From NCBI GenBank assembly GCA_034780895.1, contig JAUZTB010000076.1:33228878-33287024 (forward strand): a stretch of 58,147 nt of DNA, in the 5' to 3' direction. The notes under the pieces were generated by a model. It made no database searches. It was not told where the DNA came from and worked only from the letters and a program-made list of their open reading frames with translations. Positions 1 to 58,147 of this stretch are shown here, piece by piece (the stretch's first letter is position 1; every line of letters starts with the position of its first letter). The position numbers and the translations under genes are program-made. This DNA is from Rhynchobatus australiae. Its lineage: Eukaryota.

Positions 1-349
1 CAACTCATAATCCCAACAACCCCTCTTTAAAGGTTTGTTGCGGGTTAACAAACTGTCCCAGCATGGTGCCCTACATATCATTCTACAAGATTAGTGTAAT
101 AAAGATTTTACTTATGCATTTACCTAGTAATTATTAAGATATTACAACAACATAAAACTATGCTATCATGGTTTTCCATGACAATTTCTCAGTAGGAGAA
201 TCTCCTGTTAATCTGATTGTGCTCCTCCAAGGAGGAGATGAAAAATATGAAAACAAAAATGCACTGAATAGATTCCTATAGTTGGTAACAATTAGCTCAT
301 ATTATATAGTATAGAGTATATCAACCTTAGGCATAAAGACTGAAAATGT

Positions 350-1325
350 TTTTAATTCAGGAAATGAATATCTCAAACAAGGTTAGCATTTATTGTTTTA
401 TCTCTTACTGTCCTTGAAAGACTGGTGTAAGCTACCTTCTTGAACCATCAGATTTGATTTCCAGTCAAATAGTCTGCTTTGTCCTGGATGGTGTCAAGAT
501 TCTTCAGTGTTATTGGAATTACACCCATGAGGGCAAGTGGAGAGCATTCCATCATTCCTGATGTGCCCCACAGACAGTTGAAAGTCTTTGGGAGTCAGAA
601 GCTGACTTACACTGCAGAGGATTCCTAGTCCCTTGCCTGTACTTGTAACTACGGTGTTTATGTGGCTGGTGCAGTTGAGTTTCTGGACAATGGTGATCCC
701 AGGATGTTGAGGGAGACTTGGTGATGGTAATGCTGTTGAATGTCTGGAGAAAATTGTTAGACTTGTTGGAGGGGATCATTCCCTTGTACATATGTGACAT
801 AAATGTTACTTGCTACTTATCAGTTCCTATCCAAATGCTATCGGGTCTTGGTGCATGTAGGCAGGGATTGCTTCACTCTTTGAAGAGTTGCAANNNNNNN
901 NNNNNNNCATGCAAACAGTGAACTCTCCAAATTTGATCATGGGATGGAGGAAAAGCCATTGTTAAAACAGCTGAAGATGGTTGACACCTCCCTGAGGAAC
1001 AGCAGCAGTAGTGTTCTGTGGCTGAGATGATTGACCCTAACAACTACAACCATATATTTTCCTGGGAGGATTTCTTTTAGTTGGTAGAGAAATATCCCCA
1101 ACATTCCCATCAACTTCAATTTTTATTGTGATATCATACATAGCCGAATGAGAGTAATTCAGGCAAAAATGAAACTGAGTATTGGTAAGCATGGTATGGT
1201 GAGCTATTCAACAGCACCACCAGCAACAGGTTCCATCACTTTGCTGATGGAAGAGTGGTGGTAATTAGTCGAATTGAATTTGTCCATTTTTTTTGTGGAC
1301 AGGGCAAACTTTGGTAATTTTCCAC
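350..1325 (-). mobile_element. Decayed CR1/L2-group LINE fragment (family whose ORF2 ends WNSLP...FKK..HHHLLKGN)
   Basis: Directly similar to 31050-31130 (cagcattta..ttgcccttga..gctgccttcttgaac) and to the reverse complement of 36590-36612 (gatggaatgctctccacttg). No intact ORF. Confidence 0.75.
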
Positions 1326-1329
1326 AGTT

Positions 1330-1430
1330 CTAAGGAAAAGACATCGATCTGAAGTGTTAACTCAGTTTTTACCTCTCCACAAATGCTGCCTGACTTGCAG
1401 AAATTTCCAGAATTGTATTTTTTTTTCCAA
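1330..1430 (+). repeat. Short dispersed repeat, probable Penelope-type terminal repeat remnant
   Basis: Motif ctctccacaaatgctgcctgacttgc..tttccag is shared with copies at 3900-3960, 22810-22880 (reverse) and 29306-29372. Confidence 0.55.
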
Positions 1431-2089
1431 AATTTATAACAACTACAGTTTTTTTTTTGCTTTTCTGTTATTTTTTCACATTGTCGGTTAGATGTTGCTA
1501 TTCTTTTAGAATAGCTCAACAGAGACACAGCACGATATGGACCACAATTCTATGCTGTTAATAGTGCTGCACAGCATGGCAGTCTCTGTGTGAAAACACA
1601 ATTTTTGTCTCCACATAACTGACCATTACTGTCATGGATAGATGCAGCAGGTAGACTGACCAGGGCAGGTTAAGTAACTTCATCCTTCCCTTGGGTTCTC
1701 TTGCTTATTACTATGGACCTCATTCTTTAGTATTTGGCTGGGTCAGTCAGTGATGCTACTGCTGAAAAACATTTACCTTGTAAAACAACTGAATGGCAAT
1801 AAGGAATGGATATTAACCACTGTTGTCACTTTTATTCAAGCACAGCAAAGGAATTGCAAACCTCAGAAGGCAGAGTCTTAAAAGCACTGTGTTAATATTT
1901 CCAGCATTTTATGTTCTTATTTCAGATATATAGCATTTGCAGTTTTTATGCTTTTGATTAATTTTCCACAATGACAGGTAACAAAAAAGTTTTTTTTTTC
2001 TTTCCTGGCATTCTTTTTAAAAATTAAAATGATCTGTTGAGGTTTATTGATGAAAATTCAGGTTAAGAAGAGTAAACATTAAGGGTTGA

Positions 2090-2700
2090 AATTACTTCTT
2101 ATTTGTGGAACTGATTAGATAAACTTTGCTTTGAGGAGATTGAGAAAAGAAGAACAATGGATATTATTTACATTGATTGAAAACAGAAACACAATTCAAT
2201 AATGTACCACATAAGTGACTTTTACAAAGGGATCATGGAATTAAGATGGATTTGGGCACAACAAAAAAAGAGACATGTTTGGAAGGCAGAACGAAAATGA
2301 TGGATATGAGAAGAAGTTTCTTGCACAGGGATGCTATGATCTTCAGCAGTAGCTGCTTTGGAACCACCTTTATTTGCTTACAAACATGAATTTAGGAAGT
2401 GAAAGAACAAATTTGATATTTACTATTTATAGCAAATGAAGGGAAGGAAGAGAGGAGGATTTGTCTTTATACCAGATTGGGAAGAAGCTTGTTTAAGATT
2501 GCAGGAGCACTAGGATGGTCAGAACAAACAATTAGGCAGCTAATGCAATTCAGTGTGGAACACAGCTAATAAATAATTGTGGCGGGGCAATAAGGAAAGC
2601 AAATGTACATGTAATCCACTAGGGGAAGCAGGGGAATAATGACATACAAATACCTACCATAAAAAAGAAAAGCCGAATATTTAGTTTTGTAATTAAATGC
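2090..2700 (+). mobile_element. Very old CR1 RT fragment
   Basis: Degenerate coding remnant resembling CR1 RT NL..FFEE....(V/M)DIIY near 2120-2175; heavily eroded. Confidence 0.4.
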
Positions 2701-2706
2701 GTAATA

Positions 2707-2957
2707 CAGGTGATCCCCATGTTACCAGGGGGGAAGTTGCGTTCCTAGAAAAAGGTCTGTATTGCGATTTTCTGTAACAAAAATCTGCATTTGTATCACA
2801 AAAGGCAAGTTGAAAACTATAAATTTTCTATTTATTTTTTCTCATAAGTTCCACATGAATGAATTTTATTCTGTAATTCAAATTTTTGGGTAGTGATTTG
2901 TGAATTCTGCAAGGGTGAATTTCCATTACTTGAACACCCATAATACGGGGTTGCCTG
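2707..2957. mobile_element. Tigger/pogo-like MITE (~250 bp)
   Basis: The left end is TA|CAGGTGATCCCCATGTTAC. The reverse complement of the right end is CAGGCAACCCCGTATTAT, giving imperfect TIRs. A TA target site is present on the left only. Confidence 0.65.
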
Positions 2958-3163
2958 TTTACTAAGAGAAAGATAATTTTGAAGTTACAGAGAGTGTTAG
3001 TTGGATTTGAATTAGATGACAATATGTGGTTTTAAATACTCAATTATAAAAACAAACAAAATGGAAAAGTTGAGGTGGAAATTCACACATATGCTGGAGG
3101 GACAAGAAGTCCAACTGATGAACAGACAGAAGTAATTAAACTATTTTGTTTTATTTATCTGTT

Positions 3164-3860
3164 TAAGTGGCCCCTTGGGATTGAAATTGAGTTTCTTCCA
3201 CTCCATTTCTGTGGATTTTGAGGTGACGGATGAGTCCAATGTTGGACCTGCAGACTCTGTCACAGTTGGGGCAAGAGGTGATTGGCAGCGTGCATGGGTG
3301 AGTGGGTAATTTGGTAGACTTTGGTAGTGGTTTTACTGGGGTTCTGTGTGCTCCCAACGAACTGACTTCTCAATGCTATTCCAAATGCTCTTTCTCCATT
3401 TTAAGCAACTCAGGGCCAGAGATTCCCCTCAGTTGATGAGGACCTTTCAAGAGTTCAATATTAATCTTTGATTTGCTTCATTTGTCCACCTAGGGTCTGT
3501 TTCAGGAATTTGGTACTGGGCATGTGAATGATGTGGCCTGACAATGAGATCTGAATGAATATAATTAGGATCTCAACGTTGCAGGTGTTGACTTGGAGAA
3601 TCTTGCAGAGACAACTTTGGTGGCATCTCTCCAGTGCTGCGAGGTGCCTGCTGTGATTCGTCTTGGTCTTCAAAGGTAGGAATCACTGCTGCCCAGCATA
3701 AAATGAACTTTGTGCTGGGTTGAAGGTCTTGATCTTCAAACATTCCTTTCATTAGATGACCAAAGGCTGTGCCGGTGCACTGAATGGTGAATGTTATCAT
3801 TGATGTCCGCTTTCATTGAGAGTTGGCTCCTGAGATATGGGAAATGGAGCAGGTTCATTA
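3164..3860 (-). mobile_element. RTE-clade LINE, 3' part of ORF (decayed)
   Basis: Frameshifted peptides HFPYLRSQLS, AFGHL...FEDQDLQPSTK...AAVIPT and LERCHQSCLCKILQV, plus the C-terminal CPNCDRVCRSNIGLIRHLKIH zinc motif typical of RTE elements. Confidence 0.85.
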
Positions 3861-3870
3861 TCAAGAACGC

Positions 3871-3962
3871 AGTGAAGGGTTCTGACCCGAAGCATTGACC
3901 GTCTACTCTTCTCCACCAATGTGGCCTGGCCTATTGAGTTCATCCAGCATCTTGTTTTTTTT
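3871..3962 (+). repeat. Penelope-type terminal repeat remnant with degenerate hammerhead core
   Basis: TGA A GGGT-TCTG-ACCC GAAG C, followed by the shared tail ctccaccaatgtggcctggcctattgagttcatccagcat. Confidence 0.55.
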
Positions 3963-3964
3963 AA

Positions 3965-4215
3965 ATCAGGACTGAGTAATTATTTTACTCAGAGCATAGT
4001 AAATATTTGGAATTCTTCACCCAGGGTAGTTGTGGAGTTTCAGTCACTGAGTGTACTTAAGACCAAGATTGATAGATTTTGGAATATTAAAGGAATCAAA
4101 GCATATGGGTTTGGCACAACAAAGCATTGCTAAGGTAAAATATTCACCACAATAGATTTGAATGGTAGAACAGGTGTGAGTACAATGGCTTACTACTGCT
4201 TCTTTTTCTCATCTT
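3965..4215 (+). mobile_element. CR1 LINE 3' end
   Basis: NYFTQSIVNIWNSSPRVVVEFQSLSVLKTKIDRF matches the CR1 ORF2 C-terminus (FTQRVV.LWNSLP..VVEA.SL..FK..ID.F) and is followed by the 3' UTR. Confidence 0.85.
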
Positions 4216-7200
4216 ACTGTTTAACATTGTCAGCTACCTGTACATACATCTCATGTCTCCAACAATGTGGAATGTGCCTTTACTTGCCCAATATCTTATC
4301 AAATGATAGGCAAGGTCACAACAAGGCATTTAGCTACCTTGGACTTAAAGCAAACCTCTGTTAAATCCAATACTTTTAAAAGAATCTTGAAAACCCCATT
4401 CTGACTAATAATGCCTAGAAATCTCTTGGTCAAAAAAAATCCCCACATTTCCGAAATGCCTCAAGACAGATGTATGTTATAGGAGCCATGAACATAACTT
4501 GGTATTTTTGCAGTGAGTTAGTAGGTCAGCACAATCCCTCTGTTAGCTTCAGACAACAGACTGAGCTGAACTTACCCAGATGTGTCATTATATTTCCTTT
4601 GAAGCCTATTCGTACAAGCTCTTTTCAAAAACTAAAATTTCCTTAATTAAATTAAGTGATTAACCATTCCCTGACAACTGCAAGGATACTTAGAGAGTAA
4701 CTCTTGCCCAACCAACCAAGAAATGCTCTATAAATAGGTGCAGTCCAATTGGTATTAGCATATTAAATCCACTTGCATTTTAACAAGATTTGCATGCTTC
4801 TGCATCTCAAAGTCACAAGCCACTGAAATAATTAACCTCAAGTATACTGTCCTTAGACATAAAGAATTCAAATCAATAATTTCATCTAAGAAACACATTT
4901 TGATTCACAATGGCTTTAGATTAGGAAGTCATATGGGGGGGGGAACATTGGCTAGGAATTGGATTCATTTGCACAACTTTATATACATTTTGCATAGTAA
5001 ACCAGTTTTGTACATGTTTGATTACTTTTATGAATCAATTAACAACCATTGGAATATTGACCCAACTTTCAATTGACCCCACCTCCTGGTACATTTCAGT
5101 TTTGCAAGCCTGATGATTGCCAGCATAAGATGCGCATCTGATGATGTCATACAGTGCGCAGCGGCAGTTTATCCACTTACTGAAAGAAATTGACTGTAAA
5201 AGGTGACCTATAATCTGCATTTATAAGTCACAGTAAAGCAAGGAGCAAGTTCTGCAGCAAGTTGGCAAAGAGATGCGAATTGAAAGATCCCCACTGGGAT
5301 ACTGCTTTGCCCACAGCCTCTGTCAGGCTCATTCATCTGTGTCTACTTTTATCCACAAGCTTTACTGACAGTGACTGCAGTATCTCTGTAGCCTGTACCC
5401 TTAGTGCACAATGCTGCAACCACTGGCCACCTGATGAGCCCGTTTTCCACAGTGGCTTGGGCTGTGCCGCAGTGCCACAGATCTGCTGCGGCAGACCAGT
5501 GCATGAAGAATATCCAGACCTACAGAGAGACACGTCTACTCCTCGCCCCTCATTTTCCCTCTTAATTACAGTTTTTTTTGCTGCTTTTTCCTTGTGGCTG
5601 CCGTGGAGAGTGTTCTTTAAGATTTGTATCACTTATCAGCTGTCAGCGTAGCAATAGTATGGCGCCTGCCAGCTCTGGAGACTGTGGCCATTGGGAGGTG
5701 TGGGGATAAGGTTTTACTTCATGATTCAGGGTGAAAACTAGATTCTCACCAATTCCTCAAGTATTTTTTGTTGCACCTCACCTGATGGGGTACAAGCACT
5801 ACAAACAGTGTCCATTTCGCACACCAGAAATGCCTGAACAATTCCTAGGCAATTACCTGATATTTGATATACCAAATGACACACTTCTGACCTACAATAT
5901 TCAACAATTTTATAAATTGTCGAACTGGTCATGATACTAACACGATTTCTAATATTGGTTAATGCATTGGAAATGAACTTTCAATGAATAGACTAACACT
6001 GAGGTAATTCCAAGGCTGGTGGTGATATGATACAATGCTAACCTTCTGCTGCAGTACAGCGTGGGAGGGAAGGAAGTTTGACATTTGTTCAGTTGCTTAT
6101 TAAGTGTGCTGATTGAGGTAACATTGAAACAGAAACAGATATGACATCTCCATGCAGCTGAGTGGAGCTGTGCCAAAGTCGACATTTGAAGATGAAAATG
6201 CCATTTATCCTCTCATCAGCAAATATATGGAACAATTGGGTCAGTTTTGAGAAAAAGTATTAAAAATCTGACTGAATTTGATTTTAAAAAAAGTCAATGC
6301 ATCAACAANNNNNNNNNNNNNNNNNNNNNNNNNNNNNNNNNNNNNNNNNNNNNNNNNNNNNNNNNNNNNNNNNNNNNNNNNNNNNNNNNNNNNNNNNNNN
6401 NNNNNNNNTTTAAAAAAAGTCAATGCATCAACAACATATACATACCAATAACTTCTGCAAAATCAAAGAAACTTTTGTCACTTTTGAACAGAATATATAT
6501 TGGATTAACAAACTGTTTGAACATATACTGGATTAATTCTAATGCTTCCTGCATTTTATCTCCTCTCTCCTAACTGGGGTCTAAAAAGTATGGATCACTG
6601 AACTGTAAACTAACTTAATTGCACCTTGCATCTGATCTCCTGCTCCACTGCTGGAATTGCCAATGAATCCAGCAGTGCTACCGTGCTATGCTGGACAACG
6701 GGTCCAGATATCGTTTGCATCCAACCCCTTAAAGCCAAGTTTGTATGTCGTTAGAATCATGACCCCATTCATCTGAATGGTGATGCCGACCTTCTATGTA
6801 AAAAAAAATTAAGTATATATCAAGGGTTCACTTATTTGATTTTTTCAGGACTTGCTGAGCATCAAGTGGTAGATAGTTGCTATTTCCCTAATGGAATTGC
6901 TGGCTAGGGGTGAACATAATCTCATCCATTAGTCTGTAATTTAGTGAATGCATACTTCCTAGCCCCCAGTGCAGAGCAGAGAAGGGGAGAGAAGAAGCAA
7001 TGAGCATTAGAATCTGTCTAATATATATTTAGTTGGTCAGCCATTCTAATATACATATGGTGCAAAAACAAAATGGTGGTTTTTGATTAAAGTTATTACT
7101 GTGTTAATATTGTTGACTTATTTATTTTTTGATACCTGATAGCATTTTAAGGTGTTTAAAGTTAAATTTAATTTTAATTCTTTGAAACTGTTTGAAGAAA

Positions 7201-8029
7201 AAGATATCTCTATCTAGGGAATCATGAAGCTGCTCCAAAAGGCAACTGTCAAATGCCGTCAGGGTATTTTAAGAGCAGGTCCTTAGGATTTGCCCCAAAA
7301 GGTCTGCTTGCAGCATAGAGCCTATGTCACCATGCAGTTGGTCCTCTATGTCTGAAAAAAGATCATCTGGGTGAGCACCAGCAGTAGTAATTTCAGGCAG
7401 TGCATCAGATTGTCCAGGATCGGACCCTTTGTTATTGCTGCTTTTGGTAGTAATGCTCAGGAATAAATTAAATTGCCCTTGTTACAGCTTCCATCCTGAA
7501 CACCTTTTCTGTGGAAGTATACCGAAGCAAGCTGTGTTACTTGAATGATATTCTAAGTTGTGCGATTCAAATTATACAGCATGGCTAAAAAATTTCCAAA
7601 TGATGGGCTACATAAAGATTATTAGCAAAGTGCTGACCCCAGCCAAGACAAACGATTCCTTGATTTTCATCATCAAGAAGGAGAGACTGAAAAAGCATGG
7701 TCACAGGCAACATTGTTCTTTTTACAGTGCTGTGTTGACATGATGCAAACTCATTCCAAGATTTTCCTGAAACTATTTAAAATATGGAAAAGTTTGTAAC
7801 TGAACACAAGTCAACATTTTTTTAGATTAATTACTTCCCGATTGAATCAAAATGCATAAAATGTTATTGGAACCAGAGAAATGTGTTAAAAATCAGTCTG
7901 CGGAAAAATCTAGTTTCCCTTTCTGAAATGTTCAACTTCTAAGCTCTATAAGCTTAAAAAGGTCACTTCTGACACTCTTTTGTTACCTTGCTTTGAGTTT
8001 TTGAGCAAACTTGTCAGCCATCCAAAAAC

Positions 8030-8220
8030 AAACATGGGCCAGATCAAGGTGGATCTGGCCTGCTATCTGGACTCACTGGCCATAGGGCAGCCTGCTCAGA
8101 ATTACTTGTTCCAGTTGTGAAGGGTCTAAATAATCTGACTCTCTGCACCCAAGAGGAGCTCATAGGGTTGAGAAAGTTCTGAGAGGCCAGCAGCCTATGG
8201 TCCCCACACCATAGCCTCAT
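8030..8220. mobile_element. Possible decayed hAT (Charlie-like) MITE
   Basis: Internal hairpin GGCCAGATC-N6-GATCTGGCC and a tggtccccacacc end motif; termini not resolved. Confidence 0.3.
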
Positions 8221-11219
8221 AATATCTTGAAGGAAACATTTAAATACAATTCAAATAGATATAAAAATAACAATTTTTTTTAAATAATTAAAAGCACAGT
8301 GAAATGTCAAAGAGAAATTAAACACATTGAAGTAAAGTAAGTGAACTAGTTGCCTACACTTGCCTTTTTCTACAGATAGTGATGCCATCCATATGAATGG
8401 GATTGCAGACTCTACACCAGCCAGGCCTGGCATAAAGCTAAAGAGTTTCTGGATTCTGTCNNNNNNNNNNNNNNNNNNNNNNNNNNNNNNNNNNNNNNNN
8501 NNNNNNNNNNNNNNNNNNNNNNNNNNNNNNNNNNNNNNNNNNNNNNNNNNNNNNNNNNNNTAGGCAGAGTAAAGGAACCAGTAAACAACGGGTGGTGTTT
8601 TCCTGCGACTGTCCCTGTGAACTGCTCAGTTACCTGGCGTTCTGATGCTTCCCCCACACAGAGTGGCAACTCCCCCACCCCAGGCACTGTCCTTGTCAGA
8701 AAGGTGATCTCAACATCAATGGTTCTATTCAATGTCAATTTGGATTCAGCTGTTTATGAGAATACTTATGCATTAACTGAGAGATGTTCTTTTTTCACCA
8801 TCTCTATTAAATAATTTGGCCTTGTGAAAACAGCCATGGAAACAGATACTTCACTGTAAGAATTCAAAGAATATGCTTGTCCAAGCACTCAGCTGATAAA
8901 TTCACAATGCGTTGTGGGCCTGAGACATCCAAATCAAGAAATATTTGGGTTTAACCCTGGGTTGTCCCAAGTTTGTGAAATGCTGCAATGCAGATCTGCT
9001 TCCAGACAACTACTCAGCAATATTAAAATCAACACTGCTTACCACTCTTTCTGATTCCTTTCTGAACTGAGCAAGTACAGATGGAGATCATGTATTCCAA
9101 ACTAAACCACCAGAGTACAAAATATATTTATACTCTTTCATAAAACTAAGCTCTTTCTGATTCTACAAGCAGCTGTGAAAAAATTGAAATGCTCGATTAG
9201 TGGACTGTACACATTGGAAAACACAAGTTATCATTTGGTGGTAATTCTGTTCATTTTATTTTTGAGGCAGGTTTTTTTTAAAGACTTGGTGAAATGTCAG
9301 TGGAGGGAAATGAGATATTTTCCATCTGTGTCACTGTCTCTCCAAGAAAACGATGGATGCATGGTAAACTGGCCATACTTTGCCACACTAATCTGATTAA
9401 CCCTAATGACAGAAGGGAATCTCTATGGCAGCAATCCGACTTTTAATTTTCTCTTTCTACCGTTACGATGCTCTGTAAAAAGTATCTCTTTAATTAAACA
9501 TTTGGTTATCTGTCTTAATGTGTCTTTATTGCTCAGTGTCAAACTTTGTTTGAAAACACTCTTAAGCCTTGGAGCGTTCTACCTACATAAACTCTGTGGT
9601 TCTTCATTTTTTGACGCAGCCAAATCATTGCCAATTCAATGATAATCTGAGTGCCTGAGCTCAATGAGAGCTCAGTTGAGATCACCAATGACTTCATGTA
9701 ATACACTCACAGTCACTGAGGGTTAAAGGAGGTTGCTTTAATTCTTTGTGCCACACGGTGTACTTTCAAATATTAATTTATAAGCAACCAGTTTTATTTT
9801 TAAAATTTGCCTCTATACTTTTAGAGATGTATTCCAATAAAGAACACACCTTCACTACAAGGTGCAGAGACTGCAGAAATGCAGTAACATCAGCTAGGCT
9901 GTGTGTGGTAAAGGGAAAGGAAATGTAAGGGTGGGATTAAAATTAATAATACTTCATCTGGCAGGTCAATGGTTCAGCATTTCCCTCTCATGAGACCAGC
10001 TCCTACTCATGTGCATTCAGCAATCGAAAACACAATGGTATCATTGCTTCTGGCAACTAGGAAGTTATGTTGTCAAGACCAGTTCTTTTCTGTCAAATGC
10101 AGCTTGAAACCAATCAACAGCTGTCTCTTCTAAGTCACAAAAGATTCTCCTACCAAACATTATCACCCATAGATAATCATTCCCAACCTCCCTCCCCTGC
10201 AAGTGTCCTATCCTTGCAACACCACCACAAACCAATTATGGAATGGTGTTTGGATTTGTAGCATCCAAGAAGTTATTTTTGTTCCAGGGATTTTCACGAT
10301 CACACGTCTGAAAGAAAAATGAAACAAATCTTGTGCTATTCTGAGTATTGAACCATCTCAAACCTCGGTCAGCTGGAACTTTCAAATCACTCTAGCAAAA
10401 AAAAACAAGCATCAGCCTCCAAAGGCAAGATCTAATAAAACTGTGTCACCAACAACTCCAAGAGTTGGACAGTTGGTATTAAAAACAAAGTCAAGTCAAT
10501 GAGCACAATTTTACTTGTAAATCAAAGGAAATATAAATATTTTACAATTCAAGAATGTAGCAGAATCCAGAAAGTTGGCAAGTGCTGGTGATAACCTATT
10601 CGGAGATTAAAATGCTTAGGGAGTACTTAGGACCTGTCATTTATTATGACAGTTACAGAACTAATTGATTAGGAGGCTATGACTAATGATCCATACATAA
10701 AGATTTGCTTTTAGGTCCAGATGAATAACTACATTTATATACCCTGACATCTAAACATATGCAAACTCCAATCTAGATTTTTCTTTAAAGACAGGATTTA
10801 AATAAAAAAGTTGTTTGTATTAGATTTCTTTTCTTTCAAATGTCACATCCTATATCTCGTTGCACATTAACCATGAAATAGCTTTAGATGTTGGCAAAGT
10901 GGGCTAAGTCCTAAATGAATCTGATACTTGATTTAAAAATCAGTTTGAAACACAAATATACTAAATTAATTCACATTACACAATGACTGTGGGAACTTCA
11001 GCATAGTAGAATGGAATGCTCAAACTGGAAGACCATTCATAAAAATTGCCAAACAATCATGTTTTCAAGAAAATTTGAACACAAGATTCTTCCTATCTCC
11101 AAACATAATATAAAACTGGTGTTTCCATAGCATCATATATAACTACATAAAAATATATATATATTTATGTATATGTATGTATGCATGTATAAACATACTA
11201 CTGCTTCTCATATCATGGA

Positions 11220-11615
11220 AAATGTTACAAAGCAGTTCAGGCTAAAAAGTACTTCTGAATTTTAATAATGGCAGCCACATACAGCAACACAGCAGCCAAC
11301 CTGTACACAACAAGAACCCACAGGTAACAATGATTGGATCATTGCATTTTTGCAGTAGCGCTTCAGGAAAAGTGTTGGTTAAAATGCCATAAGAGCACTC
11401 CAGCTTGTCAACTAGTGCAATGGGATGTTTTTACATCCAGCTGGAAAGCAGATGGGGCTTTAGTTTAACTTCTCCTCTGAAAGACAAGTAGCTACAGGAA
11501 TGGAGTCCGCTCTCAAGACTCAGTGAAGTGTCATATTATGTGCTCGTGTCCTGGAATAGGACATGAACACACAACCTTCTGACTTGGAGGAAAAAGTGCA
11601 AACACCATGCAGAGT
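11220..11615 (-). mobile_element. Deu-domain SINE (SacSINE1/AmnSINE1-like), near full length, decayed
   Basis: Segments gcagccaacctgtacacaacaagaacccaca, agtgcaatgggatgtttttacatccagctg..gcagatggggcttta gtttaac..tctgaaagac and tgaacacacaaccttctgact match the reverse complement of the Deu-SINE body and tRNA-derived head as I recall them. Confidence 0.75.
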
Positions 11616-14090
11616 GATGCTTACATATGACACTAATAATCTTCATACTTCTTTTCTCCAATATTACAAAAAATATATAAACCAACATCTAACTTATCTA
11701 GTATATTTCAAGCTTGTTCATTCTGCTGGAAGATATGCCTGCACTTTTATGCCACTCACTGTTTTGTAAGTGATGAACTTGATAGCAAAAAGAGAATATG
11801 GATCATAGTTTTTGTGCTTTTTCTAAAAATAAGCTTTTAAGAAATGATAACTGATAACTAGTACTATATTTTCAGGTAGTTATTTTTTGTTCAACACCTG
11901 AAATTTGAAGTAGGCTATTCAATCCCTTCTTTGGGATCAATACTGCAAAGGCAGAAGCTATCCAGCTCATTGTGTCAGCACTGGTTCTCTGAAGAGCTAT
12001 CCAATTAGCCTCACTTCCCTGCTACAGAACCATAGCATTTGCAGTTTTAAATCTCATATACTGGTTTTGTAATGGCATGATATTTAAATGAACCTGATAA
12101 TTCACAAATATCTGTCAATGTTTTTGATAGCATTTGAGCCACGATACGGAGCATCAAGGTTCAATTTTCTCTGTTTTGCTCGGTTTCCAATTTCAGTCAT
12201 CTCACTAAAGGAAGGCGCTGAGCACAAGTTAGCAAGGAGAAATGACAAGTCAGGGGAAGACTTCTCTATTCATCCCTACAATTATTCCATGATGACCAAT
12301 ACAAACTGACACTTGGGAACAGACCTCACACATGCAAGTACACCCCCTTCCCATGCCCCCACTATTATCATCATGATGTGGGAAAATCAGAAATATGTAG
12401 CAAGGAACTGTGCTGATAAATGAATGGGTAAATCTTAAAGGATGATGTAACAAAACATTACTGTTTGAACAGATGTTCTATTTTCAATGGAGAATACCAC
12501 CTTTCCGTATACACTCCCAAGGCCCTCCACCACCCCCACATTTGCTTTAACTTCAATTCCTTTTTTTGAAGTCAAGGAATGAAATTTCTGCCAATGATAA
12601 CTCAACTTGTTTAAATGAGCTTGACCCTTGTCCTTCCTGTGGGGAAATGACTTTCTTCCATTTGGTGACTCCCTTATTCCCTTTTCCAACTATTTTGAAG
12701 TTTCATTTTGTCTTAAAATGTTTCCAATAATGCAGCAAAATATGTAGCATAAATACTTTCCCCATTTCTCTCTTCAGGGGCATGACTGGCATCCATTAAA
12801 CATTTATTAATGGAATTTCCAGAATGAGAACCTACCATGTGGAGAACATCATTTTAAAAGCACGCATCCTTATACTTCCTTGGCACAACTTCAGTAACAC
12901 ACCTATCATAAACAAATATCCTTTAGTGATAACAACAGCTATACTGAAAGAGCGAATTAGTAGAGCATTGCATTCCCTTGGAGCTACCTCATTGACATCA
13001 CTACCGTGTCTTGCAGGGAGCATTCCATTGCTGGATGACAGAGTTCAGTAGAGCTCTTATCCAATCATGCCATTTTGGAGATTTGTTTCACTCCATTACT
13101 TTTTATTGGCAGATATTGGTGCTTACTCAGCACCAATTTTCAAAGCTCAGCACACTCCATTCAATGGTAAGAACTGTTCTGAACTACAACTTTCTGCACA
13201 CGAATTGAAACTAGTTGGTAAGAGTGATCTCTTTCATTCTACTGACAGAAATACCTACATGCTATCATATATATGAAAATGTAAATTGGTTTGAAGACTA
13301 TACCTATGAAAAGCAAAAGGCATGGGTTATGGTAATTTGGATATACCTCTTACCTCTGAGGAATACTTTCAAGCATTTTCAGAACGCTGAAGTTCACCTG
13401 CATTGATTTTTTAAAAATTCAGTTGTGGTTTTACATTTAAATCCCAGGGAACAGGATCTAATTGTATTCCAAATTCTGGAAAAATGTGGATTTATTCATC
13501 TTTAATTGCTAAAGTTGTAAATGTATGATAATTGGATGCTCCGTAGCATTAAGAGCTCAAACGTATCCAGCAGACAGTCACTTATCCTGATCATTTTGGT
13601 AATTTCTTAATTTTAGTAACAAGATGAAAGGAGATTTAGATGGGAAAATGATCTAGCTGAGACATGTGTCATTAATTATTACAACAACCAGACACAGCAA
13701 ATTATAATAGGCACATATAATGAAGTCATTGAAAGAGGTTTTCAAATATAGCTTGGATAAAAATAGTTGATTAAAAAAAAAATCACTGAATTGACAGAAA
13801 ACATGGGAAGTTACCAGCTGTTAACAAAACCATTGAATTTTTATTTTATTTTAAATCTTTAAAAGTCACCACTATGAATCCTTTCCCTCTTATTCTATAA
13901 TCAAACTGGAAAAAAGAACCACCACCTCTCAGTTTTATAGCCCACAATGCACACAAGGATTTTTATTTCCTAGAGTTTTTATTTTCTGTACTAGCAGTAA
14001 TTCAAGGCACCACACTACAAGCTACTTGGCCAAGACCCTAGACTCTTTAGTAGGAGCTACAGGGAAGGGCTCTCAGCGGCCGTGCCTCAC

Positions 14091-14219
14091 CTCTGGGTGC
14101 TGTAATCACAGGCCGATGATGATGTGTAAATGCCGTTCGAGGGGAGGTGGTCTGCGAAGGCGTGGGACTGCTGAAACCAGACTTCTCTGACTTCTTTAAT
14201 GTAGTAGGCGATGGCATTC
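14091..14219 (-). CDS. NFIA: NFIA internal coding exon (equivalent to human exon 7), 129 nt, phase 1-1
   Basis: The minus strand reads cattcttgccag|GA ATG CCA TCG ... CCC AGA G|gtgagg. It translates (G)[42 protein letters not shown], matching [47 protein letters not shown]. It splices in frame with the 47523-47650 exon. Confidence 0.97.
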
Positions 14220-14276
14220 CTGGCAAGAATGATTGATAAGTGCAATTTTAATAATGCTAGGTCATGAAACGACAGC

Positions 14277-14395
14277 CTGTGCAATGTGGAGGGGGAGGGA
14301 AAGGGGTGCAAAAGCAGCATGAGTGGGGGAAGAGAGAAGAGGGGGGAAAGGGAAGAGATTGCAGACAGAAAGAGTTAAGCAGCGCAAAAAGCATT
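14277..14395 (-). promoter_or_regulatory. Long polypyrimidine tract, AG-exclusion zone and distant branch-point candidate upstream of the 129-nt exon
   Basis: The minus strand has no AG between ~14395 and the CAG whose AG is at 14278-14277. A CTTAAC branch-like motif at 14379-14374 is followed by ~95 nt of C/T-rich sequence. Confidence 0.7.
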
Positions 14396-14989
14396 CTGCA
14401 TCATTCACGTTCTATGGTGCCTCAGCATGTTTACTTAGCAACTTCAAACAACATTCCTTGTCAGGTTAATAATAGAGAAAAGAGTATGCATGCAAGAAAA
14501 TGTTTTCAAGGATGAGCTACATTCATAAACCATGCTCCTGTATCTAACCTAAACCTGCAAATGAATTCCGTTGGATTTTGAGACTGAAAATGCCAGAAGT
14601 GTCAAACTTCCACTTGCTTCAAAGGATTCATAGAACATTTACTTAACACCATAATCAAGGATACTGAACAGCCATCTGGGAAACACTCAAAATACTCTAT
14701 CAAGGAGTTGGCCTCATAAACCATGATTGGCAGGCTACAATTTGGTAACAGAAGTCAAGTCAGAAGCGAAATGGTTTTTGTGCCCTGTGCATGAATGTGC
14801 AATATACTAATTAGCCCAGTTAAGTATCAGGAAATACTAGTTTTCTGGATATGTTTGAATTTTTTTTCTTAAAAGGGTTTTTATTTTGTGGGCAGTTACT
14901 TTTGAGGAAGTAGAGATTTACCCATATCCAGCTGTGCTGGGTAATGTAATCATACACACAACAATGTTATGGCGCACCGTTAAGCTTCA

Positions 14990-15295
14990 AATATCCTCAA
15001 GACAGACATACTCTGCCGGTTTGATATGTTGCTAAGATGCCAGGGTTCCTGAGTCACACCATTTCTATGGAGTGTTGTTATGCATTACATATCACCAAGC
15101 CAGACGCAATCTGTTGTTGTGATGTGTTACTAGGCTCCAAGTAGCCCCACGTGAGACACTACACTGTTGATGTGACATGTTGCTAGGATCCATGTAATAT
15201 CAAGCCAAACACATTGTACTGCTATGGCCAAACATAAGAAGCCCAATGATCCCTTATCAGACACTCACTGATGCTGTGACAAAGCTCTAGTTAGT
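14990..15295. repeat. Degenerate tandem repeat, ~52-54-nt unit, ~6 copies
   Basis: Recurring caag(c/a)cagac.ca.tctg..g.tgtga.atgttgctagg.tcca, with units starting near 14991, 15090, 15143, 15196 and 15248. Confidence 0.7.
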
Positions 15296-17014
15296 ATTTT
15301 CTGCATTTTCATTAGACATTATTTGACTAGTTCACTGGGATACCCTTATGTATAGAAACACCTACACAACAATAAGTAGATAACAAAGCTAGATTAAACT
15401 CATCTTTGCTGTTTTCAGTAATAGTCCGACTTTCATCCTTTCAGAGGAATAAAACAGACATCTTGCATCACTTTCAAATCTCTCTTTGTTTCAGTATAAT
15501 TGATAAACAATTAAAAATTCGTAAAACAAAAATTACTTGATTGCACATCTGTAGACTTCTGCTGTGTGACCTTTGACTTTGTGTGGTCACTAAAGAAATA
15601 TGTTTCCAGATCTGAAAGAAACAAGCAGCACAGAGGAATGGAGCAAATTTATATATAGATAAATATATATAATATGATAAATGTGCTTTAAATAACATCT
15701 TTAAGAGGAGTTTGACACTTTGGCATCTTGTGTGTTTATTAACCTTTTATCCAATTAAAAAACAAGTCATGCAACGCATCCACTGTTGACTGCCTTTTTA
15801 GATGTGTTTAACGTCTGGTGGATTTAGAGCACAATTGGTCACCGATATTCACACAGCAGTGAAAAGGTGACAGAATTAAGGTTTTTTTTGTACAGTTGAA
15901 CTTTACCTAACCTCAAATTCCATGGTATTAAAAATACTTTAAATGTTTTAGGTACAGACCAAATAGTCCGAAGGTAGCAAAGGGCAGGGATTTCTATCAG
16001 TCAGAGCAGTGTCACACCACTTCCTGATGATGTTAATACCAGATCAGTTCAACAATAAAACATACAACTTTGGAAGGTATTTACCTACGGTCACACAGAA
16101 GAAATCATCTGAAGTTTTAAACACTGCAACAAATTACAATCCTTTACAAATAGTAATATGCAGCTTGGTTGAACTAATTTATGATTCAGTCCTTTATTAC
16201 TGCAGCTTGTAGAATTCCCTTAAACACTTAATTATGCAAATGACAAGGTATTAATAATTGGCTTTTGAAAAGTGTCTTAACTTATTAAGTAATGAAGACA
16301 GATATTTCTTCTCCAAATTTGTGCACTATTATCTTTTAGAAATGCCAAATGAAAGCTATTTATGCAAAATACAAATGTAAGATTGCATTTTATTACAGAA
16401 TGTAAACCAGAATGTAAGGGAAAGTTTCTTTCTATGAATAAATATACAACAGGAAAATAGTATAGAGATAAATCAATTTGTGTTATGATTAATGCTCAGT
16501 TCCAAGATTATTATATCTAACAGATAATTGACAGTAAGTATTATAAAATTCAGCTGCCATATTCTGTGCAAGTCATTTCCCAATAAAAGATAAGCATAAA
16601 CAGAAGGATAAAAGGAAATGATTCTCTTCTTCCTTGGGGGCTAAGCATATGTGGCCTTTTGAGATGCTGTTCTCTTTATCTGTTACTCTAATAGCTGTTC
16701 AATCCAATACTTGCTGCAGATATTTGCAAAAATTGAACAGAGTGAAAAATAAATGATATTATCTTGAGGCCTTAGTAATTAAAATATGTTTGCTTCATAA
16801 AATTTATAGATTTGCAGCCAACCTGTACTCATCTTAACAAGTCATTTTTTTTGTCAAGAGCTTTGGAAAACTACACAACTATATACATTAAGGACAACAA
16901 AATATTACATTTCACCAAATCCATACTCATACCTATTGGCTGATCTGAAATTGCAACAGCTTAAAATTTACTTATATAGGTTCAGAGGTAATTATTCAAA
17001 TATACAGCATATTA

Positions 17015-17285
17015 TAACAACAACTTGAATCGATATAAATGTCTTCAACATGTTAAATCCACTCAAGGCAAGTCAAAAGAGCTTTTAATTAAAATTTTAC
17101 ACTTAGCCATAAATAGAGCTGTGAGGGGAGATAACTAAAGGCTTGATTAAAGAAGAATAGGTTTTAAAGAGCATTTTGTAAATGGAAAGAGAAGAACTTT
17201 CCAACTTTAGGACCAAAGCAGCTGAAATCACAGCTACCAATGGTAAATTTGGGGATGTGCAGAAGTCGCAAGGAGAACTCAAAGG
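17015..17285 (-). mobile_element. L2 LINE 3' end fragment
   Basis: Reverse-strand remnant of the L2 C-terminus (SLS.YKMLFKTY) with an acaacaacttg tail; similar to 19470-19750 and 54070-54490. Confidence 0.65.
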
Positions 17286-17944
17286 CTTGTAGCCCATTCA
17301 ATTACATACACTTCATATCCATGTCCAAACCTCTGCCTTTTCCAATATCATGCATAAACAATCTCAGAAGTCATCAAAATCATGGGGAAAACCTTGTAAA
17401 TTTATTTCTCTTCAACAAAGGGTTTTAAGGCCACTGAATCCCTTCTTATGCCACATAACTCAACATAGCCTGGGCATTGAATTGTGTGGTTTGTCAGACT
17501 CAGTTGCACAACAGATGAGCAAATTGTGCTATGAAGAAAATTAGTGCTCATTTTTACTTTGGAAGCCACAATATGGCTACATGCTTCCTTTAGTCAACAT
17601 TCTTACCATAATGGCTGTGCAGGAGAAATTAAACTCACGTAAACTAAACTTGGGGAAGGAGGCAAAAGAAAAAATGATTCAATTACACAACACATTAATA
17701 TTACTTTGCTGGATATTGCAAGTTTACATATAGTAGTAATCTAGTAATGCTTCTGGATTCCTGCCTACATGTTTGCTGAAAATGTTATTGTCTTAGCCTT
17801 TTCTGCTAAATTGGTATCAATTGATGTTCTTTGTAGCCATTTATTTCAGATGCTGAATTATTTGTCAGTAAAGAAGTGCAAAGGAGCTTAACTGGTACAA
17901 CAAGTGAAGCAGAAACAAGTTGAAGGGAACACCTTTGAGTGATA

Positions 17945-19450
17945 ATAACAACATACAAATTGGGAGCAGGAGGAAGCCACTCAACCCCTCTACCTCGCTC
18001 TGTCATTGAATAACATGGCTGATTTGATTTTAGTCTTAACTCTGCATACTTATCTATCCATGGCAACCTTTCACTTCCTTATTTAAGGAAGGATGTTAAT
18101 GCAGTAGAAGCAGTTCAGAAAAGAATTACTAGATACCTGGAATCAGCGGGTTGTCTTATGCTAGAGCTATCCACCTCTTAAAAATATTGAAAGATCCTGT
18201 TTCCACCACCTTTTGAGGAAGAGAGTTCCAAAGAATTGTGATCCACTGAGAGAAAAAAAATGTCACCTAATTTCTGTCTTAAATGAGTGAAGTCTCATTT
18301 TTAAGATGTAACCCCTTGTTCTAGATTCTCCAACAAGAGAATATCTTCACATCCATTCTGTCAAAACCCTCTTGCTCTTCTAAACTTCAACAGCAACATG
18401 CCCAGACTATCCAAACTTCCACATCAGATAACTCAACCATCCATAAATGTCCAGTAATCCTTCTCTAAACCTCTTCCACTGCATTAACATCATTCCTTAA
18501 ATAAAGATCAATACCGCACAGTATTCTTGATGTGGTCTCACCAATGCCTCCCTACTTTTGCATTCAATTCCTCTTGCAATAAACAATAACATTATTTGCT
18601 TTCCTAATTGCTGGCTAAACCTGACATTAACCTTTAGCAAATCATGGAACAAGACACTCAAATCTCTCAATGCTTCAAAGCTCTGCAATCTTTCACCATT
18701 TAGATAAAATGTTTCTTTTTTACAATTCCACATTTTCCCAATACCGTTTGCCAGATCTTTGCCAACTCTTCTAGTTTATCTGTATTTCCATGTAGCCTCC
18801 TCTTAGACTCTTCACAATCTATCAGCCATCAGGAAATTTCAGAAACTATACCTTTGATGCCTTCATCCAAGTCATTTATATCAATTGTAAAATGTTGAGG
18901 ATCCAGCACTGATCCCCTTGGCACAGCATCTGTTACATTTTGCCAACCCCAGAAAAAGCATTTCTCTCTTTTCCATTTTCTGTTTGCCAGGTAAACTTTT
19001 ATCCACAACTAAAAATTAACTCCTAATGATGTTTTATTTTCTGAAATGCCCTTTTATGCGAGACCTTATTAAATATGATCTGGAGAATGAAGTATGGTAC
19101 ATCCACCGATTCTCCTTTATCCACAGCACATGTTACTTATTCAAAAGTCTCCAATGAATTGGTCAAATGCATGTTGACTTTGTGCAAGTGTCATTCTATA
19201 ACATATTTAATAGAAGCTTCTAACATATTCCTTGACATAGATATTCAGCTAACTGGCTTGACATTTTTTTTGTTTCCCCTCAGTTTTTGATTGAAATATT
19301 GTCTACTTTCCCATCTATCGGAACCATCCTCAAATCTAGGGAATTTTGGAAAATTAAAACAATGCATCAACTATCTCACTAGTAACTCCTTTTAAGATCA
19401 TAGGATGAAGTTTATCAGGGCCTAGAGACTTGTCAGCCCACAGTTCCAAT
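17945..19450 (-). mobile_element. CR1 LINE 3' ~1.5 kb, decayed, with a short internal inverted piece
   Basis: Peptides FYLNGERLQSFEALRDLSVL, LLFIARGIECKSREALVRPHQEYC; CR1 3' tail ggagcaggaggaagccactcaacccct at ~17960. Confidence 0.88.
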
Positions 19451-19469
19451 GCAAACATGAATTTATGAA

Positions 19470-19750
19470 TTTTAATAAAATACCCTAAGGCACTTATAGG
19501 AGTGTTGTCGANNNNNNNNNNCAAATTTTCACACTAAGCCAAAAAAAGGGAGAGATTGGCAAGATGACTAAATGCTTGGTAAAAGATTTAAGTATAAATA
19601 ACCACCTTAAAAGGGAGAAAGAGAGATAACCTCGTTGAAATGTTTTCGAGAGGGAATTCCAGGGCTAGAGGTATGGCAACAGAGACATAGTCATCAATGA
19701 TAGGGCATTTAAATTCAAGAAGGAACATCTAACTAAAATCTCAAGCTTCA
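19470..19750 (-). mobile_element. L2 LINE 3' end fragment
   Basis: ccctaaggcactt..aaattttcacactaagcca..gactaaatgcttggtaaaaga..gagggaattccagggc, homologous to 17015-17285. Confidence 0.6.
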
Positions 19751-20699
19751 CAATGCAGGGCATATCTAAGGTCGCAGAATATCTATTCTGCAGTATATCT
19801 ATTGGTTACAGAACTATTAATGATAATGGGAACTACAAAACTAGGCTTTTGCAGATAGAAGGTCATAGTTCTGAGGTCCGAGGAAAGAACAGGAAAGAAT
19901 ATAATGAAAAGAAGATTTAACACTGAGGATGTATGGAAGGGAAATAACACAACAAGCAACTAAACATATCCTTTGAAGGGATGCAATAGATTACAGAATG
20001 ATCAGGAAAAACTGTCAACAAATTTTTCACAGCAAGCTGATCTGGAAATTTAAGTTAATAAGAGTGACATGTTCTGATTTTTACTTCTGAAAATGTGTGT
20101 CTAACCAGAGATTGGAAGACTCTTGGCTCAGGCTGTCCCTTACAGGAGACAAGATCTGAATGGTTGGCAACATACATAGAAAGAATGCTATATAAATGCT
20201 CAAGCTGGTGTTTGTTCAACATCTGCGCACAGAGACTAATTGTCACAATAGCATTGCAAACCATGTTGGAAATTTGCTGCAAGTGGGTTGAATGTTGAGC
20301 AACAAAAAGGAAAAAAAAAATGCAGCTACTCAGCTGGTTAAACAGCTTGAAACTGCAGCCATGAAATGCAATGACAACCTCATTGCTAAAGCTGAACAAA
20401 ATAAAACTGAAGAAAATAATTCTGACAGGCTCCTCTGAGAGGAACCAATGGTAGTAAGAGTTTCTGCTTTCTATATATCCAGCAAAAGTGGCATTTATTT
20501 ATAAAGAAATAGCTATGATAAATAACTTAACTCACTGATATTTAAAGAAGACAGCTTAAAACTGACCCACCTCAGGGAAATGGCTTAACCCACACCAATA
20601 TGATGCAAGTTTCTCCTTTCATTCTCAGTAAAGATCTCAAATAGGCCTTTTATTTCAATCCTAGAGATGTAAATTTAATGGGATCTAAAACCACCCAGT

Positions 20700-21045
20700 G
20701 CTCTGTTTAGTGACCTTCAGGGGCATAAAATTAAATCCCAACCTGAATTTGACCCAATCTTGTCAACCCAAATCCAACGCAAGCCCAGGAACATAATGTT
20801 TTTGATACCTGATCTGAATTCGAATCCAAAGCAGATTGTTGGATCCTGGTAGGATTGGGACAGGTAACCAGGCACTGGTTGAAGTACAGAGTCTTGGAGC
20901 ATTTATTTATAAAGAGCTGGCCTGGCCTCATCTGACTTAAGAAGAGGTAAGCCAAAGGATTTCAATTTTTTAGATACCTGACCCAACCCATGTTGTCAAG
21001 TTCCATTGGGTCTGGGTCGGGTCGTGGGCTCCAGCTCCACTGACA
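20700..21045. mobile_element. Probable non-autonomous hAT-type DNA transposon remnant
   Basis: Multiple ACCCAA/ACCTGA motifs (CpG-decayed ACCCGA) facing TGGGTCTGGGTCGGGTCG at the right end, resembling hAT subterminal motif arrays. Confidence 0.45.
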
Positions 21046-22807
21046 TTCGTATTCAGAAAATTTATAATAAACTAAAGATAAAATACTGCAGCTGCTGGAA
21101 AGCTGAAACGGAACTGAAAATACTCAGTATATCAGGCAGTATTCTCTCTACCCTGATGCTGACAGACCTGCTGCATATATCCAGTGTTATATCAGGTGAC
21201 AATAAGATGTGTCCAGAATAATTTGTCATTGTGGGCTTGTGCATTCTGTGACAGGTCCAACCTGGTGCAGGGCAGATTCCCCAGTGTAAATGGTAAGGAA
21301 TATCTGAAAGAGGGGCTCTTCCATGGGGAGTCCAGTGGTAAAGCACAGACAGGAATTATTTGATGGATCTCCACTGAACAAATTTGAGATTTCCAGCTAT
21401 GTATATGCAGACATTCTTGACTTGTTGGTATTTACCAGCAAAATCTGGACCAATGTGTTTGGCGTCCAAAATGGGTAAACCAAACTCGTTAGAATCATGG
21501 TCGATGATGGAGGGATATCTTTTTGCTGCATTAAAGCATCCGAGTAAACAATGGAAAGTTCCTTTAACTTACTCACTCAGCTCTACTAAAATATAAAAGT
21601 TATAAGTTTGAAAGCTACAATTGCTTTGCACCCAAGCTGGCAGTTTTAAGAAAATTTACTCTCTGTCACTGCACTTGTTGATTCTTGCAGTAAAAGTTAT
21701 ATTTATTGCTGGTGCTCAGGGATTTTCATGCTGGGCATGAGGAATATCATAAATGGAGTACACAACAGACATCTAACTTAGTGAATGAGTATGACCAGAT
21801 GTTATTTTCCCAAATGAACATTCAACATCTACAATAACTTCATTTGGTTAACATTCAGTCTCTTAAAAATTAAAATTGGAAAATGGCAGGAGTTTGCTAT
21901 GGTCTAAAGAAAACCTGTTAACTTAATTTCTCCACAATTTACTGATTTCTCAAGCTCAAATTCCTGAACAAATTGTGGAATGTGATAAATGCCAACTCAC
22001 AATTCTCCAACCATTTGCTCATATTACATTCTTCACTGCCATCACTATTCACTTAATTAATAAGCAGAGGAATACACAACTTGTATTGCTTTAAATTTTA
22101 TCTTTATTTTTTGCAGTCATTTTCAAACTCAAAATGGTATCGAACCTGCTCGTTGATAACAAAGAAGTCATATTGTTACTGTCCTATGGTAACACAACCG
22201 TGGACAAACTGCAAATGGGCAGAATTAAGCCAAGATCTTTTGGCTTGTCTGCTGCAATATTTTGATCGTATCTGCTTCTTTGATTTGAAGGCATCTCCAA
22301 ATCCCTGATGTGCTGAGGCTTTGGATGTACTTCCCAGTGCTGTACTTCCCAGTAATTCACTGGCATGAAAATGGGTCTTGGAACAGAATTACTGCCAGGT
22401 GAAAGCAGCAGGGAGAAGTTCAGCACCACTGTAGATTCAGTAAATCAGTGAATTTATACCCTAATATTTTACTTACTGAAAAGGATCTTCCACAGTTTTT
22501 CTACTGTGCGTGATTTCTGAATCACCACCATGACTGAGGTAGAATTTATTTTTCACACTGAGATGTAATTTATTGGTTTCCCACAACAAATACGAACAAT
22601 CAAACACATGCCATCTTTCAAATTAACAATAACCTTTCTTGGTTACAATGTTAGCAGGTGGCCAGAACAGAAATTTAGGAAGCCTATACTAAAGATGCAG
22701 AAAATGCATTAAGTACACACAAAAAAAATACACAATGCAACTGGAATTTCTAAGCAGTTCTCCAGCAGTACAGCTTGCTTGGCATGTACAGTGTAGAGGC
22801 CCTATTA

Positions 22808-22908
22808 AATAAAAGCAAAAAACAAACTTCTGGAAGAACTCAGCAGATCAAAACAACATCAATGGAAGTAAAGGGACAGTCGACATTTTAGGTCGAGACA
22901 CTGCATCA
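22808..22908 (-). repeat. Penelope-type terminal repeat remnant with degenerate hammerhead core
   Basis: The reverse complement reads TGATGCA GTGTCTCGACCT AAAA TGTCGAC...gatctgctgagttcttccagaagtttgtttttt. Confidence 0.55.
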
Positions 22909-23689
22909 TTTTAATTAGTCTCCAAGTTACTTTCCCCAGTAATTCTTTGTCCAACTTCACTTCCATTAAGATTTCTGGTGGAAGCTTTTTTCATATTTTG
23001 ATAGGTAAACAGTAGCAGCTATAACTATGCTGGGAGAGGGACCAGGGGTTTGGATTATTCTCTGAGTATCTGTTGTATGTTCAGTATTCAAAAAGTGTAA
23101 ATTTATTTTGTGTAAAAATTTGTGTGGATTTATTAGAACAACACTGAAATGCTTCTTAGCATTACAGTATCTTTACAGCTAGTGAAGTTTCATTCTGTAT
23201 TTGAAGGAAAAATGTATTTAAGTATCACTAACAACAAGAAGTTAAATTGAAAAAGAGCANNNNNNNNNNNNNNNNNNNNNNNNNNNNNNNNNNNNNNNNN
23301 NNNNNNNNNNNNNNNNNNNNNNNNNNNNNNNNNNNNNNNNNNNNNNNNNNNNNNNNNNNAGACCATTGCCCACTCTTCAAAAGCTAAAAAAAATGCAGGC
23401 TGCATCATAACATTTAGAAAACTCAAGGAAGCTTTATCGTAGCATCAGACTTCACTTAGAATATTGTGGTCTATTTGGAGCTTCCACATTTGGATGGAAT
23501 CATTGACCAGCATGGTCTGAGAGATGGAGTGATTAATCCAGGATTGTAAGCAGGATATATCTGGAGAATAAGGAATTATAAGGGTAATTTGGGCATTAGA
23601 AATAAGGAAGGGAATTGGCATGAGTGTATTATAGCACTTCTGCAGTACCACCTATGTTGTTTGTGCAAAATCCTCCAAAATCACTGGCA

Positions 23690-24195
23690 GATAAGTGGAC
23701 TACTGTAAGTATCCTCTGCAAGGCCAATATCCTCAGCTTTGAGGCCCTAAGCTCAGTCAGATTTGATGGGCAGGTCAGTTTTTTGTCTGCCTTACACCAG
23801 GCTCCTGACACAGACAGTCTCTTCCAAGCTCTAATAAAAGGCAAAGACCACCAGACAGATAGAGGAAATGATTCAAGAATGCCCTTAAAGCATCCTTGAA
23901 AACATGCAAAATCCTCACTGACTCCTAGGAATACCCGGGCAATGACTGCACAAAGTAAAGGAGGAACATTTAGGAATGCATTGAGAACCTCGTCCATTCA
24001 CCGAGGGCTCACTGAAGCCCAATGTAAATGGGGGAAAGACTGCACCATCTCCCAAACTAGTCAATCGCTCAGCCTGTCAACCACCTGCTGTGCCAGTGTC
24101 TGTGGGTACCACCTTGATCTCTTCAGATACATCAGTCCCTCCCCCCCCACCCCCAGGACTGGGAAGTTATCCTTGACCATGAGGAACTTTTAAGA
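23690..24195 (+). mobile_element. RTE-clade LINE 3' fragment
   Basis: VSILCKANILSFEAL, then aggaaatgattcaagaatgcccttaaagcatccttgaaaacatgc (RKRFKDALKASLKTC-like); homologous to 3164-3600 in the opposite orientation. Confidence 0.75.
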
Positions 24196-25689
24196 ACAGA
24201 TGATATTCTAGTGTCAGTTTCATTTCCCTCCAACATCCAGAATCATTTTCCTTTGTATAAGGTACAAGCCCAACCAGTAGAACATTTGCCCATTGACTGA
24301 TCAGGTTTTACGAAGACTTTTTAATGGTATGCTTGGTCAAAACCTACCTTGATATCAAGGACAATTATTCTCACTGTGCTCTGAAATTTAGCTCTTTGAT
24401 CAATGTTGGAAACAGAAAAGATGAATTGGTATTAGAATTTGGCATTCAGGAAAGTGCCAAGATTGTGGTCGCCTGGAGATATCAGGCTAGTGTGAGCTGT
24501 GATATTTGTTCTGATAAATGTTCAGACAATCCCATTCAATTGTCAGGTTTCTTTTCCAAAGAAAACATCATAGCTATAAAAAGCAAAATTAACTTAAGGC
24601 GCTCGGTTACACGCTGATAACTAGCCAATCGATAGTGAACCCCATTAAGCATTTCAATGGATGACAACCAAGTCCCAAGTGTTCCCCAGCAGAAGATTAA
24701 ATGAATTAACAAGGCAAAGAATAAATTTTGAATGATTACACAAATAACCTGTGTAATCCCAGCCAGCACTTCTGCTGAAAGAGGCAGATGACAGGGACAT
24801 TCATCAAAATAGTTTCATAAACAAAAAAATGATTTATCTGAATACCAAATCACTGAATAAAAGCATTTTTATATAGTGGTAAATTATTTGGCAGAATTAC
24901 TGTTTCAGGAATTATTTTATTTACCATAATATTTGGTGCACATACAGGGGAAAAAAATCTGATATTTTGCAGGAATCTTCAATTAAGTCTTAGCGGTTTT
25001 GCGCACATTCATCAGGTCTGCTGCTTACATTTATAGGGGGGGGGGGGGGCAATTTTCATTTAGGTGGAAAGCTGCCTAATACCTAGAACAAAAAGTAATG
25101 TCATTAATACTCCAGTCTTCCAGAATGAGCTGAGCTGCAAACCTGAATGATGAACTCCTGCAATGGTTTTGTCGGCTGAAATCAAATTGAAGCTGTGTCA
25201 GCATTTTCTCTCCAGACCTTATTACTGTACAGCAGTGATTTTTTTTTCCCTCTACTAAGTCTTCTAACTCAACAGACAAATCAACTTGTCCTCAACCTGT
25301 CATTCACCCAGCTGAATTCTTAGTAGTTTTTTTTCCCATCTGTGATTGGCAGCACTTAGTAAAATAAAAAAAATGTTCCAGCTATTCACTGCTGCCCATA
25401 ATAAGCCGCCATGGTAAATGACACAATGCAATTAGTCAAAGAGCTTGATTAGGAAACGTGAATAGATCTGTGTGCTCATCACAATCCCAGTTCAGTAACC
25501 CATGCTTGGTGCGAGGTATGTACCGAACCAAAGGTTTGATAACTCTTCCAAATATTTGTTTGAGATGTGGTGACCTATTTGAGGTAACCAGTTGTCATAT
25601 TTATGACTGAAATGTAATTGGCTACATTAATTTCTGACACAATTGCATATTACATTTAGTTCAAGAGGTCTATACCAGTGTTTCTGTTC

Positions 25690-26700
25690 CACACACTTTT
25701 CCTTCCACTCCACTTCATCTAACCACATCAGTGTAATGATTTAGTCCCTTCTCTGTTTGGATTTACTTTGTTCTCCCATAAAATGCATCCATGTTTTTTT
25801 GACTCAACTAGTTCTTCTGTCAGCAGCTCTCACATTATGACTAGTTATTGTGTAAGGGGTTCCTCCTGGTTTCCTTATTACCCTATCTGATACTCATGAC
25901 TTGTAATTTTAGAAATACCACAAGTCAAAACATCTATTCTGTGAAAACCCTTTTAATTTTAAGATCTCTATTAGGTCCCTCCTCAGCCTTTTTTTTTGGA
26001 GAAAGGAGCTCCAGTGTGCTGTTAGAGAGCTGTACCCTCTCATGTGTGGTATCAACCCTGGAAATCCATTATGAATCAATACCCATTCTGTAATACAAAG
26101 AACATTAAACAAGATTCCACAAGAGTTTAAAATAGCTTTTCTGCTGTTCATTTTTATTCCTCTAGAAAAGAATTCCAAAGCTTTGTAGTAATTTTATTGC
26201 CTTTTAACCTACATTGTCTACACTGGCTCAGTCTCATGTACATACTTTACATCGTGTACATGTACTAAAATAATGTGCAAGTAGCACATGTACACGATCT
26301 GGATTTCATTGCAGTCTTCGTAACTTTATCCTCATGTTGATACTAACAGTAAAATTTGAATTTCCAAGTCCAAATTGTTCATGAAACTGGTGAACAACAA
26401 TGGTTCCAACAATACCCCTGCCAACCTGCACCCTCAACCACAATTTTGTCTCCACCTTTGTGGATAGTTTGCTTTTATTCTGGTTCCCCTAGCCCTTACG
26501 ACTCAACATACCCTGATGTTTGGTAGCATTCTAAGTTATCAAAGGCCTTCTGATAATCCAAATATATTAGTTACCATGTTACGTTTGCCTACCCCTCTGA
26601 TTACTTTGTCAAAGACTGTAACCTGATAGCTCAAGCATGACCATCCCTTCTGAAACTCAAGAGGACAAGTTAACTCACCCCATAATTATTTTGAAAAAAA
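25690..26700 (-). mobile_element. Old CR1 LINE fragment
   Basis: GLIPHMRGYS...KKRLRRDLIEILK corresponds to CR1 RT/C-terminal motifs; strongly eroded. Confidence 0.7.
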
Positions 26701-27129
26701 GTTATGGCTAGTTATCTATAATATGAAAAAACATCTACCTTGCAAAGTTATGCAAAGGTCTGTTACCTTGTCCAATCTCCCCTCACTGGGCAATAAAGCT
26801 TCTGCTTCCAAAAGAAGATAAGTAACACTCTTTTTAAATCTCAATCAAATGACTGGCTGGTACATTCTTACTCAACAAAATTCATGGTGAGGAAAGGAAA
26901 GCAGAACTTTGCTATCAAATTTCTCTGCATAATTTACCATCTATTTACCCTTATACAAGAGGAGGAGGGTATCAATAAATCATTTACGAGGAGATTTGCT
27001 CTTGCTGAAGTCTGCTAACTGCCCCAAATATCCACACAATACTCCTATTAGAAACTCCAAATGGTGCTGTAACCCCCTCGATCTCTACCAACCTCACAAT
27101 TCCAATTCCTCAAAATGATCCCATTAGAG

Positions 27130-27370
27130 AATTCCTAGGAGGATCATCACAAAGGCAGGAAGCACCTCAGCTGTAAGCTTCTCTGGATTGGAAATACATC
27201 TCTCTTCATTTTCTTTGGGACAGTATTCTGGAACTCCCTGTCCATCAGCATAGGGAGTCCCTTTACCACAAGGACTGTTAGATTCAAAAGAGGGGTGCCC
27301 AGGGCATTTGGAGGATGGAGAATGAATGCTAGCCTTGTGTGGGATGCCACAGCTTGGATATGAACTTTAA
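27130..27370 (+). mobile_element. CR1/L2-group LINE 3' end (same family as 31010-31310)
   Basis: ttctggaactccctg..agcat..accacaaggactg..ttcaaaag..agggcattt..gatgg..aatgaatgctagccttg, similar to 36930-37070. Confidence 0.6.
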
Positions 27371-27745
27371 AAAAAAAGAGGCCCAAAATACTCTCCATGC
27401 TGTCAAATTCCAACTTGACCCAATCTTCCGGAATTCCATAATATGTTTGAGTGTACCATTTGCAAATCCCTGATTGGTTTATTCCAAATGAAGGAAGGTG
27501 AGGGAATCCCATCTCTACTCTAGGACCGCACTTGCTTTCCTGACCAAAAGATGACAGAAAACTTCAGGGAAACCTGAATACAAGAACCAATGGCAAGAGA
27601 GATGGAGGCAGGCCAAGTCAAATACCTTCCAAAAATTGCATAAAATCAACTCAAGGTGACACAGTCAAATTCTGGACCCCACACAAGTTCCACAAATTTC
27701 ACTCTTGCGTTACAGATTACTGCAAGGATAACTGCAGCTACCTCC

Positions 27746-27823
27746 TATGCATATTCTGGTCTTGCTCCCACACTCCATCACCCTTATGTATATTCTGGTC
27801 TTGCTCCCACACTCCATCACCCT
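27746..27823. repeat. 39-nt tandem duplication, 2 copies
   Basis: tatg(c/t)atattctggtcttgctcccacactccatcaccct twice, with one mismatch. Confidence 0.95.
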
Positions 27824-29305
27824 TTTCAGTGGCCTGGGTGACCACAGGAACCATGACTGGCTTTGGAATTTGAGGAATAACTCATAAAATGATTAAGACT
27901 ATTCGAAAACAGGCCACTGACATTTTTTGGGCTAAGACAGAAAGATCAACAAAGCGTTTTTAGGAACAGCTTGTGTTGAAGGCTTTTCAGCCATTTTTCA
28001 ACATTATTGCTAAAATTTACCAGAGCCAATGCCAGCAGATGAACACTTAAGGGTGTTCATATTTTATCATCTGCTATTTTTGCCAAGGAAGTAACCTGAC
28101 TAAAGCACAGAGGGTTGTCATGTGCAAACATTAAGTGTTTTCCAAGTGATAAATTCCTGCTGCAGTTATTCGTTTTCATTGGTACTCTTTTGATTTGTTT
28201 TTTTAGTTGTTAGAACAGTAACTGATGTTTTAGTCTGCCATAGCCAATCATCCATATGTTCTTACTGAATTATTATTGAATCACTCTTAATTAGGAAGTA
28301 CATTCCTCACATATCCCAGCAATCAAGCATACAGAACTGAAAAGATGAAAGATCATACTGAAATTTACAAGTAACTGTTGAATATTTGGTGAATAGACTC
28401 CAAATTGTTAATTCCACACTCAGAGATACAGGGAGGATCAAAATTTATTGGCCAAAAGACATAATTTCTCATACTTCACAGATCAATGGACAGCCAAGTG
28501 TTACTGAATTTCATTCTGACAGTGAGGGAGTCACATCGACTCAGTCCCCAGCCACAGAGGTCAAAGGAAAACAGCAATGATTCATTTTGGATTATTTGGT
28601 AAATTTGCATATTCATTTCAATCAATTCCTTTCAAAAATATCAAGTGGGTGCAGCCCTGCCAACACGCATTCACATTTTGACCTTTGGTATCAATGTTTC
28701 TTCTAACTGAACTGAATGGAAATATGAACCTACTATTTTCCTGATATACAGATATAATTTAACTCTCATAACAATAATCACAGGGCTTACTAGTGGTTAG
28801 AAGCATTATGGAATTCTACTTTATTTAGAGAGGGGAGGGAGGTTTAAAACTATTATACATCAACCTTTCTACTGCTGGTGACACCACTATTAGAAGAATC
28901 CACAGTAATAGATCTCTTTTAATAATTGATAACATGTTGTGCTGGAGTTGCATAGACTGGCACAGTTATGGTATAATATCCTGTGGTACCAGTTACAAAG
29001 TGATGCCTTTGAACAGCCCCTAGAGTAAGGATCGGTTTCTCTAGTTTCTGGCACTGTTTCAACAATATTACTGTAAATATTTATAAAGTAAGCAAGTTAG
29101 AATAGCTAATTTAATGTTTCAGGTGCATCCTGAAAACTTTCTTACTTGGAATAAATTTAAGAGAGTGTTTAGAAGCAACGTACAGGTTCTCTCCAGGTTA
29201 CATACACCTGATTTATGTACNNNNNNNNNNNNNNNNNNNNNNNNNNNNNNNNNNNNNNNNNNNNNNNNNNNNNNNNNNNNNNNNNNNNNNNNNNAGGGAA
29301 ATGGA

Positions 29306-29372
29306 CAGTCGACAGTCCATTTCCCTCCCATAGATGCTGCCTGACCCACTGAGTTCCTCCAGCATTTTATGT
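29306..29372 (+). repeat. Penelope-type terminal repeat remnant
   Basis: gtcgacagtccatttccctcccatagatgctgcctgacccactgagttcctccagcattttatgtg; the upstream part falls next to an N gap. Confidence 0.6.
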
Positions 29373-29809
29373 GACTTATGTACAGCTTGTGCATACATGT
29401 AAACATTTGGGTGACTGGCAAGGTGGATTTGCCAGAGCCACAGGCATCTTCTACCACCTAGGAATGCAGTTCGTGGCCACATTTCTGACTTGCCTGGGTT
29501 AACTGTCTAGGTTATGGACAACTCACTGGAACTGAACTCTGCCATAACCTGTGGAGAGCTGTACTGTCCCGTCACTGAAAAAAACTGCAATGTTGTAAAA
29601 TGTCACAGGCCAACTTGGAGATATTTGACTGTGTGGTGACTCTTTGGTCTGGCATTATTTGTGGGCAAAGGACGAGCATTGACATTTTACTATGCTTTAT
29701 GTAACAACACCAATTTCTTACAATTTGTTATACAAAGCACAGAAAGATTGCACGAATCTTGATTTTGACAATGAAGGTACTAATGAAGGTCAGAATCTAA
29801 TCTAAACTA

Positions 29810-30301
29810 ACGTACAAGATGATAAGAGGCATAGATTAAGTGGACAGTCAAAGACTTTTTGCCAGGGCAACAATGGCTAGCACAAGGGGACATAATTTTA
29901 AGGTGGTTGGAGGAAGGTATAAGGGGGATGTCAGCGGTAAGTTTTTTTTTCCCACACAGAAAGTGGTGAGTGCATGGAACGCACTGCTGGCAGAGGTTGT
30001 GGGGGCAGATACATTAGGGACATTTAAGAGNNNNNNNNNNNNNNNNNNNNNNNNNNNNNNNNNNNNNNNNNNNNNNNNNNNNNNNNNNNNNNNNNNNNNN
30101 NNNNNNNNNNNNNNNNNNNNNNNNNNNNNNGGGGCAGATACATTAGGGACATTTAAGAGACTCTTAGATAGACACATGAATGATAGAAAAATAGGGGGCT
30201 ATGTGGGTGGGAAGGGTTAGATTGATCTTAGAACAGGATAAAATGTCGGCACAACATTGTGGGCCGAAGGGCCTGTCCTGTGCGGTAGTGTCCTATGTTC
30301 C
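29810..30301 (+). mobile_element. CR1 LINE 3' end, relatively young
   Basis: TRGHNFKVVGGRYKGDVSGKFF..TQKVVSAWNAL..EVVGADTLGTFKRLLDRHM, followed by the tail gggccgaagggcctgtcctgtgc..ctatgttc. Confidence 0.93.
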
Positions 30302-31009
30302 TCAGTGGGAGGACTAATAGTTCGCTAGACAATCCAGTGATCAGTAATAGAGCTACAATGACAAACCTGGTCAACCCAACAACCTAGCTTTTGAATGAGA
30401 TCAGTGGATGGGTCCGAGAAAGGCAAATGAGCAGATCCAACGTTTACACTTAAGAGAGGTCAGAGTTTAGTCAATCTTTCAAAAGGAATCCAAAGCAAAA
30501 TTCAAATGTTCAGTATCATGTAAATTAGCATGACCAGCCTCTGTAATAAAACTGATCTGTACACATACATTCATTTATTTCTATCATATCAGGAACTCTG
30601 CCTACAATTTATGGTGACACCTATCACTTGTAACTTGTACATATATGTACTTTTGCAATAAAAATAGAATCTGTTTGGAAACCGTCCGGAAACTGTCAGC
30701 ATCTAAGCAAAAAAGCTCGCCTAATAGTTTGACGACAATCTTCCACTCTAAACTTTATCAAGCTTTCTTTTTTCAGACATGCTTTTTAGTTTTTAAAGAC
30801 TCTTTGCATTTCATTTTTCTTTCCTTTTCTATTTGTAACCTCCTTCTTCCCTCCTGAAGTGACGCCATTGATTGCTCTCAGGAGATGCTGGGTGATCTCG
30901 TGATAGGTCTGTCATTACAGCTCTAATCACTGCTGGATTGCTATCCTTCCCAAAAGGAGGGATGTTCCCGAGTTTCCAGGTGATGGACTTGTAGGTGCTT
31001 CTTTGGTTA

Positions 31010-31310
31010 TATTTAAAAAAATATTATTCATTCAAGGGAAGTGGACTTTGCAGACTGAACCAGCATTTAATTGCTTATCTTTAATTGCCCTTGAGAAGGT
31101 GGCGGTGAGCTGCCTTCTTGAACTGCTGCAGTCCTTGAGGTATAGGTATGCCCACAATGCTGTCTGGGAAAGAGTTCCAGGATTTTGACCCAGTAATACT
31201 GAAGGAACAGCAACATATTTCCAGGTCAGGATGGCGTGTGTCTTGGATGGCAACTTCCAGGTGGTGGTGTTCCCATGTTTTTGCTGCCCTCGTCCTTCTA
31301 ACATCAAACA
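31010..31310 (-). mobile_element. CR1/L2-group LINE ORF2 C-terminus and 3' UTR
   Basis: RRTRAAKTWEHHHL...SFSITGSKSWNSFPDSIVGIPIPQGLQQFKKAAHRHLLKGN* carries the WNSLP/FK motif. Confidence 0.85.
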
Positions 31311-34300
31311 TCCAGTGGTTTTGAACATTTTTTTTTGCATTGGAAAAGACAACAAAGTAAAGGCAAGAGGTTACAGCCCTGGCAGTGGGTATCCCAAGGA
31401 GAAAGCTAAAGCTGAGCTTGCCCATGGCTCTTTTGGAAAAGATTTAGATTCAGCATCCCTTTCAGCCCCATTCTAAATGCATGGCACAGCCTAACTATTG
31501 TTCAGCTGCCTGATTTAGATCAAAGTTAAAAGGCTTAATGAGCCTGGTGCACAATTTGTCGTCTTCAGGCCATTAGCTAGGAGGGGAATTTCCCAAGTTC
31601 TATTCAGTGGACAAATATCTTTATATAATTAGCCCTGAAGTCAGAACCTCATGAAAAAATAACTTTGGCATTTTCATAATATAACTATAAACCCCGGTGA
31701 AATGAAAATATCAGGATTTTGCCACATTTAGTAAGACCAATATCCTTCCAATACATAATCTCTGGTTTGAACCTTATCCTCCCAGCAAGATATCAACAGA
31801 CCTCCAACATGTATCTATCAAGCAAGTAGGTTAAAGTTGGGACCAAAAGGCATTACAAATGAAACATAAGCTTCAAGGACGCAAAGCATAATATGCTCCA
31901 TTCCAATATGGAAATACCGGTCAGGAATGGAACTATAACCAACTGTCCAGAAATCTCACAAAAGCCAGGAGACGAATCAAATGAAGATCTTCAGTTTTGT
32001 CCCCAATCACAAAATAGATAGCAAATATTGCTGTTTCTGGACCAATTCCAGAATTAGTGCCAATTTTGCAACCTACAAGTAGATTCCACTGCTGATTCCA
32101 CTTCGTGTGAATTAAAACCTCTCTAATAGTCCTGTTTAAAAGTTGCCATTTTAATTGTGTCTCCTTACCCTATCATCACTTTGTTTTGAAGCAGGGTTCT
32201 AGATTTGTCTTTGATATGCAATTTACAATTTATTCATTTCTTTAATCCACTGTTCAAAGACTTCCAGTCTGTGTCAACTTTCTCCAGTTTTTCCTCTTGA
32301 TACATTCCTATAAAATTGGGGATCAATCTCTGGACTGCTCTTGAAATGGCTTCTTTGTGAGTTGATGACCAGAACTGGATGAGGATTGTCCAGAACACTA
32401 CACAGATTGGGTGTGAGTTCTTTCAATTTTTATTCACATTTTGATGAAACAACAGAAAGGAAAATAAGGTAGGATGCACAGCAGCCTATGAGCCACTTTT
32501 CTGCATCTAAACTAACTCCTTCCACAATTTCAGCAAACCCTAATTTTCCTCTCGGCTGCAGTAAAAGCACGATCAGTTTGGGAAGAATGTTGGATAATGA
32601 GTCTTTAGTATCACCACCAAGAGGGCCCCAAATTCAGCACAGGGAAAAGGACTGGTTTTATGGACTAACAAAATTCTGCTTTAAAATTTTATTTCTACTT
32701 AAATTTCATCCCCTATTGTTCTATCAAGTTCCATGCATTATTTTAGTCATTTTGTAGTTCCTGAGCTATTTGCTCAGATTTCTTTCACTCCTCTGAATCT
32801 GTAATCATGAGATGAGATATCATCTGCACATTTGACCAATTTGCAACAAGTCTTTAAAGTTTGAAGAGTAAGGGTTTTTAGTATCAGTCACTGGGGCATC
32901 CAATTCAGCATTTCTCCTGTTTCAGCATTTCTTCCTGTTTCAGCATAAGCTTGCCTACAAATTCCAACACTTCAACCAATTTAATTGGCCACCTAAACTT
33001 ACCATGTATCATGGTCCTTATGCCATTTAAATAGTGTGCAAACCACACATTTACAGTCAATTGAAAACTGCACGTTCAAGAAATTTGGAACATTTTAATT
33101 TGAAGTGTAAAAAATCAATTTTGTGGGCTGCCACAGACTCTCCCTGCTCGTGTGTACATTTTTCAATTCAGACTTAGAATTATTGGTAAGAATTCACACC
33201 AGTGTTCATCTCCCTAGTACTTATAAATAGAGGACAACACATATTTTCAAATTGCCCTTGCTGGTGTACAAGGATAGATAATAAAACCACCTACTCATCG
33301 ACAATAGTATCTAATAAACAATGAGGGTTTTCAGGATATCTGCAAAGATCTATAACTATGTTTTATTCAAAAAAGAAAATATGAAATTAAATTATTATTC
33401 AACAAGAAAATTATACAGTTTCAATATGAAACTACAAATAATTCACAACTAAATGGAAAATCTATGAAAATATGATACCACTATTCTGTGAAGAAATATG
33501 TTGTTCAGAGTATTCCAACATAATTAATATTGTAAAATAATTTTATACAACCCTCTCCAAGAGTTTAATTTGAAATGTTTTTCTTTTGCTTCTCAATACA
33601 TAGCTAAAAAATACTTGTCTGCTTCTATATTGGACAGCCTCAATATATTGCATACTTATAGCTTGATGCAAATCCTACTTTATTTTAAACATACAACTCT
33701 GCACTATCATAAATTAACATTAAAAGGCTTATTATTAACAAATTATTATTAACAGACTTAGAAAAATATGTTCAGAATTTCTTCCCCAAAGATTTATAAA
33801 GAGGAGTAAGGTAATGATTGTTTAGTAAATGCTTACTNNNNNNNNNNNNNNNNAGCATTGGGAATCCACAAGATTTGATGTAAACTGCAACTCAGCTGTA
33901 ATGTGACCAAGACTGGGAATTGCTATGATTAAGCCCAGGCAGTCAATATGATCGAAGTTGGGGATATGAGATGTGGAAAAAAACCATAATCTGATGGTAT
34001 CAGCTACAGAAATCCTTTACCGCAGAACCATTTGCAACATTTCTGCAGTGAAATATAATCAAGCTATCTTAGGTCATACTTGGGTCAGTGTTTAAAGTAG
34101 TCCCTGTTGTGTATAGGTGGCTGAACCATTCTGCACCCGGTTGGCTACATTCTTCTCTGACATGAAGGACAACATCTGTTATTTCTACAATCTGAATATA
34201 GGTCAAAAAGCCTTCAGAATTCGTAACCTTATAAATCACATTTCCCTGCATTCACTGTGTCCAAATATGCCCATACAATTGCAGACAATTTCTTCAAGCT

Positions 34301-36489
34301 GGTGAGATGCAGTGGGGGTAGAAGTTACAGACTTCCCCAAGACTATGTTCAGAAACCAAACATTAAAGGGAAAAGTTGCTTCAGACAGTCTTTTTCTATT
34401 CCCAGGAGTTGGCTATCCTATTGCAAATTTGCATCTTTTGTGAATTTATGTCAAACAATAATTTGGTTGGTGAGATTCCTTTTGATTTTGTTGGTACTTC
34501 ATTGCTTATTTTGGCACCTTTTAGTTTGCCTGGTCTATTTGTTGACTTATTCGTGCTGCCCTTAGAGAGATACTTGTTAGGCTTGTTCTTATTAGCTGGC
34601 ACTGGACCAACTCAATGTCAACTTTACTGGTCCATCAAAATTGGCCTTTGCCATTTTTGTCCTCAATGTAACAAAATGCAATTCCAAAGGGAAGGCACTT
34701 TGAAGCAACAGCAATTGAAAAGGCAGACGTGATATCAACTGGAGACACACAGAAGTTTTCTCCACAGTCCAAGCCAATGCTTAATGTAGGTAGGTTGTTA
34801 ACTTTCCTGTTCTATTCCTCATCTCTTACTACAATGAAAACTTTCTCTGGAGTTCCTTCAGAGACCACACCACACCCATAAGCCTCTGGCTGACTTGTCC
34901 TCATGTATGCTTTGTAGATTGTTTTCCATTGTCCCCAATGAGTTCTCTCAAAATGCATATCATGGGAGGTAGGGCAGAGGAAAAGAATAATGAAAGTGAA
35001 ACAAGTAAAGGAAGAAATAGGAGAACAGAAGAAACCGAAGGGGAGAAGGACGGAATTGACAGAAGTGCCTGAAAATTAGTAGTGGGGGAGAAGTAAGCCA
35101 TTGCTGCATTGCAGAATTACCACAAAAGCTTTAATTAGAAGATTGTGGGAGGCTGAGGATTTTATTTTGGTGAATCCCAGACTGTGAAAGAAAGAGAACC
35201 ATTGAATTAGATGGTTTCGTTCAAATTTATTGCATTCAGGATAACATTTGCTAGAATTAAAGTGAGCACAAAAAAAAAACAAAATATAATTTTGCTCCAG
35301 AGAGTCAGGATTTCACTCCAAAGGTATTGGCATGCCCACAGCTGCTGTCTGTCCCAAGATGTGAAAAAGACCCACTCCCCACTGCTGCATCTTCAGTCAA
35401 GATTTCCTCTGAGGTGATGGAACTTCAAATGGCTTCCATCCATAATAGCAATTAGGAAAACCTTAAGCATAAAACAGGAACTCAGGAGTGATATGCCATA
35501 CACAAGAGATCGNNNNNNNNNNNNNNNNNNNNNNNNNNNNNNNNNNNNNNNNNNNNNNNNNNNNNNNNNNNNNNNNNNNNNNNNNNNNNNNNNNNNNNNN
35601 NNNNNNNNNNNNNNNNNNNNNNNNNNNNNNNNNNNNNNNNNNNNNNNNNATTGTGCCCATTTTCTGCCCATCAGGAAATTGGACCAAGCACCTCCTGGCA
35701 CATTTTATCCTAGCCTAGGTATCATTGCCCTGTCATCTGTGATGACATCAAGGTGCACAGCACTGATTACTCCCTTTCCAAAAGAAAGCAGATAAAATGG
35801 TCTCGACCTAGCTCCATTATTCAGTTACAGTAAAGCAACACTTTCATAAAGCAAGGAGGTTCCAACTTCATAATCTTTTGGTGATCTCTGATTTAGCTTA
35901 CTTGTTATGGCATAATCATGTTTAATGCAGAAAATAATGAGGAAATCAAATTATGGGCAAAAAGTATCAAATCATTGAGGAAAATCATCATTGCTAGAAT
36001 ACAGTGCTAGTCCATCTTCTAGCAAGGACCTTCACAGCACTAGATTTAATGCTTAGTGAGGGTTTTTTTAATTCCTGGAAATGTACAGCAAATGAAAAAA
36101 AAAATTGACATTGCTTTTGAATGGTTCAAGACAAGAAGAATACCATAAATTGAAGATAACAAGAAAGCCTGCANNNNNNNNNNNNGAAATAAAAATGCAA
36201 AGCAGGTCGATCAGCATGTATAAGAGATGTGTGAGGACAACTGAAACTCAGTGAAGGTGATAATTGGACGATAATGAGAGGTCACTATTTTACTTTAATA
36301 TTAATTGACTTCCACATAAAAGGAAAGAAGCAGAGTTTATAAAACTTTTGCTTCACTATCGCTTGTTTCTTTGATTTTAGTAAAGACCAATTTCACCCCA
36401 GTTACTTTAAGATTTTTCATAGTCTCCATCCTCAACAACCTGACGTTTGTCATTGACCAGGAACTGAAAGGAACTGTTAACATAATACT

Positions 36490-37082
36490 GTAGCTACAAG
36501 AGCAGGTGTCAGTGTGGGTATCCAGTGGTAAGCAACTCGCTTCCTGATGCACCAAAGCCCTTCCACTAGCTACAAGTTAAAAATCCAGAACGTGATGGAA
36601 TGCTCTCCACTTGTCACGAATCTGTGTATTACGCCAACAACACACAAGATGCTCGAGAGCACCCTACCCACCACCCTGAATATTTACTCCCTCCACCACC
36701 CTGAATATTTACTCCCTCCAACACCAGAATGTACAATCTGCAAAATGCACTGCTGTTACTTGTGTGGGCTACACCAACAGCAGCTCCCAAATCCATGATC
36801 TCTTTTGCTAAAAACAGGGGCGGCAGGTGCATGGGAACACAACTGGCTACAGGCTCCCTTCCAAGTTGCACAACATCCCGACTTGCAAATATATCACCAT
36901 TATTTCCTTCGTCATCGCTGAGACTGAATCCTGGAAGTCTCCTGACAACAGCATTATAGGAGCATCTTCAGCAGAAGGACTATTGCGTTTCAAGAAAGTG
37001 GATCACCACCACTTTTCTCAAGGGCAATTAGGAAGGACATTTTTCGCTGGCTTTCCCATATCCCAAAAAAATGAATAAAAAG
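36490..37082 (+). mobile_element. CR1/L2-group LINE 3' fragment (same family as 31010-31310)
   Basis: YKLKIQNVMECSPL; SFVIAETESWKSPDNSIIG...GLLRFKKVDHHHF; A-rich end. Confidence 0.8.
36668..36720. repeat. Perfect 25-nt tandem duplication inside a LINE
   Basis: ccaccaccctgaatatttactccct twice. Confidence 0.95.
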
Positions 37083-39989
37083 GAACAACAATGAACGGTT
37101 AATTTAATTACTTAATAATTGTTCTGGCCTGNNNNNNNNNNNNNNNNNNNNNNNNNNNNNNNNNNNNNNNNNNNNNNNNNNNNNNNNNNNNNNNNNNNNN
37201 NNNNNNNNNNNNNNNNNNNNNNNNNNNNNNNNNNNNNNNNNNNNNNNNNNNNNNNNNNNNNNNNNNNNNNNNNNNNNNNNNNNNNNNNNNNNNNNNNNNN
37301 NNNNNNNNNNNNNNNNNNNNNNNNNNNNNNNNNNNNNNNNNNNNNNNNNNNNNNNNNNNNNNNNNNNNNNNNNNNNNNNNNNNNNNNNNNNNNNNNNNNN
37401 NNNNNNNNNNNNNNNNNNNNNNNNNNNNNNNNNNNNNNNNNNNNNNNNNNNNNNNNNNNNNNNNNNNNNNNNNNNNNNNNNNNNNNNNNNNNNNNNNNNN
37501 NNNNNNNNNNNNNNNNNNNNNNNNNNNNNNNNNNNNNNNNNNNNNNNNNNNNNNNNNNNNNNNNNNNNNNNNNNNNNNNNNNNNNNNNNNNNNNNNNNNN
37601 NNNNNNNNNNNNNNNNNNNNNNNNNNNNNNNNNNNNNNNNNNNNNNNNNNNNNNNNNNNNNNNNNNNNNNNNNNNNNNNNNNNNNNNNNNNNNNNNNNNN
37701 NNNNNNNNNNNNNNNNNNNNNNNNNNNNNNNNNNNNNNNNNNNNNNNNNNNNNNNNNNNNNNNNNNNNNNNNNNNNNNNNNNNNNNNNNNNNNNNNNNNN
37801 NNNNNNNNNNNNNNNNNNNNNNNNNNNNNNNNNNNNNNNNNNNNNNNNNNNNNNNNNNNNNNNNNNNNNNNTTTTCTGTGGTGTTAGGGATTCAGGAGTT
37901 ATGGATTTATGTGAATATAGCAGATATCAATTCAAACAAGAATGAATCTGAAGTTCTTAATGTACATTGCAAGCAGTAATCAGGTTGAAGGTAGATAGGA
38001 CAGTTTTGCAAACAAACAGCATTGTCTACAGAGCACAGGTTGCTGGCCCACACCTGGGAGCTGGCTGCTCAATAGATAAAGTTTGCAAAGTGAGTTGCCT
38101 GTGAGACGTTCTCATCGGCATCAGCCAAATGTAAAACAATGGGGTAATGTAAATTGGCCTACATCAAACCAGGCAACTATGGCTAAGATATTTTGCACCC
38201 TTGTGTCCAAATTCAAGAAAGCTTGCAGACCAGACTGATATTATCACTTACCGCATCAAACATGGTCACAGGCATAATGGTCGACCAATAGTCGGGATAT
38301 CTGTATAGTCAGAGAGTCAGCCCTCTCAACATTAATTTTAGGAGCCTGGGATCTCTGTCTGCAGAAGTTTTTATACCATCTGTGTAAATTACTTTGTCCC
38401 AGCAAAGGTGCTTGAACATTCAAAGGTGTCTCCCATCTTAGATATGCAACTCAAAGGGAACATTGTCGATTCAAAATATTGAAGTAATTGATGTCATTGC
38501 AACTATTGAAATTGTATTGAATCACCTGCTGCTACCTTTGATCTTAAGGGTANNNNNNNNNNNNNNNNNNNNNNNNNNNNNNNNNNNNNNNNNNNNNNNN
38601 NNNNNNNNNNNNNNNNNNNNNNNNNNNNNNNNNNNNNNNNNNNNNNNNNNNAGTGTCTCTCTGGTGACTGAGATCACAGCCACGATATGTGGCAATTTCA
38701 ATGGAATGGTTGCGGGAATGCCAGAAAAATGCCTTTTATGCCATTTTTCTGTGGTTTCTATGGCCAGGTTGAGGAATGTGTGGGAAAAACCTCTTCAGAA
38801 ATTCACCATCTACATGGCTTATTCCTAAAGCAAGGATTCCAATTAAACAGTTTGACTGGAGTCCCATTTAAGAAAACTAAATTCTTTCCATAAAATACTC
38901 GAATGTAAACATTCTCTGCCTTCTGACCCATGGAAAAGGCTCAGCTCGTTTTAGTTACAGTTTATCATTATTTTCTCAAAGGAACTAAGCTGCAAAATGG
39001 TCTTTCCACATGGCTTATTAACTCTTTAACGGCCAAGGTAAAACTGTTCTGTTACACTGGGGTTTGTACACTCCTCAGTTTTTACTCGCCTCTTGTAATG
39101 GTGAGATGCTTGCAAGGAGAGCCTTTTAGGGCATCATCCAAATTGCCATTTAAGTACAGATGGTCACTTGAGATCAGGACTTCTCAATAACTTCTTCCGT
39201 TCTTTTCCAAAGATTAATGAAACTACTGCAGTTATCCAAATTCCACTCTGTCTGTGGTCAAATATATTAGTATAAACCAGATATCTATCTAACCTGTGAG
39301 AAATCCTTTTATTTAAGGGGAAATGGAAATAGCAAGCAGAATCTTAGAAGTTCCAATCTTTATTTTTGTGGTTTTAAGCATCCCCTGTAGGTCTTAACAT
39401 AGCATGATTATGTTACAGAGGGATGTAATAATATACTGAAGTATTGGGTTAGTTTGAAAATTGAAATATCATTTGTCTTACACAGAATTTGAATAATTCC
39501 TGGACTTTGAACACACTGAGTTTGATTGTAGAAAATTACTACCAGGTTTGCCAGGAGCACAAGCAAGATTGGGAATATAAAGAGCTGGTATCACTTGCCT
39601 TGCAGATCTTCCTACAAATGAAATAGATTTCCTATATTTGTAATTTGGCCCAGAAAGGCAGACCGTAAAATCCTGGTTAAGATATCTGATGCATTGAAGG
39701 TTGAGGAGGTTTCTGGTAACATGAGAAAAAAATGTGTGAAACAGAAAGTTCAAAACAATATTTAATGGATCAGTCTTGAAGAAAAGCTCTTGGTCCTCAA
39801 GATGAGGCCTTGAGCTCCTGTTGCTGGATGGAGAAACAAACCTGCAATTGATTTACTGTTGTCAAATTTCACCCTGAGTACAAGAAACAGGAGTGGACTA
39901 TAGAATTTCAGTCATGCTCCATCATTCAGATCATAACTGATTTGATTACCGACCTCAACCTCACTTTCCCTTAACCTTCCAAAGACGAG

Positions 39990-40560
39990 ACAAAATTGAG
40001 AGAGGCCGTCCCACAACTTAAGAATAGTCCGACATAGGCCCCTCACAAGAACGGGCAAACTAGAAGTGAAATGTTATCTTCATGGAGTGGATTTTTCTGT
40101 CAAAAATGAGATAATTAGAAACTCACTGACTCTCCATGTAGGTTAAACAAATATCTCATGACTCTCTGGCTCACTCTAACATGGAACCAGCATGATGTGG
40201 TCATCAGCACATATGGGTCAACCCAAGAAAGAACAAATGACTTCTATTCCAACCCTGAAGAACTCTGGCCTGCCCCAGAGGGAGACAAACTGCTCCTCCT
40301 GGGCAACTCAATAACAAGGCTAAAGGGGATGCAAACCCTATAAAGGGCATGACTGGCTTGGAGACAGTAGGGAAGGTCATCTCCTACAGATTCCTTTCTC
40401 AACAAAATGCTTGGAGCACACTTTTGTCATTACCAACACCCTGATTCATAAGAGATTCATCACATTCTGCAGTGTGCTCCAACCACAGCAACTTGTCATG
40501 GCTTCTTCACCAACACCTTCTCAACTTGCAAACTCTACCAGCCAGAAAACCAGGGCCAAC
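39990..40560 (+). mobile_element. RTE-clade LINE AP-endonuclease fragment
   Basis: HGVDFSVKNE, LMTLWLTLTWNQHDVVISTYGST, DFYSN, EGDKLLLLGNS and FVITNTL correspond to RTE endonuclease motifs (HGVGFA, RLMTLRL, VISAYAPT, LILLGDFN). Confidence 0.8.
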
Positions 40561-43500
40561 AGNNNNNNNNNNNNNNNNNNNNNNNNNNNNNNNNNNNNNN
40601 NNNNNNNNNNNNNNNNNNNNNNNNNNNNNNNNNNNNNNNNNNNNNNNNNNNNNNNNNNNNNNACAGACATAAAATAACTGCACTACTTCCAAATCTTCCC
40701 TCCAAGTCACACCATCCTGATGTGTGCATGCACTGTTACACCTTTCCCTGACAGTGGTCCAAATCCTAGAACCCTCTGCCTCAGAGCACTGTAGAATACC
40801 TTCACTGCACACATTGTATTAGGTCCAAAAACAGACATGAAACTTTTGGCAACTGTGAGTGAGTTTTGTATTAGTTCTGCAATGATGCATGGTGTTCATT
40901 TTTGCTAAGCGTCACAATCCAAAAATCCCATCTACACATAATGAACCCAACTGGTTCATACATCCTCATTTCGAGGAAATCCTGTCACCCATCACCCTTT
41001 TACTCATTGACCTTGAGGAACGTGCTCAAGTAATGCTTTGACTCTAAAATGAATTGGTGCTCTGCAGTATCCTCCTTCCGATCTGAATGAGGGTGCATTG
41101 TGCACTGTATGCTTTATCCCAGCCTAGCAATACAAGTACTCAGCACGTCTGAAAATGACTGCATCAAACCACACATTTGAGACCTTGTATTGATAGGAAC
41201 AAATTTTAAAAATTAGACAAATTATTGGATGAATCTTGTCTCGATGACAATTCTGGTCCAACTCATTAGCAATTTTTCATCTATTAAAATATGTGCCTTA
41301 CGAATTACTCTGTGGTCTTTGTGCCATTCAGAACAGTCCATTATTCCTCAACAGAGAGGTGACTTAATGGCAGATATTTCCTATTATCATTGTTTCCAGC
41401 TGATTGGTATACAGGAGGATAGACCACTCCCCAGTAGCTAATACTTGGTTTCACCTCTTTCCACCAGCCTACATGCCAAGCCAAGCAGGAAGCTGAAAAT
41501 CAGAGCCGCTGCTATGTAACTTTAGTAAGAATATGTTTAAATATTATACATCATAAGAGTTCAGTGATAGATACCTGTTTACAGGCAAGTTTCTGACTTT
41601 GTATACCTGACAAAGAGATTCAAGTGATGAGAGTACAGATTTGAAAATGTTTAATTTAATGGTTGGAAACAGATGGGCCACACGTCCGAATTATTTTTCT
41701 TTTCTATTAGTTGATTTACTCTTGCTAGCAGTTAAATGCTACAACTTTGCCTCTGTATCACCAGTCTAATGTTAGGAAGAGCTCACTTCTCTTTGGATGT
41801 TGAAATCTTGACTAAAATCACTAAAATTAGAATCATTAATATTTCATATTCCTTGTCTGAACATTTAGTAATAGAACTATGACTCTACTTGACCTAGACA
41901 AGTTTCCTTAAGCAAGTTTGCTGTTTCACCTCATGCAGCTGTTCAGTTGGATACATCCATGCAGNNNNNNNNNNNNNNNNNNNNNNNNNNNNNNNNNNNN
42001 NNNNNNNNNNNNNNNNNNNNNNNNNNNNNNNNNNNNNNNNNNNNNNNNNNNNNNNNNNNNNNNNNNNNNNNNNNNNNNNNNNNNNNNNNNNNNNNNNNNN
42101 NNNNNNNNNNATACTGCTTGATTGATCCTGCAGTATAAAATGCACAATGTTCACTGAAACAACTGGTTTTTCAAACAGTTTAAGGGAACTGCAGAATAAA
42201 TTTGAGTGATTTGAAAATTATTGTACCTTCCCATTAAAGTACTCAGTAAGAATTCTACTTTTAATACTTCCTTTACATTGAGAGAACTTTTTATTTTAAT
42301 TTTCTCTCTGCAGACTCTGAAACTGGCTGAAGACTTCACATTGAGAATATCAGTGAAGTTGTACAATAGCTTAATCAAGAGTCTGCTACACCCAATGGGA
42401 ATCACACTTATGTATTGTGTGTTGATATGCTGAGTCACTATCACAATGTGCAAGTCTATAAAAATGGACCAAGACCATCACCAGACCTTGCTATTCCTCA
42501 CACACATTGGTTTTTACTTAAGTGGGATCTATGCATGGTATCATTGGTATCAGGGGAACAAGTGCCACAAACTCATCATTTTCTGGATGAACAATATTCT
42601 TCTGGATTATGTATATGCTTTATTTGTAACTACTTTATTCCCTCTAATTTAAAAAAATACTGCTCTTGAAACTCCCTGATGACTCAAGTTTAAAGCACAT
42701 TGCCTAGTGTGGCATTTTGCTACAGAGAATGAGATTCCAAGACTGACCTTGTTTGTCCGATAATTGTTCGTCAATTTGTTTGTCAAATTGCACGTTATGT
42801 GATGAGTTGATGCCTTAACTTGGGACAGAATTGTAAAAACAATACTGTTGGGAACCTGCTTCTAAATAGTAGCTGGTGACACCTGTTGGGAAATGCATTT
42901 TACATGCCCACAAAGACAGCACTGACCCAGAGTCCTGCAAAGTTTAATAGTTTCAGAACACTTGTTTTCGGGTATTGTACATGAAAACAGCTAGAATGGT
43001 CAAGGTAAATGGAAAGTATGCAGTACCTATTCTCTGCAGATGAGGAAAGGGAAGACAGGGTGGCTGAAGAAGTTAACAATTTTGTTGAAAGTTTGCAAGC
43101 AAGTTAAGTACTTTTATCTTGCTTACACAATGAATGCTTTTCAACGTCTCATCACACAGAAGAGCTTTTATATTCCCAGATAGAAAGTAAACACTGACAT
43201 TTAATATCACAGGATAAAGCAAACCGCTACTAGTTGTTGTACAGCATATTGCCTACTCAGGTGTTGAGAGCAGACTGCATGTATCACTAAGTGCACTTTA
43301 CAGGCAGCCGACTCCAGCTAAAGTTACAGTGAATCAAATATAGTCAGCCCTCGTTAGCAGTAACTCATCCAGATCAGCTACAGGGTTCTTAACATTGAGT
43401 TTTTATTAGATGTCAGGATACTTCTGTGGCTGGCACACTCTTCTGATCTTCCTAGAGTATTTGTATTTCTGAGTTTGCCAGTAGCAGTTAAGTCTTAGAA

Positions 43501-43949
43501 ATGAGTACACGATTAGTTCTTCCAGCCACATTGGGCAAGTGTGCAACTGGAAAAGCCCCATCCATTTTCAGCTATATTATGTTGAGCCACTGTAATTATC
43601 CATATTACTTGGCAGTTATAGCTCAGTGTTTATGGTCCAGAAGAGTCCCTCCAAAACTTATCTGAACCAGCCCTTTCACCATGTACAAGGCCTCACATAT
43701 ATCTAGTTACTACTCACGTTTGATAAAGTGGTAGCAAGTTCCACAACCTCATCACTGTCCAGCTGACACTCCAATCTGTTCCTCATCTCTGACTGCATTC
43801 ATTTGTCTATTGTGGGGAACCTCAGCAAAGACCCTTTGAAAGTCCAGGTAAACCACACCTACTTTGTTAATACCATCTACTTTCCTTGTTACCACCTCAA
43901 ACATGGTTGGTCAAGCAAGATTTCCACTTTAAAGGGAAGGGCTTGTTTA

Positions 43950-44590
43950 ACTGACAAGTCAAACCAATATAGGAATTATAGTATGAACGGTAAGGCACCA
44001 GGGAGTGTAATGGAACAGAGGGGCCTAGGAGTACAAGTGCATAGTTGGTTGAAAGTGGCATCACAGGTAGACAGGGTGATGAAGGAGGAGTTTATCATGC
44101 TGGCCTTCATCAGTCAGGACACTGAGCTGGGACATTATGTTGCAGTTGTATAAGTTGTTGGTGAGGCTGCACTTGGAGTACTGTGTACAGTTTTGGTCAC
44201 CTTGTTATAGGAAAGATGTGGTTAAACTGGAAAGAGTGCGGAAAAGATTTACGNNNNNNNNNNNNNNNNNNNNNNNNNNNNNNNNNNNNNNNNNNNNNNN
44301 NNNNNNNNNNNNNNNNNNNNNNNNNNNNNNNNNNNNNNNNNNNNNNNNNNNNNAACTTTTTCACGCAGAGGGTGGTGAGTGTGTGGAACGAGCTGCCAGA
44401 GGAAGTGGGTGAGGCAGGTACAACAGTATCCTTTAAGAAGCACTTGGACAGGTACATGGAGGGGTGGGGCTTGGAGGGATATGGGCCGAACGCAGGAAAT
44501 TGGGACTAGCTGGGTGGCACTGTGGTCGGCATGGACTGGTTGGGCTGAAGGGCCTGTATCCGTGCTGTGTTGCTCTTTGAATTTGTGGAT
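43950..44590 (+). mobile_element. CR1 LINE 3' fragment, preceded by an opposite-strand CR1 scrap at ~43790-43930
   Basis: LYKLLVRLHLEYCVQFWSPCYRKDVVKLERVRKRFT; FFTQRVVSVWNELPEEV..AGT..SFKKHLDRYM; gggctgaagggcctgt tail. Confidence 0.95.
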
Positions 44591-45564
44591 AAAGAATATT
44601 CTTTTTTACAATTTATTTGTAACTCTCTTATATTAATGATAGTTGTAGAATTAAAGATACCAGTCATAATTGGATATTGACTGCATAAATGCTTCACGTG
44701 ACTCCTTATCTAACTATTGGTATGTACTTTGAAAGCTAGATAAATAACAATAAGAGGAGCCAAAATTAGGGCCTAAAATGATCGAGCGTCCTTTTCTGGA
44801 TTTCTGAGCTACCATATGTCAATCAGAAGAGTATTTGCCCTGTCTGCAATGACTTGGACTCATTGGTTGGAATGATGGCGAACTGGTCAGTGTTTGGTGT
44901 TATTGCACTGTGAATTAAACATGAACTCTGAAACTGTACTTGACATGGTTAAAGGCTGATATACTGATGCTGTTGCTCATGATTCTCTAGTCCTCCACAG
45001 GATGCAGTATTGGTTCTCTAGGATAGAACACGACATGAAATTACTGAAGTAATTTAAGTACCATTCTCCCTATAAGAGAGTTCTTGCAAAAGTTAACCTT
45101 TTTTTCAAATGAGAAAAACTGAGGTTGTAATATTATAGTAAGCCGTAATTACTGTTGACCACTGCTCTGGCACTGTAAAAACTAGTTGGATATTTGTGCA
45201 CACCATGATAACTGTTTGACTTATATTTAAAATCTAGGGCGTGATAAATGGGCAAAAGAATGCCACAGTTGTGGTGGGCCAATGAGTGTTTTTCTAGTTG
45301 TCTAACCACACCAAAACCTGGTTGCAGCTGAGGCCCAAGGACTTNNNNNNNNNNAGTCTCTGCATTGTTTGCGTTGAAGGAAGAGACGAAAAGGATTAGT
45401 CCAACATCTCTGCGAGGTGGGGTGGAGGGATGGTGGGGAGGAATTTCTCTGCTACTTCAGTAGTGGGGGAAGTGATCAGAGCCCAGAAGCTTCAGTGGGC
45501 AAAAGAAGAGAAAAAAAGATCATAGTCTTTAGGGTGGTTCATTTAACACAAGGAGGGGCCCATG

Positions 45565-45735
45565 ATATTAACAACATATAAAAAGACATTTGGATAAGTA
45601 CATGGATAGGAGCGGTTTAGAGGGTTAAGGGGCAAATGAGGGCAAATGGGACCAGCTTGGTGGGCACCATGGTTAGCCTGGACAAGTTGGGCCACAGGGC
45701 CTGTTTCAATGTTGTATTACTCTATGATTCTATAT
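45565..45735 (+). mobile_element. CR1 3' tail
   Basis: KRHLDKYMDR, followed by ttgggccacagggcctgtttcaatgttgtattactctatgattcta. Confidence 0.85.
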
Positions 45736-47522
45736 AGATTTCATATTTGCACACCTCCTAGGACAGCTCTGTTGCACTCTGTTGACTTGGAGTGCCCAAT
45801 GACAGCTGTCAAAAGGACAAGGTGCTCCAAATTGTACTGCAATATTTAAAAAAGGACTGCTGCACAGAGAATGATGCATTCTGAGCAAGTGCTTGACTGA
45901 CTCTTCTGAGTGACACTAAGTGACCTGGAAGTAAGTGCTTCACACACAGAAAAAAGTTATTTTCAATTGCACAACGCTGAAATTTTTTCTCTAATTTCTA
46001 CAGAATTATTAAAATTGAATGATTAAATCTGTTCTTTACTTCTTGTTTTACTATCTGTGAGAATTCTTCCATTTGGTTGTTCAGCTTGATTGCTAATCAG
46101 CAGAGACTGCCTATAGGTGACACTGGAATGAAATTGAAGCCAGAAAAGGTGAAATCCACACACCAGAGATCACTAGGTCTTTGCATAAAAAATTGTTTTT
46201 ATGTCAAAGCCAAGTGCTATCATTGTACACTGATCACAAAATCCTTCTTTATATCCTCTATTTCCCATTCACCTAATTAACAAGAATAATGTTACACATG
46301 GAAGAAAGTTTACTGGTCTGGCACTCCTTTCTTTCACTGGATTACACTGGATCTCAAAGACATGATGCCTTTGAAAGATCAACAGCCTGTGCTGATATTT
46401 ACAATATTATCAAAATATGCATCATCTTTATACCAAGGTGTGAGATTTTCAGCTTTTTGTTACTTTGCTCATAAATTCTCTTCCTCCTCAACAACAGTCA
46501 GCCAGACCTTTAGTTTCTGCCCTCTTTGTTCAAGACAATGGATAGAAAATGCAGAAGAATGCAGTTTAATTCAATAATCCATATACCACACCTTCATTTG
46601 GGAAGCACATCAATTTCTGTTTGGTATCCTACTGAAACAACGGGGCTGTGAGTTCACTGGCAAAGAATCCAACTGATATTCCCCCATCACACATCCTCCC
46701 ATTGTGTAGCATATTTATGTACCACTGCTCTATTGGGCATCTACAACTCTTGACAGCTTTAGCTACTGTATTCATTGTTATGAAACCTCAAACAAACCAA
46801 CCTCACTCCCGCCATAAACTATAATGATATGCATCTTTGATTCTGGCCATGACAATCCATTCTTGGTCATGTAAGAATCAATAGTTATCTACATTTCCTT
46901 GCAAGCATAATCAATTCCTGGATCCAAAACTCAAAGGGAAGAAGTGACAAAAATACCAACTTCATTGTCCCATAACATATTAGCCTTTGAAATTCCGAGT
47001 GGAAGCACCAAAAATGTCATTGTCTTGCACAGGCTGTACTTAAATAACATTAAAAGAAAGACCACAAATCATAAAGCAAAATCATCTGTTTTTGGCTTTC
47101 TGACAGTTCAAAACACTATCCCAGGTATAAAATAACAATCTGAATTGGAGTGAATCACTTACAGTGACTTACTGATGGGTAATAACACAAACTGGAAATA
47201 AAATTATTTTCCAAACCAAAAACAGAATTGAAGGTTAACTGTAGATTCTGAATTTGCTGGTGATTCAATCAATAGTTCAGAAAGGTAGTTCAAAGCAAGT
47301 GCCAAAAATTATTTATAACTCTTTTAAAAATGTACCTCTTAACATTTCTGTTAACTTATCATTTTTAGCAACTGGAGCAGTGTATTAAAAAGGAACTGCA
47401 CTTCAGTATCTCGATAAATTTTGCCTTACTGTCAAAATGGATCAAAACAAAAATATTCTTCATGCCATTTTTCCTTCTTGAAAACAATCAGCTGTAGTCA
47501 GGGAATCAATTGGATGGCTTAC

Positions 47523-47650
47523 CTGGCTCCACCTCATGCCAACCACTTGACTGACTGCCACTCCCTGGAGATCGACCTTGGTTGGTATAAAAGGGTTCTT
47601 CACCAGGGCTGTCCATTTCATCTTCCATAGATTTGTGGCGCTTTGCAGAA
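47523..47650 (-). CDS. NFIA: NFIA internal coding exon (equivalent to human exon 6), 128 nt
   Basis: The minus strand reads ttccccgttacag|T TCT GCA AAG CGC ... GAG CCA G|gtaagc. It translates [42 protein letters not shown](G), which matches my recollection of human [47 protein letters not shown]. Splice sites are canonical AG/GT. Confidence 0.97.
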
Positions 47651-48199
47651 CTGTAACGGGGAAATTAAATGTCAGAACAGTAAAGTTATGCTCAATCCAC
47701 CTTTTTTTTTTAAAATACCCATTAGGACCACAGCATCATATTTAAACTCAAAATGTTAAAGCCTGTCACAGCCTCCAAACTAGTGTTCAATCCACATTCA
47801 CTGGAGGGAACACTTATATTCAATTTGCATGGGGACTACATTCACATTCAACACCAGATTATGGCATTTGCATTGACATAGAAAAGTATTCTATAGCTTG
47901 TACTTGAAATTACTTCTTAAAAAAAATCTAAACCTAGAAATTAGTTTGCATCAACTTTCACTNNNNNNNNNNNNNNNNNNNNNNNNNNNNNNNNNNNNNN
48001 NNNNNNNNNNNNNNNNNNNNNNNNNNNNNNNNNNNNNNNNNNNNNNNNNNNNNNNNNNNNNNTCAACTTTCACTGTGCTGAAACATTGCAGTGTTCAGAC
48101 GGAGAGCTAATTTATATTCCCTTAAAAAAATCATAAAATCAATTTGCAACAGCAGTGGGTATTAATGCCCAGAACAAAATGTTAAAATGGGGCATAACA

Positions 48200-48395
48200 T
48201 GAACATGAGCAGATAAAAAATAGCAGGAGTAGGCCACACAAACCTTTGAGATTGTTCTGTCATTCAAGATCATGGCTGATCTTTCACCTCAGTATCATTT
48301 TCCACCCACATACACATATCCCTTGGTTCCCTTCATCCCTTGAAATCGATCAGTCTCCACCCTGAATGAACGTAACAACTGAACTTCCACACTGC
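48200..48395 (-). mobile_element. CR1 3' tail fragment
   Basis: gcaggagtaggccacaca..ctgtcattcaagatcatggctgatct, similar to 17960-18030. Confidence 0.7.
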
Positions 48396-48417
48396 AGCAA
48401 CACACATTACAGCTATA

Positions 48418-48930
48418 ATGGAGGAGAGAAAGATTTCAGGAGAGAGGAAAGGGTTCCCAGATTCTCATGAAGAGCCTTAGAATTGCTCAAAAGTGAGGTA
48501 CATGTCAGGAGGAGATCCTATATAGACCAGCCAGGGTCACCATAAAAAGAACCTGGCAGGAGGTGGCTTGAGTTGTCTTCTCCAGAAGTGAGAATCCATG
48601 AGCAATGGAGCAATGCTGCGAATGATTTCATGACTTCGTGAGATGCATAAAAGTCAAGAACTGACTAGTAAAAATACTACTTCCTCGGAGTTTTATCCAG
48701 ACATTCCCACCCTCTCCCCACATACACACACACACCCTTCCCTATTACTCCATCACCCCATCCTTCCACAGACATTCTATCCCCACTGCCTCCACACAAC
48801 ACTTCAATATCTCCATTTAGGCTAAATCAGTGAGGAACAGGAGGGAGTCCAGACAGGAAAGGGGAAGCACCCCATCAGGCTGGAGGAGATGATCATCTTG
48901 CTCCTGGGCAGAGGAGTTACTGAGGTGCAA
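48418..48930 (+). pseudogene. Fossil PIF/Harbinger Myb/SANT-like DNA-binding gene, two exons with a retained intron (48653-48820)
   Basis: ERVPRFS*RALELLKSEVHVRR/EILYRPARVTIKRTWQEVA*VVFSRSENP*AMEQCCE*FHDFVRCIK|gt..ctccatttag|AKSVRNRRESRQERG../LEEMIILLLGR follows the Myb_DNA-bind_5-type pattern (PRFS..LE.L...V..R...L...W.EVA..V......R..EQC.KRF.D). Confidence 0.75.
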
Positions 48931-49103
48931 AACACCTTACTAGTAGCAGCTGTACAGAATCTGCCATATTTGGTTGTTAAGTCTTTATTGTGTTCATTAC
49001 ATCCTATTAAATTGATCGACTCTACACTTCTTCATTATCGTCTGTGCTGGTGCATCGTCACAATGGTACTGTGGGCACAGTTTCTTTGTGCAACTGTCTT
49101 TTA

Positions 49104-50850
49104 GAATCACAGAGTTGTACGGGACAGAAACAGGCCCCATATCCATGCTGACTTTCTTGTCCATCTACAATAACCCTATTTGCCTGGATGAGATCTGCAT
49201 CCTTCTAATAATGTCTTGCCTGCCTAGGTGACTCCTGAATGTAATGATTGTATCTGAATCTACCACCTCCTTTGGCAGCAAATTCCAGATATCATTCACT
49301 CCCTGTGCAAAAAAAACTTTTCCTTCAAATCCCATTTAAAACTCCTTTTTCTCACCTTAATCCCTCCTGTTTTTGATACCCTTAGCATAAGAAAAAGATT
49401 CTGACTACCTACCTTATCTATACCTTTTATATGCCTCTATCAGGTCTCCCGTCAACTTCCTTCTCTTCAGGGTAAACAAGCCCAGCCTATCCAATCTTTC
49501 CCCAGAATTACAGTTTTCCCATCCAGGCAACTTCCTGGTGAATCTCCTTGGTACTCTCTCCAGAGCGACCATATCCTTCCTACCACGTGGCAACCAGAAT
49601 TGCACACTATACTCCCAAGTGCAGTCTAAAGAGTGTTTTGTAAAGTAAAATATAACATTCCAATTTTTAGATTCTATATGCTGACCTATGGAAGCAATTC
49701 TGTCATGTGCCTTTTTCACCACCCTATCTATNNNNNNNNNNNNNNNNNNNNNNNNNNNNNNNNNNNNNNNNNNNNNNNNNNNNNNNNNNNNNNNNNNNNN
49801 NNNNNNNNNNNNNNNNNNNNNNNNNNNNNNNTGTTGCCACTTTGAGGGAACAATGGACTTGAATCCCAAGGTTTCTCCATTCATCATCATTCCTTATTGC
49901 CCTACCATTTACCGAATATGTGCTACCTCTGTCTGACTTCTCAAAATGCCATCTGCCAACAATCCGCCCAACTTTTCATTTGATCTATATCCTGCTGTAA
50001 CCTCAGATAACCTTCCTCCCTATCCACACCACCACCAACTTTCGTGCCATTCACAAGCTTAGGATTTATACCGCTTACATTCACATTCAAGCTGTTGATA
50101 TATATTACAAACAACAAGGTCCCAGCACCAATCCCTGCAGTATACTACTGGTCACAGACTGCCAATCAGAAAACCATCCTTCTATCACTACCTTCTGCCT
50201 CCTATCACAAACCAACTTTGGATCCAATTAGCCAGCTTGCCTTAACCTTCTCGACCATGAGGGATCTTGTCAGATGCCTTACCAAAGTCCACACAGACAT
50301 CTTCCACCCTGCCTTCATCAACCTTCTTAGTTACCTCCTCAAAAAAAAACAATCAAATTAGTGAAGCAGGATTTCCCTGGCATAAAGCCAAGCAGACTAT
50401 ACCAAATAAGCCCCTGCCTTTCCGTAAGGATCTAAATACTATCCTTTAGAATTTTCTCCAATAATTTTCCTACCACAGATGTAAGGCTCACAGGCCCGTA
50501 GTTACCTGGATTATCCCTGCTGCCTTTCTTAAATAAAGGAACAATTATTAGTTATCCTCAAGTCTTCTAGCACTTCACCTGTAGCTAACAAAGGTGCAAC
50601 CATTTTCATCATGGCCTCAGTTATCTCCTCCCTTGCTTCCCGTAGCATCCTGGAATAGTACTCATCCAGCCCTGGGGATTTATGAACACTTATGCATCCC
50701 ATAACATCTAACACCTCCGCCTCCTTAACACTGATCTTCTCCAGATTCATATATCCCTCCCTGAACTCATCTTCCACGTCCTTCTCCCTGGTGAATATGA
50801 GAAGTATTCATTTATGACCTCATCCACGTAGCCTGACTCCACACATTGTT
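49104..50850 (-). mobile_element. CR1 LINE 3' ~1.7 kb (RT region), decayed
   Basis: HKSPGLDEYYSRMLREAREEI; EYSVQFWLPRGRKDMVALERVPRRFTRKLPG; RLDRLGLFTLKRRKLTGDLIEAYK; 3' tail at ~49105-49150. Confidence 0.95.
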
Positions 50851-51249
50851 TAGCCCTTTTATTTACTTCCAAAGTTTTCAGTAATGGAGTGTTGTCAGTG
50901 GTGTCATCACTGAGGAGCCCATTGAAAGAGAAGCTCAGTAGTATAAAGAAAAATGAAAAATGTACTTTTTTAGTTGTGGCACACTCTCTGAACTCTAGAA
51001 GGTGTTTAAGCAGCCTACAGTTACTCCTGAGTCTGCCTAGTTAGATCACCTGATATTCACAAAGTGTCCCTTTAAATAACAAAATAAGCAAGAGCATGCG
51101 CTTCAAGTTCCAGTAAAACTGTTCCATAAAGGCCACCTCCAATTCACAATGGTACAGGTAAAACTGTTTGTTGTGTAATTCATTAGGTGCTGGCCTGATG
51201 CTGGGGAAAATCAGATGCGTTGATGTTGATTGCAATAGCAGGTACTCCG

Positions 51250-51932
51250 TGTTGTGAGAGAACCACATGGCTGTCATTTGACAGTAATGTCACTGACCCC
51301 TGCTGGTCGGAGGGCAGCATTGCTCCTCGGATCGGAAATGATACTACTGTCAATCAAGGTGCAGCTCTACCCACCCCCTTAGGTGTGAGAGCACCTTTTG
51401 TCTCTGAACGTGCCTGACCACTCTGAATTTGCCTGATGATTGGCTGTGGCAGGAACCTTTGTCTTTGACCCCAAACCATTGGCCAGTTTAAATCACTCAG
51501 AGAGGCTCCACCCAGCCTCCTAGCACCATAAAAAGGGTTGCAGTCCCTTAGCCCTTCCTCTTTTGATGATCTCAGTAGCAGTGAGACAATGCTGCAGAGA
51601 TCACTGGTAGGAGTGCATCACCATGTGGTTTGGGAGCGTTCCACTCAGACTCTGAGCCGTTTTAGAGCCAATGCTAGTGTGAGTCAGGCATTGAAGTGTT
51701 ATATTTTGAAGTTGTACATTGTTATTGTGTGTGTGTGTGTGTGTGTGTATATATTTTACCCCAGTTGTGATCCCCCTCTCGAGTTTGCGGTATCCTGCGT
51801 GTGAGTGAGCGTGTGTCTGTTCCCATCCATTCTCTCCCGTGTTTGCCTTTGTGATTAAACTAGTTTTGATCTCCAAAGCTTGTGTCCAGAGGTCTCTATC
51901 CTTAAGACAGAAAAGAGTGATTTCACACAACA
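51250..51932 (+). mobile_element. Solo LTR (~683 bp)
   Basis: Termini TGTTGTG...CACAACA form a 7-bp perfect inverted repeat with TG..CA ends. Internally there are ATTGG boxes (~51439, ~51478), TATA-like CATAAAA (51527) and ATTAAA (51854-51859). The flanks ctccg/ccctg are only an imperfect TSD, and no PBS follows. Confidence 0.75.
51727..51748. repeat. (TG)n microsatellite within the solo LTR
   Basis: tgtgtgtgtgtgtgtgtgtgt run seen directly. Confidence 0.95.
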
Positions 51933-52825
51933 CCCTGGTTGATTTGTATAACTGTTGCAATTTACCTGGAAATGATCACTTATGTAAAACAGGTAAAACT
52001 GAGGTTGTATTGAACATCATTTTTGAGGAAAAGAATTGCACAATCAAATTTCTGTTCTCTAGATTTTTAATTATAGAGGGATGTACAGAAAGTACACCAC
52101 AGGATGTTATGGTGGAAATAGTCAATGTAGTGTACATATGGTGAAATATTCTGTACTTCAGGTGAAGACCATTACTTTGGCTTTCCAAAAATGATGATCT
52201 AGGTCTTCACTTTTTTCCTAACCATTCTGTTTACAAGTTATTCTAAAACATTTACTTTTGAGATGCTTATGAGTGAGAATTAAGCACACAAGTGATGTTT
52301 AACAAACAGGTATCTCTGTCAGTGGGTAGTTCAATAAATGCACAGAGAGCTACGATTCTAATTTCTCCTAAAATTAGAAAGCCCCAGATAACACTTAGAA
52401 AAATTACCTGTTAAGTTACCTGTTGCAACTTGAATTGCTTCAGGACAACCACAATTGTACATTTCTTTGAATTGGCTTTAACATTTGGGTAATTGGACAC
52501 ACATTTTTCAGCTAGGTTTCCTGTTTAAATTCCAGAAAATGGGGCTTTCAATAATTTTGTTTATGGAATTAAAAGAAAGAAGAATTCAAATTAGGAAATA
52601 TATATTAACATGTGTGTTTCTGAGCAGTGATGCATTGTTTGTCAAATAGCATGGCAGTAGTGCAGGAGCTTACTTACTTAACCATCGTGTGTATTTACAT
52701 CTCTGCATCTCATGTACAAGAGATCTGATTAGGAATCTCTAAGATACTGTTTCTATTTTTGTCACAAGGGAGTGTACAATAACAGAATGATACTGCCTGC
52801 CGAGTTTGATTAAATTTCATAAAAA

Positions 52826-53070
52826 CACCACCCTCCTAAGTATGGAGCCAAATAACACATTTTTCTTTTTATTTTTCATAGCTAAAAGCAAGCCAGCTGA
52901 ACAGACATTGAATGTGTAAATAGATGTGTGGGGAAGCTAGGTGAGCATATGAAGGAGAAAGGAAAAGAAGGATGTATTGATGAGGTTAGATGCAGAAAGA
53001 GGGGCATGTGGAGCATTAATATCTGCACAGGTCTATTGAGCCAAATGTCCACCTTGTGCTGCAAATATTT
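52826..53070 (+). repeat. Local duplication copy 1 (unique-looking flank plus CR1 3' tail)
   Basis: tggagccaaataacacat..catagctaaaagcaagccagctgaa..gaggttagatgcag..tgtgctgcaaatattt aligns with 53818-54030. Confidence 0.8.
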
Positions 53071-53817
53071 CTTTCTTTTTCAATCTTTTTTATTGGTTTC
53101 AAATCAGTGCAAATGGTATATGGCATCTAAGTTTGTACATATCTTACAAAGAGATCTCGTTATCACTCAAATCTTAGATAACCATNNNNNNNNNNNNNNN
53201 NNNNNNNNNNNNNNNNNNNNNNNNNNNNNNNNNNNNNNNNNNNNNNNNNNNNNNNNNNNNNNNNNNNNNNNNNNNNNNNNNNNNNTATCAAGCCCTTCTG
53301 ATAAGGATTAAGACTTAAAATTTTTTCCATAGTATCAGTTTTGTGAAGTGTTGGAAAAGAGGGCAAATATTTAACACTGCTTTGTAATAATGCAACTGAA
53401 TTTCCTCTTTCTATGTCTTGATCACAGAAATCAATTTTCTGCCACTTTCTCCAACTCACCTTGAGATGTTGGCTCCTCGAAAGTGACCCCAACAGTGTTA
53501 CCAGCACATTCACACACAGGAATCAATGCAGCTGACCTGGGATTCACCTGCCACCCACATGTACTCTTCAGGGGATGATGCTTGAGACTAATCTTCAAAA
53601 GGAATTCTGGCCCATTTCCCTATTCCCAACCCGTGACTGCTGAGAAAAACTTTAGCACAACCACCAATGCTGCTTGCATGAACATCATAAATTTATCTTG
53701 GGTCTCAGCTTTAGCTGAGCTGTTGGGCATAGCCTCCCTAAAGTAAACTGACTGTAATTTTGACACAGATAATAGGTCGATCTTGTTATTGTTGTAATTG
53801 GAAACAACTACAGTGCA

Positions 53818-54030
53818 GCACTACTCCTTTTAAATGTGGAGTCAAATAACATAAATTACTCTTTTGCATTTATAGCTAAAAACAAATCAGCTGAATGTAT
53901 AAACATATGTGATGGAAGCTGGCTAAGTACTTGAGGGAGAAAGGTAGAGGTTAGATGCAGGAAAAGGGCCATGTGTAGCACAAATATCGGCACAGATCTG
54001 TTGCCTTTCTGTGCTGTAAATATTTTGTAC
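53818..54030 (+). repeat. Local duplication copy 2
   Basis: tggagtcaaataacataa..tatagctaaaaacaaatcagctgaa..gaggttagatgcag..tgtgctgtaaatattt. Confidence 0.8.
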
Positions 54031-54069
54031 TGTTTTGAATAACCTTCTAGTGCCAACACCACTTCTCTG

Positions 54070-54490
54070 AAGGCATCAACAGTTTGTATAAACAAAGCGA
54101 CATTAACTTCATATGTTGCTTCCTAAAACGATTCATAAAATATTATTTGACACCAAAATATGAGTAAATATCATGATGAACAAAAACTTGGTTAATAAAG
54201 AAAAACTTTACAGACCATCTGAAAGGGGAAAAGAAGGAAGAGGTTGAGGTTTATTGAAGGGATTCCAAGGCTCAGCCACTGATGTGGGAGCAAGTCAAAA
54301 CAGTGCTGATCAAGAGGCCAGACTTGGAAAAACACTTATCTTTGAGGGTTGTAAAGACTGGAGGAGATTATATAGCCAGTGATGATAAGACTATGGAGGA
54401 TTCTAAAAGCAAAAGTAAGTTAAAAGAAAAACTGTGTTGCTTAACAAGAAACCAATAGAGACCACTCACCGCAAATATTGGTAAATAGGA
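54070..54490 (-). mobile_element. L2 LINE 3' fragment
   Basis: atttgacaccaaa..gaacaaaaacttggtt..gaagggattccaagg..caagaggccagacttgga..gactggaggagatta, homologous to the other L2 ends. Confidence 0.6.
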
Positions 54491-56104
54491 CTTGGCAGCA
54501 CTGAACTTCCACTCCACCAGCAGTAAAGAGAATCTGAACTTGATATTTTTGGAGTTAGGTAATTTCCATTAAACAGATGAGCACTTGTGTCAATATCAAT
54601 ATACCTTGGTGCCTGCTGGAGGGGACTTAGTACAACATACGGCATTGAAGGTAGCAGTTGAACAGACTGCTTAGAAGTACTTCAAACTGTTCCTTTGATA
54701 AGGATGGTCTCAAGGTCTCTGATAGCTATCCTGGGTTGTTTCTGGTCACAATCCCGAGATGAAGTGTCTTTGTGAGTTTCACATGTTTTGCTCTATTTAA
54801 TTGCATTTGTGTTTTGCTATGATTTTTTTGGGGGGGAATTGGAAAGCTAGCAGGTGATACAAACACACTAGACCTCTCCTCATTTTAAAATGCAACTCTA
54901 CCTGCAGACAAATGAGTTCTACCCATCCATGGAAAATTCCCTTGGCCTCGAGGGCCCACAAAGCCAGCATTCTCAGGTTGCATCACTTGAACATTGAAGT
55001 GACATTGTCATACAGGAAATTTGTGGCAGGTATGCTTAAATCAGATGGAATAGTTTGCAGATGATGAATAATTTGAGGCTTGAAATGGAAAGCCAAAATA
55101 ATTTCTTCACAGCTTTTTGGTAAAAAGGTACAGAAAATTAAAGTAAGCCTAAAGAAGGCTAAGACACAGTGGAGGAGAGCAGGTTCCACAAGAAAGATGC
55201 TGCTGGACAAAGCTTAGAAATATCTGTCATTTGGGATTGTAAAAGTTAATAGGAGTAGAAGAAACTCACAAAGAAAACCTGATGTACTAGAAATTCTTCC
55301 AGCTTTACTGACTCGAATGCCAATGAGCATGTTGGTTTTATTAAAGGCGGCAGTTTCTGTGTATCTACAGTTTTAACGGCCATTTTTCTCTTTGCTCCAG
55401 TTCAATGTCACCCCAGTTCCCTTTTATACTTTTTAACAATTAGGCAGCAAGGCTGGACCTTACTGAAAATTCTTTGATCAGACTCCTGCTGACTGTTCCA
55501 GTAACCAAACCACGCTGATAAAGCTCCTATTTTGTAGTCTTGACTCTAGAAAAGCTGCACTTATCAATCCACAAGTGTGATTTCTCATCAATTATCACAG
55601 AATTTAACCTTGTTGACACTGGACAATTGACAGCACTGATGTCACACATCTTTAAAATGTAAAAACAATTGTAAAAATATTCATTTTCTTAAATGATCAA
55701 ACCACCCAGAGGGACTCGTGCAGTTTGGAACTACTTCTGTACAATGTGGATCTGTTTTTAAAGAGTAACAGGAATAGAGGTAACTGTATTTACACAGTGG
55801 AGCACGATATTACATACTATAGCTAAGCACATAAACAAAGAAAATACACTAAGCTGTGGTGCCTTGTCATTTTATTGTGGCTTTAATTCAAAGGGGTTTT
55901 TAGGTAGATGGTATGGGCCTGAGCGGTTTACAACCATCATCCTCACTGTGCTTCTGATCTTGACCAGGGGAAGGTGGTTTACAGAAGCTGGGCACTATTC
56001 CTACAGAGAGAATAATCACTGCTGTCCAGTGCATGCAAACCCAGCACAGTGGCAATAGATGTGGTACAGGCCACCAACCAGTTTTTGCCTTAAGATCATG
56101 CAGT

Positions 56105-56400
56105 CTCAGAGGCCATTCCGCCTATCATTCTTGGGCTGGCTCACTGATATGCTCCCTGCTCTTTCTGCATAAGCCTCCAATTTTGTTTCCTTTCATGTGT
56201 TCATCCAAACACATAATGAACATTCCAAACTGAATCTGCTGCAACTATCTTTCACAGATTGTTGCAGCACACTGCATAAAAAAATACCCTGCTCATTTCT
56301 ACCTGCGTTACTCTGCCAATCTATGTTCTCTAGTTATCAACCTTCCCAGTGGAAACAGTTTCTCTCCATGTTCAAGATCATTATTAACTATGTCCTTAGC
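56105..56400 (-). mobile_element. Old CR1 3' fragment
   Basis: gaggccattccgccta tail and remnants of the CR1 C-terminus on the reverse strand. Confidence 0.55.
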
Positions 56401-57175
56401 TTTCCCTGCTTGAGGGTGTTAAGATAAAGCCAGAGAAAGAAAAAGAAGATGTTTTTCTTTAGGTTCTTAGTGTTTTTTTGATCAGACATAAGATGGCAAA
56501 GCATAATCCCTTGAAAGTGTTCAGCCCATGCTGCAGTATGCTGAGTCTCAGGTTCCCAAGGGCCCCAAATATAAATTATCAAGCTGTCGACAATGAAAGT
56601 TATATTATACAAACCATATTCAGATGACATCATTTAGCTATTCATTACACAAGCCTGATAATCATTAATGAGAAATGACAAAATAAAGCCTATTAAGAAC
56701 TACAGCACAGTTTCTTTAAATTAGGAATCACAAGAGAAATGTTGAGAAAATACATTTAGTAGGATCATACTGTTTATCTCCTGCATTTTCATTTGAGATT
56801 TACAGCATTAGGCATTTTTTTGTGTTGTCACTTTAGCAAGCTTGCATTAGATTTCGATACCAAGTAACAACATAACTCGAGAAGGCCATCAGAAAGTTTC
56901 CCCAGACCCTGGCACAAGCATTAGAACATTCTGTTCCATTTTGATTGTTTTTGACTCTGCCATCCTTTAAAGAATACTAATAAACTTGAAAAGCTACAAT
57001 TCCCTATTATCTCCAAATCTCCTTGTCGGCACTAGGTACCTCTAGAAACTGGTCTGTGCCAACTGCATAGAACACAAGCAATTTCAAAGCCTCAAATGAC
57101 TAATGAAATAATCGAAGCACTGTTCAAAAGCCTCCCAATTTCACCAACAGTTTAACATCAATTCTATGATAATAC

Positions 57176-57418
57176 TGTAGCAACCCGTACTCACACGTGT
57201 CGAACCCCCGTCGGCAGCCGTGGACGGACGCACGGGGGCGCGTTGCAATCGGCCTGTGAGGTGGGCCTTCCAGCGGGAACCTGACGCCACGTCTGCCGAA
57301 AGGGCCCTCGGGTATTTTTGCGCGTGCGCACCTTTTGTTTAAGTCACTAAGGTGTGTTTCGACCTAGCCTCCACGTCTCCGAGTTTTCCTTTCGGAAACC
57401 CGTCGCGTACGCGCTACA
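57176..57418 (+). repeat. 5' LTR, 243 bp
   Basis: 6-bp terminal inverted repeat TGTAGC/GCTACA, followed 2 nt later by the PBS. Confidence 0.9.
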
Positions 57419-57420
57419 TT

Positions 57421-57434
57421 TGGTGACCCCGACG
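57421..57434 (+). promoter_or_regulatory. Primer binding site complementary to the tRNA-Trp 3' end
   Basis: TGGTGACCCCGACG is the reverse complement of ...CGUCGGGGUCACCA, the vertebrate tRNA-Trp 3' end. Confidence 0.9.
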
Positions 57435-57462
57435 CTTCCAGACGGCATCTGGGATCCGCGAC

Positions 57463-58145
57463 ATGAGTTCCAACGACTCGCACACAACGCAGTCTCACTC
57501 AAGCTCCCGATGTTCTGGGCCGCCCAGCCCCATGTATGGTTCGAGCAGGCGGAGGCCCAGTTCAACAGAGACATTACAGCCAAACCACGCAGTACTACTA
57601 CATGGTCAGTGCGCTCGACCAGGACACGGCGGGCTGGGTCATCGATTTCTTCCACTGACCACCGGCAGAGGACAGGTACGCTAAAATTAAGGCGCTCCTG
57701 ATCCGCACCTTCAGGCTTTCCAGCCGAGAACGGGCCTGCACATGGACGGCCTGGGCGACCGTAAGCCATCCAAGTTGATGAACGACATGCTGGTGCTCAT
57801 GGACGGCCATAAGCCGTGCTTTTTGTTTGAACAATTGCTCCTCGAGCAACTTCTGGAGGACCTTTGTCCCCTCCTCGCGGGCAAGGAGTTCAGCGACCCC
57901 CATAAACTCGCAGCCCGTGCCAACATCTTGTGGCAGAGTAAGCAGCAGGGAGTGGCTTCCATCTGCCTAACCACGACTGCGCAGCCCAAGCCCAAAACCC
58001 CACAACCGAAGCCACCGGGGCCCGCAAGGGACAAGGAGGAGGCTCGGACCAATTGTGTTTTTACCATCAGATATGGGGATCGAACGCACGCCACTGCCAT
58101 CCGCCATGTTCCTACCAGGGAAATGCTGGGGCCGGCCGTCACTAG
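57463..58145 (+). pseudogene. Disrupted gag of the Gypsy element
   Basis: Pieces NAVSLKLPMFWAAQPHVWFEQAEAQF, YYYMVSALDQDTA, GLGDRKPSKLMNDML and LCFYHQIWGSNARHCHPPCSYQGNAGAGRH* lie in different frames, with at least one internal stop. The final stop TAG is at 58143-58145. Confidence 0.88.
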
Positions 58146-58147
58146 TG

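Follow-up and report, generated by a model that had tools for sequence, protein, structure and literature searches.

What is the intron in front of NFIA exon 7 in a ray for, given that it ends in three closely spaced AG dinucleotides? The sequence-only reading of this DNA had proposed a regulated switch into nonsense-mediated decay (NMD): branching at a distant CTTAAC would select an upstream CACAG acceptor, add 57 nt with a stop and lower the NFIA dose in chosen tissues or stages. The proposal is in keeping with the dosage sensitivity of NFIA, which is haploinsufficient in people (PMC4785547, excerpt). We regard it as possible, though doubtful, and as the main rival to the reading developed below. 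The analysis covered the window (the whole stretch of DNA presented, 58 kb out of a 2.23-Gb genome) together with RNA contigs, stored proteins and translated genomic frames.

Exon 7 and its three candidate acceptors

The minus-strand gene in the window is, by its exon 7 peptide, the skate/ray (batoid) NFIA: the 42 residues encoded by 14219–14091 are 100% identical to skate/ray NFIA, so that the host gene named earlier was upheld. Exon 7 (14091–14219, minus strand; phase 1-1) is 129 nt long, a multiple of three with equal phase at both ends, as in an in-frame cassette. Exon 6 (47523–47650, minus strand; 128 nt) is followed by the upstream donor CAG/GTAAGC after 47523. A further cassette missed by the first reading, exon 6b (15537–15611, minus strand; 75 nt, in frame), matches the insert of protein P0005 at 92% by tblastn, and its donor at 15536 is a second partner for the exon 7 acceptors. 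More NFIA exons follow exon 7 downstream, with exon 8 and later ones lying past the window start; the exon numbers used here are, we assume, those of the usual vertebrate numbering. Two irregularities of the assembly were observed. Near 33212600 of contig C76 in G000 (L008), an N run breaks exon 8, with a short duplicated word, an assembly quirk; near 34562400 of the same contig (L012), 1.3 Mb off and on the opposite strand, there is a match to NFIA residues 238–279, probably a misplaced piece.

On the minus strand, the coding AG (14220–14221) sits 57 nt after the AG (14278–14277) of the upstream CACAG (14277–14281), a candidate rival acceptor in rays, and the segment between them (14220–14276) is 57 nt long. 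The middle AG (14258–14257) is also part of the first in-frame stop, TAG (14257–14259), and the second stop, TAA (14250–14248), lies inside a run of four A (14246–14250). Upstream of the rival acceptor, an AG-free zone of 117 nt (14279–14395) holds a C-rich pyrimidine tract (14373–14279; 81 of 95 nt are pyrimidines, 35 T and 46 C), with CTTAAC (14374–14379) at its 5' end. Further upstream stands TGCATG (14489–14494), which we take to be an RBFOX-type motif and which is unchanged in organism A. All of these motif positions agreed with the sequence-only reading when checked on the minus strand, and its predicted products were reproduced as well: the upstream AG adds 57 nt, keeps the frame and, joined in phase 1 to exon 6, reads G-C-R-F-M-T-TAG with the later TAA, and the middle AG adds 37 nt and shifts the frame. 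In rays this shift affects the whole of exon 7 and no fewer than 58 nt at the start of exon 8, beyond which there is an assembly gap. The frame that the middle AG would enter in rays is open for 95 codons (14374–14090, minus strand), from the tract through the 57-nt segment to the end of exon 7.

The branch-point consensus is yUnAy, and a scan predicted four such motifs in the region: A14375 in CTTAAC; A14320 in CACTCAT, inside the AG-free zone and 44 nt before the upstream AG; and, within 14235–14270, A14265 in GTTTCAT and A14237 in CACTTAT, 46 and 18 nt before the coding AG. With near candidates in reach of both AGs, splicing here does not require the distant branch point that had been invoked. 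That CACAG can be served from A14320, at a conventional distance, counts against a switch built on CTTAAC.

We then assessed how unusual these features are. AG-free intervals of at least 117 nt make up 6 of the 3672 AG-to-AG intervals on the minus strand of the window, and 95-nt stretches with at least 85% pyrimidine occur at only 2 places in the window; together, the tract and the AG-free zone are unusual. None of 19 NFI-family acceptors in this genome has so long a zone in front of it (maximum 72 nt), and the length exceeds the 100-nt flag for distant-branch exons (PMC1431707, excerpt), which favours the NMD switch, as does the position of CTTAAC at its 5' end, next to the tract. The paralogous exon 7 acceptor L018, the only one found in this genome, has a 25-nt AG-free zone without a long tract. 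The sole other long pyrimidine-rich AG-free stretch in intron 6 (35068–34949, minus strand; 120 nt, 80% pyrimidine) ends in GAG and has no known exon.

The stop, TGCATG and CTTAAC are each weak as lone signals, because each is common by chance in the window: 5006 of 7837 random 57-nt intron pieces (64%) hold an in-frame stop, TGCATG within 300 nt has a chance p of ~0.08, and CTTAAC occurs in 12 copies on the minus strand. ATTGCAC, with 4 copies on that strand, occurs twice here, just before the upstream AG (14285–14279) and 20 nt before the coding AG (14246–14240). An RNA structure masking an AG was rejected, with z-scores against shuffles of 0.63, −0.26, 0.38, −1.16, 1.36 and −0.56. The commonness of the motifs and the lack of RNA structure are what a chance arrangement in a neutral intron would predict, a reading that the conservation described below refutes.

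The description of CACAG as a strong acceptor was overstated. Acceptor strength was judged by pyrimidine and T counts in the last 20 nt, not by MaxEnt scores. By this measure CACAG is preceded by 16 pyrimidines with only 4 T, below all 19 NFI-family acceptors (5–14 T, median 11), and the coding AG, with 14 pyrimidines and 8 T, lies inside the family range. U2AF65 favours U-rich tracts, and the upstream tract is T-poor, so that a contrast between a strong upstream and a weak coding acceptor is not established. The T-poor tract by CACAG and the 64% of random pieces with a stop both weigh against the NMD switch.

Acceptor use in RNA contigs and gene models

The RNA evidence consisted of contigs from 6 of 18 listed RNA-type runs, the RNA label being a guess. 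Exon 7 contigs were present in 4 of the 6 runs (X1, X2, X3 and X9), from 3 coded organisms, with none in X4 and X14. In all four contigs the junction is at the coding AG, the third AG downstream of A14375, which is joined to exon 6 in X1, X3 and X9 and to exon 6b (15611–15537, to 14219) in X2, with loose contig ends, and all four continue into exon 8. The default product is not the one that simple scanning from A14375 to the first AG would give, and the uniform use of the coding AG argues against the NMD switch. A junction to 14276 or 14256 was found in none of the 6 RNA-type runs, where contigs drop rare forms and NMD would deplete such a message, so that minor use of these AGs may go unseen. 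The X1, X3 and X9 contigs begin with 30 nt of exon 6 and end with 28 nt of exon 8, a shape that we infer to be as expected if a path skipping exon 7 forks and rejoins in an assembly with 31-letter words; unspliced intron 7 would yield the same 3' contig end. In X1 and X2 the tract is also covered by unspliced contigs of low depth; these were not taken as retention or lariats, since they were search-selected and intronic contigs elsewhere occur in other runs.

Skipping of exon 7, as had been proposed, is annotated in 8 of the 227 stored proteins with exon 6, a set collected with exon 7 queries. These proteins come from Chiloscyllium, Narcine, two Danio species, Cyprinus, Carassius and Oncorhynchus, that is, from shark, ray and teleosts. 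The predicted poison peptide end was present in 0 of the 227, a set that, having been drawn with exon 7 queries, cannot be expected to hold it. Exon 6b was included in 81 of the 227, all of them from cartilaginous fish where named. The same exon 6/7 junction carries 17 extra residues of unrelated appearance in ray-finned fish and another 15 in catsharks, so that optional exons have arisen there more than once; neither insert has a convincing match in the window among the matches listed. A second TGCATG (15773–15768, minus strand) lies ~160 nt before exon 6b, so that both optional exons have one upstream.

Gene models from other lineages use other acceptors. Three RefSeq models from two Myotis (bat) species (P0126–P0128; XP_023610423.1, XP_036208802.1 and XP_036208804.1) carry 20 residues between exons 6 and 7; the insert starts with Gly-Cys, like the predicted ray extension, and is open, without a stop. 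After exon 7, each of the three finishes with an alternative last exon. The acceptor of the Myotis insert is probably homologous to the ray upstream AG, with moderate support. The homology score (ray 57 nt against the best back-translation) was reached by 2 of 200 random-intron controls, and also by 84 of 3674 AG-following 15-mers and 22 of 200 shuffled peptides; the same test on P0120 gave counts of 5, 14 and 22. The parrot model P0124 (A0A672U1W2) uses the middle AG, which there adds 36 nt and gives an in-frame 12-residue insert. The lemming model P0125 (+13 residues) was not counted, its insert being unlike the ray segment. The use of an upstream acceptor in the bat models supports the NMD switch, and the absence of a stop from the bat extension counts against it. 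The predicted poison outcome holds in the ray frame; it does not extend to the open bat insert, to the in-frame middle AG of the parrot, or to one batoid that has lost the TAG.

Conservation of the inter-acceptor segment

Among batoids, DNA run X21 was identical over 14001–14294. In X24, from a more diverged batoid (organism N), a conserved island around exon 7 (14005–14547, minus strand) carried 3 listed changes, and at most 11, in 543 nt, compared with 23–31 changes in the 242 nt of the flank (14548–14789); Fisher p ranged from 8e-14 to 9e-6, depending on the placement of 8 unlisted changes. One of the three listed changes lies inside exon 7. Another turns CTTAAC into CCTAAC, also found in X2 (organism B), and keeps the branch motif. 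The third, at 14259, abolishes the first stop, which becomes GAG in place of TAG, and with it the pyrimidine ahead of the middle AG; it is seen in one contig at a depth of 17.5. The TAA is not among the listed changes of X24 and so persists where the TAG is lost. The retained branch motif, in its one variant, and the persistent TAA favour the NMD switch; the loss of TAG in this batoid opposes it. Conservation of the 57-nt extension was borne out for the zone and the position of the upstream AG; for the stop outcome the picture is mixed, with the TAG lost but the TAA kept in this batoid. The possibility that the fourth A of 14246–14250 is an assembly error was rejected, as no indel is listed there in X21 or X24.

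Beyond batoids, we compared the ray DNA with protein-collection frames called on unspliced contigs, which run from the intron into exon 7; these are translations, not DNA, and their teleost or tetrapod type was assigned from the exon peptide. In P0123, whose exon 7 is of tetrapod type, 21 residues precede the exon, and 19 of the 21 ray codons need no base change; only the codon with the one-base indel and that for the first Met depart. These 21 residues recur unaltered in P0255 and with one difference in P0254, the downstream introns being different, and the His-Arg codons spanning the upstream AG are kept in all three. Six teleost-type frames (P0043, P0044, P0056, P0105, P0134 and P0135, three of which form one cluster) match the last 14 codons unchanged, apart from the indel codon. 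At the upstream AG codon the teleost-type frames have Ser, which is a single base change from the ray codon and would allow the AG to have been kept. Pro, Ser, Leu and His abound among the residues before it, in line with a translated C-rich tract, and conservation dies away immediately 5' of the first AG. Tetrapod- and teleost-type frames alike allow for both stop positions, and tetrapod-type ones for the upstream AG codon, a further point for the NMD switch. All of these frames imply three A where rays have four. In the tetrapod-type P0114 and P0120 only the last few codons are kept, suggesting that the element diverged in part of the tetrapods, probably mammals. Taken as translations, the frames point to conservation of the 57-nt zone at the DNA level as far as teleosts and tetrapods. 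An element of jawed-vertebrate age would be some 450 million years old. A metagenome scan for related host DNA gave one locus (L002) from 272 pattern matches, rejected as a chance bacterial-looking match.

With a p of at most 9e-6 for the batoid island and 19 codons without a required change relative to the tetrapod-type frame, a chance arrangement of motifs in a neutral intron retains next to no probability. The 57-nt region is real and under selection.

Selection need not act on splicing. The segment might be kept for another role, for example as a DNA enhancer overlapping the exon, with the AGs and stops riding along; NFI genes do carry conserved non-coding sequences (PMC3595034, excerpt), which may or may not include this one, and the batoid island also takes in 85 nt downstream of exon 7. 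We consider this unlikely, because conservation is deepest between the two acceptors and, in teleost-type frames, tails off shortly before the first AG, and because exon 7 is alternatively spliced and both extra AG positions are used in gene models. It is very unlikely that the segment is partly coding, with the middle AG opening a 12-residue in-frame insert in teleosts and birds that rays lost through a one-base insertion. The 12 residues are indeed identical in teleost- and tetrapod-type frames and included in the parrot model, but conservation extends at least 7 codons upstream of the middle AG, where coding is impossible, only 1 of the 227 stored proteins holds the insert, and batoids are frameshifted, one of them without a pyrimidine before the middle AG.

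Proposed control of exon 7 entry and comparison with known systems

Building on the observed motifs, the batoid conservation, the use of the coding AG, the annotated skipping of exon 7 and the presence of exon 6b, we favour the reading that the region is an ancient splicing-control sequence for cassette exon 7, together with a lesser, competing acceptor whose products would go to NMD in rays (probability about 0.55). U2 branching would then take place mostly inside the conserved 57 nt, at the predicted sites A14265 or A14237. Of these, A14265 is already downstream of the upstream AG, with the middle AG just 7 nt further on; since AGs closer than 12–15 nt to a branch point can be bypassed (PMC1431707, excerpt), branching there would leave the middle AG too close and select the coding AG. 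Branching upstream in the C-rich tract, at A14320 or A14375, would make CACAG the first AG met, and a stop would be gained. Premature stops more than 50–55 nt before a downstream junction trigger NMD. In the upstream-AG message, from either the exon 6 or the exon 6b donor, the stop would lie 166 nt before the next junction, at the 3' end of exon 7; the message is a likely NMD target, in agreement with the sequence-only reading, and this distance also speaks for the NMD switch. Under the favoured reading the NMD route would be a side exit, not the main output, and proteins on the tract and TGCATG would mainly set the rate of exon 7 skipping. High intronic conservation marks both skipped exons and alternative acceptors (PMC2018619, excerpt).

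The favoured reading and the regulated NMD switch differ in degree. Although the sequence is retained, its frame outcome appears to vary between lineages; selection on RNA signals would explain this better than selection on the stop. Against the favoured reading, the apparent conservation of the whole segment, including both stops in tetrapod-type frames, would fit a selected poison extension equally well, and NMD would hide a stop-containing isoform from protein databases and RNA contigs. As a conjecture, which we offer tentatively and would bet against, one acceptor as old as the jawed vertebrates may be a regulated poison exit that tunes NFIA dose via the distant branch point in rays, bony fish and birds, whereas in bats and some other mammals the same acceptor may have come to open a stop-free coding insert of 20 residues. 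If so, a poison splice site would have been recycled into protein diversity.

Distant branch points offer one comparison. An AG-free zone of at least 100 nt precedes 838 of 67,334 human acceptors, with one-half to one-fifth estimated to have distant branch points (PMC1431707, excerpt), and PTBP1 exon 11 and GABBR1 exon 23 are exons with distant branch points and a long AG exclusion zone (Gooding et al. 2006, PMC1431707, excerpt). What the present region shares with them is an alternatively spliced exon preceded by a long pyrimidine tract free of AG, with a branch-like motif at the tract's 5' end. Unlike in those exons, where the zone ends at the used AG, it ends here 57 nt before it, and the AG-free zone of the coding AG itself is 35 nt. 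NFIA is not named in the main text of PMC1431707. A closer likeness is to conserved alternative 3' splice sites 13–100 nt apart (Akerman and Mandel-Gutfreund 2007, PMC2018619, excerpt), with acceptors tens of nucleotides apart, high intronic conservation and few upstream AGs; the differences are that the upstream site is only a candidate in rays and that the frame outcome varies by lineage, with a stop in rays and an open frame in bats. Mouse Nfix exon 7 is naturally kept or skipped, and skipping frameshifts Nfix (PMC10241085, excerpt); exon 7 of NFIA is likewise optional but, unlike that of its paralogue, in frame. With inclusion and skipping annotated in several lineages and a conserved flanking intron (14005–14547), the region works like a conserved alternative-acceptor and cassette-exon region of the kind described in the excerpt of PMC2018619.

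This kind of system is well known. Poison exons and splice sites that couple alternative splicing to NMD lie in highly conserved regions, as in SR proteins and PTBP1. The ray segment shares with such events a conserved non-coding stretch whose inclusion would add a premature stop far from the last junction. It differs in its host, which encodes a transcription factor, and in a stop that bats do not retain; an NMD-sensitive isoform, and any feedback through it, are putative.

We found no paper on this NFIA acceptor region in the open-access literature; splicing databases or subscription journals may hold a mammalian event. The human branch-point table of PMC5378181, which lacks gene names, had no chr1 row for the expected hg19 position prefixes among the rows listed, and Nfia was not found in the searched supplements of PMC11188260 (all but file 13). 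A dual-coding region has been named for NFIA (bioRxiv 10.64898/2026.05.28.727796, excerpt) and may bear on this one. NFIA isoforms are described as poorly understood (PMC13637464, excerpt). A short conserved intronic element at the entry to exon 7 is a precise target for post-transcriptional control of NFIA output. Three AGs with a lineage-dependent outcome (stop, frameshift, +12 or +20 residues) also amount to a natural experiment on what maintains conserved poison sites, the stop or the RNA signals.

Downstream of the exon (14090–13845, minus strand), the exon 7 frame runs on into intron 7 for 14 codons and then meets a stop, and AATAAA occurs at 13983, 13967, 13850 and 13845 on the same strand. 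The skate-type protein P0205 ends in exactly this read-on peptide, and in the human P0129 and the Myotis models, too, the protein stops shortly after exon 7. NFIA forms cut short at this point may be widespread, and NMD could miss a stop in a message of this type.
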